Shown here: piece by piece, positions 1-64,000 of the stretch
Layout of the letters: every line of letters begins with the position of its first letter
Numbering within the stretch: position 1 is the stretch's first letter
Assembly: GCA_021613535.1 (NCBI GenBank)
Contig: CP075497.1
Coordinates: forward strand, 9,424,001 to 9,488,000
DNA: 64,000 bases
From: Adineta vaga
Lineage: Eukaryota; Animalia; Rotifera
Reading direction: 5' to 3'
Translations under genes and position numbers: made by a program
The notes under the pieces: model-generated
Seen by the model: only the letters and a program-made list of their open reading frames with translations
Told to the model about the DNA's origin: nothing
Database searches by the model: none

Positions 1-2197
1 AATTTTTGGTTTTCTGGTAGTCCATTACCATCCTTCTTTTCCTCATCAGCGACAACAAATGGGGGAGGAGGAGGAGGAGGGATAGATAAAACTTCATATA
101 TTCAACAACCAGCAACAAATAAAGTTCTTTTTGATTCCAGTGCATGTAGTTCAAGTTCAGGAAGTTCACCACCTCTCTCGAATGATTTTCTTCTTACACG
201 TTCAAATCCATCAACAGCAACGACAACATTAAATCTAACTCAATTTAATTATATTCAACAGAATCATCATCATCATCCATCAGTTCTAACACCACCATCG
301 AATAATTTTCTTCCACGAGATGATTGGTCACAAATACCTATGCCACAAACAACACTTCAAACACCTCCGCATGGCATCCACAACATACAACAAAAGGTAA
401 AATTTTTCGAAGTCATTTATGCCATCCTATTGTATAGAGAAGAGCTTGCTCAATACTTCATTCATAGGTATATATATATATATACATACATAATATATCC
501 ATTCATTCATCTATTCATTCCCTTTCTTAATGGTTATTCAATGATTGGAAGGATGATTTATAATATTTGTTGCCGTCGCATTACATCTGCACATTTTTCT
601 ACATTCTCTCGCTCGTTTTTTATGTAACAGAGAACAGCATTTGACAATAGATTTCCGGTTCGTTTTCTTTTTCCCTTTTGCCTATATTATTCTAGGATAT
701 AAAGAAACAAGCGAATGCGATCGTTATTTTTTTATATCAAGTACTATTCTAGTTTGATCTCTCAGGCAACATTTGTATGAATATGATCGCATCATTTCAG
801 TCGATCGATCAACACCAGACGTTGCATGATTGAGAGCCAATTTGTCACACAACTAAAAATTTGTCTGTTGTTTTTTAATCGTTTTTTAACCGCATCAACA
901 CACTTAATGGCACCAGCAGTAGGAAAAAAAATTACACGTGCTATATCTTCAATTTCCATTCATAAGGCAAAGGGGCGTGACGAGAAGATTCATCGTTTTG
1001 TTCAGTTGATCCGGATTTTCTTCGAAAAAGATTGATATAAATCGAGTTTTTTCCCTTGTAAAACGAAGAATCTATCAAGATATCGATGTGTAATGAAACG
1101 AATCATCTTATGAGAAAAAACAACGGATGACGGTAGCAATAAACTATATGAATGATATAAGGATAGGCAGAGAAAGCCGCTTCCGTCGATAATGTCATTC
1201 GTTGTCAATGAAGCATTCTCTTTAATTTTCATTGATTTTACAAAAAAAAATGTTGTACATATACATCATTAAGAAAGAAATATCGGACATCATTGTCATT
1301 TTGAACACGAATAATCTATCATTGAAGAAAAAGAAAATTGAAATGAAGATTTCTTTTCTATAATGATGATCATCTAATTGATAATTATATACATATGATG
1401 ATCGATCGAAAAGTGATTTTGCCGGTATGTTCGTGAAATTGTCATCATAGATCGTGAGATCAATTCAAAAGCGCATTCATTTGAAAAGAAAATAAGAGAA
1501 GATCACAATAAACAATGGCATCATCAAGGAGCACGTCAATCGTTTTAATCATTTGTTTTGACTTTGAGTTCGGAGTTCTTTTCCTTCTCTCAAGTGTGTT
1601 TACAATACATATGCACACGAAAGGTTATTAATAAGCCGTTACTTCTGATTGCTTTCTTTGATAAACAAATCAAGTCTCATGAAGAAAAAAAAAGGAAGAA
1701 CATATCTTTTTAGGTGTGCCTATGGATAATGCTCAAGTTACACATTATTCAAGTATAATCAATGGAAATGAATCAACAAAAGATATGAAACGAAAAAGTA
1801 GTCGACCAACATTTACTGGACATCAAATTTTTGCATTAGAAAAAATGTTTGAAAATACGAAATATTTAGCGGGCACCGAAAGATCACGACTTGCTTGTCA
1901 ATTATCAATGAGTGAAGCACAAGTGAAGGTAAGAAAACTCGTGATTTCTTCTCTTGTATATTAAGTATGATAATTTGCTGTTTGTTTTTCTTATTCACTT
2001 TAGGTTTGGTTTCAAAATAGGTAAGAATATTTTTTGTTTTGTTCGATTTTATTTTATTAATTTGATCAAATTTTAGACGAACCAAATGGCGAAAGAAACA
2101 TGCTGCTGAAGTACATGGTCCATCCGGTAAACGAAATAAACAACAGAGAAATGATGATTCAATTCCAACCATTGACTCCGATTCGAATTCATCGTAA
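1..2197 (+). CDS. Nkx6: NK6-class homeobox transcription factor (5' end outside window)
   Basis: Spliced homeodomain [46 protein letters not shown]|VWFQNR|[11 protein letters not shown] matches Nkx6. Exons: <1-396 (open S/G/Q/H-rich frame), possible small exon ~440-467, 1714-1928, 2004-2020, 2077-2197 (TAA). Confidence 0.9.
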
Positions 2198-2606
2198 AAT
2201 GCTTTTCTGCTTCGTCGTCTTCTTCTTCTTCTTTGTTTTAGTGTTTCAGCTATTTGTGAAAATAAAATTTATTGTGTACATTTATTTCCGTTTGTTACAC
2301 ATTATCTTTTGTTCGATATTCTTTCTTCAAATTGAACTTGTTTTTTCTTTCGTTTTTCTTCATTCTTCTCTTTCTATTATGCGCGTTTATCATCGTCGCA
2401 TGCATAGTCATGAAATATATTCTATTAGTAGATTAATATCAATCGTATAGACATTCTATCGCACTTCTTTTGTTGATAAAACAAGCTGAATGTAGAGATC
2501 GAGATATGAAAGATGACTAATCAGATTGTTAGACTAAATCTTTAATTTCTATATTAGAAATATTAACTGTAACACACAAACGAAATTGTTTGATATTCGT
2601 AAAATA

Positions 2607-3168
2607 TTAGTCACTTTTAATTGATCGTTGAAATCGTGTTTGTGCTTGATTTAATCGTATAATTTGTTGTTCTTTGGTTAAGACAGGCATGGCACGACTA
2701 TTGCGAATAAGTGTAATAATACTGAGTAAAGTTTCAATTAAAATTAACATTAAACTAATTCCTGAAAGAAGCATTTCAGTTCGTGTAGTATATGATTGTA
2801 ATAGAAGAAAGAAAACAAAACCAATTGCACAAAATAATCCATAGATAAGAAAAAGAATAAGAAGAGTCGGATTTAACATTAAATTGCCTTTAATACCAAA
2901 AAAATGACGAAGAAAATCATTGAAACAAAGTACAAATATGGAAGATATTTCTATTCCAAATGAAAAATTTGTATAGATTAAATTATAGTATTTAAAAAGA
3001 AAGAGGAGAATTTCCATAATAAACCAAAAGATTGTATAGACAATATTGACATGTAAAAGAATATGAAGAGCTGTACTTGATTGATCAGATACGGATAGAA
3101 ACATATTTTCTAAAATGAAAAAAATATACCATATCATGCAGTGATTATTTTGTTCTTCACTCGCTCAT
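2607..3168 (-). CDS. TMEM216: Ciliary transition-zone membrane protein, TMEM216/TMEM17/TMEM80 family
   Basis: Four TM segments; STALHILLHVN...EILLFLFKY...LRHFFGIKGNL resembles TMEM216 SSTPLEIL...LFFGTKGNL. A short first exon (ATG at 3168) splices in frame to the main exon. Confidence 0.8.
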
Positions 3169-3348
3169 GAATATATAATATATCAGTGAAAGCAAAAGCT
3201 ATAAATGTCTGGTGAATGTTGTACAATGAACAAACATAGATAAGAGATAAATCCAAGCGAGTTAATCTTCCATAATACTTTGATGTGTTAAAGTGACGCC
3301 TCTTCAGCAGGTATCTTATATTTATCTATAACACGCCATCTATTCTGA

Positions 3349-3372
3349 CTTTTACTTTTACTTTTACTTTTA
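3349..3372. repeat. (TTTTAC)n short tandem repeat
   Basis: About four consecutive CTTTTA units visible. Confidence 0.8.
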
Positions 3373-4891
3373 TGATATATATAGTATATCTTATATCAAT
3401 ACAACTGTATTTAGTTGGCGATTGATTTCTCCTGTATGAAAATAATTCGACTTTTAAACTCAATCGAATTATTTACTGTTATATCCAATATAATCTGATT
3501 ACTTCTGTATATTCAACATAATCGCTTTTCTATAAATAATCTGAAAAACATCAGAAATAATCGTGTTTATTTAAAACGAATATTCAATATATTTCTTTAT
3601 AGTATTAATGGCTAATGCGTCATTAGCAGAAAAGCTAATTGACACCCACCCAGCCTAGCTGTTGCAAGTTTGGTAAATATTATGTTGTTATTGAGAACGT
3701 TTCGAATAGATTATAATTCCAAACAGATCTATGTAACAAGATTAAGCAGTCTACGTTTTAGGTACCAAAGTTAACATAAACTGTCAAGATTGCCATCTAA
3801 TTCTCGCCTATCTTTCAATATCACTGTTGATTGACTCATATGCCGTATAATTTCCAAAGAGCTCCAGATGCAACATGTATCTAAATCAGGACAGGCTTTC
3901 AAGACACATTCAAATGTTTCCGGATTACCTAGCGATAGATCGACAGCATTCAAAGCAGACGAACTAAGTCAAGTTGAAGATGAATTGCAACAGAATTCAA
4001 ACAACATCTTTGAAGGAATAGAAAAAAGTTTGAATAAATCAACTCATAGATTACAGGATGAATTTCAGCTCTGACAGAAAAAACATCATACAATCATCTG
4101 CAAAATTGTCTGCGTCACATACGAGAAGTTAAGTTATTGAACGAAGCATTCATTTAATCCATGGAAACTATATGCAGAAGCGCTATTGGATCATAGTAGA
4201 GTAGGAAAAAATATCATATAGTACTTTATTGAATAAAGTTTTTAAACTTGAAGGCATGAGTTGATCTCTACTTTTATTGTTAGTATGTGCTCTGGAAATT
4301 GGAAGAAATTAAATAAAGACTAACTGTATCATCGTTTTATAAGAATCTCCATAGTAGGAACCACATCCTAAAATTTATCTACTATGTTGCTAACTGGTGA
4401 CATCTGTATGTTAAATACTAGTAATTCTATCTACTTTCTCTCATCGAAAGTGGATTGAGCACACATGCTAAGTCATGGAATGTATGCGCAAAGAATATGT
4501 TTAAAGTGATATAGTGATTTGAAACATGAAATCTCATCATTGACCATTCTATTGGTTCATTTCTATATGCCAAACAGATTGTTGAATGTAATCAGACAGA
4601 TATAGACAGAGTTTCGATTCGATTTCGGGTTGTCAGTCTATTTCTTATATTGAAAAAAATCGTGCAATGCATTCGTTTCGTTATTTTATAATCTATATGC
4701 CTCTATGTTTTGTTTATGACATATAAAGACCTATTTTGTATTCAAAAAGTAAACTTAGATCACTTTCGTCTTGATAGACGAAAATTCTCTCTACACACGT
4801 CCGTTTCAACAAGTTACTAAATAAACACAAAATTTCATATTAATAAAACAAATGTATATTTGTAAATGAATTCTTATTTTTTTAGATCATT

Positions 4892-6973
4892 ATGCGTTTT
4901 TCATTTATTTTTATTTTTCTTATTTTGTTCATTTCTTATGCTCAAAGTAAACGTGTGATGGATCAAATGTATATAACATTTGATCGTGCACGGTATTGTG
5001 TTCGGCGTCTAAATGCCACTCATGAAATTGGTTGTCAAGCATCATTGAGAGGCAATTCTGGTCGAATGTATATGATCGATAATAATAATGAATTTAATTC
5101 ATATCTTGCGGATAGTAAAACAATTGATTCTTCTAGTTCATTTATTATTACTCTCAATATTGATCTATTCGATTCGGAACATATGGATCGATTAATGACA
5201 CGACTTGATACGAAATTAAATGGTCTTCTGGTTTATTTAAAATCAAATTTAACACGACCTGAAGATTTTTCTCATGATGATAAATGTCCAAACCATCGTG
5301 AATCCTATTATTTAAATCAGACTGAAATAGTAAATTGGAATCCGAAAGGAACTGGTCTTTTCTTTCGTTCATTTCCATTTCCAATCATGTTAATTGACGA
5401 AGAAGATGATTATAAACTTTTACTAGATTATTATAAACGATTCGATCATACTCAGTCAACACCATCTTGTGGTTTAGAATTGAAAGCATTTCAAAATGCT
5501 GCACATACATCGAAAACATGTATACGTCGTAATGATATTTCCCATTCATTAATCGATACCGAAGAAGCCTTATGTGATCCTATTGGTGGTTTAAATATAT
5601 ACAGTAAATTATCTGATCCATTAACAATTACACCAAAACAACGACAAGAAAAATCAGTTATATTGATTTTAGCAACAACAGATAGTTTTCAAATGTTTCT
5701 AAAAACAAAAGGTTCAACAGGTGGTGCACAACAACCAGCAACGTCACTCATTACATTTCTTTCACTTGCACATCTTATCGGACAAGCACAGGAAGATTTG
5801 AATAAACTTGATAAAGAGATTATATTTGTTACATTGGATGGTGAGGCATTAGATTATTCAGCTTCATTTCGATTTTTATTTGATATGGAACATGGATATT
5901 TTCCAAATGAAGATAAAACTGAAGAACGTATTAAAAAAGAACATATACATTCAATTATTGAATTTCATTCCTTAAGTTTTATTAATAACCCGACTTCAGT
6001 GAGTAATCTTTATGCACATCCATCAAATCTAATAAATCAAACATTTATTGATAAATTATTAAATAAAACTTCAAAGATTCATCAAATGCCAGTTAATGCA
6101 CTTCTTCCACCTGCATCATCACAAATTTTTCTGCGTCAAACATCTTCATCATCTTTTCCAGTTTATATTTTAACATCTACGAATCAAAGTCAATTATCAA
6201 ATCATTACTATCATTCATTTTTTGATGATCCATCGACATTATCAATAAATATTTCTTCTTTAGAATATAATACAACAACAGATTTTAGTCAATGGATTAA
6301 AAGTATTGTTGAACCATTAGGTCAAACATTAATTGAAACATTCACTGGTTTGAATAATAATCTAACGATCGAACAAGAAATTATTAATAATCTTGTTTAT
6401 TGTGTTTTGAAAAATATCAATTGTCCTCTTATTCACAATGTGAGTAATGAAACGACTGGTAGTTCATTTGAATCATTCAATCAAACATCTTTACCTTTTT
6501 CAATCAATACTTATCCAACAGCCACCACACCAACATTTCCCTTCGTACGAAGTATACTAAGTTATTTCTTACGTGATCGAACATATGATACAAAGAATTT
6601 TACTGAAACAACATGTAAAGAACAAGGTCAAAATGATACTTTACGATCATATCGATTTGTTGATGGATATTTACCATCGATCTCAACTGACAAAAAATTC
6701 TCTAGTTATTGTGTACGATCATATTTTCGAGTTGCAGATTCTTCTTCACCTGCATTTAGTATTAGCAAATATGATTTATCGCAAACAACATATCCAGCAT
6801 GGGCTGAGAGTCGATGGTCAACAATAAGTTTACGATTATTTATCATTCCAACAAAAACACATGAAGCAGTAACATTGATTATTGGTATTCTTCTTTTTTT
6901 GATTTCATTTATTATCTTTTTCATCTTACGTTATTTTACAAAACTGAGTTTATTGCAACCTTCATCATCGTAA
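4892..6973 (+). CDS. NCSTN: Nicastrin (gamma-secretase subunit), single coding exon, 693 aa
   Basis: Signal peptide; CVRRLNATHEIGCQ; WNPKGTGLFFRSFPFPI; GEALDYSAS (DYIGS-equivalent); LLPPAS; YYHSFFDD; YPAWAESRW; single C-terminal TM. Confidence 0.95.
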   Translation: MRFSFIFIFLILFISYAQSKRVMDQMYITFDRARYCVRRLNATHEIGCQASLRGNSGRMYMIDNNNEFNSYLADSKTIDSSSSFIITLNIDLFDSEHMDRLMTRLDTKLNGLLVYLKSNLTRPEDFSHDDKCPNHRESYYLNQTEIVNWNPKGTGLFFRSFPFPIMLIDEEDDYKLLLDYYKRFDHTQSTPSCGLELKAFQNAAHTSKTCIRRNDISHSLIDTEEALCDPIGGLNIYSKLSDPLTITPKQRQEKSVILILATTDSFQMFLKTKGSTGGAQQPATSLITFLSLAHLIGQAQEDLNKLDKEIIFVTLDGEALDYSASFRFLFDMEHGYFPNEDKTEERIKKEHIHSIIEFHSLSFINNPTSVSNLYAHPSNLINQTFIDKLLNKTSKIHQMPVNALLPPASSQIFLRQTSSSSFPVYILTSTNQSQLSNHYYHSFFDDPSTLSINISSLEYNTTTDFSQWIKSIVEPLGQTLIETFTGLNNNLTIEQEIINNLVYCVLKNINCPLIHNVSNETTGSSFESFNQTSLPFSINTYPTATTPTFPFVRSILSYFLRDRTYDTKNFTETTCKEQGQNDTLRSYRFVDGYLPSISTDKKFSSYCVRSYFRVADSSSPAFSISKYDLSQTTYPAWAESRWSTISLRLFIIPTKTHEAVTLIIGILLFLISFIIFFILRYFTKLSLLQPSSS

Positions 6974-7682
6974 TGATTGCAATAAGTTTCTTTTTTGTCA
7001 AATGTGTGAATGTATTATTTGATTTTGTTTTCCGTCCTATTTTCTTTTTCTATGATTTGATCATATTATTATTCATTTACCATGTAATTATTTTAATAAA
7101 GTCCTAAAATATTTATACTTTTCGATTCTTCATCAATGATAAATCTCAAAACTGATTTTACTCGATTGCCCCTCATTTGATTACATGATACTAACGAAGA
7201 AAACTGATAACTATCATTGTGCCCTTAAGATATTCTAGCACATAAGATCTTTTCTTCTTTTTATTTTCTTGCATCGAAGAAGTATCATGACATTTTAGTA
7301 GGTGAAAATTTCTGTGCTTAGGCTGATTGATTTTAATACAGAACAAATATATTTAGAATATGATTCAACAGGTGTTAACATCTGGTATGTATATCGAAAA
7401 TATTATTTATCATCATAACATCGAGATAATATTCATTTGATCAATAAACTTATAAATCGTCGACTAGAAGTAAAGAATAAGTACAAAAAAAAAATAAGAA
7501 AAAACAACGCGTATTATTCGTTACGCCTGAGAACGTTTGATTTTAATTGGTAAATCGTATGTAATACATACTTGACTTTTACGTTCTGTCGAGAATGAAA
7601 ATAGATGATATATATCATCAATCTTATTTCTCTTGTTATTGTAGACAAATCAAGAACACATTCATTGATTACTTCAAGTAAA

Positions 7683-9466
7683 ATGAACCAACAACAACAT
7701 CAAATCTTATCTAAGTAAGATGGATCGTTTTGTTTCTAATTGAATTCGAAATATGATGAATAAGATTGGCGAGCTGTAACGATAATTGAATAGTGAAAGA
7801 GTACGAACAATCTCAATCGAATATTATTTTTCCTAAAAACAAAACATAGTGAGACTTTTGAAATACGATCAACTGAGAAACAACTTTGTTTAGTTTTCGT
7901 TGGAGTGCTCCGCTTTCAATATGTCTCATTCTCGTAATGCTTTTGCTGATTTGTGGAACCATTGTTCTTGCATTAATTCCTGTCTATTTAACAACAGATG
8001 ATATAAAACATAATACCAAGTCAAGTATGTCGTTTTGTTACATGTATTTCATATATTTTCTTTATCCTTGTGTTTTTTAGATAAACTTTCGTACTATACG
8101 ATATATGCTTCTAATATGACGAACGGTCGATCACGTACCTTATCGAATATGAATGATCTCTCTAAACAGGTTTACTTTTCTTTACAAATGTTCAAGTTTA
8201 CGAAAGGTTTTATTTGTTGATTAGATGTTGAGAAATCTTCCTCAATCAAATATGAAGTTGAACATTGACTCTGCTCGATTTTTACCAATAAAAGGATCAA
8301 CGAGAACAAAAAGACAAATATCAAATAGGTAAATTTAAAAGATGATTTTTGATACTATTGTTAGTATCTGGTTTTAGTGGTATTACTTGTGAACAAGCGA
8401 TAGAATTAGATGGTGATTTATTTACTACACATGATATTATACGATTACCCACAATTTGTCAATCAGAAAACTGCCGACAACGGTTTCTTAAAAAAAATCA
8501 AAATGACCTACGAACATCCAATCATCGAATTGGGACCGAAATGAAATTTAATGATGATGATAAAACACATAATGTTCAAATGGCATTCTGTGCATTTTCA
8601 ATAACAGGTAAAATCAAATTGAAATTGTTCTCAGCTCCCTTACAGAATACTTTATATAATGAATTTTCTATTCGTGAACCTTCTTTTTGTTTCTTTCAAT
8701 AAAAAATATAGATCCTTACGATCGAATATCAAATCCAACGGATGCATCTGGTTGTACATCAGAAACGTCGAAATATATTTATCTATTGGATCAAGATAGT
8801 CATTTTTTTCGTTTACATCCAAAAACATTTGTTATCACATTTGTTGGAACATTGAATTGTTCTACAACGGCATATCCCTATTCCATGGCGGTTCAACGAA
8901 ATGGAAAAGCTTGGACATTATTTACTGATGGAAACTTATATACATTCGATGTTAATACTGTTCAATGTCAAACAACATCTTATGTGTCTGAACAAGAAGG
9001 TTTAATTCTTTTTGGAATGAACTTCGCTATAGATAAATTAACGAATCAAGAAAAACTGTATCTCACTAGTGATTCTTCAAATCCACCCTATCGTTTGGCT
9101 ACTCTTGATATTAATAGTTTAGAAATTTCAATTATTGGATATTATTATGATCTTAGTGCACGTGCTGAATTGACGGGTACTAATGATGGACGTTTATTTG
9201 GTTTATTTGAAGGTAAACCATATATTATTGCCGAAATTAATGCAACGAATGGAGAAATTCTTTCACAAACGGCACAAGATATGATTCAATATACATCTGA
9301 TTCATTGAATTTCGCTTTTGCATCGTATGCATCGAACTTTTTTCTATTCGTTGGTGATAATAGTTTTACGGATATATTTCTTTTTGATTCTTCTACTAAA
9401 ACAACATTTAAACAAACACGAATATCTAATGGTATTGTTGGTTCAGCAACTTCTACATGTATGTAA
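7683..9466 (+). CDS. Type II membrane protein with RTKR furin-type site and C-terminal bacterial-like beta-propeller; in-frame TGA in exon 2
   Basis: Seven exons joined in frame by GT-AG introns. TM ...TIVLALIPVYL; last exon 8712-9466 encodes PYSMAVQRNG..FGMNF..AELTGTNDGRLFG..IVGSATSTC. In-frame TGA at 7787-7789 makes the 5' end uncertain. Confidence 0.7.
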
Positions 9467-10232
9467 AGATTATATTCTTAATGACTGCAACATATTTTCT
9501 CGAAAAAGAGAACTATTTTTTATTGATTGTATTTTATTTTATTTTCAAATAACATGATGAATCTTATTGAAATCATTATTATTGATTTTCATTGACAAAA
9601 AAATCTTTGCAATCTATTTGAGGTAATGTTCAACGTTATGACACAATATAATAATCTTTCATAGAATCGAGAGAAATTTTAATAAATCTGACTTTGTTTA
9701 TCATCTAAATATCATTCGTTATGTATGATTTTGATTTAGCGTTGTCAAATATTCACATACATTTATTAATACGATGTCAACAAAGTCGAATAAAAATCTT
9801 TACTAAGCTAATAATATTCAGCTTTTTCTTTCTATCTGCAATTTTATTCACAAAGTCTGGAAATGGATGTATATTCTAATGCTTCTTCAATGTTCAAAGG
9901 TGTCTGTGTTGATCTACTTAGTAGACATATGTTTAGTCGTTATTAATGTCGTGTTCTATAAGAAGATGATTGTTCTATGCTGAGTTTTTCAAGAAAATAA
10001 AACGTCGCATATATAAAACATAGACTTTTCCTTTGTATTTATGATATATCAATAAAAATATGTCAAGTTATTTTGTTCTATCCAACATTTGGCATATTTT
10101 TATTTTAATAAATATAAGGATATGTCAAAAAACGATCTTCTCTTTGAATTCATTCATTTATTCTTCAATTTCATCATATCGAGACATACTAGATTTAATT
10201 GAAAGAAAAACAGTTCTCTTAAAATAACACAA

Positions 10233-12503
10233 ATGGAAACAGATTTGCCATCGAATGTTCATGGAAATTTTCAGAACCTTCGAAATATGTGGAGTATAAA
10301 AGCACAAGAACAAAATAAATTATTAGGATCATCGACAAAACCATGTCGTTCATGGTGTAATCAACAAAAAGGAAAGATTGTTTCTTCAAAACTGAACGTA
10401 CCTATTTTGAAAATTACCAATGAAATAACAAGAGAAGAATCAACAGGTATTACTTTAATCTGAATAAAGCTTCTTTCTAAAAACGATATCTTCACATTAA
10501 AAGAAGTATTCTTTTCCTTAGAAACAATTTTATCTTCATCAGAACAAAATATTTTACTACTTGAAGACGATCCTCTTCTATCAATTCCGGCACCACCACC
10601 CTCGATTATGTTCAAATATCAAGCACAAAATATATCCGTCATGAAACAAATGGTTAATAAGATGACTATTGATGAAAAGAAAAATATTCTTTCGAAAATT
10701 TCAAAAACAACTGGTATTCATCGATGGAAGATCACTCGTCTTGCTTTTCGTAGTGGTCTCATATTTAATCGAAGTAGACGAGCATCGGATAGTATTTTAC
10801 CATTATTAATGAAAACACATTTTATAACACATCGTTCACGTGTCGATAGTTTGAATAGTGTATCAAGTGAAACACCATTTGAAAGTCTTATTGATTATTT
10901 AACTGGTGATAACGACGAGGAAGAAACGTATTTAACAAAAGCCAAAAAAAACAAACGAGCAAAATCGGATGTAAGTGATTGTCTACGACGAAATCGATTA
11001 GATGATGCTATACTTCAATATAAAATGGTACTTCAACATTTGAAAAATCATGGTCAATTTATGGCAGAATATCCTGCTCCATCTTTAGATAAGGTAGTAC
11101 AACGAGAAAAATCGTTTGATATGAAATTAACCACTTCGACAAGTGCACAAAAAGAAGAAATTGCTGTCAAGTCATCATCACCTTCGAAACGACAAACACG
11201 ATCATTATCAAGAGATTTTGGTCGGACATTTTCAAGCTTTATTATGAATGATTTATTTCATTCAGAAACAGACAAACCAAATTTAGAAAAACAAAAACGT
11301 CCAAGTTTTTCTCATGCATCATCTCAAACAACTCATTCTGATTCTATTCATGAAAAACAAGATGAACCAATTGATTCTAATGAAGAAATACAAAATCTTG
11401 AATTTATTGGAATTAATACAGATTCAAATGAGGAAGCAGATGAAGTGCTAAATGAATTAGATACAATGTTAGAACAACAATTACCCGCACCAACTGCTGA
11501 TATTGTATATCCTACTATTTTAGAGGTACCTATTGATCCACCGAGAACAAATGCAGAAGAATCATTGATGCAAACTTTATTCGAAGGAAAGAAGACGGCC
11601 TATAGTCCCGATGATCATGAAATGAAATCAATTCGCTTACGTTAGTTGAAAAAAATTATTCATCTAAGTTTTAATGAATCTTTTCTTTTTCTATTTTCAG
11701 CAAATGAAATGCTACCTGTATATGAAATTGCAAAGAAGAAATGTTTTTTTGATACAGAAAGAGTTCTTGTAAGTAAAAGTAGTTTATTTAATGCAATTTT
11801 TTTTCTTTTTCTTCTTATCATTTCAAGTATACAAGTATGATGGAAAAAATTCGACGTCGATCATATTCTCGACATGTTCGAATTCTTTGTATAACAACTC
11901 AACGATTATATAATTTAACAAAAAAAGACTCCTATCCAAAAGAAGTATTATTATTTCGTCAAATTCTTGGTGTAACTTGTACACCATATAAAGATGGTTT
12001 TGTTTGTATTCATTCAAAAGAATCACATGATGATCGTGTAGGAATAGTTTTATATTGATGTAAGATTTGTGTAGTATACAGATGTAATTCTAGGGTGATT
12101 GGCTTATTATGACTGAGCATCCTTGTGAATTTATTACACGATTATTTATGGCAATGGGACGAAAGAATAATAACGATGGTTTTCTCAAAATTGAAACGAA
12201 GTAATAGAAATTGTATGTTTGAATGTTTATACGATTAAATTTTGTTTAGATTTTCACATTGTCGACGATTTTCTGGAGAATGTAAGACAATACTGAAAGA
12301 TTTTCTTTTATACATGCGTTTTTGTAAACATTTTTCTATTTATTTTATAGCAAGTTCTTCGAATTGCGTCGTTGAAGCTTATTTAGCTCCTCAATTTAGT
12401 ATAAAAAAGACAGCTTTTGATACTCTTATTATCGTAAGTTAAATTTCATATTCGTCTCTCATCTATATAATATTTTTAATCTTTATTGTAGTATACACCT
12501 TGA
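10233..12503 (+). CDS. Low-complexity protein with C-terminal myosin-I TH1 (PH-like) domain, no motor domain
   Basis: Intron ~10447-10503 joins the two ORFs. Later exons give ERVLYTSMMEKIRRRSYSRHVRILCITTQRLYNL...QILGVTCTPYKDGFVCIH...GDWLIMTEHPCEFITRL, matching the TH1 pattern. Stop TGA at 12501-12503. Confidence 0.7.
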
Positions 12504-13125
12504 TCCAGTTCTTTGTCTAGATTTAAAACTGCTTTTTGACGCATGCTGTCATAACTGCTATTTCACATACATATATTTGTTTTGCTAAATATCGGGCTTA
12601 ATTTAAAGAAAAAAAGAAATATTTTTCGAAGTAAATGTAGTCATTACACGTGTTGAATCGAAGGTAATAGCGAAGTCAATGATGCATATCGGTCGAATAG
12701 CCTTGTTGACAAGAACGAACGAAATAATGAATTCTTCATATTTTAAACTGATCTTTCACATCATTTGCTTTCTTTTTCTTTCTATCATTCGCTTCGTTGA
12801 GTTAATACTTGTCTTTGTACATTACTTGTTTTCGAAGCAATATAAATGATGATGAATAGAGCCCACCCATATGTACATGTGAATAGAAAAGTGATGAGTA
12901 GCGAATCATGTGTCTCATCGGGCAATGAATTGATCAACCTTGTTATTTTATAGATACCTTTGGGCGCATTGAAACGATACACACACAAGCACTTAGCTTT
13001 TTATCTATACTCTCTAACATTTGATTTTTTAAACAGTCGTCATCATATAAAAATATATTTGATGATAATTTAGCGTGAAAACAAGTTGCATAACGATTTA
13101 GTTGTTTATTTAAATCAGAAATACA

Positions 13126-16100
13126 ATGACCATTCAAGAACGGTTAATGAATACTATCCGTTCAGTTCTACCAGGTAGCTTTTCATAATGATTCTCTTTA
13201 CAGGAAAACAACTCTTATTTTTCTTCAGGTGGCTCGAAAAAAAATAAAAAACAAAACGGTACTGATGAGTTTGAAAATTTGAAAAAAGAAGTTACAATTG
13301 ATGACCATAAAATACCATTGGAGGAACTCATTGAACGTTATCAAACAGATATTGAACACGGTTTGTCGAATGAAAAAGCTCGACAAGCATTAGAAACAAA
13401 TGGTCCAAATTCATTAACACCTCCACCTGAAGTACCTGAATGGGTCAAATTTGCTAAGTTACTTTTCGGTGGTTTTTCTGCTTTACTTTGGGTAAATAAA
13501 AAAAGGCAAAGTATTGCAATTACTATCGAATCTAATTTCAATAGGTTGCTGCTATACTTTGTTTGATTGCATATGGAGTTCAAGTTGGTACGGATCCAAC
13601 AACACCGAAAGATAATTTGTGGTTAGGTATTGCATTATTGATCGTTGTCGTTATTACAGCAGTATTTGCCTATTATCAAGAATCAAAAGCAGGAAAAATT
13701 ATGGAATCATTTAAAAAGATGGTTTGACTTTTCTTTTAACATGAACGAAGTGATTTATCTTTCGATTTTTAGGTACCACAACAAGCTGTTGTCATGCGTG
13801 ATGGTCAAAAAATTGAAATATCTGCACAAGAATTAGTTGTTGGAGATATTGTTTTTGTTAAAATTGGAGATAAAACACCAGCAGGTAAATCGTTTCTTAA
13901 GTTTTTATGTTGTCAATGAAAACTTTATGTTGAATAATAGATATTCGAGTATTATCTTCTCAAAGTTTCAAAGTTGATAATTCATCATTAACTGGTGAAA
14001 GTGAACCGTTAGCTCGATCACCTGATTGTACACATGATAGTCCACTTGAAACGAAAAATCTCGCATTTTTTAGCACATTTGCTGTTGAAGGTATGCATTA
14101 AAGTCTTGCTTTTCTATTCGACTGATGTGTTCAACTATTCTAAGGTTCATGTACTGGTATGGTTATTCGAACCGGTGATAACACTGTTATGGGTCGGATT
14201 GCTGCACTAGGTAAATCATTTTTGCTTTTCTACCATTCATATCTTCGTTTTTCAATAGCTAGTGGTCTTGGTAATGATATTTCACCATTGAATATTGAAA
14301 TTAATCATTTCGTTCATATTGTTACTGCTGTAGCAGTTACTTTTGGAATTATTTTTCTAATCATTCTACTTGCTATTGGTACAGGTGTTTTACGTGCAAT
14401 TGTTTTTGTCATTGGTATTATCGTTTCAAATGTTCCTGAAGGTCTTCTTGCAACAATTACGGTTATGTTAGCTTTAACAGCTCAACGTATGGCAAAGAAA
14501 AAATGTTTAGTTAAAAATCTAACAGCTGTAGAAGCACTTGGCAGTGTTTCAACTATATGTTCAGATAAAACGGGAACATTAACACAAAATCGTATGACAG
14601 TTTCACATCTTTGGCTTGATGGAGCTATTGTTTCTGTAAATCTATCAAATACACATGAAGCAGAATTAGCCTTTGAAAATCCATTAGTCGACCCTAAAAC
14701 AGGCGAAGAAGCGAAAAAAGTTAAATCAGATCGACCAGGATATCAAGCACTTCTAAGATGTTCTATGTTATGTGCAAAAGCTGTTTTTAAAGTAACTTTT
14801 CATATTGAAAATAATTGTTCATTTCGATAAATATTTATTATAATTTTAGCCCGATGAAGAAAACATGAGTAAACCACCATTACAACGTAAAGTTCAAGGT
14901 GATGCTAGTGAAACAGCTATACTTCAATTTGGTGAAATTGTTCATGGAGAAGTGGAAGAATATCGTAACAAAAATAAACGTGTTTGTGATATTCCATTTA
15001 ATAGTGCGAACAAATATCAGGTTTCTGTTCATGAAACAAATGATGGTGATGAAAGACATTTAGTTGTGGTAAGAGATAGTAGTTAAGAAATTATTATTAT
15101 TATCATTTTTGATTACTTGAAGATGAAAGGTGCACCTGAACGAATACTTGAACGATGTCAAAAGATTTTTATTAATAATAATGAATATGATTTGGATGAT
15201 GAATGGAAACAGAAATTTAACGATGCTTATATGGAATTAGGTGGTTTAGGTGAACGTGTTCTTGGCTTCTGTGATATGAGATTACCATTGGGCAATTTTC
15301 CACGTGGTTTCAGTTTCGATCCAGATAATGTTAATTTTCCATTGAGAGGCTTACGTTTTCTTGGCTTTATTACAATGATTGATCCACCACGACCTGGTGT
15401 TGCTGATGCAGTTGCTAAATGTCGTACTGCTGGTAGGTGATTTCAAAAGGGAGAAAGAGAGAGATTTATTTCTATCTACTAAAATATAGGTATTAAAGTT
15501 ATCATGGTTACTGGTGATCATCCAATTACTGCGAAAGCAATTGCTCGCGGTAAGTAATACACAATGACAAATTTTAATATTACTATTTTCTGATTGCCTA
15601 GGTGTTGGCATAATTACATCGGATACCGGTATGTTCAGTATTCGCATTTTCTTTGAAAAATTTCTTTTGTTTAATAGCACAAGACTTAGCCAAACGTTTG
15701 AATATATCTTATGAAGATGTTGATCCAAAAGATGTACGTGCTATTGTTGTATCTGGTTCTGAATTAGCTGAACTATCAGCTCAAGAATTAGATGAAGTAT
15801 TAACACTTCATCCAGAAATTGTCTTTGCTCGAACATCTCCTCAACAAAAACTAATTATTGTTGAAGGTTTGCAATCAATGATAAAACTTTGGTTTTTTTC
15901 TTTAAAACATCCTTTTCATAGGTTGTCAAAGACAAGGATGGATTGTTGGTGTAACAGGAGATGGTGTCAATGATTCACCTGCTTTGAAAAAAGCGGATAT
16001 TGGTATCTCTATGGGTTAGTTATTGATTACTTATCGAAAAGTGTTGTAATTTTTGTTTCGAATTAGGTATTACGGGTTCTGATGTAAGCAAACAAGTAGC

Positions 16101-17037
16101 TGATATGATTCTACTTGATGATAACTTTGCTACTATTGTTACTGGTATCGAAGAAGGTCGACTTATATTTGATAATTTAAAAAAAGTTATTGCTTATACA
16201 TTTACAAAAAACTTAGTCGAATTATTACCATTTCTTGTCTATGTTGTCGCTGATGTACCACTTGCTCTAAGTACAATTACTATTCTTTGTATTGATTTAG
16301 GTACTGATATTGTACCAAGTATTGCTTATGCATATGAAGGAGTTGAAGCTGATATCTTAGTAAATATAAATTTGAGTGAAATTTCTTGTTTTTATTTTTA
16401 CTTGATTGATAGAAACGACCACCACGAAAGAAAACAGATAAGATGGTCACGAGTCAAATGGTTACCTTATGCTATGGACAAATTGCAATGATCGAAGCTA
16501 GTGGTGCTTTTTTTGCTTATCTTGTTGTAATGGCTGAAAATGGCTTTTGGCCATCGAGACTTCTTGGTCTACGTAAAGCATGGGAATCATCCTCTGTTAA
16601 TGATCTTCGAGATAGTTATGGACAAGAATGGACATATGAACAAAGGTTAAATTCAACATTTTTCTTTACTTTCTAAAATGTTGTCTTTGTTCAGACATAA
16701 TCTTGATTTAGCTGCTCAAACAGCTTATTTCGTTGGTGTTGTTATTTTACAATTTGCTAATTTATATGGTAACAAAACAACACGTCGATCTGTTTTTCAA
16801 CAAGGATTATTTAGTAATCGATTTATGATATTCGCTATTTTCTTTACCATTGCTTTGACCTGTTTTCTTCTCTATGTTCCAACACTTAATCGAGCACTCA
16901 ATCTTGCTCCAAACCGATTTCTTTGGTGGTTACCAGCCATACCATTTTTCTTCTATTTATTTGCATTTAATGAAGCAAGGAAATTTTTCATTCGAAAATA
17001 TCCTAATCGATATCCAGCACGTCAACTTACTTATTAA
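13126..17037 (+). CDS. P-type IIC ATPase alpha subunit (Na,K/H,K family), H,K-like TM5 lysine
   Basis: [70 protein letters not shown] and IDLGTD motifs over roughly 17 short-intron exons. Confidence 0.95.
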
Positions 17038-17649
17038 ATTTACTTCATATGATCATTGTGTTGAACATGTTCTTTGTTTCTTTTAATGAACCTTTTTCTC
17101 TTGAGTTTTTTTTGTAAAACGTTTTTTTAAATTAAGAAAATTTCGTTTATTTGAGTAGTTGTGAATTGCAGATTATATAATTCGATGATAACAGTTCCAC
17201 TAAAAGATGCATTCATGAAAAAACGGTTGTCATTCAATTCAAATACACAAATAGTGCAAGTGCAAGACTTGTTTGTACTCTATATAATATAGTAGTATAG
17301 TCACTTCTGACATCTCTTCCCGTTCTTAGAAAAAAGAAAAAGAATTAGATTGGTCGATTCTTCGTTTGTCAGAGTAACTAAATGAATCATTTATTTTTCT
17401 CTCATCTTCCTTCTTCATCTTATTCGTTCGATATCAATCATCAACTTTTTCCTCTTGAATTTTTCGAATGACGTCAGACTAATGGTAAGATTTTTCTAAT
17501 TCAAATAATATGCTATAGTCATCATTTGCTCTTTCAGATGACTAATACTACAGTTAACCGTGAGCCAATTTTAAATAAACACCTCGATTGATCATCAATG
17601 TCATAGACTTACTTTTATTCAATTTAAACAATTCATTCAAAATTTAAGT

Positions 17650-19964
<2,315 letters not shown>

Positions 19965-22354
19965 AAAAAAAAAGATAAAGATTTCAGTCTATATGAAATT
20001 GTTTCGTTTCATTCTTCTCTCTCTTATTTCCTCGTTCATCTAGTCACATATTTGATACGAAAGTTCGCTTGCATGTAGTACACAAATATACTTATATGTA
20101 CAGCAAAGAAAAACAGAATTACTAACTGAATGTATGCTTTTTTTTCTTTCTTCTTCTTTATCAGCTGTTTGATTGTTTTATTTCTAAAGCTTTTTCTTGT
20201 TCTTTATGAATCAGATAAATCATGTGTGATCGTATTTTCTTATTTGTTTCATATTTGACTTGACGACGATGTAAAACACAATAACGACGAGATCGAATGT
20301 AGTGCAATATGATTCTAATTTTTCGACAAATTGCAGTAACATCGACCTGGTCGTACTGTTTATTTATGTTCGATTTTCTCTATTCAACAAAGAAAAAATG
20401 AGTATGATCAGTTAGTATTACATAAGTTTTCTCGACTTCCTACTGAGTACATTCTTATTTCTTTTTCTTTTTGATCTATCGATATAATATTAATATTGGT
20501 CAGTCGATAGAGAGAAAAACAAGAATATCTTGTACCTAGGTATGGATATCATGATGAGTTACTCTCTTTTTTGCATTAATTCGAGAAAAAAAAATACATA
20601 TGGCATGCATCGTAACAGAACACAAAAGGTGTAGAGTGAAAAAGACATCGAAGTACACGAAATAAAGTGAATTGGAACAGAGTATGAAAGAAAAAAAGAG
20701 ACACCAAAGAGCACTTACCATTGCGAACGTCAATCGAATCGAAAAAAAGTCGAAGAAAAGAAGAAAAGGAAAGAACGACAACGGCAGTGAGGTAGCATAC
20801 CTGTGCACATGCATACGATCAGTAGAAGAACAGAGCAAGAATAACAATCAAAAATGAAATATACATCTATGTGTATAAATTCATCGTCGTAGCGACAATG
20901 ACAACAATAGCAATTTTATACAAGGTCTTAGTGTAAAACTCTTCCTTGTCTTACACATAACAAAAGAAAAAAAAAGGAGAATTCGTCTTTCTTCTTTCTC
21001 TTCTCGTTTTCTTTTTTGCTACAAGATACATAAGTCAGAAGAAAAAGAACAGATAGAAAGAAAATATCGACATATGCGCCTCTCTGTATGTATTACTCGC
21101 TCGATCTATTGGAGCATGCGTACGAATACACAATTCCTCAGTCATCTTATGATATTTATGACTTATATTTTCTTCCTTGCCGAGACTCAAGGTGTAGGAA
21201 ATAGAGAAAAAGCAAAAGAATAAATGTGAACTGATAAGAAACAGAACGAGTGAGAACGATTATAATAAGTAACTATATGTATATTATATATATATATATA
21301 TCTATCTGTCATATTGTCTCACCTCAATTAGAAATGATGAAGTCCTATTTGATCGGCTAAAGAAGACTATAGTGATAATTACCTTCATGAATATATATGT
21401 GTGTGTGTGTGTGTGATTGTATGCCCACCTCGTTCTCATATACCTTCCAAACGAATGACTGAGCTATATATGCGTTTGTTAAAATGAAAATATATTTCAA
21501 CGCTCTTTCTTTCTCTCTCTCTTCCTCTCTTTCTCTTTTTCTTCTAATTATACGATCTCTCCTTTTCTCTCTATTTATGCACAAACAGACACAATACTTT
21601 TACTGTAGCTAGCTACGCGAGAATAAACAGGTAATGTGAAGACTTTTAACAAAAATTCTCTTACCTCTGAGAAAAGATTGTCGCATTCAAGTGTACTCTT
21701 CTCTCTTTCTCTATTTTGTATGTATAATCAAACAAAAGAAGAGAGAAAAGAGAAACAGTACAAGAGATTGATTTTTCCGCCGCGCGAAAAAAAACGCCAC
21801 AATGGTACCTTTCAAGTTCTCTCCCTTTCTCGCTGTTTGAATTGAACAATGTAAACAGAATGCAATATGTGAGTGTTTATGTATCTACGTTGTCGTCAAT
21901 GACACAAATGAAATCTCCCTGTAAGGCATATCGACTGTTTTTCATACATTTGAAATCATTCAACATAGTTATACAAATGAAGTATAAGGAGAAGGTACTC
22001 TTCATAGAAGAATGTAAAGAAAACTTTTCAGTATAACCAAACGAATCTGATCAAAGAATAACATTTGTCTGAAGAATACAGGATTTGAGTTAAATCAGGA
22101 TTTAATCATATCTGTACCACAAAAAAGAAAATGATTAATATGTAAATCATTAAAAACTCAATAATTAATAGTATAAAAGAATCTTGATATGTTTCAGTTC
22201 TATTTCAATATTTTTTTTCTAGATCTCTCATATATGAGATTGATCTTTGCATCAATTCAACGATTATTTCCTTTACGTACTTGTATGAATATGAATATGA
22301 AAAACGAATTCTGCTCTATATCTTGTTCCAATTTCTTTTTTGATAGTTTCAACT

Positions 22355-24344
22355 ATGTCTGAAAATCTTCCGAAATCTGCTTGTACTTGTCAATCAGTTG
22401 AACCACGTCGTGATAAATTGTTAATCTATCAAATTCTTGTTCGATTATTTGGTAATCGAAATCTAACGAATATTGTTCATGGAACAATCGAAAAAAATGG
22501 TGTTGGTAAAATGAATGATATTAATGATCGATGTTTAGAAGAAATTAAGAAATTTGGTTATACACATGTATGGTATTGTGGAGTACTTGAACATGCAACA
22601 ATGACGGATTACACAGCATATGGAATACGTAAAGATAATCCTTATATTGTCAAGTAAATAATCTTGAGATATTGATGAAAATATTTGTTTGTGTTTTTTT
22701 TTTGAAAGAGGTTTAGCTGGTTCACCTTATGCAGTGAAAGATTATTATGATATTGATCCAGATTTAGCAGTAGATATTCCAAATCGTATACGAGAATTTG
22801 AACAATTAGTTAAACGTACACATGAACATGATTTGAAAGTTATTATGGATTTCATTCCTAATCATGTTGCGAGAGAATATGGTTCTGATATTCGATCGGA
22901 TGAAGATTTTGGTAAAAATGATGATCAAACAAAATCATTTAGTCCTAAAAATGATTTTTATTATATTGAAAATGAAGAATTTCAAATGCCGAATGTTGAA
23001 CATATACCATCTTGTATTGATGTATCTAAAATTCCTAAATATACAGAAAGACCAGCACGTGCAACTGGTAATGATGTCTTTCATTCTCGACCATTAATTA
23101 CTGATTGGTTTGAAACAGTAAAATTAAATTATGGAACTGATTATAGTGCTGGAAAAAATCATTTTGATCCACGTCCACCACTATGGGATAAACTTTTTCG
23201 AATTTTATGTTATTGGATTGATAAAGGTGTTGATGGTTTTCGTTGTGATATGGTTCGTTTATCATTTCTTATAAATAATATTGAATGTTCTATTCTTCAG
23301 GCTGAAATGGTAACTGCTGATTTTTGGCATTGGTTAATAACATCCATACGTAAAACATATCCTGATCGACGAATTATTTTTATTGCTGAAATTTATCGAC
23401 CCGATTTATATCAACGTTATATTGAACATGGTCTTTTCGATTATCTTTATGATAAAGTTGGGTTATATGATTGTCTACGTTGGTTATTAGAAGAAGGATC
23501 AGTTCTAGGAAATTGCAATGATATTACACGTATTCATAACGAACAAAAACATATTGAAACACATATGTTAAGATTTTTAGAAAATCATGATGAAGTTCGG
23601 TAAGACAGAGAGAGAGAGAGAAGTACATAAAAATATGTGAAGATATTCATTCGACATAGTATTGCTGCTAAACAATTTGCAGGAAATCCATGGAAAGCAT
23701 TAGCAGCTGTTGTTTGTACAGCTGTTTTACATTCTGGTCCAGTAATGATTTATTTTGGACAAGAATGCGGTGTTAATAGTATTGGACCAAAAGGTTTTCA
23801 AGGAGATGATGGACGAACAACAATTTTCGACTATTGGGTAAGAGAATACTCTATGGAGTAGTTTCTACTAAAACTTTTCTTTTAGGGTATTCCAGAACAT
23901 CAAGCATGGTATAATGACGGTGCATGTGATGGTGGTCAGTTGAGTTTATCACAAAAAGCTCTTCGTTCATTTTATGAGAATCTTTTCAAACTTATTCATG
24001 ATTATAAATCAATACATTGTGTTTCATCTAAATTAGCTGATTTACAATATGCAAATCATTCACATTATGATACGAAGAAAATTTATTCTTTTATTCGATA
24101 TCATGAACATGATGAACAATTATTATTTGTATTAAATTTTGATTATACAACTGGTTATGATATCGAATTAGCAATACCAACTGAAGTTTGGACACGCATT
24201 GGATTAGATGTAACAAAAAGTTATATTCTTCAAGAAATATTTATTGATCGAACGCTCAAATTAGAATTACGTGCAAATCAAAATCTTCGTTTTACATTAC
24301 CAAATAATCAAGTCTATGTATTTCAAATACACGAACAATCCTAG
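22355..24344 (+). CDS. Bacteroidetes-type GH13 alpha-amylase/alpha-glucosidase (GH13_38-like) with 4 spliceosomal introns
   Basis: IYQILVRLFGN...NGVGK...GSPYAVKDYYDIDPDLA...DFIPNHVAR; catalytic DGFRCDMAE, FIAEIY and FLENHDE intact. Introns 22654-22708, 23253-23300, 23600-23659, 23838-23885. Confidence 0.9.
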
Positions 24345-25010
24345 TCAAACATTTACTTTCATTATAGTCGTAGATGAAATTTTTCTAAAAGAAATATAAG
24401 TTTAAATTTATTTTAGAAATGTTTTGATTCTTGAAGATTTCATTGTTTCAATATGTTTATGTTTGTCTTTGTATAGAGAGACGCAAGGACTGAATACAAG
24501 AATGTCATCGACTATTTTTGTTTTATACTTCTATGTTTATCTATGAACTATTGAATGCAAGTAGATGAATTTAGTCAGAGGTAAAATATGAAGAAAAAAA
24601 AAGCTGATTGAAGTATTCTTGAAATTGAAGTATATTAATAAATATGAGAAAAGAATATTTAGATCATAAATTCGATAGATGAACTCAGTTGTCTTTTCAT
24701 CTAAATGTTCGATAAAATCTTTTGTATGATTGTCTCAGACTTGTTGTACGACTTCTTTAATAGTTTCATTAGTTTACAATATAAATAAATGGTATTTCGT
24801 CCATATGCTTCGTTAGGTTTTAATTATTTCTGAATAAAGCTTAGATCAAATTGCTTAAGTATATGTTAACACTCTACTTAGATTCTACTTTATTCACCTA
24901 TATAATTTTTTCGAAAAGCATACCCGAACAAAAGACTTGCTTCAAAACTGATCGAAAAAATCGCACGGTATATAAACTAAGGTATTAACAAATTAGTTAG
25001 TTCTTCAATC

Positions 25011-25820
25011 TCATTTTGCTGATGATTCTTTGTATGTTTGACAATTGCCAAGAAATATCTTAATTGAAGTATTAACAACATTATACCGAAAAGACGCTGT
25101 ACTCGATACGCATGTGTCATTGACGTACAAGAGAAGGTGACGAGTGACAGAATAAACATAAATGACATTGCGTCCATACAGTAACGGGAAGTATGGAACC
25201 AGTAGCATAACATATTTGTCCTGTTTGAATACTTTGTGCAATGAGTTCGCCGGATGTTGTAAAATCTAATATCGGCTTACACCAGTTGCTATTCGGTTTA
25301 GCATCAAGATCGACAATCGTTCCTGTATTGTTAGTTGAAGATGGTTGAAGTCACATAGTTACAGAATAAGAACCATATTTTTGTAAGAAAACACGAATGA
25401 TTATTGTTATTTTCGAAAAATAGTGTTTCATTAACTCGACCATCCATCGGGTATGAAACATTAAAATTGGAACCATTAATATTTATATATTTATTACTAA
25501 TGTTAGAATATAAATAACTTGAACCATAACTAGTTATACTTTTAGATGAATACGTAACCGAACCTATTTCAATACCATTGCGTACACCATAGAGATTATA
25601 TAGAGAATTATCAAATGGCCAAAAAGCTTGAATCGTTCCATCCATGGACGAAGGTGTTGCTAAAAAGAAATATCATTTGTAATATATTACTTTCTACTGG
25701 TTTGATATAATCTAATATGAAGAAGTGATATGGTCTATTCATTATGAAAATATTTTGAAAACAATTAAATCGAATTATACTATTATTGTAAGACTGATTC
25801 AATAACATAAAAATACATTC
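25011..25820 (-). pseudogene. Degenerate LamG/concanavalin-A-like domain gene
   Basis: QAFWPFDNSLYNLYGVRNG (LamG-type start) and GSILPVTVWT/NVIYVYSVTRHLLLYVND (LamG WxHVxxxY...LYVNG) lie in different frames; frameshift near 25170 and stops in the 5' part. Confidence 0.55.
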
Positions 25821-26251
25821 ATGACACTATCTTTTATAATTGATTATCATGAATGTATAATATCAGAATTCGAGCGAATTGAATACATTTGATTTGAGTA
25901 ATATATAAAATCGGAACTGGTAGAAATATCATGACAGTTATTTAAAAAAAAGTAAACTGTTTAAAATACTACTTTGCATGAGTAGTAATATTCATTTCAC
26001 GCCTATCTCTCGTACACAATTGTCCTAAAAGATTGATACTGATTACCAGCATTAGAGCGACGTTGAAATTCTTCCATCAATAGATGTCCTCATTCATAAT
26101 TTATGATTGTGCGAAAAAGAATCCATTCCCATGATCGAGTTTCAATTTGCATCGCATCGCATTCTTAACTTATGTTTTTACTTACTATTTATCAACGATT
26201 CAATTATTGTTTTTGTTTTAACAATTTATCCATTTCCAATTAATCGAAATA

Positions 26252-27382
26252 ATGAGTAGTAATTCAGAAGAATCACTTGAAGAGACATCAACGAACGTAT
26301 CTGCTGAAACTAAATTCAAAGAAATGACAGTGGAAGAATATTCAGAATTAGTAGCAAAATGGCAACAGACTTATTATACATGGAATATAAACTGTGTCAA
26401 TTATTACAAGTAGAATTTTATTAATTTTTCGACAAATTCTTTTTATCTGTATTATTTGATATTGTAGTGCGATGATGTTGAATTCATCTCAACAATTTTT
26501 ACAACAAATTCCTGTTCTTACAAGTGCTAATCTGCTTGCAATGTTGTCAGAAAATAATCGTTTTGCAACGTCTGATCCGTTAGCTGAAATACGAAATGGT
26601 TTGACTATTTGTTCTTTTTCTTTTTGTTCAACGAAAAACAAACAAATATTTCATTGAATTCTTTTCTAATCTGTTTAGCTCGTCTAAAAGTTGCACCAGT
26701 CTGGCGTCGGTTTTTAGCGGAATCGATCGATTTTGTCCTTTTACATACCTTAAAGTATGTTAATTTCCTCTAATGCAAAAATATTCCATTAAAACAAATT
26801 TTTCTTCATTTTAATTGTATAGGATTCTAATTATACTCTTTCTTTCAACTTATTTCGATGTCATCGATGAAAGTCGTCTTACATTATCATATATAATCTC
26901 AAATTTACTCTACGATGAAACATTTTCCTTTCCAATCGAACTCATTTGTATTGAATTTACTTATATAATCACAAGTATTACGTTTGAAGTAAGTCTTGGT
27001 TAACATATTGTTATTGTTGAAGAAATATCTATTTTTAGAGTTTTTGTCTTGCACGTTATGGTGCTACACCTGGTAAACGTCTTCTCCGTTTACGTGTACT
27101 CAAATGTGATTACTTGCAAATGCAAGAAAATGGAGATTTAACAATTGAACCGGGAACAATGCTGAATAGTTCTGCGTAAGAATGTTCTCTTGATGAAATT
27201 TTAGACTTACCTTGAAATTGATTTCGATTTTTAGAGCATTCATTCGTTCATCATTTAAAAGTCTTATGTCAATCTTTCTTCTTCCAGCAGTTATTGTCGC
27301 TTTAATGACTTCTCAACATCGACAAACGAGTTATGATATGGCTGCTAATGCCGTCGTTGTCGAACTTGAACCGAGAGAATAA
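26252..27382 (+). CDS. FAM8A1: FAM8A1-like RDD-family membrane protein
   Basis: Spliced: APVWRRFLAESIDFVLL...GATPGKRLLRLRVL...AFIRSSFK...RQTSYDMAANAVVVE. N-terminal YSELVAKWQQTYYTW. Confidence 0.85.
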
Positions 27383-27500
27383 TTTTCGATGTCACAGTGA
27401 TTTTTGTTTTTATTGTTGTTGATGTATATAAAACAAAAAATAATGAAAGAAAAAATCCGGAATTTATTATTTAATTTGTTTTTTATGGTATTTCAAGATT

Positions 27501-28073
27501 ATGATTCATAATAAATCAAAACTAAATGTTGATATATCAACATCAAAATCAGATGGTAAAATAGATGATGACAAAAGTGAAAATGAACCAATGTCACGTA
27601 CTGTTAAACAACATTCGAATACAGTAAGTAGAATTATTCAATACTTTTTCATTGATGAATATAGTAATGTAAAGATGTATCTAAAGCAGAAGATAGAACA
27701 ATTGAGATCATTATAGTTTTAACTATCTTTATTTAGAATGATTTGAAATTATTTTCACGAATATGGTATTGTATGAAATTATCTGCAAAAAAATCTTATT
27801 CAGCATGCAGTTTAGCTGGTGAGAAAATCGCTTGGTTTTTCGGTATAACAAAACCAAAATATCATGCAGAATTACAAAAATATGATCGTATGAATGAAGA
27901 GGTATATTTCTTTATGATCATAAACATTCTACAATACATATATATATATATGTACATACCATTAATAGGAACGTGAAGCATGGCGACAAGCATTTCAAGA
28001 TATTGAACATACAGATGATATTCGCGACTCGATCGTACGTAGAAAACAAAAGATACACTTTCAAATTTCATAA
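27501..28073 (+). CDS. FAM177-like small protein (3' end uncertain)
   Basis: SACSLAGEKIAWFFGITKPKYHAELQKYDRMNEE resembles the FAM177 core CDFLGEKIA..GI..PKYQYAIDEY. Confidence 0.65.
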
Positions 28074-28764
28074 TTTTCTGGTCTTTTTTCAGAGATGAAT
28101 CAGTGAACGAAAATATCAATACGTCGTATTATTATGAATTAGTCATAAATCAGAAGCAACCAATAATTTTTTTCTATACAGATATTCTACATGTCAGATC
28201 TTTCAACAAAATTATTTCGTCATTGTTGTAAATTTTTCATATACATATATAATAAACGTTTATTTGATACAAATTTTGTTTTTCAAACGAATATCGATAG
28301 AAAAAGAAAAGGAAATCATTGATCTGTCATTCTTTTAAATTATACACGAGTCGTTAGAGTTAACGAATAAAATCAAACAGGATATTGTTATTCTATCTTT
28401 CATATCGAACAATCCATTTTATTTTTTTAACTTAATTCGAACAATAGTGTTCATTGATAGTTATTTCTATTATCGGCTTATTACATAGAGATGAACGGCA
28501 TGATATAGACATACTTATCCCTGACAGATAGTCCTGTCCACTTCAACCCATCTCGTCCTCTTAAGACAAATATCAATGACCGACGCCAATACATCTCACT
28601 GTCTTCCGCTTGATTTAGATTGATATCCAACTGTGTTTTGATTATATACGCTCTTCTGAATTATCTTTCATTGAGCTAGACATAGATATTGATTTAAAAT
28701 TGAGTTTTATTTATATAAAATAAGAAAGAAAAGAAAAATATTTACATAATCAATTTGAATTTCT

Positions 28765-29298
28765 TTACAAAAGCCATATTTTAATATTTTTAATGTTCAT
28801 TCTTTTCGAATCATCCGTGGAATATCGCACGAATGATTGTGAATTAGGTGTGAATTGTAATCGACGTTGCGAAATAATCGGTATAGATGGATTTTGTTTA
28901 CACGATGACGTTGAACGGCCATGACTGTTATTATTTGGTGTTTGACGACGAGTCTGTTTGGGTGTACTACACCAAACAGGTGGTGTCAATACTAATCGTT
29001 GATGTCTGCTAAGAGAATCTGAAAGGAGAAAAAGGTTTTTATTGAAATGTAACATATGTCAATGAAATGTATGAGACTTACGTGGGGAGCCATCATTGAA
29101 TGTATTCGATTGTTCAATAGTGTAGGGTGTAGAAGCGGCAAGTGGTCGAAAAAATGTATTCATTCGATGTTGTTTCAAACGAGTTGTACTATTTGTATGT
29201 TCGATTTTATTGAATAAAATCGTTGTTTCTTGTTGAGTATGAAGAAGTTTCGATTGGTGAGAATGACGTCTTTTTGTTAACGAATATTTTCCCATCAT
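28765..29298 (-). CDS. Hypothetical two-exon S/T/R-rich protein (~160 aa)
   Basis: Two ORFs joined by a short GT-AG intron (~29020-29070); motifs PLAASTP and PPVWCSTP; C-terminal KIWLL; no family recognised. Confidence 0.55.
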
Positions 29299-30991
29299 TG
29301 ATATCTAAAATAATAAGAAGAAATGAATATTTTTCTTAGTCAAGAAATTAATCTTCGAGGGATCGAAGATAATCGATGACATCATGCACATGTCTCCAAG
29401 AAAAATAAATGTATAAGCAAAAATGAAATTCGTCTCATTATATCATTTTTCTCTAAGTAGACAATCCATTAACCAATTTAGATATCCAGACATATATGTA
29501 TGTATTAGATGCACTTCGACTACTTTTTATTTTCGTCAAGTATTCTAATCGAAAATAATGATTTGGTGATTTAAAACCAACCTGAGATGATGATGTTATG
29601 CAAATAAATCCTTGTTGGTGATTATTCATAGAATAGATGAGCACTATTGACTGACTGAATGATATTTATATACATAAATCATCAGACAGATGAATCTGTT
29701 CTCTTTCTCTTTTTCTCTTTCTCTTTCTCTTTCTTCTTTTCCTTTTCGATGAAAATAATTGGTGAAAAAGGAAATCATGTTAATGATCAATGATTCGTCA
29801 ATCAAAAGAAGAAAAGAAATAATTATCTTTGATCATAATTATAGAGTTTCTCATTTACATATCGAACTCATATCTTTATCATATTGATTCTTTCAGAAAG
29901 TTTGAAACGAACAAACTATTTCAATCTAATTCATATAGATTTATTTGAAAAATAAAACTTCTAATTACTTTCCATATATATATATATACATATACATCTG
30001 ATTTCAAGTGTACTTCATTGATAGTTCATGATGCTATTTGTTAAATAAACTTTGTCAAGTAGAGTCTTACAACAAGCTATTCTCAAATAATTGAAAGATT
30101 ATATTCATGAAGGATACGAATTGACTTTTAATAAAGTGTGATAAACAAAAAAATCGGTAAGTTTCACTTCTGTTCATTGATATCCTTTGGGAGAAAAGGT
30201 CTGGTATTGAACGAAATGAATCTCAATTTTCTTTTCTGCTCAATAATCTTTCATCATCTCCACCTTCATCTAATTGAGCTAGACAGAATCGAAGTGATTA
30301 CATCAGCTCAAAAGCAGATCATATTCTGTCTCAATGACACATTATGTTGTCATCAAAAAAAAAACGAAAACAGACGGAACGCCTCTGACATGTGTTGTCT
30401 GAATTAACGAACGATCATGATCATAAAACACCATTCATAGTACAATCATAAAAATTTCAAGAATGATATTCTTCAAAAATAGTTCATCATTAATTTATTC
30501 AACTAGAATATCAGGACAGTAGAACAATGTTGCGTATAACGATAATTTATAAACAATTTTTGACACATAGAATTCATGCATAACGTACAAACAAAAAAAT
30601 CTGACAGATTTTTCTGATGTAGAAAGTGTCAAGAAAATATATTGTTGTTTAAGAATATTTCTAGGTCATACATAGTTCTTCGATGTTACTTTTGTTTTTC
30701 GTTTGAGAAAGATTATAAATACAATTTATTTTCTGCCGTACAATATGTACATGCGTCACACTGCTCGAATTATGATCGATTCATTGATTATCCAATCGTT
30801 CAACGAAGGAAAGTAGATATGCAACTATCGTTTTATTCAATTTTTTTTCTTTTAGATGTAAGTCTTAGCTTTAAAAAAAAATCTAGATGTCTATAACAAA
30901 ACAAAACAAAAAGGCACTTGTTCGTTTTTAAATCTGAAATAATAGAGAAACCAAACAAAAAATAGCAGAAAGTGTCATTGAGATATAGAGA

Positions 30992-32459
30992 TTATTTCAT
31001 CTTTTTACTCTTTGTATCGAGTTTAATAACCGACATGTTAATCATCGCTTGTAAGATGATATAGCCAATTAAAATAACCAATGCAAAGATGATTTTAGCT
31101 GACCATGTACTGACTAGAAGAAATTGTATGAACCATTTTAATGAAGGAATACCAATGACGATCAACCAAAAGATTTCAACAGCAATATCAGTATAACTTC
31201 GATTCAGTGGTACCTTTGGTACTCCAAGACCATCGAATGTATCATGACGAAGAAAATGATCATAGATACGATCCTGTGTAAAAACAGAAAAATTTCTAGT
31301 TCTTTTTACAAAGTACTGAAAGTGAAATCAATAACCTTTTCTTGGAAAAGTTCATGTAACCATTGAGCACATTGTTTTTCGTCTTCATATGGAATTTGTG
31401 AAACAGGAATACGTCTATAACATATTGAATTGTTATAAAAAAATATTCTCTTGATTAACTCACTTGACATAAAGTTGAGCTTTACATCTTCGTCCTTCTA
31501 ATAAAGTTCGAAATTTTGGTGATGCGCTGTCTTTGGTAAAAGCCAACATGAAATTATAAATCCCTGGTACTAATCAAAACTAATAAGGCTATATTTCGAT
31601 GAAAATCATTTACTTTTTCCTTTTGCTCCTTGAAGAATCAATGTAAAACCTTTTGTTCTTGGTAAAATATGATGTTTCAATTCTGGCAGATCTTTTTCTT
31701 TTGCATATTTCATACTTTCTAATCGTTTTTTCTCTGTAAATCGAGTACCTTCACAAGCCATTAAAAACTATCAATACAAATAAATGAAGATTTTCTTTCC
31801 ATAAATAATGATTTCTTACGTTGAAAAAATAATTATCAGGATAACCACTGACAAGTTGTTGAATGTCATTTTCAAGAATCTTCTTATCACTTTCCCATAC
31901 ACGACGTAAGAAAATCGATTCAGTAAAAAACCATGACCAACCAAGAATTGGTATTAAACTCAATGAACGTTTACCAACAATTTTTGAACCCTAAGAGAAA
32001 GAACAGATGAATATGTTTTCTCACAAAGTCCCCGAAAATTTACTCCAAGTAAACCAAGTTTTTGAGCAGCAGTCATACCAACAAGCCAATCAATTTCATA
32101 TCGATGATTTACAAGATTAAGTGCATATTCATGTTTTAAATATTCAACATCTTCTGGATCCACGTAAACACTTATATCTGAATCTGCCCACCACGTATAT
32201 AAAAAAGTTAATTCTACAATAATAGAAAACATATTCAATTATTTGTCAAAAGTCTATACAACTCACGACTCCATAGTAAAGTTCCAAGATAATAATTGAT
32301 TCGACGATATAATCTTTTATTAAAGGGCCAAATGATTATCCATAAAAGAAGTTGAGTAAAATTCAAAAGAAGACCACTGGCACAAAAACAGTAACAGAGA
32401 AATATCTGAACTGGTACCAATGATTGAATAGTACTGCGAAAAAGACGATCGATTTTCAT
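30992..32459 (-). CDS. 1-acylglycerol-3-phosphate acyltransferase gamma/delta type, copy A
   Basis: NHRYEIDWL, PILGWSWFFTESIFLRR, CEGTRFT, LKHHILPRTKGF; ends KKMK* (KKxx). Confidence 0.9.
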
Positions 32460-32678
32460 TATCTAAATTGCATATACACATATAGATATGAACAATACAG
32501 AAAAAAAAAATGAATGTATTGAATCTATGTATGTATCAACTTTGAAAAGTTATTGTCAGAAAAATAGTGAGAATGTCATGAGACTGATGCGGAAATGCAA
32601 TAAAAAAGATATATCTATTGACTTCACGAAAAAAAACCTGATGATAATCAGTTTTAGAAGGACAAATTTGTTTGATTA

Positions 32679-34258
32679 TCAGTCTTCTTTACGTCTTTCA
32701 CCATAATGTGAGCCACGGTCAGTTTCTGTTACTGCAATCATTGCACGTACACCGATTGTTGCTAAAATAGATAAATATCTTTTCATGTGTCTTCTCATCA
32801 AATATTCGTCTCATACCGATAAAAATCAAAATAATGATTATAAATTGTGCAAGTAATGAACTTGTAAAGAAGAATTTCAATAAATAGAATAATGATGGTA
32901 GACCAATAATTAACATCCAACTAAGTTCAACAATTAAATCATAATAATTACGTTTTAGTTCTACGCGAGGTACGCCTTGTCCTTCAAATGTGTCATGTTT
33001 AATAAAATAATCGTATATTTTATCTTTTTCTTGATATAATTCATGTACCCAATTACTACATTGTTCAGTATCTTGTGGAATATCTGATATAGGAATACGG
33101 CTAGAAAAACAAGTATTTCTATACAATAAATATAATCCTTCAAATTTACCGAACAAAGATCTCTGCTTGACATGCATGTCCTTTTAATATACTGAGGAGT
33201 GTTGGCACAGCACCTGTTTTTTTAAAGCCAACTGTTAAATCATATACAGCAGCAACTTAATAATGAGAATAGAAAGAAGTTTTTTTTTTCAATGAGTCAG
33301 AGACTTACTCCGATTTTCTGCACCTTGTAATAATAGAGTAAATCCTTTTGTACGTGGAAGAATATGATGTTTAAGTTCTGGTAATCCTTTTTCACAAGCA
33401 ATTTTCATACTCGCTATTCTTTTCTTTTCAGTGAATCGTGTTCCTTCACAGAAAAGTAGAAACTAAAGACAAAAATAATCGAAGAAAAGATGAGAAAAAA
33501 TAAAAATGAAATAGTTTTACATTAAAGTAATATTTTTTCGGATAATTAACAAGTACTTTCCGTAGATCTTGTACTAATGTTTCACGATCACTTTCCCAAA
33601 TACGTCGTAAAAATATCGATTCAGTAAATATCCAACACCAACCGACGATTGGAACTAATTTAAGTGATTGTTTACCAACTATTTTTGATCCCTAATTGAA
33701 ATGAAATTAAATAAATGCATTCCAATTCTATTTACTAGTACCTGTATGATACCTAAACGTTGACAAATGATCCATCCAGCAAGCCAATCAATATCATATT
33801 TATGATTCATTCTAAAATCATGTTTTTTTAAATGAAGTTCGTTTTGTTTTTTGAAGAAAAGAAGACACTTACATAACAATTGCATGTTCACTACGAACTT
33901 TTTCCACATCTTCCGGATATGCATACAGCACACAATCGCTTCTTGACCACCATTGTGCAAAGAATGTAAATTCTAAAAATTCGCATAAATCACTTAGAAC
34001 TATCATCCGGAGGAGATTCATAAAACACACCGATAAATCGAATTTGTCCTTCTAACTCACTTCTCTATTAAAATACTTACGACTCCATATGCCTAATGCT
34101 AAAAAGCAATTGATTTTGCGATATAATTCTTTACTAAATGGCCATATAACACATGAACATAATTGTAAAAAATTGATAACAATTCCACTAACTAAGAATA
34201 CATAAGATAAGAAACAGATTGTAATAAACATTGATTTGAATTCATCATAGATACGCAT
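32679..34258 (-). CDS. 1-acylglycerol-3-phosphate acyltransferase gamma/delta type, copy B
   Basis: NHKYDIDWL, PIVGWCWIFTESIFLRR, FCEGTRFT, LKHHILPRTKGF; ends YGERRKED*. Confidence 0.9.
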
Positions 34259-34439
34259 TGTTTTAAATGGGAAAACGATTCAAAATAAATTTAGGAAAAA
34301 AAACCTGTCAATTAAATATGAGGAAAATAGATGTTTTTTTTTCTTAGTATATCTAAAACAACGGAAAATGTGAAGAATTCACAATGTGTTTCTTCGATCA
34401 CAGAAAAAACTGAAGAGAAAAAAACAATATCTTCTTGTT

Positions 34440-37400
34440 TTATTTCATTAAATTAAGATATCTTCGTGCATATTCAGATACGCACAATGCACCACTGACA
34501 TGAACATTTAAAGATCGAATTACACCGGCTTGTGGAATTTCAACTGTTGCATCGACTAAAGATAAAAGATCGGCTCGAATACCTTCACGTTCATTTCTAA
34601 AACAACAATCAAAATGAAATTCTTTGAAATAAAAGAAAAAAAACAATCGATTTTTATTTATACCCAAGTAATAATAAAGTTTTCTCCGGGAATTGAAATT
34701 CATATAAACTTTGACTATTTACTGTTTGTTCAACAGCGACAATCAAATATCCCTGAGCTTGCATGTCAAGTAAATACTCTTTTAATTCTCTTTCTTGGAC
34801 CTAAAAATCAAAACAATTTAGAATTGTATATGATCGATAGAGAATTGGCATACTTGTTTTATACGTAACCATTTATGAGCAGTCATACTAAGATTAAGAA
34901 ATTGTTGATCTTCTAATATACGAATACTATCGATGACTAATTCTTTCACACCGAAAACTTCACCGGTTCGACAAAGACCTAAATGTTAGAAAGCAAGAAA
35001 AATAAATTTTCCTATTTTGAATAATCAATCCGAATACTTACCACCTAAATTTGCTTGTTTATCAATTAATGATGCTACAAGAATCAATTCTGTTCGTTTA
35101 ATACTTCCTCGTAATTCAGTATCATCCAATGCTTCGACAACTGGATATGGATTTGCTTTATGTTGAATCGTTAATGATCCTTCATCATCTTGTTGTTGTC
35201 CACCTGTTTCAGTTTTTCCTCCCGCTAAAACACAAGTTTAAAAAAATCTGACCTTATACATTATTCAAATATTTTTCTTACCAGTTAATCGCCATATTCC
35301 CGCTTGACATGATTGTAAAATCGTTGAAATATTATGTACTGTTATAACAGATGTTAAATGTAATTTTTGACTTAATTCAATAAACCATTCTGCTAATAGA
35401 TATTCATCTTCAGCTAACAAAGATAACTTTGGTAATGTATAGAAGATTGTTTCTAATGAAAAATCTCGTGTTGAATCAAATTGATAAAGAAATAAACTTC
35501 GAAGTTTAGCTGTATATCGACCAAGTCTTGAAAGAAAGAAAGAAAAAACGAAATTTTCATTTCGACTTCATGAAGAAATTTACTCGGATTTTTCATCAGT
35601 TTGTTTAAACCATCGATATGCTTCATAAGGTGTTTCATTTTGTAAATGATGACGTTCAATAAATTCAAGTAATTTAATCATTGTCGAACAAGTAAATGTT
35701 CGAATATGAAAATTTGAATGAATTAATAATGGACTAATATATCCAAAGATTTTATTTATATAATCGATCTGATTATAAATGAAAATAGAAATTTCGAGAT
35801 AAACAAATCATTGAAATTTACCTGTTCAATTTTATCTGTTAGAATATTTGCCACATGAGAAGCGATTGAAATCCAAGCACAAACAGTACCTGTTTTATGT
35901 CGAGAAGCATCTCGTAAATATTCATATAAATCATTTAAACGTGTTGTTCGATCTTTGGATATTAAACAAACAATAATCCATTCGGAAAGTAAACGAAGTG
36001 ATGGTTCATTTTCTCGCATAATTGTTTCGATAATATAATCATAGATCGATTGCAACAAACTCTAAAATACCGAATGAATTTTCCGATAGAAACCAAAACT
36101 AGAATTTTCTACCGCATCTTCGATGATGAATAATAAACAAAGAAGACATTGAAGTGAACGAAACATAATTCGATGTTCAAGTGAATTAGTACAAAATCGT
36201 GGTCGACGTTCTTTCGAAGCTAAAAGACGATGTTTTTCAATGATTTGTATGACAATATCATTCTGTTGAACACTATGTAATGAAGGCCAAATATGAAGAA
36301 GAAATAATTGTATTAAAACACGAACATTGCGATCATAACGATATTCACTAGGAAATGAAAACAAAGATTGTTACCAATTCAATCGATTAAATCTTACGGT
36401 GTAATATGAGTATGAATAATAAGTAAACGAAAAGATTCATCTTGTTCAATAAGCTGTTCAGCTTGCCATTGTTGTCTTAATAGAAGACAATGAAACTATT
36501 TTGTTTAACTATTGAAATTTTTAAATTACTTCTTATCTTTTTGATAAGTTTGTCCAAAGATCAAGCATTCAACTATGAATGATAAATAACATGATGGAAC
36601 TTGTTGTTCTTGAATCCATACTGGAATGATTGATTCATATATAATATTTATTAAACCAGATACATGTTTTGATTTATCAAACATTTGAATAAACCACTAA
36701 TGAAAGACAAAGACTAACAGTTAAATCCTATCTATTATTTACATACATCAGTTAATTGATTCAATAGATTTGGATCAGTAATCGAAGATGAAATTGCTTG
36801 ACAAAATGCTGTTAAACACGGCCAATACGTTGGCATTCGATGATCAATTTCATTAATAATACTAATTGAATTTTCAATTAGTCTACATTTCTCATCATTT
36901 GTAATCTAATAAAACATATGTATTTATCAATTAATCGAGTAAATTCATGTCGATTTACTTGTGTATAATGAAGTAATACGCCAATAGCACGAAAGATATA
37001 TGGAAGTTCTTTTGCTGATGCTTTGAATAAGTCATCAACGATATGTTCACATGTTTCAATCGATGAAATATGATTAGCAATGAGTAAATATTTCGCAATT
37101 AAAATATCTGCATATGAAATACTATGTAAAGAAAAAGAACAAATTGATATGTATTTCTAAAAACTATGATTTCATTACTTTGTTTGAGATTGATAAAGTA
37201 ATGGTAAAAGTTTGGAAAATAATGGTAATGTGCGAATATTTGCATTCCATTCGATATTAAATTCAGCTAATCGATTTATTAGAAGCCAATCAATTGAATG
37301 CGCAAATAAGATTAAAAGTGTTTGCCAATTATTTCCTGTCTAAAAATAATGCTATCATTTCTACAAACAACGAAGAACATTTCTTCCGTAATTATCTATT

Positions 37401-40091
37401 CTGTTGTTTTGGTAACGAGAAAGTTATATTTCTATTTAGTTTAGCGACAGTATATTCATCTAGTAACTAATAGGTCTTATCAATGTCATTAGTATTTACG
37501 TCGAAGATATTCGATAATATTTCTAAGTAAAGAAAAGATATCGAAGAATATATGAAACTTATTACTCAATCAATTCTTTTGACAAGAAGAATTCACGGTA
37601 AGAATATTACAGTGGATTAATAATACTAAATTAGTTTCTTTACGTCACATATATGATCGATGAAGTATAATATTATCAAAATATCTAGAGCATATCACAA
37701 AAGAAAATCTTTACTTGTTGTTGTATCATTTCTTCGATTTGATGAATCAATTCCTGTAAATATCGACTAATATCTCCATGATTACCGACCATTAAAAAGA
37801 CAATAGGTAATTTAGCAAATGCAATCGGTTGTTTAAGCTAAACAATCAAAATGAAATGTATTAAAATAATAACAATGTCAAATTTTCTACTTACAGAATT
37901 TATTTTAATAAAATTTAAACCTTCACGTGTTATTAATCGAATACTTGATGAAAACCAATCTTTAACAAAATTTGATGAATGAAAATAATTTTCTTGTATT
38001 AAATTCGAAAATAATTCAATCGATCTTCGAACATGATTACTTGACATGTACGGACGTTGATAAGCTGTTCGCATATTTTCAATTAATGGATGAAATACTG
38101 TTTTTAATATGTCAATATTATGAATATCAAGAAGATCGAGAAGAAATGCAATTTGACGAGTTTTTAATATGTCATTATCGAAAGAAAATAATCGAACATT
38201 AGATAATGTATTGATGGAATCGGATGAAAGAAATTCTTCGATTAAATTTTGTAATTGTCGAATATCAAATAAAAAATGAGAAGATATGTTTGAAAAATGT
38301 TTTGATAGAAATGTTGATCGATCAAAAAATGTCAAAAATCTTAGAAGATTTGATGATTTTGAAGCAATTGACCAATCAAAAAGATTAATGACAATATCAA
38401 GTATTGATGAATAACCAGATAAACGTAATACAGGTGCATATGTATTAAATTGTGTTAAGAGTACTGTTGACAAGACTTTAATATGTTCATCATTAAAGTA
38501 CGAACGATTTGGATTAGTAATAGCAAATGTTCGAAATGAATATAACAAACGTACGAGTGATGTTTGAGACCACTTGACTGTTTGTATTCGAGAGAAAAAT
38601 GTTAATAAACATGCACCTAAAATCTTATATATATAAAGAAGAAAGAAAAAGAGATGAAAGTTATTTTACTTGGATTTGAAGTAGAATTTAACCATCGTTC
38701 GAAATAGGATTCTAAATATTGTTCCATAGATTGACACTCAGTAATTTCATCACCTCTGATAGGAAGATGATACATGTTTTATCAAAAATTAAGAAATGAA
38801 AGTGAGCTTACTTGAGAAAAATAAAATTATTTGATATCCAATCAAGTACAGTTTGAAAAAAGAACTAAATTAATGAGAACAAGAAATCATTCAGTACATG
38901 TTTTATCAATAGATATAAAGTAGCAACTTGAATACTACGATAATAAGCTACGGGTCGTACAAAGGTTTTGCTAGGAGAATGAAAATAGGTCATATATTTT
39001 CTTTTTTGTCTTACATTTTCTACTTGAGCATCAGGTAATTGCATTGATTGAAGAAACCATCGAACTGTCCAACGTGCTAATGGTGAACTAGTCGTTTTAG
39101 ACAAACGTTGTAATAGAATAAATAACCATGTCAGAGATAATCCTAAAACAAATCTCCAATCAAAATATTATTCAAATACAAAACAAACAATCGAACCATT
39201 TTCAAGAGAGAGTTTATAAAGTCGATCAAATTTTGTTAATAATGGTTTGATTAAATGAACTATACTATCTTCCAATGCTTCATAAAGAACAACAAAATCC
39301 ATCCAAAATGATTTTAATTTATCATCAATTAAAATTAAGAATCGATTGAATTGATCATCTTTCAATTCAATATGTTGATATTCATCAGTTATTAAAATCT
39401 GTTTTAATAAATATAGACCACATTTACGTGTACGATCAGTATTCGATGGGCTATCACCTAACGCACGTTGTAATAAATGCCAAAACGATGGCATTGTTAC
39501 AAATATCTTGATGGATTTCAATTCAATTGTTAACAAAAGAAGTAATTCATCGTTATTCTGAATTATTGATAAGGTACGAACAAGCATCTGCTCAAGATTA
39601 GTTTGATCAAATTTAGCAAGGAAACGCCAAATGTACGTAAGAAATTTTGGATCCTGTTGAGAACGTATGGCTGATTCTATATTTGCCCAATCAACATTCA
39701 ATGTCATTGAAGTAGTTAGATCGATAGTATTAAGCAATTTGCATAGAAGTTCACGTAATTCAATAGTTTGTTCATGATCAAGTATAATGAGAAGTATTTT
39801 ATTGATTCGATGAAGACGATCTTCTATTTTCATTAAATGTAAACATGAAGATAGTAAACGATAATGATGAATTGATGGTACATTTTGTAGAAGAGAATCA
39901 AATAATTGACATGTAATTGGTAATGGATCAAGTTGAAAATTCGATGGAAGAGCATCGAAAAGTCGACTTAATTTTTCAATTTCTTTTTCTTGTTGAATTA
40001 ATTCATTTTGATGTGTCAAAATATTTGACATCGATGCAGAAATATGTTGTGATAAATCATGACGATTTAGAAATGGAAGTAAAATCTCCAT
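34440..40091 (-). CDS. TARBP1: tRNA (guanosine-18-2'-O)-methyltransferase TARBP1/Trm3
   Basis: Large multi-exon helical N-terminus plus C-terminal SpoU domain: [25 protein letters not shown]...GNEREGI...[19 protein letters not shown]. Confidence 0.9.
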
Positions 40092-40632
40092 TTTTAGTAA
40101 AGAAAATCAAATCTATTTGAAGAAATTTTACGAAAAATCAAGTTATAGTAATTTTTATTTGATACAAATACATGTCCAATCGTTTATGAAAGATCCCATA
40201 GATGACGCCCGTTGGTGTCGACTGATACTAATCTATAACAGCAGAACTCGTAATATGCGAATGTAGATGAAGATTTGTGTATAGATGATATTCAATAGTT
40301 TATACTTTTGTGAAAAAAATTGATTACAATCACAATGTAGTTTAGAAATGGTTTAGTAAGCAACCAATAAAACGAGTAGGGAAAACTGTAGTCGAAGTCG
40401 AGGTATTTAAAAGGCAATGCTTCTTTCCCTTCTGTTTAATGTTCTTATTGCTTATGAGAGGTGTAATTTCTTCTCTGGCTTTTTCTATGTCAGTACGTAT
40501 CCTATCTGCATTTTGAATACATAAGTTAAATATTAAAGAAGAAATATTTTATATACGACTTAGAACCCTTCAGATTTATTTTTTTAACGTTCTGTGAAAA
40601 ATACATTTTACCTGAGATTTGATCTTATAAAT

Positions 40633-42664
40633 ATGGAGCGTAATAATTTCGCTTTATCTGATGATATAATGGATATCAATGAATGTATCTCTGTAAATTC
40701 GTCACTGATTTCCATGAGGTAAATAGTTTTATTGAATTTTCTTTTTTGTAAATTCATTTGATTATTCTAGAAGTGCTTCTCCGGATGTTTTTCCAAGTCA
40801 AACTTTAACAGATGCAGTTCGATGTATTCTCGATAATAATACAAAAAATAGAAATAATCAAATCTTGACCGAATATCAAGTTGAAATATTTGAAATCATT
40901 GAACAACTTCATTCATCTCCGAAAAAATTGTGCCATTACTTAACAAAAGATTTTGCAAAATATTTTGATATTGATCTATATCTCATTACTTTTGATAACA
41001 ACGAGTTTTGTTTAAATATGGAAAACAATTATGGAAAAGAGCATAAAGCATTTTTATTATTGAACAAAGATTATACTGTTCGTGGTCCATTATATACCAT
41101 AAATACTGATGGGACGAAACAATCAGTCTTTTGCAATGATGATTCTTTAATTCAAGTTGAGATTTATTGCTATATTCTTCAATTAAATGATACTGGTAAA
41201 CTTTCTATTCGTATAACTTCAAAAAAATATTTCAATTTTTTTTAATTAGATTTATTTTCCAATTCTTCTCTACCAGAAGAATCAGACACAACCAGTTATG
41301 TTTCACAAGTATTTACAAATCAAGTTGATAATGGTAAATGATAGTAGACATAGAAATATACCATAATTATTCTTTGTTTGTGTAGTTTCCATTACTTCTG
41401 TAGACTACAATGCAGATTCGCGTGAATTATTCCGAAATATGTCTTATCAAATCTTTCGATTGTATGAAAATCTCAACATAAATCATGATTTAGTGTATCA
41501 AGCCTTCAGTTCATTTCGTAAGATGTTTGATAAACATAGTAAATAGGTTTTAAAAATCATTCTTGTAATTAGTTTCTAAAATAACACAATTCGAACATTT
41601 ATCTGCTCAAGATACTATTCTAGCTCTAAACGATGGAATCAATTGTTTATCGAATCTTGTGAAAATGGTTCAACCACATATACCTATCGGTAGTTATATA
41701 CTTCATCATAAAAATAGTTGTAAACTTCACTGTTGTTTTATTTTATTTCGTAGAAAACGAACAGCTTTCTTCAAATCAAGTATCTGCACCTGATGATACA
41801 ATGGTTTCACACATCGAAACTGAACACAATAATTCAGTTCAATCATTTATTTCAAATACAGTTTTATCAAGTGACTTCTATGGATACGAGCCACCAACAA
41901 TGAATAAATTATTGCAAACTCCGTACCATCCTCGAACAATGAAAGAATTTGCAAAGACTGGAAGTTCACCTATTCAATGTGTTGATGCTAAACAACGCGA
42001 ACCATTGCATATTGGAGTAAGAGATGATCTCCAGTATATTTGTATCTCTTTTTATGTATGTAAATGACGTTTAGGTTCCTCCAGATGATGGTGTTTCCTT
42101 ATATCTTGGTGTAACAATGGTCACTGATGCGCATACGACTCATTGTTCGAAAGTTGTCGTTCCTGATAACGCAAAAATTGAAGGAGATTATTTAATGAAT
42201 AACAATGATTTGACTTGTTTAAAGTACGATAAATGTGATCCAGATGATAAGTTTTATTTGGATGAAAAAGTACTCTATTCAAAAATTCGTCCAAAAGAAC
42301 GTGAAATGAAACAAAAAGAGTAAGTCAATAATTGATTACATATGGAATAAAACGATTTTGTTGTAGTATTTCTATTCATATGCTAAACTTATACCAACGA
42401 GGCTCACTCAATAGAAAAACAGTTCAAGATCAACAATTGAAGAAATCTAAACTGGCTCTTTGGTTTGCTGTTTATGAAAATAATATGTATCGACATGTTT
42501 CTCGAAAGTTTTATTCGAACACTATTGAAGAACGTAAATGTCACTGATCGTTAATGTACACTATTAAATCATTGCTTATCGTTACAGGAGTACAAACAAC
42601 CAAAATGACTGCTGTGAAGAAAAAGAAAACAGTATGTAAAAAGATCTCGAATAAAATTCAATGA
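40633..42664 (+). CDS. Divergent Rel-homology-like protein, array copy 1 (intact; N-terminal unknown domain; C-terminal KKKK)
   Basis: Nine exons read in frame. RHD-N-like: LLQTPYHPRTMKEF...QREPLHIG|VPP...LYLGVTMVTDAHTTHCSKVVVP...KE|ISIHMLNLYQ...LKKSKLALWFAV...FYSNTIEE. Confidence 0.7.
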
Positions 42665-45600
42665 TTAAGACATGAATGGTTTCCGAAGAGAAAACAACAA
42701 ACGATATTGTTCTAAAAGATTCAGTAAGTTGTTTCATGTTAAAATCGTCTCATCAGAAAAGCGTCACATATGTTGTGTAGCAATAAGAAACGTTTTCATA
42801 TTCAAGTATATAAAACTATTTATTCCTCAGAAAAGTTCAATTAATGTGTCACATGGCAGAAAACAGAAAAAGCAAGTTCTGGTTTTCTTCTGCTTCTAAG
42901 GCGATTGCTAAAGCGATCACTTGTCATGACACATGCATTTAATGCTATTGAAGTATGGATTAGATTCATGATATCATGTTTCTAGCTTATTCATTTGGAT
43001 AAGAGCTATCAAAACAGAGATTCTTTCATTTTAATTAACTTTTAAACTGAGATATTTTTCTCATTTTTTATTGCTTTCCTAATACTTTTACAAAGTAAAA
43101 TATAAGAGAAGGAGTTAATGAATTTCTTCTCTCTTAACCTAATTTTTGTCCTAAAATTGATAAGAGATTTTCATAAACAATTATATTTCTTGAACTTTTC
43201 GATCATTATCATGTTCTGTTGTTTCTTCTTGGAAGATATGTCTTTATTAATTCCTTTAATCTAACTGGTCTATAATCAAATGCAATTTTATCTGTCCTAT
43301 TAGTCTTTCTTTTCTACTATTTATATGTAAATAACTGCTTTATGTTTCATATCTCAAACAAAACGATACTTTTTGCATTCTATGTAGTATTATTTTTTTT
43401 GTATAAATTTTAATATTTAAACATGAATAAATATTTGTTTTTGAATTTTATAAACAAATTCGTTTGACCTTATGCGAAATTTCCAAATGAAGTATTGGAA
43501 AAAAACACATAAACTGTGTCATATTCCAACAAAAAGCCATCGAATGAATCCAACATTTTTCGCGTGTGACGCAATAGGAAATTCGCGAAGTTTCTTTTGT
43601 ATTGAAAATAACGTACTATATGACACACAAAATGGATTTTACCAGGTAAAAAGTTAATTTCCTACGCAAAAATAATATTCCAACTGTCCAAAAATTAGGA
43701 AGAAAGGTGAGTAAAAATAGATTTGTATTAAGTATAAAAGGATTGACGATATTATAGAATACTCATGTTGTCTTCATTCGTAAACATATATTGCATGCAT
43801 TCACTTCCTTCAATACTTGGTTCGCGTATGAATATATGATTAAAATCTGTCCTATTACTGTATTGATGATTCTTAATTTATCAAATTTAACACAAATAAT
43901 TGTGTATCATATGTGAAATATTGTTACTTTTAGTCTCACAGGTTTGTCTATCATCGAACAATCGTCATTAGTAAGTATGAGTTTTTCTATATGGAAAAAT
44001 CAATTATTGTACATAAATTGATTAAGTTATTTATTCAATGTCATCATAGCTTATATTTATTTAGTGACGCTATGCATGGGAATTAAAATGACATAATATA
44101 AATCAAAAGTTTAACGACATGATTCACTATTTAATAATGAAAATTTCTTGAATCACTAAATTTCACAAGAATATCTTAGCAGTTGTGAAAGTTTATTATC
44201 ATTGATATAAATTATTTCGTGTTTTCGTGTACCATTACAGTATTTTTGTCATCAGAGACGAAGTATGTTTCTATATCGATCGTGATCGATGACTACAGAG
44301 TTCATTTGCATAAAATGACCTCGGTATGTCTGGTTCGTTTCATACGTGATGACAAGAATAGTAAAAATTCGAGAAGTAAATGGAGATAGAGGAGTAGAGT
44401 TGCTATCAACTAATTGTTCGTCTATTCTATATTCTGTTAGTACGAGAAACCTAGAAATTTACCGATAGTTTAAGTTACGAAATGTTAACTGTAAGTGATA
44501 AGGTATTCGATCGAAAACGTTGTACAAGAAGCGATTTAAATGCTTCGAAATCGACTGATAACGTTTGGTAAAGTATGCTATAACCATGAATATTAGTTTA
44601 GCGTATTTTAATCGATACATTATACAAAGATGAGAAATCTTTCTATGAATCAATTAAATGACATATTTTTTGTATTTCTATGTTAATTTAAAATTTCAAT
44701 TGATAAGATCTGACTAATGTAACTTATGAAAAATCACTTTAGGTGATTTATTCTCCCACATTCACTTCCCCTTTTCCACTCTTATTCATACTCAAACGTG
44801 ATTGTTCTTCCTAGCGTGTCAATTTAAATTAGATAAGTTTTCTTTTTATCAGGAGAAAAATCCTTTGAATCATTCCTAATCTACTTTTTGACTAAAAAAT
44901 TGTGATTCGTTCTTTTTTCTTCGTTATACAGATTAATAATAGTGGTACGTGATCTAACTTTCAACATACTGTTCTTATCTATTAAATGCCATCTCATTTT
45001 TCCCACTGTGTTGGGCATTTTCCAACTTCGAAGATATATAAGCCTGAAACTTTGAAGTAGAAGAAGATGTTTCTAATTCTAATATCATCTACTTCTTCAT
45101 TCATTTCTATTCTATAACATTCTAAGAGGTGAACTATTCTACGAAATGAAGAAATGTTTTCTAGTAGCTGTCGAAGGTATGATTATTACTTAAATTTCTC
45201 GCTATTATCTAGATAGACCTTTTCTTTTATCGGAAAAATTAAGCAAGATGTAAGTACCAACTTTATCTCTGAACAATCGATGTACGAATAGCTAGTCGTG
45301 AATGTGAACTATGGTATCAAAGTAAATCGATTTTCATATGGAATTATGTATAAGGAAAGCTTCATGATAAAAAAAATTGGGCCATTACTTTGTTTTGTCT
45401 GTACACATTGTCAATGAATAAATTTACGTTTGATAATTATAGGTTGTGATTTTGCTCGTGATCATGATAGTTGTGTGTAAATTGCGTGAATAATCTGCAA
45501 TAAGAAATTATTATTCAACAAATTCAAAGTTTCCCTTATTATCAGGTTTAATGTTATATGAATCAGAATGAATAACGTTCTGTGACGCTGAAAAATGTGG

Positions 45601-46054
45601 GCGTCCTATTACGATCGAGATTGTTTTCTTCTCGAAGAACAAAAAACATTTTTTCCCATGTGGATAATATGAGTCATATACCTTTCCAGCTCGTTTTATC
45701 ATAACGTCAGTGTTTTGAAAAGATTTTTATGTGTTCTGTGTGTGCAATTAGTCATGAATGTAATGTCAGGTGTATTGATTCACACCAAAGGTATATATAA
45801 TATGACGACTTGGAAACGTTTTTACACGACATGAATTAATTCTGATTCTGTTTGTACATATAAAAAAAAGCAATTTATCGTTTTTAGTTTCATTTTATTT
45901 TCAGTTACTTATGATTCGAAATAAACTAGTCCCATGTGGAAACTAATTATTTATAACTTCATGGTTTCAGTTAATGATGAAAATTATTTCCTTCTTATTT
46001 TTCAGATAGATTACTTCTATAAAATTTTGAGACAACATAGAATCATCTATAAAC

Positions 46055-47199
46055 ATGGTTAGAACAATGGATCCCTTTGGTAAGCATAGTTTTTCTTTAG
46101 TCATTTTTTATGAGTAAATAATCAAATAGATTTTATATAAATATTTTTTTTATTCTATTAGATATGAGTACAGAATATAAATATGATCAAACAGACGCTT
46201 CAATGTCTCCTAATCTTACCCCAACTTCTCCTCTTGATCTTACAATTAATAGTAAACGATTTGTATTTACACAACAATCAACCTCACCTGTAGACTTGTC
46301 AATGAAACGTACGACCGTTTATGAAAAACAAATATCTGTTGAAAAAAGATGTGAACCACCAAAGATTATCATAGAACCAAAATCCGAATGGCATTATCGA
46401 AGTATGAAAGATTTATCTAAAAACCATCTTCCATTCTTAGCTGGTAGCGGTCGTCAACGTACACCTATTCGAGTTTCGGTAAGGATTTTATTAATTTAAT
46501 ACATTATAATTGTATATAAATCTTCATTTTTAATAGGTTCCATCAGCATCAAAACAAGAAATGTTTCTTGGTATTGCTCTTTTGACAATGAAATATCAAC
46601 CTCATCCTTCTAAAGTGATTGTTCCAGCTAAAACAACAGTGAATAATGAACATCTTACCCATGATAACAATCTTCAATGCTTACGATTCGATGAAAATTC
46701 AACGGACTATTTTGATTCCGAAACAAGATGTATTTTTTCGAAAATTAGTCATAATGAACATCACATTGGATCAAAAGAGTATGTATTCTTTTTTCTTCAT
46801 TATTAAATTCGATCTAATTTTCATGTTTTTTATTTAGTGTTCGCGTTCATATGTTTAATTTGTATCAAAATCAAACATTAACGAAAGACTTGATCGAAAT
46901 TGAACAACTTAACCTATGTAAATTATGTTTTTGGTTTTGTGTTCGAAAGAATGGACAATATGTATCTATTTCTCAACCATCCCTTTCTGTAATTATTGAA
47001 GAAAGTAAGTTTTGTGAAAATTCTGTGACTTATTGTATATTTATTTTATTTTTTATATTTAGAAAAAATGTCTAATCGATCTCGTCCATCTGATCTAATG
47101 AAAAGTTCATCACCACAATCTACTACATCATCACAATCTGACACTTCTCGTTTGGATGAAACTAGTATCGATGATGATGATGATATACATAGTCATTAA
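46055..47199 (+). CDS. Divergent Rel-homology-like protein, array copy 2 (short; two CtBP-binding motifs)
   Basis: PLDLT and PVDLS, then PPKIIIEPKSEWHYRSMKDL...QRTPIRVS|VP...LGIALLTMKYQPHPSKVI...QLNLCKLCFWFCVRKNGQYVSISQPSLSVIIEE; acidic S/D tail. Confidence 0.75.
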
Positions 47200-47925
47200 A
47201 ATCATCTTTGTCTTTCATCGGTCGAGTCATCGCGACAGTCATTCATTCAAATCTTTTTATGTAATTTTTTCAAAATGTTTTTGATAAATATTTTCTCATT
47301 CTTTGTAATTTAAATACTGTATATAAAAGAAATAACTCTATCTTGATCTTTCATATGGAAACATTGCATTACTAGCATACATTACATACAAGAGGGTAAT
47401 CATTTTGATATAATTTTGTATATGGATATGTTCTGTTTTCAGTTTTTGAATTCGGTTCGAAATCTAACGAATCTAAAGCAGAAAGAGAAATTCACTTGAA
47501 TTCTACGTTTATTAAAAAAATTGATAACAAAATTTTGAATGTAATATGTTTTTCGAACGAGATATATTTGTTTATACTTGATGACTATATTTTATGAGAC
47601 TCATTTTTCGTTTCGAAATCTAATAGATTATTGATAAGTTGTTCAATTTTCGTCTTTTATGTTTACAGATATCAAGTTGTATATCTACTACTACTACTAC
47701 TTGATAGAGGTCTATAGTTACTACACTGATGTAAATAGTTTCATTTGAGTTGAGAAAAAAATGAATCATTACATTCAGTCAATTGTACTCGTTGTATCGC
47801 TTTAATCGTATAGTTTTTTACTCGTTCTCTCGTCAGTAATATTTCTCATTTGCTGGTAGTATGCGAGAAAGTATTCGATGTCTTTACCTTTTTCTTTTCA
47901 GAAAAGTCAATTTTCATACGAAACC

Positions 47926-50093
47926 ATGTCGAATATTGTGGATTTAGCAGATAAATCTCCTCTCACTGATATTGATCATCGCTCAAAGTTATTATGGGAT
48001 CCTGATAATTATCAATTGACGTCATTTGATGGCATCTCAAAGTAGTTTTCGATATAAATTTTCTTGTACTTCTGTACTAAACTTTTTTAAATTCTAGAAA
48101 TGATAGTTCGATGGAACTCTACGGTGCAAACAGTGAATTGGATGCTTTTGAAAGTATTATAGTGAATAAGTGTATATGTACAAATGAAAATATGAACAAT
48201 GTTTCTAATAATCTGCCTATTTCTGTAAAAGAACAACTGAAAGAATACGTACAAAAACACAAAGATGCACCAACATCTCTTCCTGCAGTGGTAGAATTCA
48301 ATAATTCATTCAAAATTTATCTACATTTTATTGCTTTTCGAGTTGGGAAATTTCAACTCACTAATAAATACACTTTTCTGCATAATGATAAAGAAAAAAG
48401 ACAAGCCTTCATTGTACTTAATGGTGATAACACAATTTGTGGTCCATTGTTTATTCATGCTACTCAAGGAGAGAGAAAATTTCTTTTCGATCTGGATGAT
48501 ATGCGTGTTCAAGTTTATGTCGACCGGTATATTGAAAAGCTCAATCGAACAGGTACATTTGAGATTTTCATAAATTATTCTATTTAATTGATGTGTGAGT
48601 AGACCCAAGGTCATTTCCTGTGAAAGATGAAACGTCAAGTTCAAATGTTTGTTGTAATTCGTCTACAAGTAAGCACTTCATTTGTATATGATAGAAGATC
48701 TAACATTATTGTTTAAGATGAATTAATGGATCTTGCTGATGCTTTAATGAATGAATCTCACAAAAGTAATACGTTTAAATATTGCTATTATTTCTATATA
48801 TTACTTGTTGTTCACTTTAGTAAATGCAGTATCATCCAAAAAGAAACGTAATATTCGTTCTACTAATGATCAAAACGAACAAAAATTTATTCGAACAGTT
48901 GAAAAAACAATTCTATGTCACAGTAGGATAATACATCTTTTTGTACAAATTATTCATTGCTATACATTCTTTCAAGGAAACAATACTGATTTAACCAATA
49001 GTGCATCTGTAAATGTATCTACAACTCATCAGCAAGGAACACCTTGTACATTCATTCTTAATCAACCGTCAATAATACGTATGTCAGGTAGATAATTATT
49101 TGTTAACTATTTTTTCCTAATTCAACCATTTATTATGTATTGTATCTGTAAAGACCATGGTGGTAAGGGAATTAATGACGTTTCTACAAGTGAATATTGA
49201 ATCGTCTTTGATTTCTTTAATGATTTTCTGTCTTTATTTAAGCTGGCACAATGCTTGCAAATACTTCAATGACAACGACCCCTCTTCCGTCAGATACAGT
49301 ACACGTACCTCAATCTATTCCAACGCCAATGTCAACATCCATTTCTTATGCAAAACCAGAGATTTTAAAACAACCACAAGAAAATTGGAAGATTCGCTAT
49401 CCACGTGATATAATACCTCAACAAAATACAGGCGCACAAGAAAATGGAAAAATATTTACCGGACTTTTGCAAGGTGTTGGTAGTCAACGTTCACAAATTG
49501 AAGTAAAAGTAAGATCTCGTCAAAGTTTCATAATGGTCACACATCTGTTAATACAATTATTTTTCTAAGGTTCCACTAAGAATGAACCGGCAAATGTATC
49601 TAGCAAGTATGGTACGTACTATTAATAATCTGCCACATTCTTTAAAAATTATTGTTCCGGAAAAAACAAAAGTCAATAAAGATCGTTTCAATCGTGATAA
49701 CTATCTCAATTATTTTGAATTCAATAATTGTAATTCAAATTATATCGTCGATCTCGATGCGTTGATTATTTATATGAAAATTACTCCTCTAGAACATCAA
49801 CAACAAATTAAAAAGTATGTTTTTACTATTACTCCATATCATCCTACTAATTTTTTTAAAGAATACCAATCTATATGTTTAATTTGTATCAAAATCAACA
49901 TTTAACAAAAGATCTCATCAACCGTGAACAACTCGAAAAATGTCAGTTAGCTTTTTGGCTGTGTGTAAGACAAAATGGAAACTTTATACGGATTTCACCT
50001 GATTCATTGTCTAGAATAATTACTGAAAGTAAGATTGATCGACAACTTTTTTACTTACCAGTTTTTGTTTTACTGCTTTTAGAGAAGAAATAA
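47926..50093 (+). CDS. Divergent Rel-homology-like protein, array copy 3 (intact)
   Basis: Multi-exon, in frame; KKKR motif; PEILKQPQENWKIRYPRDI...QRSQIEVK|VP...MVRTINNLPHSLKII...MFNLYQ...QLEKCQLAFWLCVRQNG...SLSRIITE. Confidence 0.72.
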
Positions 50094-51376
50094 AAAAGAA
50101 AATGATCTTGTATGTCTGCTGAAAAAAAACGTTTGTTCTTGAAATATTGCCAGCAATAATATAAAATGAATCGAATACGCTTTGTATTTCAATCTCACAC
50201 ATGTGAGTTTTTTCTTCCTTTTTTTTTCTATTTTTTCAAAAAAAAGCACGTGTTTTTATTTTTATTGAAACTTTATTTTAGTCTTAAAGAAAATGCTCCC
50301 ATCATCTAATTCAATATAAATAAAAATAAAAATAAATGTCAGTAACTCTTTTCAAGATCTTTGTTGTAAATCAAAATTAATGTATCATGATTTTAAAATA
50401 TTTCTTTACATGACCCTATTCTTCGATGGATGTTCATAAGAAAATTTTTTGAAACTGAAGGATCGTTAACGACACGCAAAATTATGAATATGACTCATTT
50501 CTTCTACAGATAATTTCGAAAAGTGTCTTTTGTAACGTAGTAGAAAGTAATACGATTAAAGTATGGTTGATATGTATAAAGCGGATTCGACGATGATTAT
50601 TTTGCACACTGATTAGACTGAAATGAACAAGAATAATGTAACGATGTTAATGTGATACATATATTCGAACAATCTCGAAGCTTACTGACGAGAAACATAG
50701 AAATATGGTTTCTAGAAACTATAATATCACCCATACGCTTAATCGAATTTGATGAATGAATAAGTTGATTGATTCTTTTCTCCACTTAAAGCTTTTTCCT
50801 TACATTAATCTTTTTAATACTTATAGTAAACTTCAATGCTAGTCAATCACCTCTTACTCGTTCTAGCAGATTTCCTGTCTTGAATTTAGTGCAACGAAAC
50901 AGACTGTATACGAACACAATGATATAATCAGAGATTTATCGAAGTATTTCTGTATTATTCATTTTTATCATCTATTTTCTATTTGAGCCGTATAATAGTG
51001 CAATTTTAACGATCTCACACACTGATCATTACATGTATTTGTCTCAGACTTGACTGTTTTTCTTTAATTGAGACATTCGATGTTAACCACAGTATATTTA
51101 AAAAATAAAAGGAATACACCTAAAATGAAAAAAAAATGTCAGTTTTCACATCTTAACTTTTTTACACTTTCGTTCTTTCGCCATATCTGAGAGTTGCGCG
51201 AACATGATTTTCGCAGTAGGCAAAAACATACTGTCTTGCTGTGAGATGGTGCAATAATTTTTTTCTCCTTCTTATGAATCACATTCAGCTGCTTATCCAC
51301 TATTAATTGCTTATAAATATACACAGAAGGCATTACATGTTTTCAACAGGTACATTAATGTAGTAATCTATTTAAT

Positions 51377-53867
51377 ATGGTAGAAGACACTTCATCAATG
51401 GCTGACAAAATAGGGCAGTTTTCAATTGAAAATCAAGAAATGGCAAGAGAGCTTAGTTTGGATCAATCTGATGCACCCGGTGAATCATTATTTCAATCTA
51501 TGAAGTACTACTAGTTTTAGTGTTTAAAGCATTTGCAAATGTACTACCTTTTACTTAGATCGTGGAATATACCTGTTGGATGGTATCTATGGGTCAAATT
51601 TACAGAATGTATGAGGCTGATAGTACAATATGGTTGTGATCAAAAGCACCCGTCGATTGAGATACAACAGACTCTAGATCGTCTAACGTGTTTTGATACA
51701 CCACAACAATTAGATGATTTAGTAAATCGGTGTGTTGACCTGTACAAAACTCTGATCTATATAATTCAAATTAATGATCATCTTCCCATCACTGAATCTA
51801 ATATTCGTTGTTATGAGGGAAATGCCAGTCAATCTGCACAAGGAAACGTCATCGTCTTGTTTCGTATATGTTACATAAATCCGAAACGTGCTTATTCGCA
51901 TTACTGTGTGTTACTAATACAGATGGTTATCCACAGACTTGTTTTGAATCAGACGATGACAATGTTCAAGAATATATTGTCAAGTATATGCGTGCCTTCA
52001 ATGATCAAGGTAAGTTTAAGGAGGATGAAAAGGATGGTTTTGTATTTTATGAATTTGTTTTAAGTATATCGAAAGTCGACTTCAAGCATAGATCATATTA
52101 GTGATAATCATGACGCTACAGCAAATATTCAAGAATCAGAGAACTCTGATAGTTTATATATGTTGCTCCCGTTACTGCCAAATATAAATGTTCTTTCAGA
52201 CAATGATGACTTGACGCTTTCTACTGGTACATTGGCTGTTCAGAATCAAAGCGATTTGGCATCGATTTGGTTAAAGTATACTTTCCAATGTATTCCTAAA
52301 ACGATCATTCATTTATATGTTTATTTTCGTCATAGAGAAGCTTTTCCAGATTCAATAATGAGTAACCCAAATTCTTCATTCGATATGGCTTTCGCTGCTG
52401 ACGATATTCCTCATCGACCTAAGACTACAACAGCATCGTCTGAAAATCATGGTAAGTCTTCTTTTGTATCTACAGAATCAATATAACATCTACGTATTTC
52501 TATACTTTTAAGTAGAAGAAATGCCGGGACATCCGGCGATGGAGACAACTGATGGTAAACTAATGATAAATGACGATTTACAAGGACGAAAATTGATTTT
52601 GAACAACATTGTAAGAAAAGTGAAACGATTAAAAACTGCACAAACAAGTACCAATATTCTTACATCAAACACTGATTCTTCTCAACATTTGTTTTCCTTA
52701 TCTGATACTCTTATTCAACCAGCATCGAAAATCGAGTCGCAACCAGAAACAATTTGTAATTCAGTACAAGAATGTGATTCGATAAAGATTATCACAAATC
52801 CGAAGTGTCATCGTCGAGCATGTATGCTAGGAGATTTGGCAAAAAAGAAGTGTCCACTTGTTCAAGCAGGTGAAAAACGACAACAGAAAGTTTATCCTAA
52901 AATAGAAGTAGTCAATTAATATATTCTAATATCCATTAGTAAAAATTATACATTTTAATTGTAGATTAAAAGTGCTAGTGCAGAATATCTTCGTGTCAGA
53001 GCTGTTACAAAGAATTACGAGCCACATCCATTACAATGTGTTGCACCTGAAAATGTTCAAGTGAATTTAGAATTGTAAAAGACAGAACATGAACGAAAAT
53101 GTTTACAGTGTGATCTGTATAGTTTTGATCCATCGCTTGAATGTACTTATTTACCAATCGACGATGAAGAACGACGAAATCATCAAAAAATGTAAATGTT
53201 TATTTCTTGGTATATTCAAGTTTTTTGTTCATTCATTCTTTTTTCAGAGTAAAAGTTCATCTTTTTAATTGGAAAAAGAGTGGTTCAATTAGTAAAGAAG
53301 TTAGTCAACGAGAAAATCTTCGATTATGCAGACTTGAATTTCGTCTGTGTAAGTTATCAAGTGAAGGTGAATATGAATGTATATCGTCACCTTGTTATAC
53401 ATCAATTATCGATCAAGATAATTTTATTCCTAGATAAATTTACTTTTCTATAGTACTATGTCTACAGAGGATGAAGATAAGACAAATCAGCGTGATCCAG
53501 AGCAATTGTGTGCAATGGGTGAACAGAAAATTGTTATTCCGTTAAAAACCTGTTGTTCAGAAGAAGATAATATGATATAGATTCATGTTCATGATTTGAA
53601 ATGTTTGACTGATACTATATGTTTAGATGTACAATTTAATGAAGAAGAATTGGATCAGAACAGTTTTACAATGGACACAAGAGAATTGTCACTAACTTCA
53701 CCAACTCGAACAGACGGATGTGATGAATCTCATAGTAAGAATAAAATTTACAAAAAATCTCTTAAATTTACATATCATTCATTTTTCTTTTAGATTTATT
53801 TGAACACAAATACTTAAATTCAGCTCAATCTGCGATCAAACGCTTGTTTCCTTTTAAATCCTCTTAA
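51377..53867 (+). pseudogene. Divergent Rel-homology-like gene, array copy 4, with IPT-like C-terminal exons; disabled
   Basis: IKIITNPKCHRRAC...KVYPKIE|...VRAVTKNYEPHPLQCV...NLRLCRLEFRLC...SSPCYTSIIDQ. Frameshift ~51815-51870, in-frame TAA 53076-53078, apparent GT>AT donor losses near 53418 and 53567. Confidence 0.7.
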
Positions 53868-54232
53868 TCACGCACTTTCGTCGAAAATAATCAAAGATAA
53901 AGATACCAAACTCTTATAATTGCTATATTACTCTAGAGTTATTGTAAAATTGTAAACATGCATGAAAAAAAACATAATATTCTTTGTTTCTATTTGATGT
54001 CATAGAAGTTGTTCTTTTTCATCTGCATAAATATATTACATTTATTTACTTCATACCATGCTTTTTTTCCAGTTGGAAAGAATGAATCATATATTCCATC
54101 TCACTTTTTATTTCTTTCTTTCTCTTTTTTTTCTCTCGCTTTGATAAAACTCTGCTTATCATATTCATACACATCTCCTCTGCACTCATTTTCTTTTATG
54201 AAAACGTGCCTTGATTCGTTGAAGACAAATCA

Positions 54233-56473
54233 ATGAATAACGATGATCAAATGAATTCATATATGAGTACTACTCAAAATTATGGTGTATCATGTAGTAA
54301 TGATATGAGGTAGAACGTATTTTCTTTGATTTTATCATACAAAACTAACTTGTTATTTTATAGCTCTAAACCTGGAGGTTTTTCTGTAAAATCAATGTCA
54401 AGTTTACTTAAGGTTGCTCTATTTATTATCTCACAAGGAACTTATCGACAAAATGATATTTCTACCCGTACGCGACACTCAATCGATCGGTTGATAGATG
54501 AATTTGATGACATTACAAATCGAAAAGAGAACTCTTTCGAGTTTTACCGTGGTTTGATCGAAACATATGAAAATCTTTTTGGTATATATCTTTGTTTAAT
54601 TGCTGACTATGGTGGTACATATACAATTGTGGACAGAAGCTATTTTCCTGATACCAATAAACAACAATTCAATCAAAATCCTTACGCCTTTATATACTAT
54701 AATATGAAGGAAAACAAATATAGTCCATTATACAAGGAGATGGATGGATGCATAAGCACTATATTTTCAGAATTTGATAATTCTGTTTGGAATCATGCCC
54801 AGTCATTTGTCGATCAATTGAATAAAAATGGTACGTTCAGTTATTTTATTCCTAATTCTATTTTGATTTTATACAATTTCATATTCTAGTGATATATTCC
54901 AATCAAAATCAAGCAGATCATTTGTACAATTTGCAGGAAGAAGATTCTGATCGTAAGCCCTAATTTTTATAAATATTTTGTATTTTAAAATCAATTTAGA
55001 TATGGTGATTGATGATACACATGCAACAACAAATCAGCCATCCGAAAGTATGCCGTAAAATAAATTTATTAATGTATGATTTATACGATTGATATGTAAA
55101 GGTACGATTACCCATGAAATAATTTCGACAGCTTCTGCTGTCATCGAACAAATGGTTCAAGAAATTGTTCTATTAATACCAAACTTTGGAGCAAGACTCG
55201 ATTCAATTGTGTATCAGAATGATATAGTTGGTATGCATGTTGACAACATATATATATATATATAAGCAAAATTAATTGTTTTCTTTTCTATAGGTTTCGA
55301 GATTGAGAATCTCAATCAAATGCTCCCTAAGAATACAGGCGAATTAATACAACAACGGCTACTTGTTATTTCGAACATAGTTGAGATGGCGGCAATCAAC
55401 CCAATTTCACGTACATTTAAATTTCGTTACATTGATTTTAACTATCATTTATATTGTATATCTTTAGAAAATGACAATGAAACTATGCCATCAACTGTAG
55501 TAACCGAAGACCAAAGTCAACTAGGTAATCCGAATGAATATTACAAAATATGATTTTTTTAAATAATTCATTATATTTCTTTAGATCAATCGAATCTACC
55601 AACAAATCTCTCACCTACGACTAATGCTTCTCAATCTCGTCGTGCAACGACATCAACACCACTGCGACAGAAATCACCTCCAAAAATCACTACACAACCA
55701 AAACCAACGTGGGATTATCGTACTATGAGAGACCTCTGGAAAAAAGAGTTACCACTTCTTGCTGGTGTTGGTTCTCAACGCACACCGATACGTGTTAAGG
55801 TAAAATACAGCTCATACTGAATGATCAGTAGAATATAAAAGTCAGTCATATCATTTTCAGGTACCTTCAAAAAGCGACGGCCAAATGTATCTTGGTGTGA
55901 AGGTTTTAAATCTTAAGCAAGAGGAACACGGCTCAAAGTAGTCGTCCCAGAACATACTAGTGTAAATATGAAACATTTCATCAAGGACGATGATCTTAGT
56001 CGTTTGGTATTCGATGACTGCAATAAGAATGATTATTTTGATCCAGTGAACAAGGATGTTTATCTAACGATTAGTTCTGAAGAGCATAAAAAAGGAGAAA
56101 AAGAGTAAGCAATTATAAGCACTAATCTGAAAAATTAATTAATGAAATCTTTTCACAGTGTACGGATACGCATGTTCAATTTGTATCAAAACGGCACAAT
56201 AACAAAAGACAATATTCAAGATGAAAAACTTGACAAATGTTTATTAGCTTTTTGGTTTTGTATCCGAAAAGATGGTGAATATAAACCTATTTCAAACGTT
56301 TCATTTTCGAATGTGATTACAGAAAAGGTACGACTGATGCATATGTAAAAACAGTTCCTTATACCCAAGCGATTTATTCTCTTTAGAAAAAAAAGCTGCT
56401 AAATAATAAACAAAACCAACTTACGATTATGAAACAAAGATTAATAACATACTTTAATGGGAAGAAACACTAG
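54233..56473 (+). CDS. Divergent Rel-homology-like protein, array copy 5 (one 1-nt frameshift at ~55936; pseudogene or assembly error)
   Basis: PPKITTQPKPTWDYRTMRDL...LLAGVGSQRTPIRVK|VP...MYLGVKVL...EHGS/KVVVP...MFNLYQNG...KLDKCLLAFWFCIRKDGEY...FSNVITEK. Confidence 0.68.
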
Positions 56474-57281
56474 TTTTTATATGATTACATACTTTTTCCC
56501 AACAAAGTGATGTCAACGAACGTTTGCTTCCTACATGACTCATCACGCTTGCGTTACGTGAATTTGTTTTACCATGTAACCACTAGAAAATTTTTCTTCG
56601 TTTTTGTCAAAGAAAATGTGACCTGGTCTTATTTTCATATGTTGATGCAAAGCATAAATAAAAGTTCGTCTGATATACAATAAACTTATACTTACCTGAA
56701 CACAGTATCTCTATAGTCAAGACAGTACGGCACTATCGTTCACATTATTCTAATAGTATAACCCAATTTACTTTGAAATTCTCATCGAGGAATATTGTTT
56801 TCTCTGAAAAGATAATAAAAGATGTTAGATAGTAAACGATTTAATTAAACTTTTTGAGTCGATATAGTTGTTATGCTATTATATTATGGCGTCGTTTTTT
56901 TTGATGAATTGCGATTTAAAAACTGTTTAGAATATCGATTACATACAATAAAACATGTCCTTTTACTTAATACGTCTTCATATACTTGATAAAGGTGAAC
57001 AAATCTTTTTATTCTATACGATGGAACTTAAACATTATCTCATCATGATCATTCTTCTATTTTTTTCTATCGCAATATTTCCTATTTTGTTGAAGCAATA
57101 GAGAAAAAACGAACTCATCGAAGGTCATGAAATTAGATCTCATCTGATTGATTACATATTCCATTCAATATACACGCAATCTTATCTATAGTATTTTTCT
57201 GTGTGTATTTATATCCAACTTTCTATTTAAAACTTCATTCATTCATTTATTTATTTATTTCACTCAATCACACGTATCACG

Positions 57282-57524
57282 ATGCGACTAACATGTCGTA
57301 CAATTTTCATACTTCTCTTCGTCATTATTCTTATAATGGCTTATTGTGGTCCTACTGTTGAAGCAGGCATAATCCGACGTATAACATCACCTCGACGTGT
57401 TGTACACCCACGACGACCAGCAGTGACCAGATACAGAATGAAACATAAAGTAAAAACCAAAACGAAAATTAGATATGGCCCTAAACGACCAAGTCTATTG
57501 AAGAAAATTACTGGGCGTGGATAA
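57282..57524 (+). CDS. Secreted cationic peptide precursor (candidate antimicrobial peptide)
   Basis: Single exon, 80 aa. Signal peptide ends ..VEA; 52-aa mature part has 11 R + 8 K, no D/E, and a terminal Gly; AATAAA at ~57585. Confidence 0.75.
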   Translation: MRLTCRTIFILLFVIILIMAYCGPTVEAGIIRRITSPRRVVHPRRPAVTRYRMKHKVKTKTKIRYGPKRPSLLKKITGRG

Positions 57525-57878
57525 TTTACTTACACCAAACATTTTCTATTCATACTCACCTTTTATTGATTGTATTTGAATCCTAATAAATTCTTTTACT
57601 CTATAATACGATCGATTATGTTAAATAATACAGAGAATCCATTCTTCAAGTAAATGCTATGTTGATAACTAGTGTCCTCTATTGATGTAATATTTATTTT
57701 CAATTAATAACACGGATTTTTGTTTTTTATTTTATCCATTCAGAAATGATTTGAGTAACCGGTTGTTTATTTTTAATCTTTTGTAAGAACTAAGAAATAC
57801 AATACAAGTACAATTTTAGTTCTCTTGTTTGAAATTGTTTCGATCAAACTATACTTTGAAGTATCTTTTAGAAAACTC

Positions 57879-60800
57879 ATGGATAGTAATCGTTTCTTTC
57901 TCAACGATGATTCTTCGTCAAGTGAAGAATCCATTGATGCTGAACAACAAGTTCAAGTTTCAACAGTAAAGAAAGGTGCCAGTAAAACTGGAACAAAAAC
58001 GTATGTTTCTCTATCGAAGATTATCGATTTATTCATCTCTCAAATCTTCATGATTTTAGTGCACCAAAACCATACATCACCATGAGTGATGATGAAGAAG
58101 ATGTCAAACGTGTTGTCCGTAGTGAAAAAGAGAAACGGTATATCTATCAATAGTTCGATAGAAAGATTCATTATTATCTATTTTTGCATTTAGATATGAA
58201 GAAATTGAAGAAATTATCAAGAAAACTAAACATGCAATGCGCATTCGAGATATTGGTTTGGTCTATGAATGTGAGTAAAATTTCTTTGTAGATATGATTG
58301 ATTTTTTTCAAATGTTTCTATAGGTTATGAAAACTTAATCAAAGCATACGAGAAAGCTAGACGTATTTTGGAAAAAGATCAAGGTTTACCAAGATCATTT
58401 ATCAAAATCTTAGCACAACTTGATGATTTCATCAATCAAGTATAAGCAAGATTTCGATATATTTTGTATTTATTTGAAATCTGTCTTGTAGTGTTGGGGC
58501 GATCGAGAATGGCGTGAAACATTGAATAAAAATAATTCAAATAATTTAAGTGCTTTACGTCAAAAGATTCGTCGATTTCTCAAACAAGAACCATTGGAAA
58601 GAGAAATCAATGCTTATCGTGAAGTTTGTTTTTTAAATAATAATTTGTTTAGAAAATAAATTTGACTATTTTATAGAAACCAGATGTTGGTGATGAAGAA
58701 ATACCCGTTGATGAAGCTTCCCCGGTGGATGAAAGTGCTGAAAGTGAAGAAGATCAAGAAGAAGTTGCTCCAGCAAAAGGAAAACCACAAGATGTATATG
58801 AAAATTTTCGATAATGAAGATCTTCAATTAGAAAAGTCTGTTTCTAGGATGAGAAAGTGAATCCAGTGATGTTTCATGGGATGAAAGTGAAGATGAATCG
58901 AGCGATAGTTCAATCGATGTCGATGCACCTAATGAACAACTTTACATGAAATTTTTGAAGTAATAAATTATGTCCTAGAGAAGAAAAACTTAATTTATCA
59001 TTTATTTGATTTAGAACTGATAAACCAGAAAAGGAAAAAAGTAACAGAAACAAAGATGCTGGTGGTTCGAAACGTGCACTAAAACCACGTCGACCTGACC
59101 GACCAGCTCAACAATCCGATGATGAAGATGAAGATGGACAAAAAGATGGTCAATCTCGACAAGATGTAAGTTCTCTTCTGTTCTTCATTTGTTGAGATGA
59201 ATTCATCGGAATTTCTAGGTTCAAAAACTCGTGTCCTTCGCAAAAGATGAAGAAATTACACATGAAGCTATTTTGCAAAAACTCAATGAAATTATCGCTA
59301 TGCGCGGTAAACGTGGTACCAATCGTCGAGATCAAATAGAATGCTTGAAAATTCTCCGATTATACGTCGAAAAACAAAATTTAGGCGTGGGACTCGATAT
59401 CAAGATCTTATTGATACAAATCGCTGTTAGCTTTGACTATCATCATAAGGGCAACGAATGTTTAAAACCAGAAACATGGACACGGTAAAAACAATCAATT
59501 TATAATTTAAAAAAAAAACCCTATTTTCTTTCAATTTGTAGTGCCCTTGAATACATCGATGAATTATTAACATTATTAACTAAATACGATGAAGTTCAAA
59601 TTAGTGAAAATATCACTGAAGAAGCAGAAAATATCAAAGTAAATTTTTTATCAATAAATTTTACATTTCTTCTACTTTGTCTATATTTTCTTTAGAAAGA
59701 ACCAGATTATCGCATTCATGGTGATATTATAACAATCATAATCAAAATGGATGAAGAATTTACAAAAATTCTACAAAATGCTGATGCTCACAGTCAAGAT
59801 TATGTTGAACGTTTAAAAGATGAATTACGTGTTTGTTCAATAATTGAAAGTCTAAAAACATATTTAGAAGCAAAAGCAAACAAAAATACCATGATTACTA
59901 CTGATTCTCAAACGAATTCAGTTCCACTTGTACAACCGCAACATTTATGTACAGCATATATGTGCGTAATTGAACATCTCTATTATAAATATGATAAAAC
60001 AGCTGGTCAACCATCAGTAGCATTGATGGATCGTCTTTGCAAATATATTTATGCAAAAGATTCATTAAATCGTTTACGTGCTCGAGCAAGTCTTTGTCAT
60101 GTTTATCATTTAGCATTACATGATCATTATTATGAAGCACGTGACTTGATGTTAATGTGTCATATGCAAGATACGATTAGTTCATCGGATGTTGCCACAC
60201 AAATTTTATATAATCGAACGATTGTTCAATTAGGTTTATGTGCTTTTCGTTTCGGTTCTATTCGTGAAGCACATCAAGCATTAGTTGATATGCAATCCGG
60301 TAATCGTGCCAAAGAATTATTAGCACAAGGTGTGCAAATGTTACGTAATCAAGAACGAACACGTGATCAAGAAATGAAAGAACGACAACGTTTATTACCA
60401 TTTCATATGCATATCAATTTAGAATTAATTGAATGTGTTTATCTTGTCTCAGCTATGTTAATTGAAATTCCATTTATGGCTTGTAAGATTAGTTTAATTA
60501 CTAAGTAAAATGATGGAATAGAAAATACTTTTTCTTTTTATTATTTAGCTCATGAATATGATGCACGAAAACGACCAATTAGTAAACATTTTCATACACA
60601 AATGCGACAAGCTGAAAAACAACCCGTTTTTGGACCACCAGAATCAATGCGTGAACATGTAGTTGCTGCAAGTCGAGCAATGAAAACGGGTGATTGGAAT
60701 GCATGTGTCAATTTCTTAATTAATGAAAAAATGAATGGAAAGGTAATTGAAGAAGTTATAATCGATACATTCATAGTATAGAAAATGGCTTCGATCGTTC

Positions 60801-61461
60801 TTTTCAGGTCTGGAATCTTATGCCACAAGCAACAGAAGTACGAAAAATGCTTGTCGATAAAATTAAAGAAGAATCTTTACGTACATATTTATTTACATAT
60901 GCTACGGTTTATGATGCCATTTCGATGCCAACATTAGCTGATATGTTTGAATTACCGGTTAAACAAGTCTATGGTATTGTTAGTAAAATGATTATCAATG
61001 AAGAACTTATGGTAATATCATATTACTAAAATGAGATATAGGTCTGCATAAATATGAATTCATTTTTAGGCTTCACTGGAAGAACCCAATCAAACTGTTA
61101 TCATGCATCATACAGATCCATCAAGAACACAAGCACTTTCACTTCAACTTGTCGAAAAGATCTTCCAATTGTATGAGCAAAATGAAAAAATTGTTAATCT
61201 ACGTGGTGGTGAACCGAACTTTTATTCAAGACCGAATCAACGTATGTTTCTTTCTTTTCTGGATTGTTTCATATTTTCTTTTGTTTTAGAAGCACAACAA
61301 GGACAACAACGTAACCAAGGCACAAGCGGAGGCGGTGGTGGTGGCGGTGGTGGACAAAACTGGAGTAAGCGATGAATTCATTCACGAATTGATTTCTGTA
61401 TCATGTCATTTTCTATTGAATAGGCCGACCTCCACGATCAGGAACAAATCGTGCCTATTAG
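57879..61461 (+). CDS. EIF3C: Eukaryotic translation initiation factor 3 subunit C
   Basis: [101 protein letters not shown] domain. Confidence 0.96.
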
Positions 61462-63729
61462 AAATCGTTCAACATCAAATATTTTATTTCATCTATTTAA
61501 ATCTTTATTTTGCATTGTTGTTCGTCATCACATTTGTTGTTGATCTATCACGTTGAAAATAAAACAAAAGACGTTACATAAATATATACAAGAAGAACTA
61601 AATGTTCTCTTATCTTCAACATACATATTCGAAAATAACTAACAATCTGAGATGTGTATTTTGTTAATACTTTTCGTCTTTATTTGAGTTTTATCTAATC
61701 GTTCTTTCATCTATTTTCTTGAGAATCATACAGAAAGCGTAAAAATATGCATAAATGATAATGATCAATGATATAAGGTCAATGTCGTAGGTTATCGAAA
61801 AAAAAATACTATGATTGCATTCTAACAGGAAAAACAACTCATTATATTACGATACACGTTAACACAGTAATGCAACGTTTTTATGAAATATCTCGATCTA
61901 ATCGCCATGTATTCTTTACATAAAAAGGTTTTTATCTCTAATACTATTCAGTTGTCTTTGTTTTCTCTTAGATCTTTATCCTTGAATGGATCAAAGCAAT
62001 TAGTCGTTCTGGAATTTCTAATAAGTCAATAAAACTTCTAATGGATTACTAATCAATACAAAACATCTGATGAATAATAACAAAAAGGAAAACAAAAACA
62101 CATTCTATACATCGTTTCAACAACGACATTCAACTGAAAAACTAATTACAGAATTCTATTTCATGATATAAGATGATGCTTGTGTAATTCGAGTTCGCAT
62201 GATATGAATCAATTATAACATGACCGTAGCAATATGAATGAAATCCTTTTAATCATTTCTACTTTCATGACCAATTCAATCTTCCCTGAATTCATCGTTT
62301 CCGTCCGTTATCCGACAACAACGGTATTCGATTATTATCAAAATAGAGAACAAATCCGATTCTATTCATACTAAAAAATATGGCCATCTGTTAGTTTGTT
62401 ATTCTCGACACTATCCATACACTTCAATTGAGAGAAAATACAATACATAGATAAAATACATTCTCAATCGAGAAACAATTGTTGTAAATATTCGTCTTTT
62501 TCATTTCATTCATATGCTTACAATTATCACTGACACCTAGCGCTATCTATTTGCAAGCATATATCATTTTTCTAAACAAACAGAACAACTTTCGTACATA
62601 CTTCATCAATTCTTACCTTTTTCTTTTCTATATCAATCGATAAACATCAAAATAAATGTTATTATCAATATAAGTTTATTTTGTTTATTTTTTTAACTAA
62701 TAAGAATATATTTTATCAAGCAGTCGAGACATCTAACTAAATTTGAAACCTTTTCAATATAACTGAAGAAACACAATTATTTTTAACTTGACAACGGTTA
62801 GTCAATTTCTTTTACTCCATCTTTTCATCATAGAAAAAAAACTATATATATGTTGATAATAAAAGACGAAAAAAATCATTGGTAAAATGCAAACAAAATT
62901 GTAAGTTATTTGACTTATATTTAAATATAGACCTTGGATTCTCTTCATAGTGATTGGGAACCGAATGCTGATGGTATTGATGATAAGGCAAAATCGAAAG
63001 TATATCCTTCAGAAGAAAAAAAAGAACCGTATACAATTACAATTAAAGATAATGTACAATATGGAATAGTTAACGGATGGTTAAGTAAGCGATTTTCTTT
63101 CTCTTCTCGATAATTTATTGATTATTTCAATGTAGTTTTCTTTTTCTTTTTTTCTTTTAGAATACAATTGATTATTTTTAATAGAAGTATTTCGATCAAA
63201 GAAAAATTAATTGATTTAATACGGAAACAGATTTTACTCTAGGCATTTCCGTTATTATTACAATCACTTATTTTTCACTATAGAATATTATTCTTTAGTC
63301 TTTTCCCAAAGTCTTTCACAGAAATCTCATCTAACATATATATATATAAATACATGATGTAATCTTTTCATTTATTTTATTTAGATTAAAAAAAAAGGAA
63401 CTTGACTGTTGATGATGTAATAACATTCACTTATGGAAGTGACAAAAAATGTTGACATATGTTCATAACTCTACTAAAGATAAGTCTTTAAGAAATAGTT
63501 TTTATACATCTGTTTATTTATCAATCAATCTTAGTAATATTTATCAAATGAATACTTCGAAACTACGATTATCTATATATTTGTTTTTTTTAATACATTA
63601 CTACTTATCCCACTGAGAAATATCATATATACCAAGGGTGCTATTTTTGGGAATGTATTTTCTAACGATATAGCTGCTTATCATTAGAAAGTATCGAACG
63701 GAAAAATCTAGAAAAGTAATCTTTCTTTT

Positions 63730-63749
63730 GTGTGTGTGTGTGTGTGTGT
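63730..63749. repeat. (GT)n microsatellite
   Basis: About ten GT units visible. Confidence 0.85.
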
Positions 63750-64000
63750 AAAATCTTTTGAGAATAATGTTTGACGTAAGATATCGTTTCCTTTTTTTTT
63801 CATTAATGAAAAGGGTCTTTTATTATTCATATACAGTATAACACAGTAGGAGATAGAATAGATTATTCATTGTATGATGCAGATGGTAACTGACATATCC
63901 TTCTGTCTTACTTCGATATGCTCGAAATAATCTGCAATTAAAATCGTATTCTTCTCTCTCCATGTACAAATTGGAGAAATTGTTTTTTATTTAACAAAGA

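What the first reader, a model, noticed from the sequence alone, without database searches (positions are those of the whole stretch)
40633..56473. Tandem array of five highly divergent Rel-homology (NF-kB/NFAT-like) genes
Seen: five same-strand paralogues share a ~170-aa C-terminal domain and largely the same intron positions (after P-I-x-V-x before VP; phase 2 after KE; near the terminal I-x-E). Established: RelA RHD-N reads roughly EIIEQPKQRGMRFRY...HPTIKI...[20 protein letters not shown]...[33 protein letters not shown]. The array gives KIIIEPKSEWHYRS...RTPIRV...IALLTMKYQPHPSKVI...QLNLCKLCFWFCVRKNGQYVSISQPSLSVIIEE (copy 2) and VRAVTKNYEPHPLQCV...NLRLCRLEFRLC (copy 4): all anchor segments, in order. 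Basic NLS-like runs follow the domain. Inference: a lineage-specific, rapidly evolving family of Rel-fold transcription factors, probably annotated only as hypothetical proteins, possibly an immune or stress regulatory system.
Basis: partly seen in the sequence, partly recalled or inferred. Interest (0 to 1): 0.9.

Follow-up and report, generated by a model that had tools for sequence, protein, structure and literature searches.

The report
Divergent Rel-homology gene array in rotifer
Five neighbouring genes of the bdelloid rotifer Adineta vaga, filed as hypothetical proteins, encode very divergent relatives of the DNA-binding half of NF-kB/NFAT. Most have lost the dimerising half and carry a degenerate deubiquitinase-like head, a Rel-protein layout I found described in no paper.

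Summary
Window 40633-56473 (Adineta vaga) holds five same-strand paralogues. They share a ~185-aa domain in three exons, with identical intron positions and phases.

Three lines of evidence identify that domain as the N-terminal DNA-binding subdomain of the Rel homology region:
- Pfam RHD_DNA_bind is the only recurring family among relatives (best E 6e-7, 26.6 bits against a cut-off of 27).
- The nearest named clusters by language-model features are all RHD.

The genes are not canonical Rel proteins:
- Copies 1, 2, 3 and 5 end just after this domain, with no IPT dimerisation domain. Copy 4 keeps about two thirds of one. Relatives elsewhere keep a full one.
- Four copies carry an N-terminal domain that looks like an OTU remnant without the catalytic His.
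- Copy 2 instead carries conserved PxDL[ST] CtBP-type motifs.

RNA contigs show copies 4 and 5 spliced and expressed. Their stop and frameshift in the assembly are absent from other alleles or reads.

The family has at least 12 loci in the genome. Every named member is a bdelloid (Adineta, Rotaria, Didymodactylos). The array is older than the Adineta-Rotaria split. DNA binding and any immune role are untested. The scan noted similar genes elsewhere in this genome (s1-489556, s1-494275).

The parts
40633..42664 (+). Copy 1 gene: OTU-like N-domain (about 40745-41230), linker exons, RHD-N exons e1 (to 42016), e2 (42075-42319), e3 (42367-42533), and a basic tail exon (42588-42664)
   Evidence: ORF segments and junction context. 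Orthologue P0015 of A. steineri is 55-67% identical exon by exon. Expression was not tested here.
46055..47199 (+). Copy 2 gene (NCBI I4U23_030247, P0092, 295 aa). It has no N-domain. It has two PxDL[ST] motifs (about 46230-46301), RHD-N exons e1 (46161-46478), e2 (46537-46781), e3 (46838-47004), and an acidic tail exon (47063-47199)
   Evidence: The domain model has pLDDT 92.3.
47926..50093 (+). Copy 3 gene (NCBI I4U23_030248, P0001, 540 aa): OTU-like N-domain (about 48111-48551), linker, RHD-N exons e1 (to 49508), e2 (49570-49814), e3 (49862-50028), ending in K-K-K
   Evidence: Rotaria orthologues P0087-P0089 are 52-53% identical over the domain.
51377..53867 (+). Copy 4 gene: N-domain exon (51559-52006, with a 1-nt assembly gap at 51842), RHD-N exons (e1 to 52907, e2 52965-53191 with TAA at 53076-78 in this haplotype, e3 53248-53417), two IPT-like exons (53468-53566, 53627-53734), and a short last exon (53794-53867)
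   Evidence: Spliced RNA contigs in three runs. The allele in X14 and X15 reads CAA instead of TAA. The IPT exons align to the first two thirds of the relatives' IPT-like domain.
54233..56473 (+). Copy 5 gene: N-domain exon (about 54362-54829), linker exons, RHD-N exons e1 (to 55799), e2 (55861-56104, with a 1-nt frameshift at 55934 in the assembly), e3 (56159-56327), and a basic tail exon (56387-56473)
   Evidence: Eight GT..AG junctions appear in RNA contigs. An extra A behind 55934 in RNA runs X14 and X15 and in DNA run X1 restores the frame.

Best explanation
The five genes belong to a family of highly divergent Rel-homology proteins known so far only from bdelloid rotifers. Each encodes the N-terminal, DNA-contacting subdomain of the Rel homology region (shown by fold, profile and language-model evidence).

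The fuller members of the family read OTU deubiquitinase, then RHD-N, then an IPT/TIG-like domain. This is seen in Didymodactylos, in Rotaria, and in three copies on another A. vaga chromosome. I infer that this was the ancestral layout.

In this array the layout has been cut down:
- Copies 1, 3 and 5 keep a degenerate OTU-like head without the catalytic histidine, and have lost the IPT domain.
- Copy 4 keeps a truncated IPT domain.
- Copy 2 has lost the head and carries conserved PxDL[ST] co-repressor motifs.

Function is inferred. The proteins most likely act in the nucleus as sequence-specific DNA binders. They would use the conserved Arg and acidic residue of the recognition loop. Lacking the Rel dimerisation domain, they would bind as monomers or with other partners. 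Copy 2 would act as a CtBP-recruiting repressor. At least copies 4 and 5 are transcribed and correctly spliced (shown).
For: Fold:
- The AF2 model of P0092:65-253 has pLDDT 92.3 and pTM 0.88.
- The 43 best Foldseek matches in the PDB are all Rel/NFAT/TonEBP, with E from 2e-6 to 1e-3.

Sequence:
- Pfam RHD_DNA_bind hits P0082 at E 7e-6, or 5.8e-7 for the domain alone. It spans profile positions 3-164 of 169. It also hits P0029 at E 0.012. No other family scores better or hits more members.
- A pairwise alignment to c-Rel puts R-x-R-Y on R-F-R-Y and K-P-H-P on K-P-H-P.
- The loop Arg is present in 31 of 32 members and the following acidic residue in most.
- ESM features give 0.92 to an RHD cluster, and all ten best named hits are RHD.

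Other:
- PxDL[ST] occurs in 12 of 14 copy-2-type proteins and in none of 20 others.
- Expression and splicing of copies 4 and 5 are shown.
- The N-domain matches the OTU domains of relatives by hhalign at 88% probability, E 3e-6. Those OTU domains themselves hit Pfam OTU at 2e-12 and 6e-7.
- The types are old: tree, and the same-strand array in Rotaria sordida.
Against: - No window copy reaches any Pfam threshold.
- A family profile finds no Rel chain among PDB sequences.
- The six-frame PF00554 search of the genome is blank, though that search rang nowhere.
- The canonical R-x-R-Y-x-C-E-G loop is only partly kept. The first Arg is H, K or D. Tyr is kept only in copy 3. The Cys is absent. In copy 4 the conserved Arg is Cys in this haplotype.
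- Four copies lack the dimerisation domain that every studied Rel/NFAT protein uses on DNA.
- No experiment shows nuclear localisation or DNA binding.
- The OTU assignment of the window's N-domains rests on one profile-profile match. Pfam and the ESM Atlas give nothing.
Confidence: 0.8

Rival explanations
1. The fold is Rel-like, but the proteins no longer bind DNA. Fused to an OTU-type module, the domain would serve as a protein-interaction or decoy module in a ubiquitin-linked pathway. It might, for example, titrate partners of the IPT-bearing paralogues.
For: Four copies have lost the dimerisation domain. Several canonical DNA-contact residues are substituted. The family is persistently fused to OTU, and in one A. 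steineri protein also to a Ulp1-type peptidase.
Against: The recognition-loop Arg and acidic residue are kept in nearly all members, and the His of the K-P-H-P strand in every member. Copy 2 has no OTU-like part. It carries conserved CtBP-type motifs, which make sense for a DNA-tethered repressor. NFAT can bind DNA as a monomer (established knowledge; PDB 1owr).
Confidence: 0.15
2. The array is a set of decaying pseudogenes left by an old tandem expansion.
For: In the assembly, copy 4 has an in-frame TAA and copy 5 a frameshift. Copy 4 has a truncated IPT-like domain, non-GT donors, and a Cys in place of the loop Arg.
Against: Copies 4 and 5 are transcribed and spliced at all predicted junctions. 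Other reads carry CAA instead of TAA, and carry the extra A that restores copy 5's frame. A third 1-nt gap (51842) is contradicted by all four runs, so the assembly has indel errors here. Copies 1-4 have orthologues in other Adineta species or in Rotaria with the domain core conserved. No clear orthologue of copy 5 turned up.
Confidence: 0.04
3. The domain is a different member of the p53-like beta-sandwich class (velvet, p53, Runt, STAT and others), or a convergent fold. In that case it is not homologous to Rel.
Against: Rel/NFAT matches stand 3-5 Z units above velvet and p53 and cover the whole domain. Pfam RHD_DNA_bind is matched nearly end to end in a relative. In fuller members the domain is followed directly by an IPT/TIG-like domain, as in the Rel homology region.
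Confidence: 0.02

Closest known systems
Rel/NF-kB proteins (RelA, c-Rel, p50, p52, Dorsal/Gambif1)
   Different: Identity is 12-19%. The recognition loop is one residue shorter and lacks the Cys, and mostly the Tyr. Four of the five window genes have no dimerisation domain. No ankyrin or transactivation regions were seen. The N-terminal OTU-like domain is not part of any Rel protein I know of.
NFAT1-4 and NFAT5/TonEBP
   Different: There is no calcineurin-regulatory region. The IPT domain is absent in most copies. Sequence similarity is no closer than to NF-kB.
OTU deubiquitinases that regulate NF-kB (A20, OTUD7B, OTULIN)
   Same: Relatives in Didymodactylos and A. steineri have bona fide Pfam OTU domains, N-terminal to the RHD-like domain. 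The window's N-domains align to the C-terminal half of these.
   Different: Here the OTU is in the same polypeptide as the RHD. In the window copies the His of the H-Y motif is replaced by R, C or Y/S, so they are probably inactive.
Fungal velvet domain (VosA, VeA)
   Different: The match is clearly weaker than to Rel/NFAT. There is no sequence-profile link.

Membership tests
Rel homology region proteins (Rel/NF-kB/NFAT) | N-terminal RHD subdomain fold (s-type Ig sandwich with the recognition loop) | tested here: met
Rel homology region proteins (Rel/NF-kB/NFAT) | Match to Pfam RHD_DNA_bind (PF00554) at or above the gathering score of 27 bits | tested here: not met
   There is no hit for window exons, for P0092 or for P0001. 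The best relative, P0082, scores 26.6 bits at E 7e-6, just under the cut-off. Three of 32 members hit at E <= 1.
Rel homology region proteins (Rel/NF-kB/NFAT) | Recognition loop R-x-R-Y-x-C-E-G with its DNA-contacting Arg, Tyr and Glu | tested here: inconclusive
   The second Arg is kept in 31 of 32 members and the acidic residue in most. The first Arg is H, K, R or D. Tyr is kept only in the copy-3, Didymodactylos and chromosome-3 types. The Cys is absent. The mapping rests on sequence alignment, not on superposed coordinates.
Rel homology region proteins (Rel/NF-kB/NFAT) | C-terminal IPT/TIG dimerisation subdomain directly after RHD-N | tested here: not met
Rel homology region proteins (Rel/NF-kB/NFAT) | Dimerisation | tested here: inconclusive
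   The homodimer job on the relatives' IPT-like domain gave no verdict.
Rel homology region proteins (Rel/NF-kB/NFAT) | Sequence-specific binding to kappaB/NFAT-type DNA sites, and nuclear import | not testable with these tools
   Only basic runs after the domain were seen.
OTU deubiquitinases (N-terminal domain of copies 1, 3, 4, 5) | Homology to the OTU profile | tested here: inconclusive
   hhalign of the window-type N-domains against the OTU domains of P0082, P0073 and P0059 gives 88% probability, E 3e-6, over 79 columns. Pfam finds nothing in 13 N-domains. The ESM Atlas finds nothing.
OTU deubiquitinases (N-terminal domain of copies 1, 3, 4, 5) | Catalytic Cys and His | tested here: not met
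   In the hhalign alignment the H-Y of the true OTUs faces R-G (copy 1), C-G (copy 3) and Y-S (copy 5). The Cys region did not align, and reads T or N by eye in the copy-1 type.

The most novel reading that the evidence does not exclude
Bdelloid rotifers are reported to lack canonical Toll-like receptors. They may have rebuilt Rel signalling as single polypeptides in which an OTU-type ubiquitin-handling module is fused to the Rel DNA-binding domain. That family would then have split into specialised monomeric half-Rel factors: a pseudo-OTU sensor type and a CtBP-recruiting repressor. If so, ubiquitin state would be read directly by the transcription factor instead of through an IkB/IKK cascade.
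Probability: 0.15. Interest if true: 0.85.

Novelty: new variant of a known kind. Interest (0 to 1): 0.62.

Why it matters
Rel-homology factors are central to animal immunity and stress responses, and their evolution outside the well-studied phyla is poorly charted. No paper in the searched library links rotifers to a Rel homology domain. Reviews there say that A. vaga lacks canonical TLRs and that rotifer immune pathways are undescribed (PMC8609888, PMC6043800).

This array shows that bdelloids carry an old, expanded Rel-derived family with at least 12 loci. Its architecture is unusual: an OTU fusion, loss of the dimerisation domain, and a CtBP-motif variant.

It gives concrete candidates for the missing transcriptional end of bdelloid defence or desiccation responses. 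It is also a natural experiment on whether an isolated RHD N-domain can work without its dimerising partner.

Novelty is tempered in one respect. Automatic pipelines already label one Rotaria relative 'RHD domain-containing protein' and a Didymodactylos relative 'OTU domain-containing protein'.

Tried and rejected
- Pfam on single exons of the window gave nothing.
- Six-frame searches of the genome with PF00554 and PF16179 were blank, but these searches rang in no control genome, so they are uninformative.
- The family profile against PDB sequences found no Rel chain.
- P0082 alone against the PDB gave only a non-significant c-Rel alignment, used for residue mapping only.
- Pfam on the IPT-like tails and on the N-domains gave nothing.
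- The ESM Atlas on copy 3's N-domain gave no usable hit.
- A search of the genome with P0082's domain gave nothing.
- Complex prediction on a homodimer of the relatives' IPT-like domain returned no verdict. It is not evidence either way.
- Literature searches for rotifer or Adineta with Rel homology or NF-kB found no relevant paper.
- I looked for an N-domain for copy 2 in the 3.4-kb gap upstream and found no coding signal.
- The pseudogene reading of copies 4 and 5 was considered and largely rejected on the read evidence.
- Joined (spliced) models of copies 1, 4 and 5 were not built or searched. Those copies were handled exon by exon, by reference. Copies 2 and 3 were studied through the database proteins P0092 and P0001, which are the NCBI products of these genes.
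Full report
**What the window is.** The window is G000:C6:9424001-9488000. The genome has 100.8 Mb in six pieces at about 30% G+C. Exact database matches identify it as Adineta vaga. Copy 3 encodes NCBI protein I4U23_030248 (P0001, 540 aa). Copy 2 encodes I4U23_030247 (P0092, 295 aa). Both are named 'hypothetical protein'.

**Checking the observation.**
- tblastn of copy 2's exons against the window finds exactly five + strand copies of the most conserved exon. It also finds matching upstream exons. Whole-genome searches repeat this.
- The exon alignments show 31-62% identity in e3 and 24-44% in e2.
- The junction sequences show the same three intron positions and phases in all copies. The one variation is that copy 4 has unusual donors.
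- The domain is about 185 residues long and is split over three exons.
- Gene spans are: copy 1 40633-42664, copy 2 46055-47199, copy 3 47926-50093, copy 4 about 51377-53867, copy 5 about 54233-56473.

**Defects in the assembly, and expression.** In the assembly, copy 4 carries an in-frame TAA at 53076-53078. Copy 5 carries a frameshift near 55934. I laid contigs of three RNA-like runs and one DNA run on 51000-56900.
- The RNA-like runs carry GT..AG junctions that the DNA run lacks. All predicted introns of copies 4 and 5 are among them, so both genes are transcribed and spliced.
- In X14 and X15 position 53076 reads C, giving CAA. X17 and the DNA run keep T.
- An extra A behind 55934 restores copy 5's frame. 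It is present in X14, X15 and the DNA run.
- An extra A behind 51842 appears in all four runs. It explains the frame switch inside copy 4's N-domain exon.
- Hence at least one of these defects is an assembly error. The stop is allelic or strain-specific.

**Identifying the domain.** Single exons hit nothing in Pfam, so I took four steps.
1. A profile of the e3 exon was searched against 1.84 billion representative proteins. It returned 86 hits. These include full-length annotated proteins of Adineta, Rotaria and Didymodactylos.
2. Pfam on those proteins gives RHD_DNA_bind for P0082. The score is E 7e-6 and 26.6 bits against a cut-off of 27, over profile positions 3-164 of 169. It also gives RHD_DNA_bind for P0029 at E 0.012. 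Over a 32-member alignment it is the only family whose hits are better than noise: 3 members, best E 5.8e-7.
3. An AlphaFold2 model was built for copy 2's domain, using that alignment. It has pLDDT 92.3 and pTM 0.88.
   - The 43 best Foldseek matches in the PDB are all Rel, NFAT or TonEBP chains.
   - These matches cover exactly the N-terminal subdomain: RelA 19-188, p50 39-245, NFAT1 405-572.
   - Velvet scores 8.9 and p53 about 8.
4. An independent language-model search puts RHD clusters first, at 0.92 with 197 shared features. All ten best named hits are RHD.

The Rel-homology assignment is therefore well supported. The rival p53-class folds are clearly weaker.

**What is and is not conserved.**
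- A pairwise alignment of P0082 with c-Rel is not significant by itself. It places R-x-R-Y on R-F-R-Y and K-P-H-P on K-P-H-P.
- Carried through the family alignment, the second loop Arg is present in 31 of 32 members. The acidic residue three positions later is D or E in most. The His of the K-P-H-P strand is invariant.
- The first Arg is H (copies 1 and 2), K (copy 3), R (copy 4) or D (copy 5).
- The Tyr is kept only in copy 3 among the window genes.
- The Cys is never present.
- Copy 4 in this haplotype has Cys where the conserved Arg should be.
- DNA binding is therefore plausible but probably has altered specificity. This is inference.

**The rest of the proteins: the dimerisation domain.**
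- Fuller family members continue after the RHD-N domain with about 100 more residues. These members are the Rotaria proteins P0028, P0029, P0058 and P0068, the Didymodactylos proteins P0073 and P0075, and three near-identical copies on chromosome piece C3 of A. vaga (loci L001-L003).
- In the window, copies 1, 2, 3 and 5 stop 3-45 residues after the RHD-N domain.
- Copy 4 has two spliced exons that align with the first two thirds of the IPT-like domain and then ends.

**The rest of the proteins: the N-terminal domain.**
- Copies 1, 3, 4 and 5 share a domain of about 150 residues at the N-terminus.
- Distant relatives have a true OTU domain at that place: P0082 at E 6e-7 and P0073 at 0.0026. 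P0059 of A. steineri has both an N-domain of the window type and a separate OTU domain (E 2e-12), and it ends in a Ulp1-type peptidase.
- Profile-profile comparison links the window-type N-domain to the C-terminal half of those OTU domains, at 88% probability and E 3e-6.
- The catalytic H-Y is replaced in copies 1, 3 and 5.
- Pfam and the Atlas do not confirm this link, so I rate it as probable only.

**Copy 2.** Copy 2 has no such head. It carries two PxDL[ST] motifs. Such motifs occur in 12 of 14 copy-2-type proteins of Adineta and Rotaria and in none of 20 other family members. By established knowledge this is the CtBP-binding consensus, and it fits a DNA-tethered repressor. An earlier scan note raised the same idea (s1-494637).

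**Age and size of the family.**
- A profile search of the genome finds matches at the five window genes, at four loci on C3, at three on C5 and at one on C2. The family therefore has at least 12 loci.
- A maximum-likelihood tree of the domain groups A. vaga copy 2 with Adineta and Rotaria proteins. It groups copy 3 with Rotaria proteins (support 93/100). It resolves separate copy-1, copy-4 and C3-type clades.
- Exon-wise best hits agree with the tree.
- A Rotaria sordida contig carries copy-1-type, copy-2-type, copy-4-type and a copy-3-like head in the same-strand order.
- One Rotaria gene model fuses a copy-3-type and a copy-4-type gene.
- The array therefore predates the Adineta-Rotaria split. 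The copies are old and divergent rather than recently and rapidly evolving.
- All named members are bdelloid. Many unnamed fragments could not be placed.

**Known or new.**
- The library holds no paper that mentions rotifers together with a Rel homology domain, or A. vaga together with NF-kB.
- Two papers state that A. vaga lacks canonical TLRs, and one of them that rotifer immune pathways have not been reported (PMC8609888, PMC6043800).
- UniRef's automatic names already call one Rotaria relative 'RHD domain-containing protein' and a Didymodactylos relative 'OTU domain-containing protein'.
- The scan's own notes list a dead-OTU-plus-RHD gene and a ten-gene RHD array elsewhere in this genome. 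I did not check those.
- I class the finding as a new variant of a known kind. The DNA-binding fold is Rel. Three features are not described for Rel proteins, as far as I know: the OTU fusion, the loss of the dimerisation domain, and the CtBP-motif form.

**Limits.**
Copies 1, 4 and 5 were handled exon by exon, by reference.
- Residue mapping to Rel contacts rests on sequence alignment.
- The homodimer job gave no verdict.
- Whether bdelloids also keep canonical NF-kB or NFAT genes could not be settled.

Noticed in passing
window 53418-53467 and 53567-53626: Two introns in the IPT-like part of copy 4 are removed in RNA contigs of three runs. In the window they begin with AT, not GT (both read G|ATAAT...AG). 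They are either AT-AG introns or an allele difference at the donors.
   Followed up: partly
window 51842, 55934, 56386, 56547: There are single-base differences between the assembly and public reads. An extra A behind 51842 appears in all four runs. An extra A behind 55934 appears in two RNA runs and the DNA run. There are further 1-nt insertions at 56386 and 56547. The assembly seems to carry small indel errors in coding sequence, and these distort gene models such as P0003.
   Followed up: partly
L001-L003 (G000:C3:5415000-5469000): A unit of about 22 kb is present three times in tandem at 99.2-99.5% identity. Each unit carries a fuller family member (OTU-like head, RHD-N with an R-x-R-Y-x-x-E loop, IPT-like domain). 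Next to it is an ORF that looks like a glycosyltransferase.
   Followed up: partly
alignment A7 (IPT-like domains of relatives): The IPT-like domain ends in a conserved pattern of one Cys near its start and H...H-P-x-P-C at its end. This could be a metal site. Copy 4 of the window lacks that end.
   Followed up: no
P0059 (Adineta steineri, 819 aa): One relative combines a window-type N-domain, a Pfam OTU domain (2e-12), the RHD-like domain and a Ulp1/SENP peptidase C48 domain (7e-30). It has two different ubiquitin-like-protein proteases around a Rel domain.
   Followed up: no
window 42900-46050: The 3.1-kb spacer between copies 1 and 2 has no open frame over about 75 codons on either strand and no exon similar to the family. 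The other spacers in the array are about 0.4-1.3 kb.
   Followed up: partly
They are conserved in 12 of 14 copy-2-type proteins across Adineta and Rotaria and are absent from 20 other family members.
   Followed up: yes
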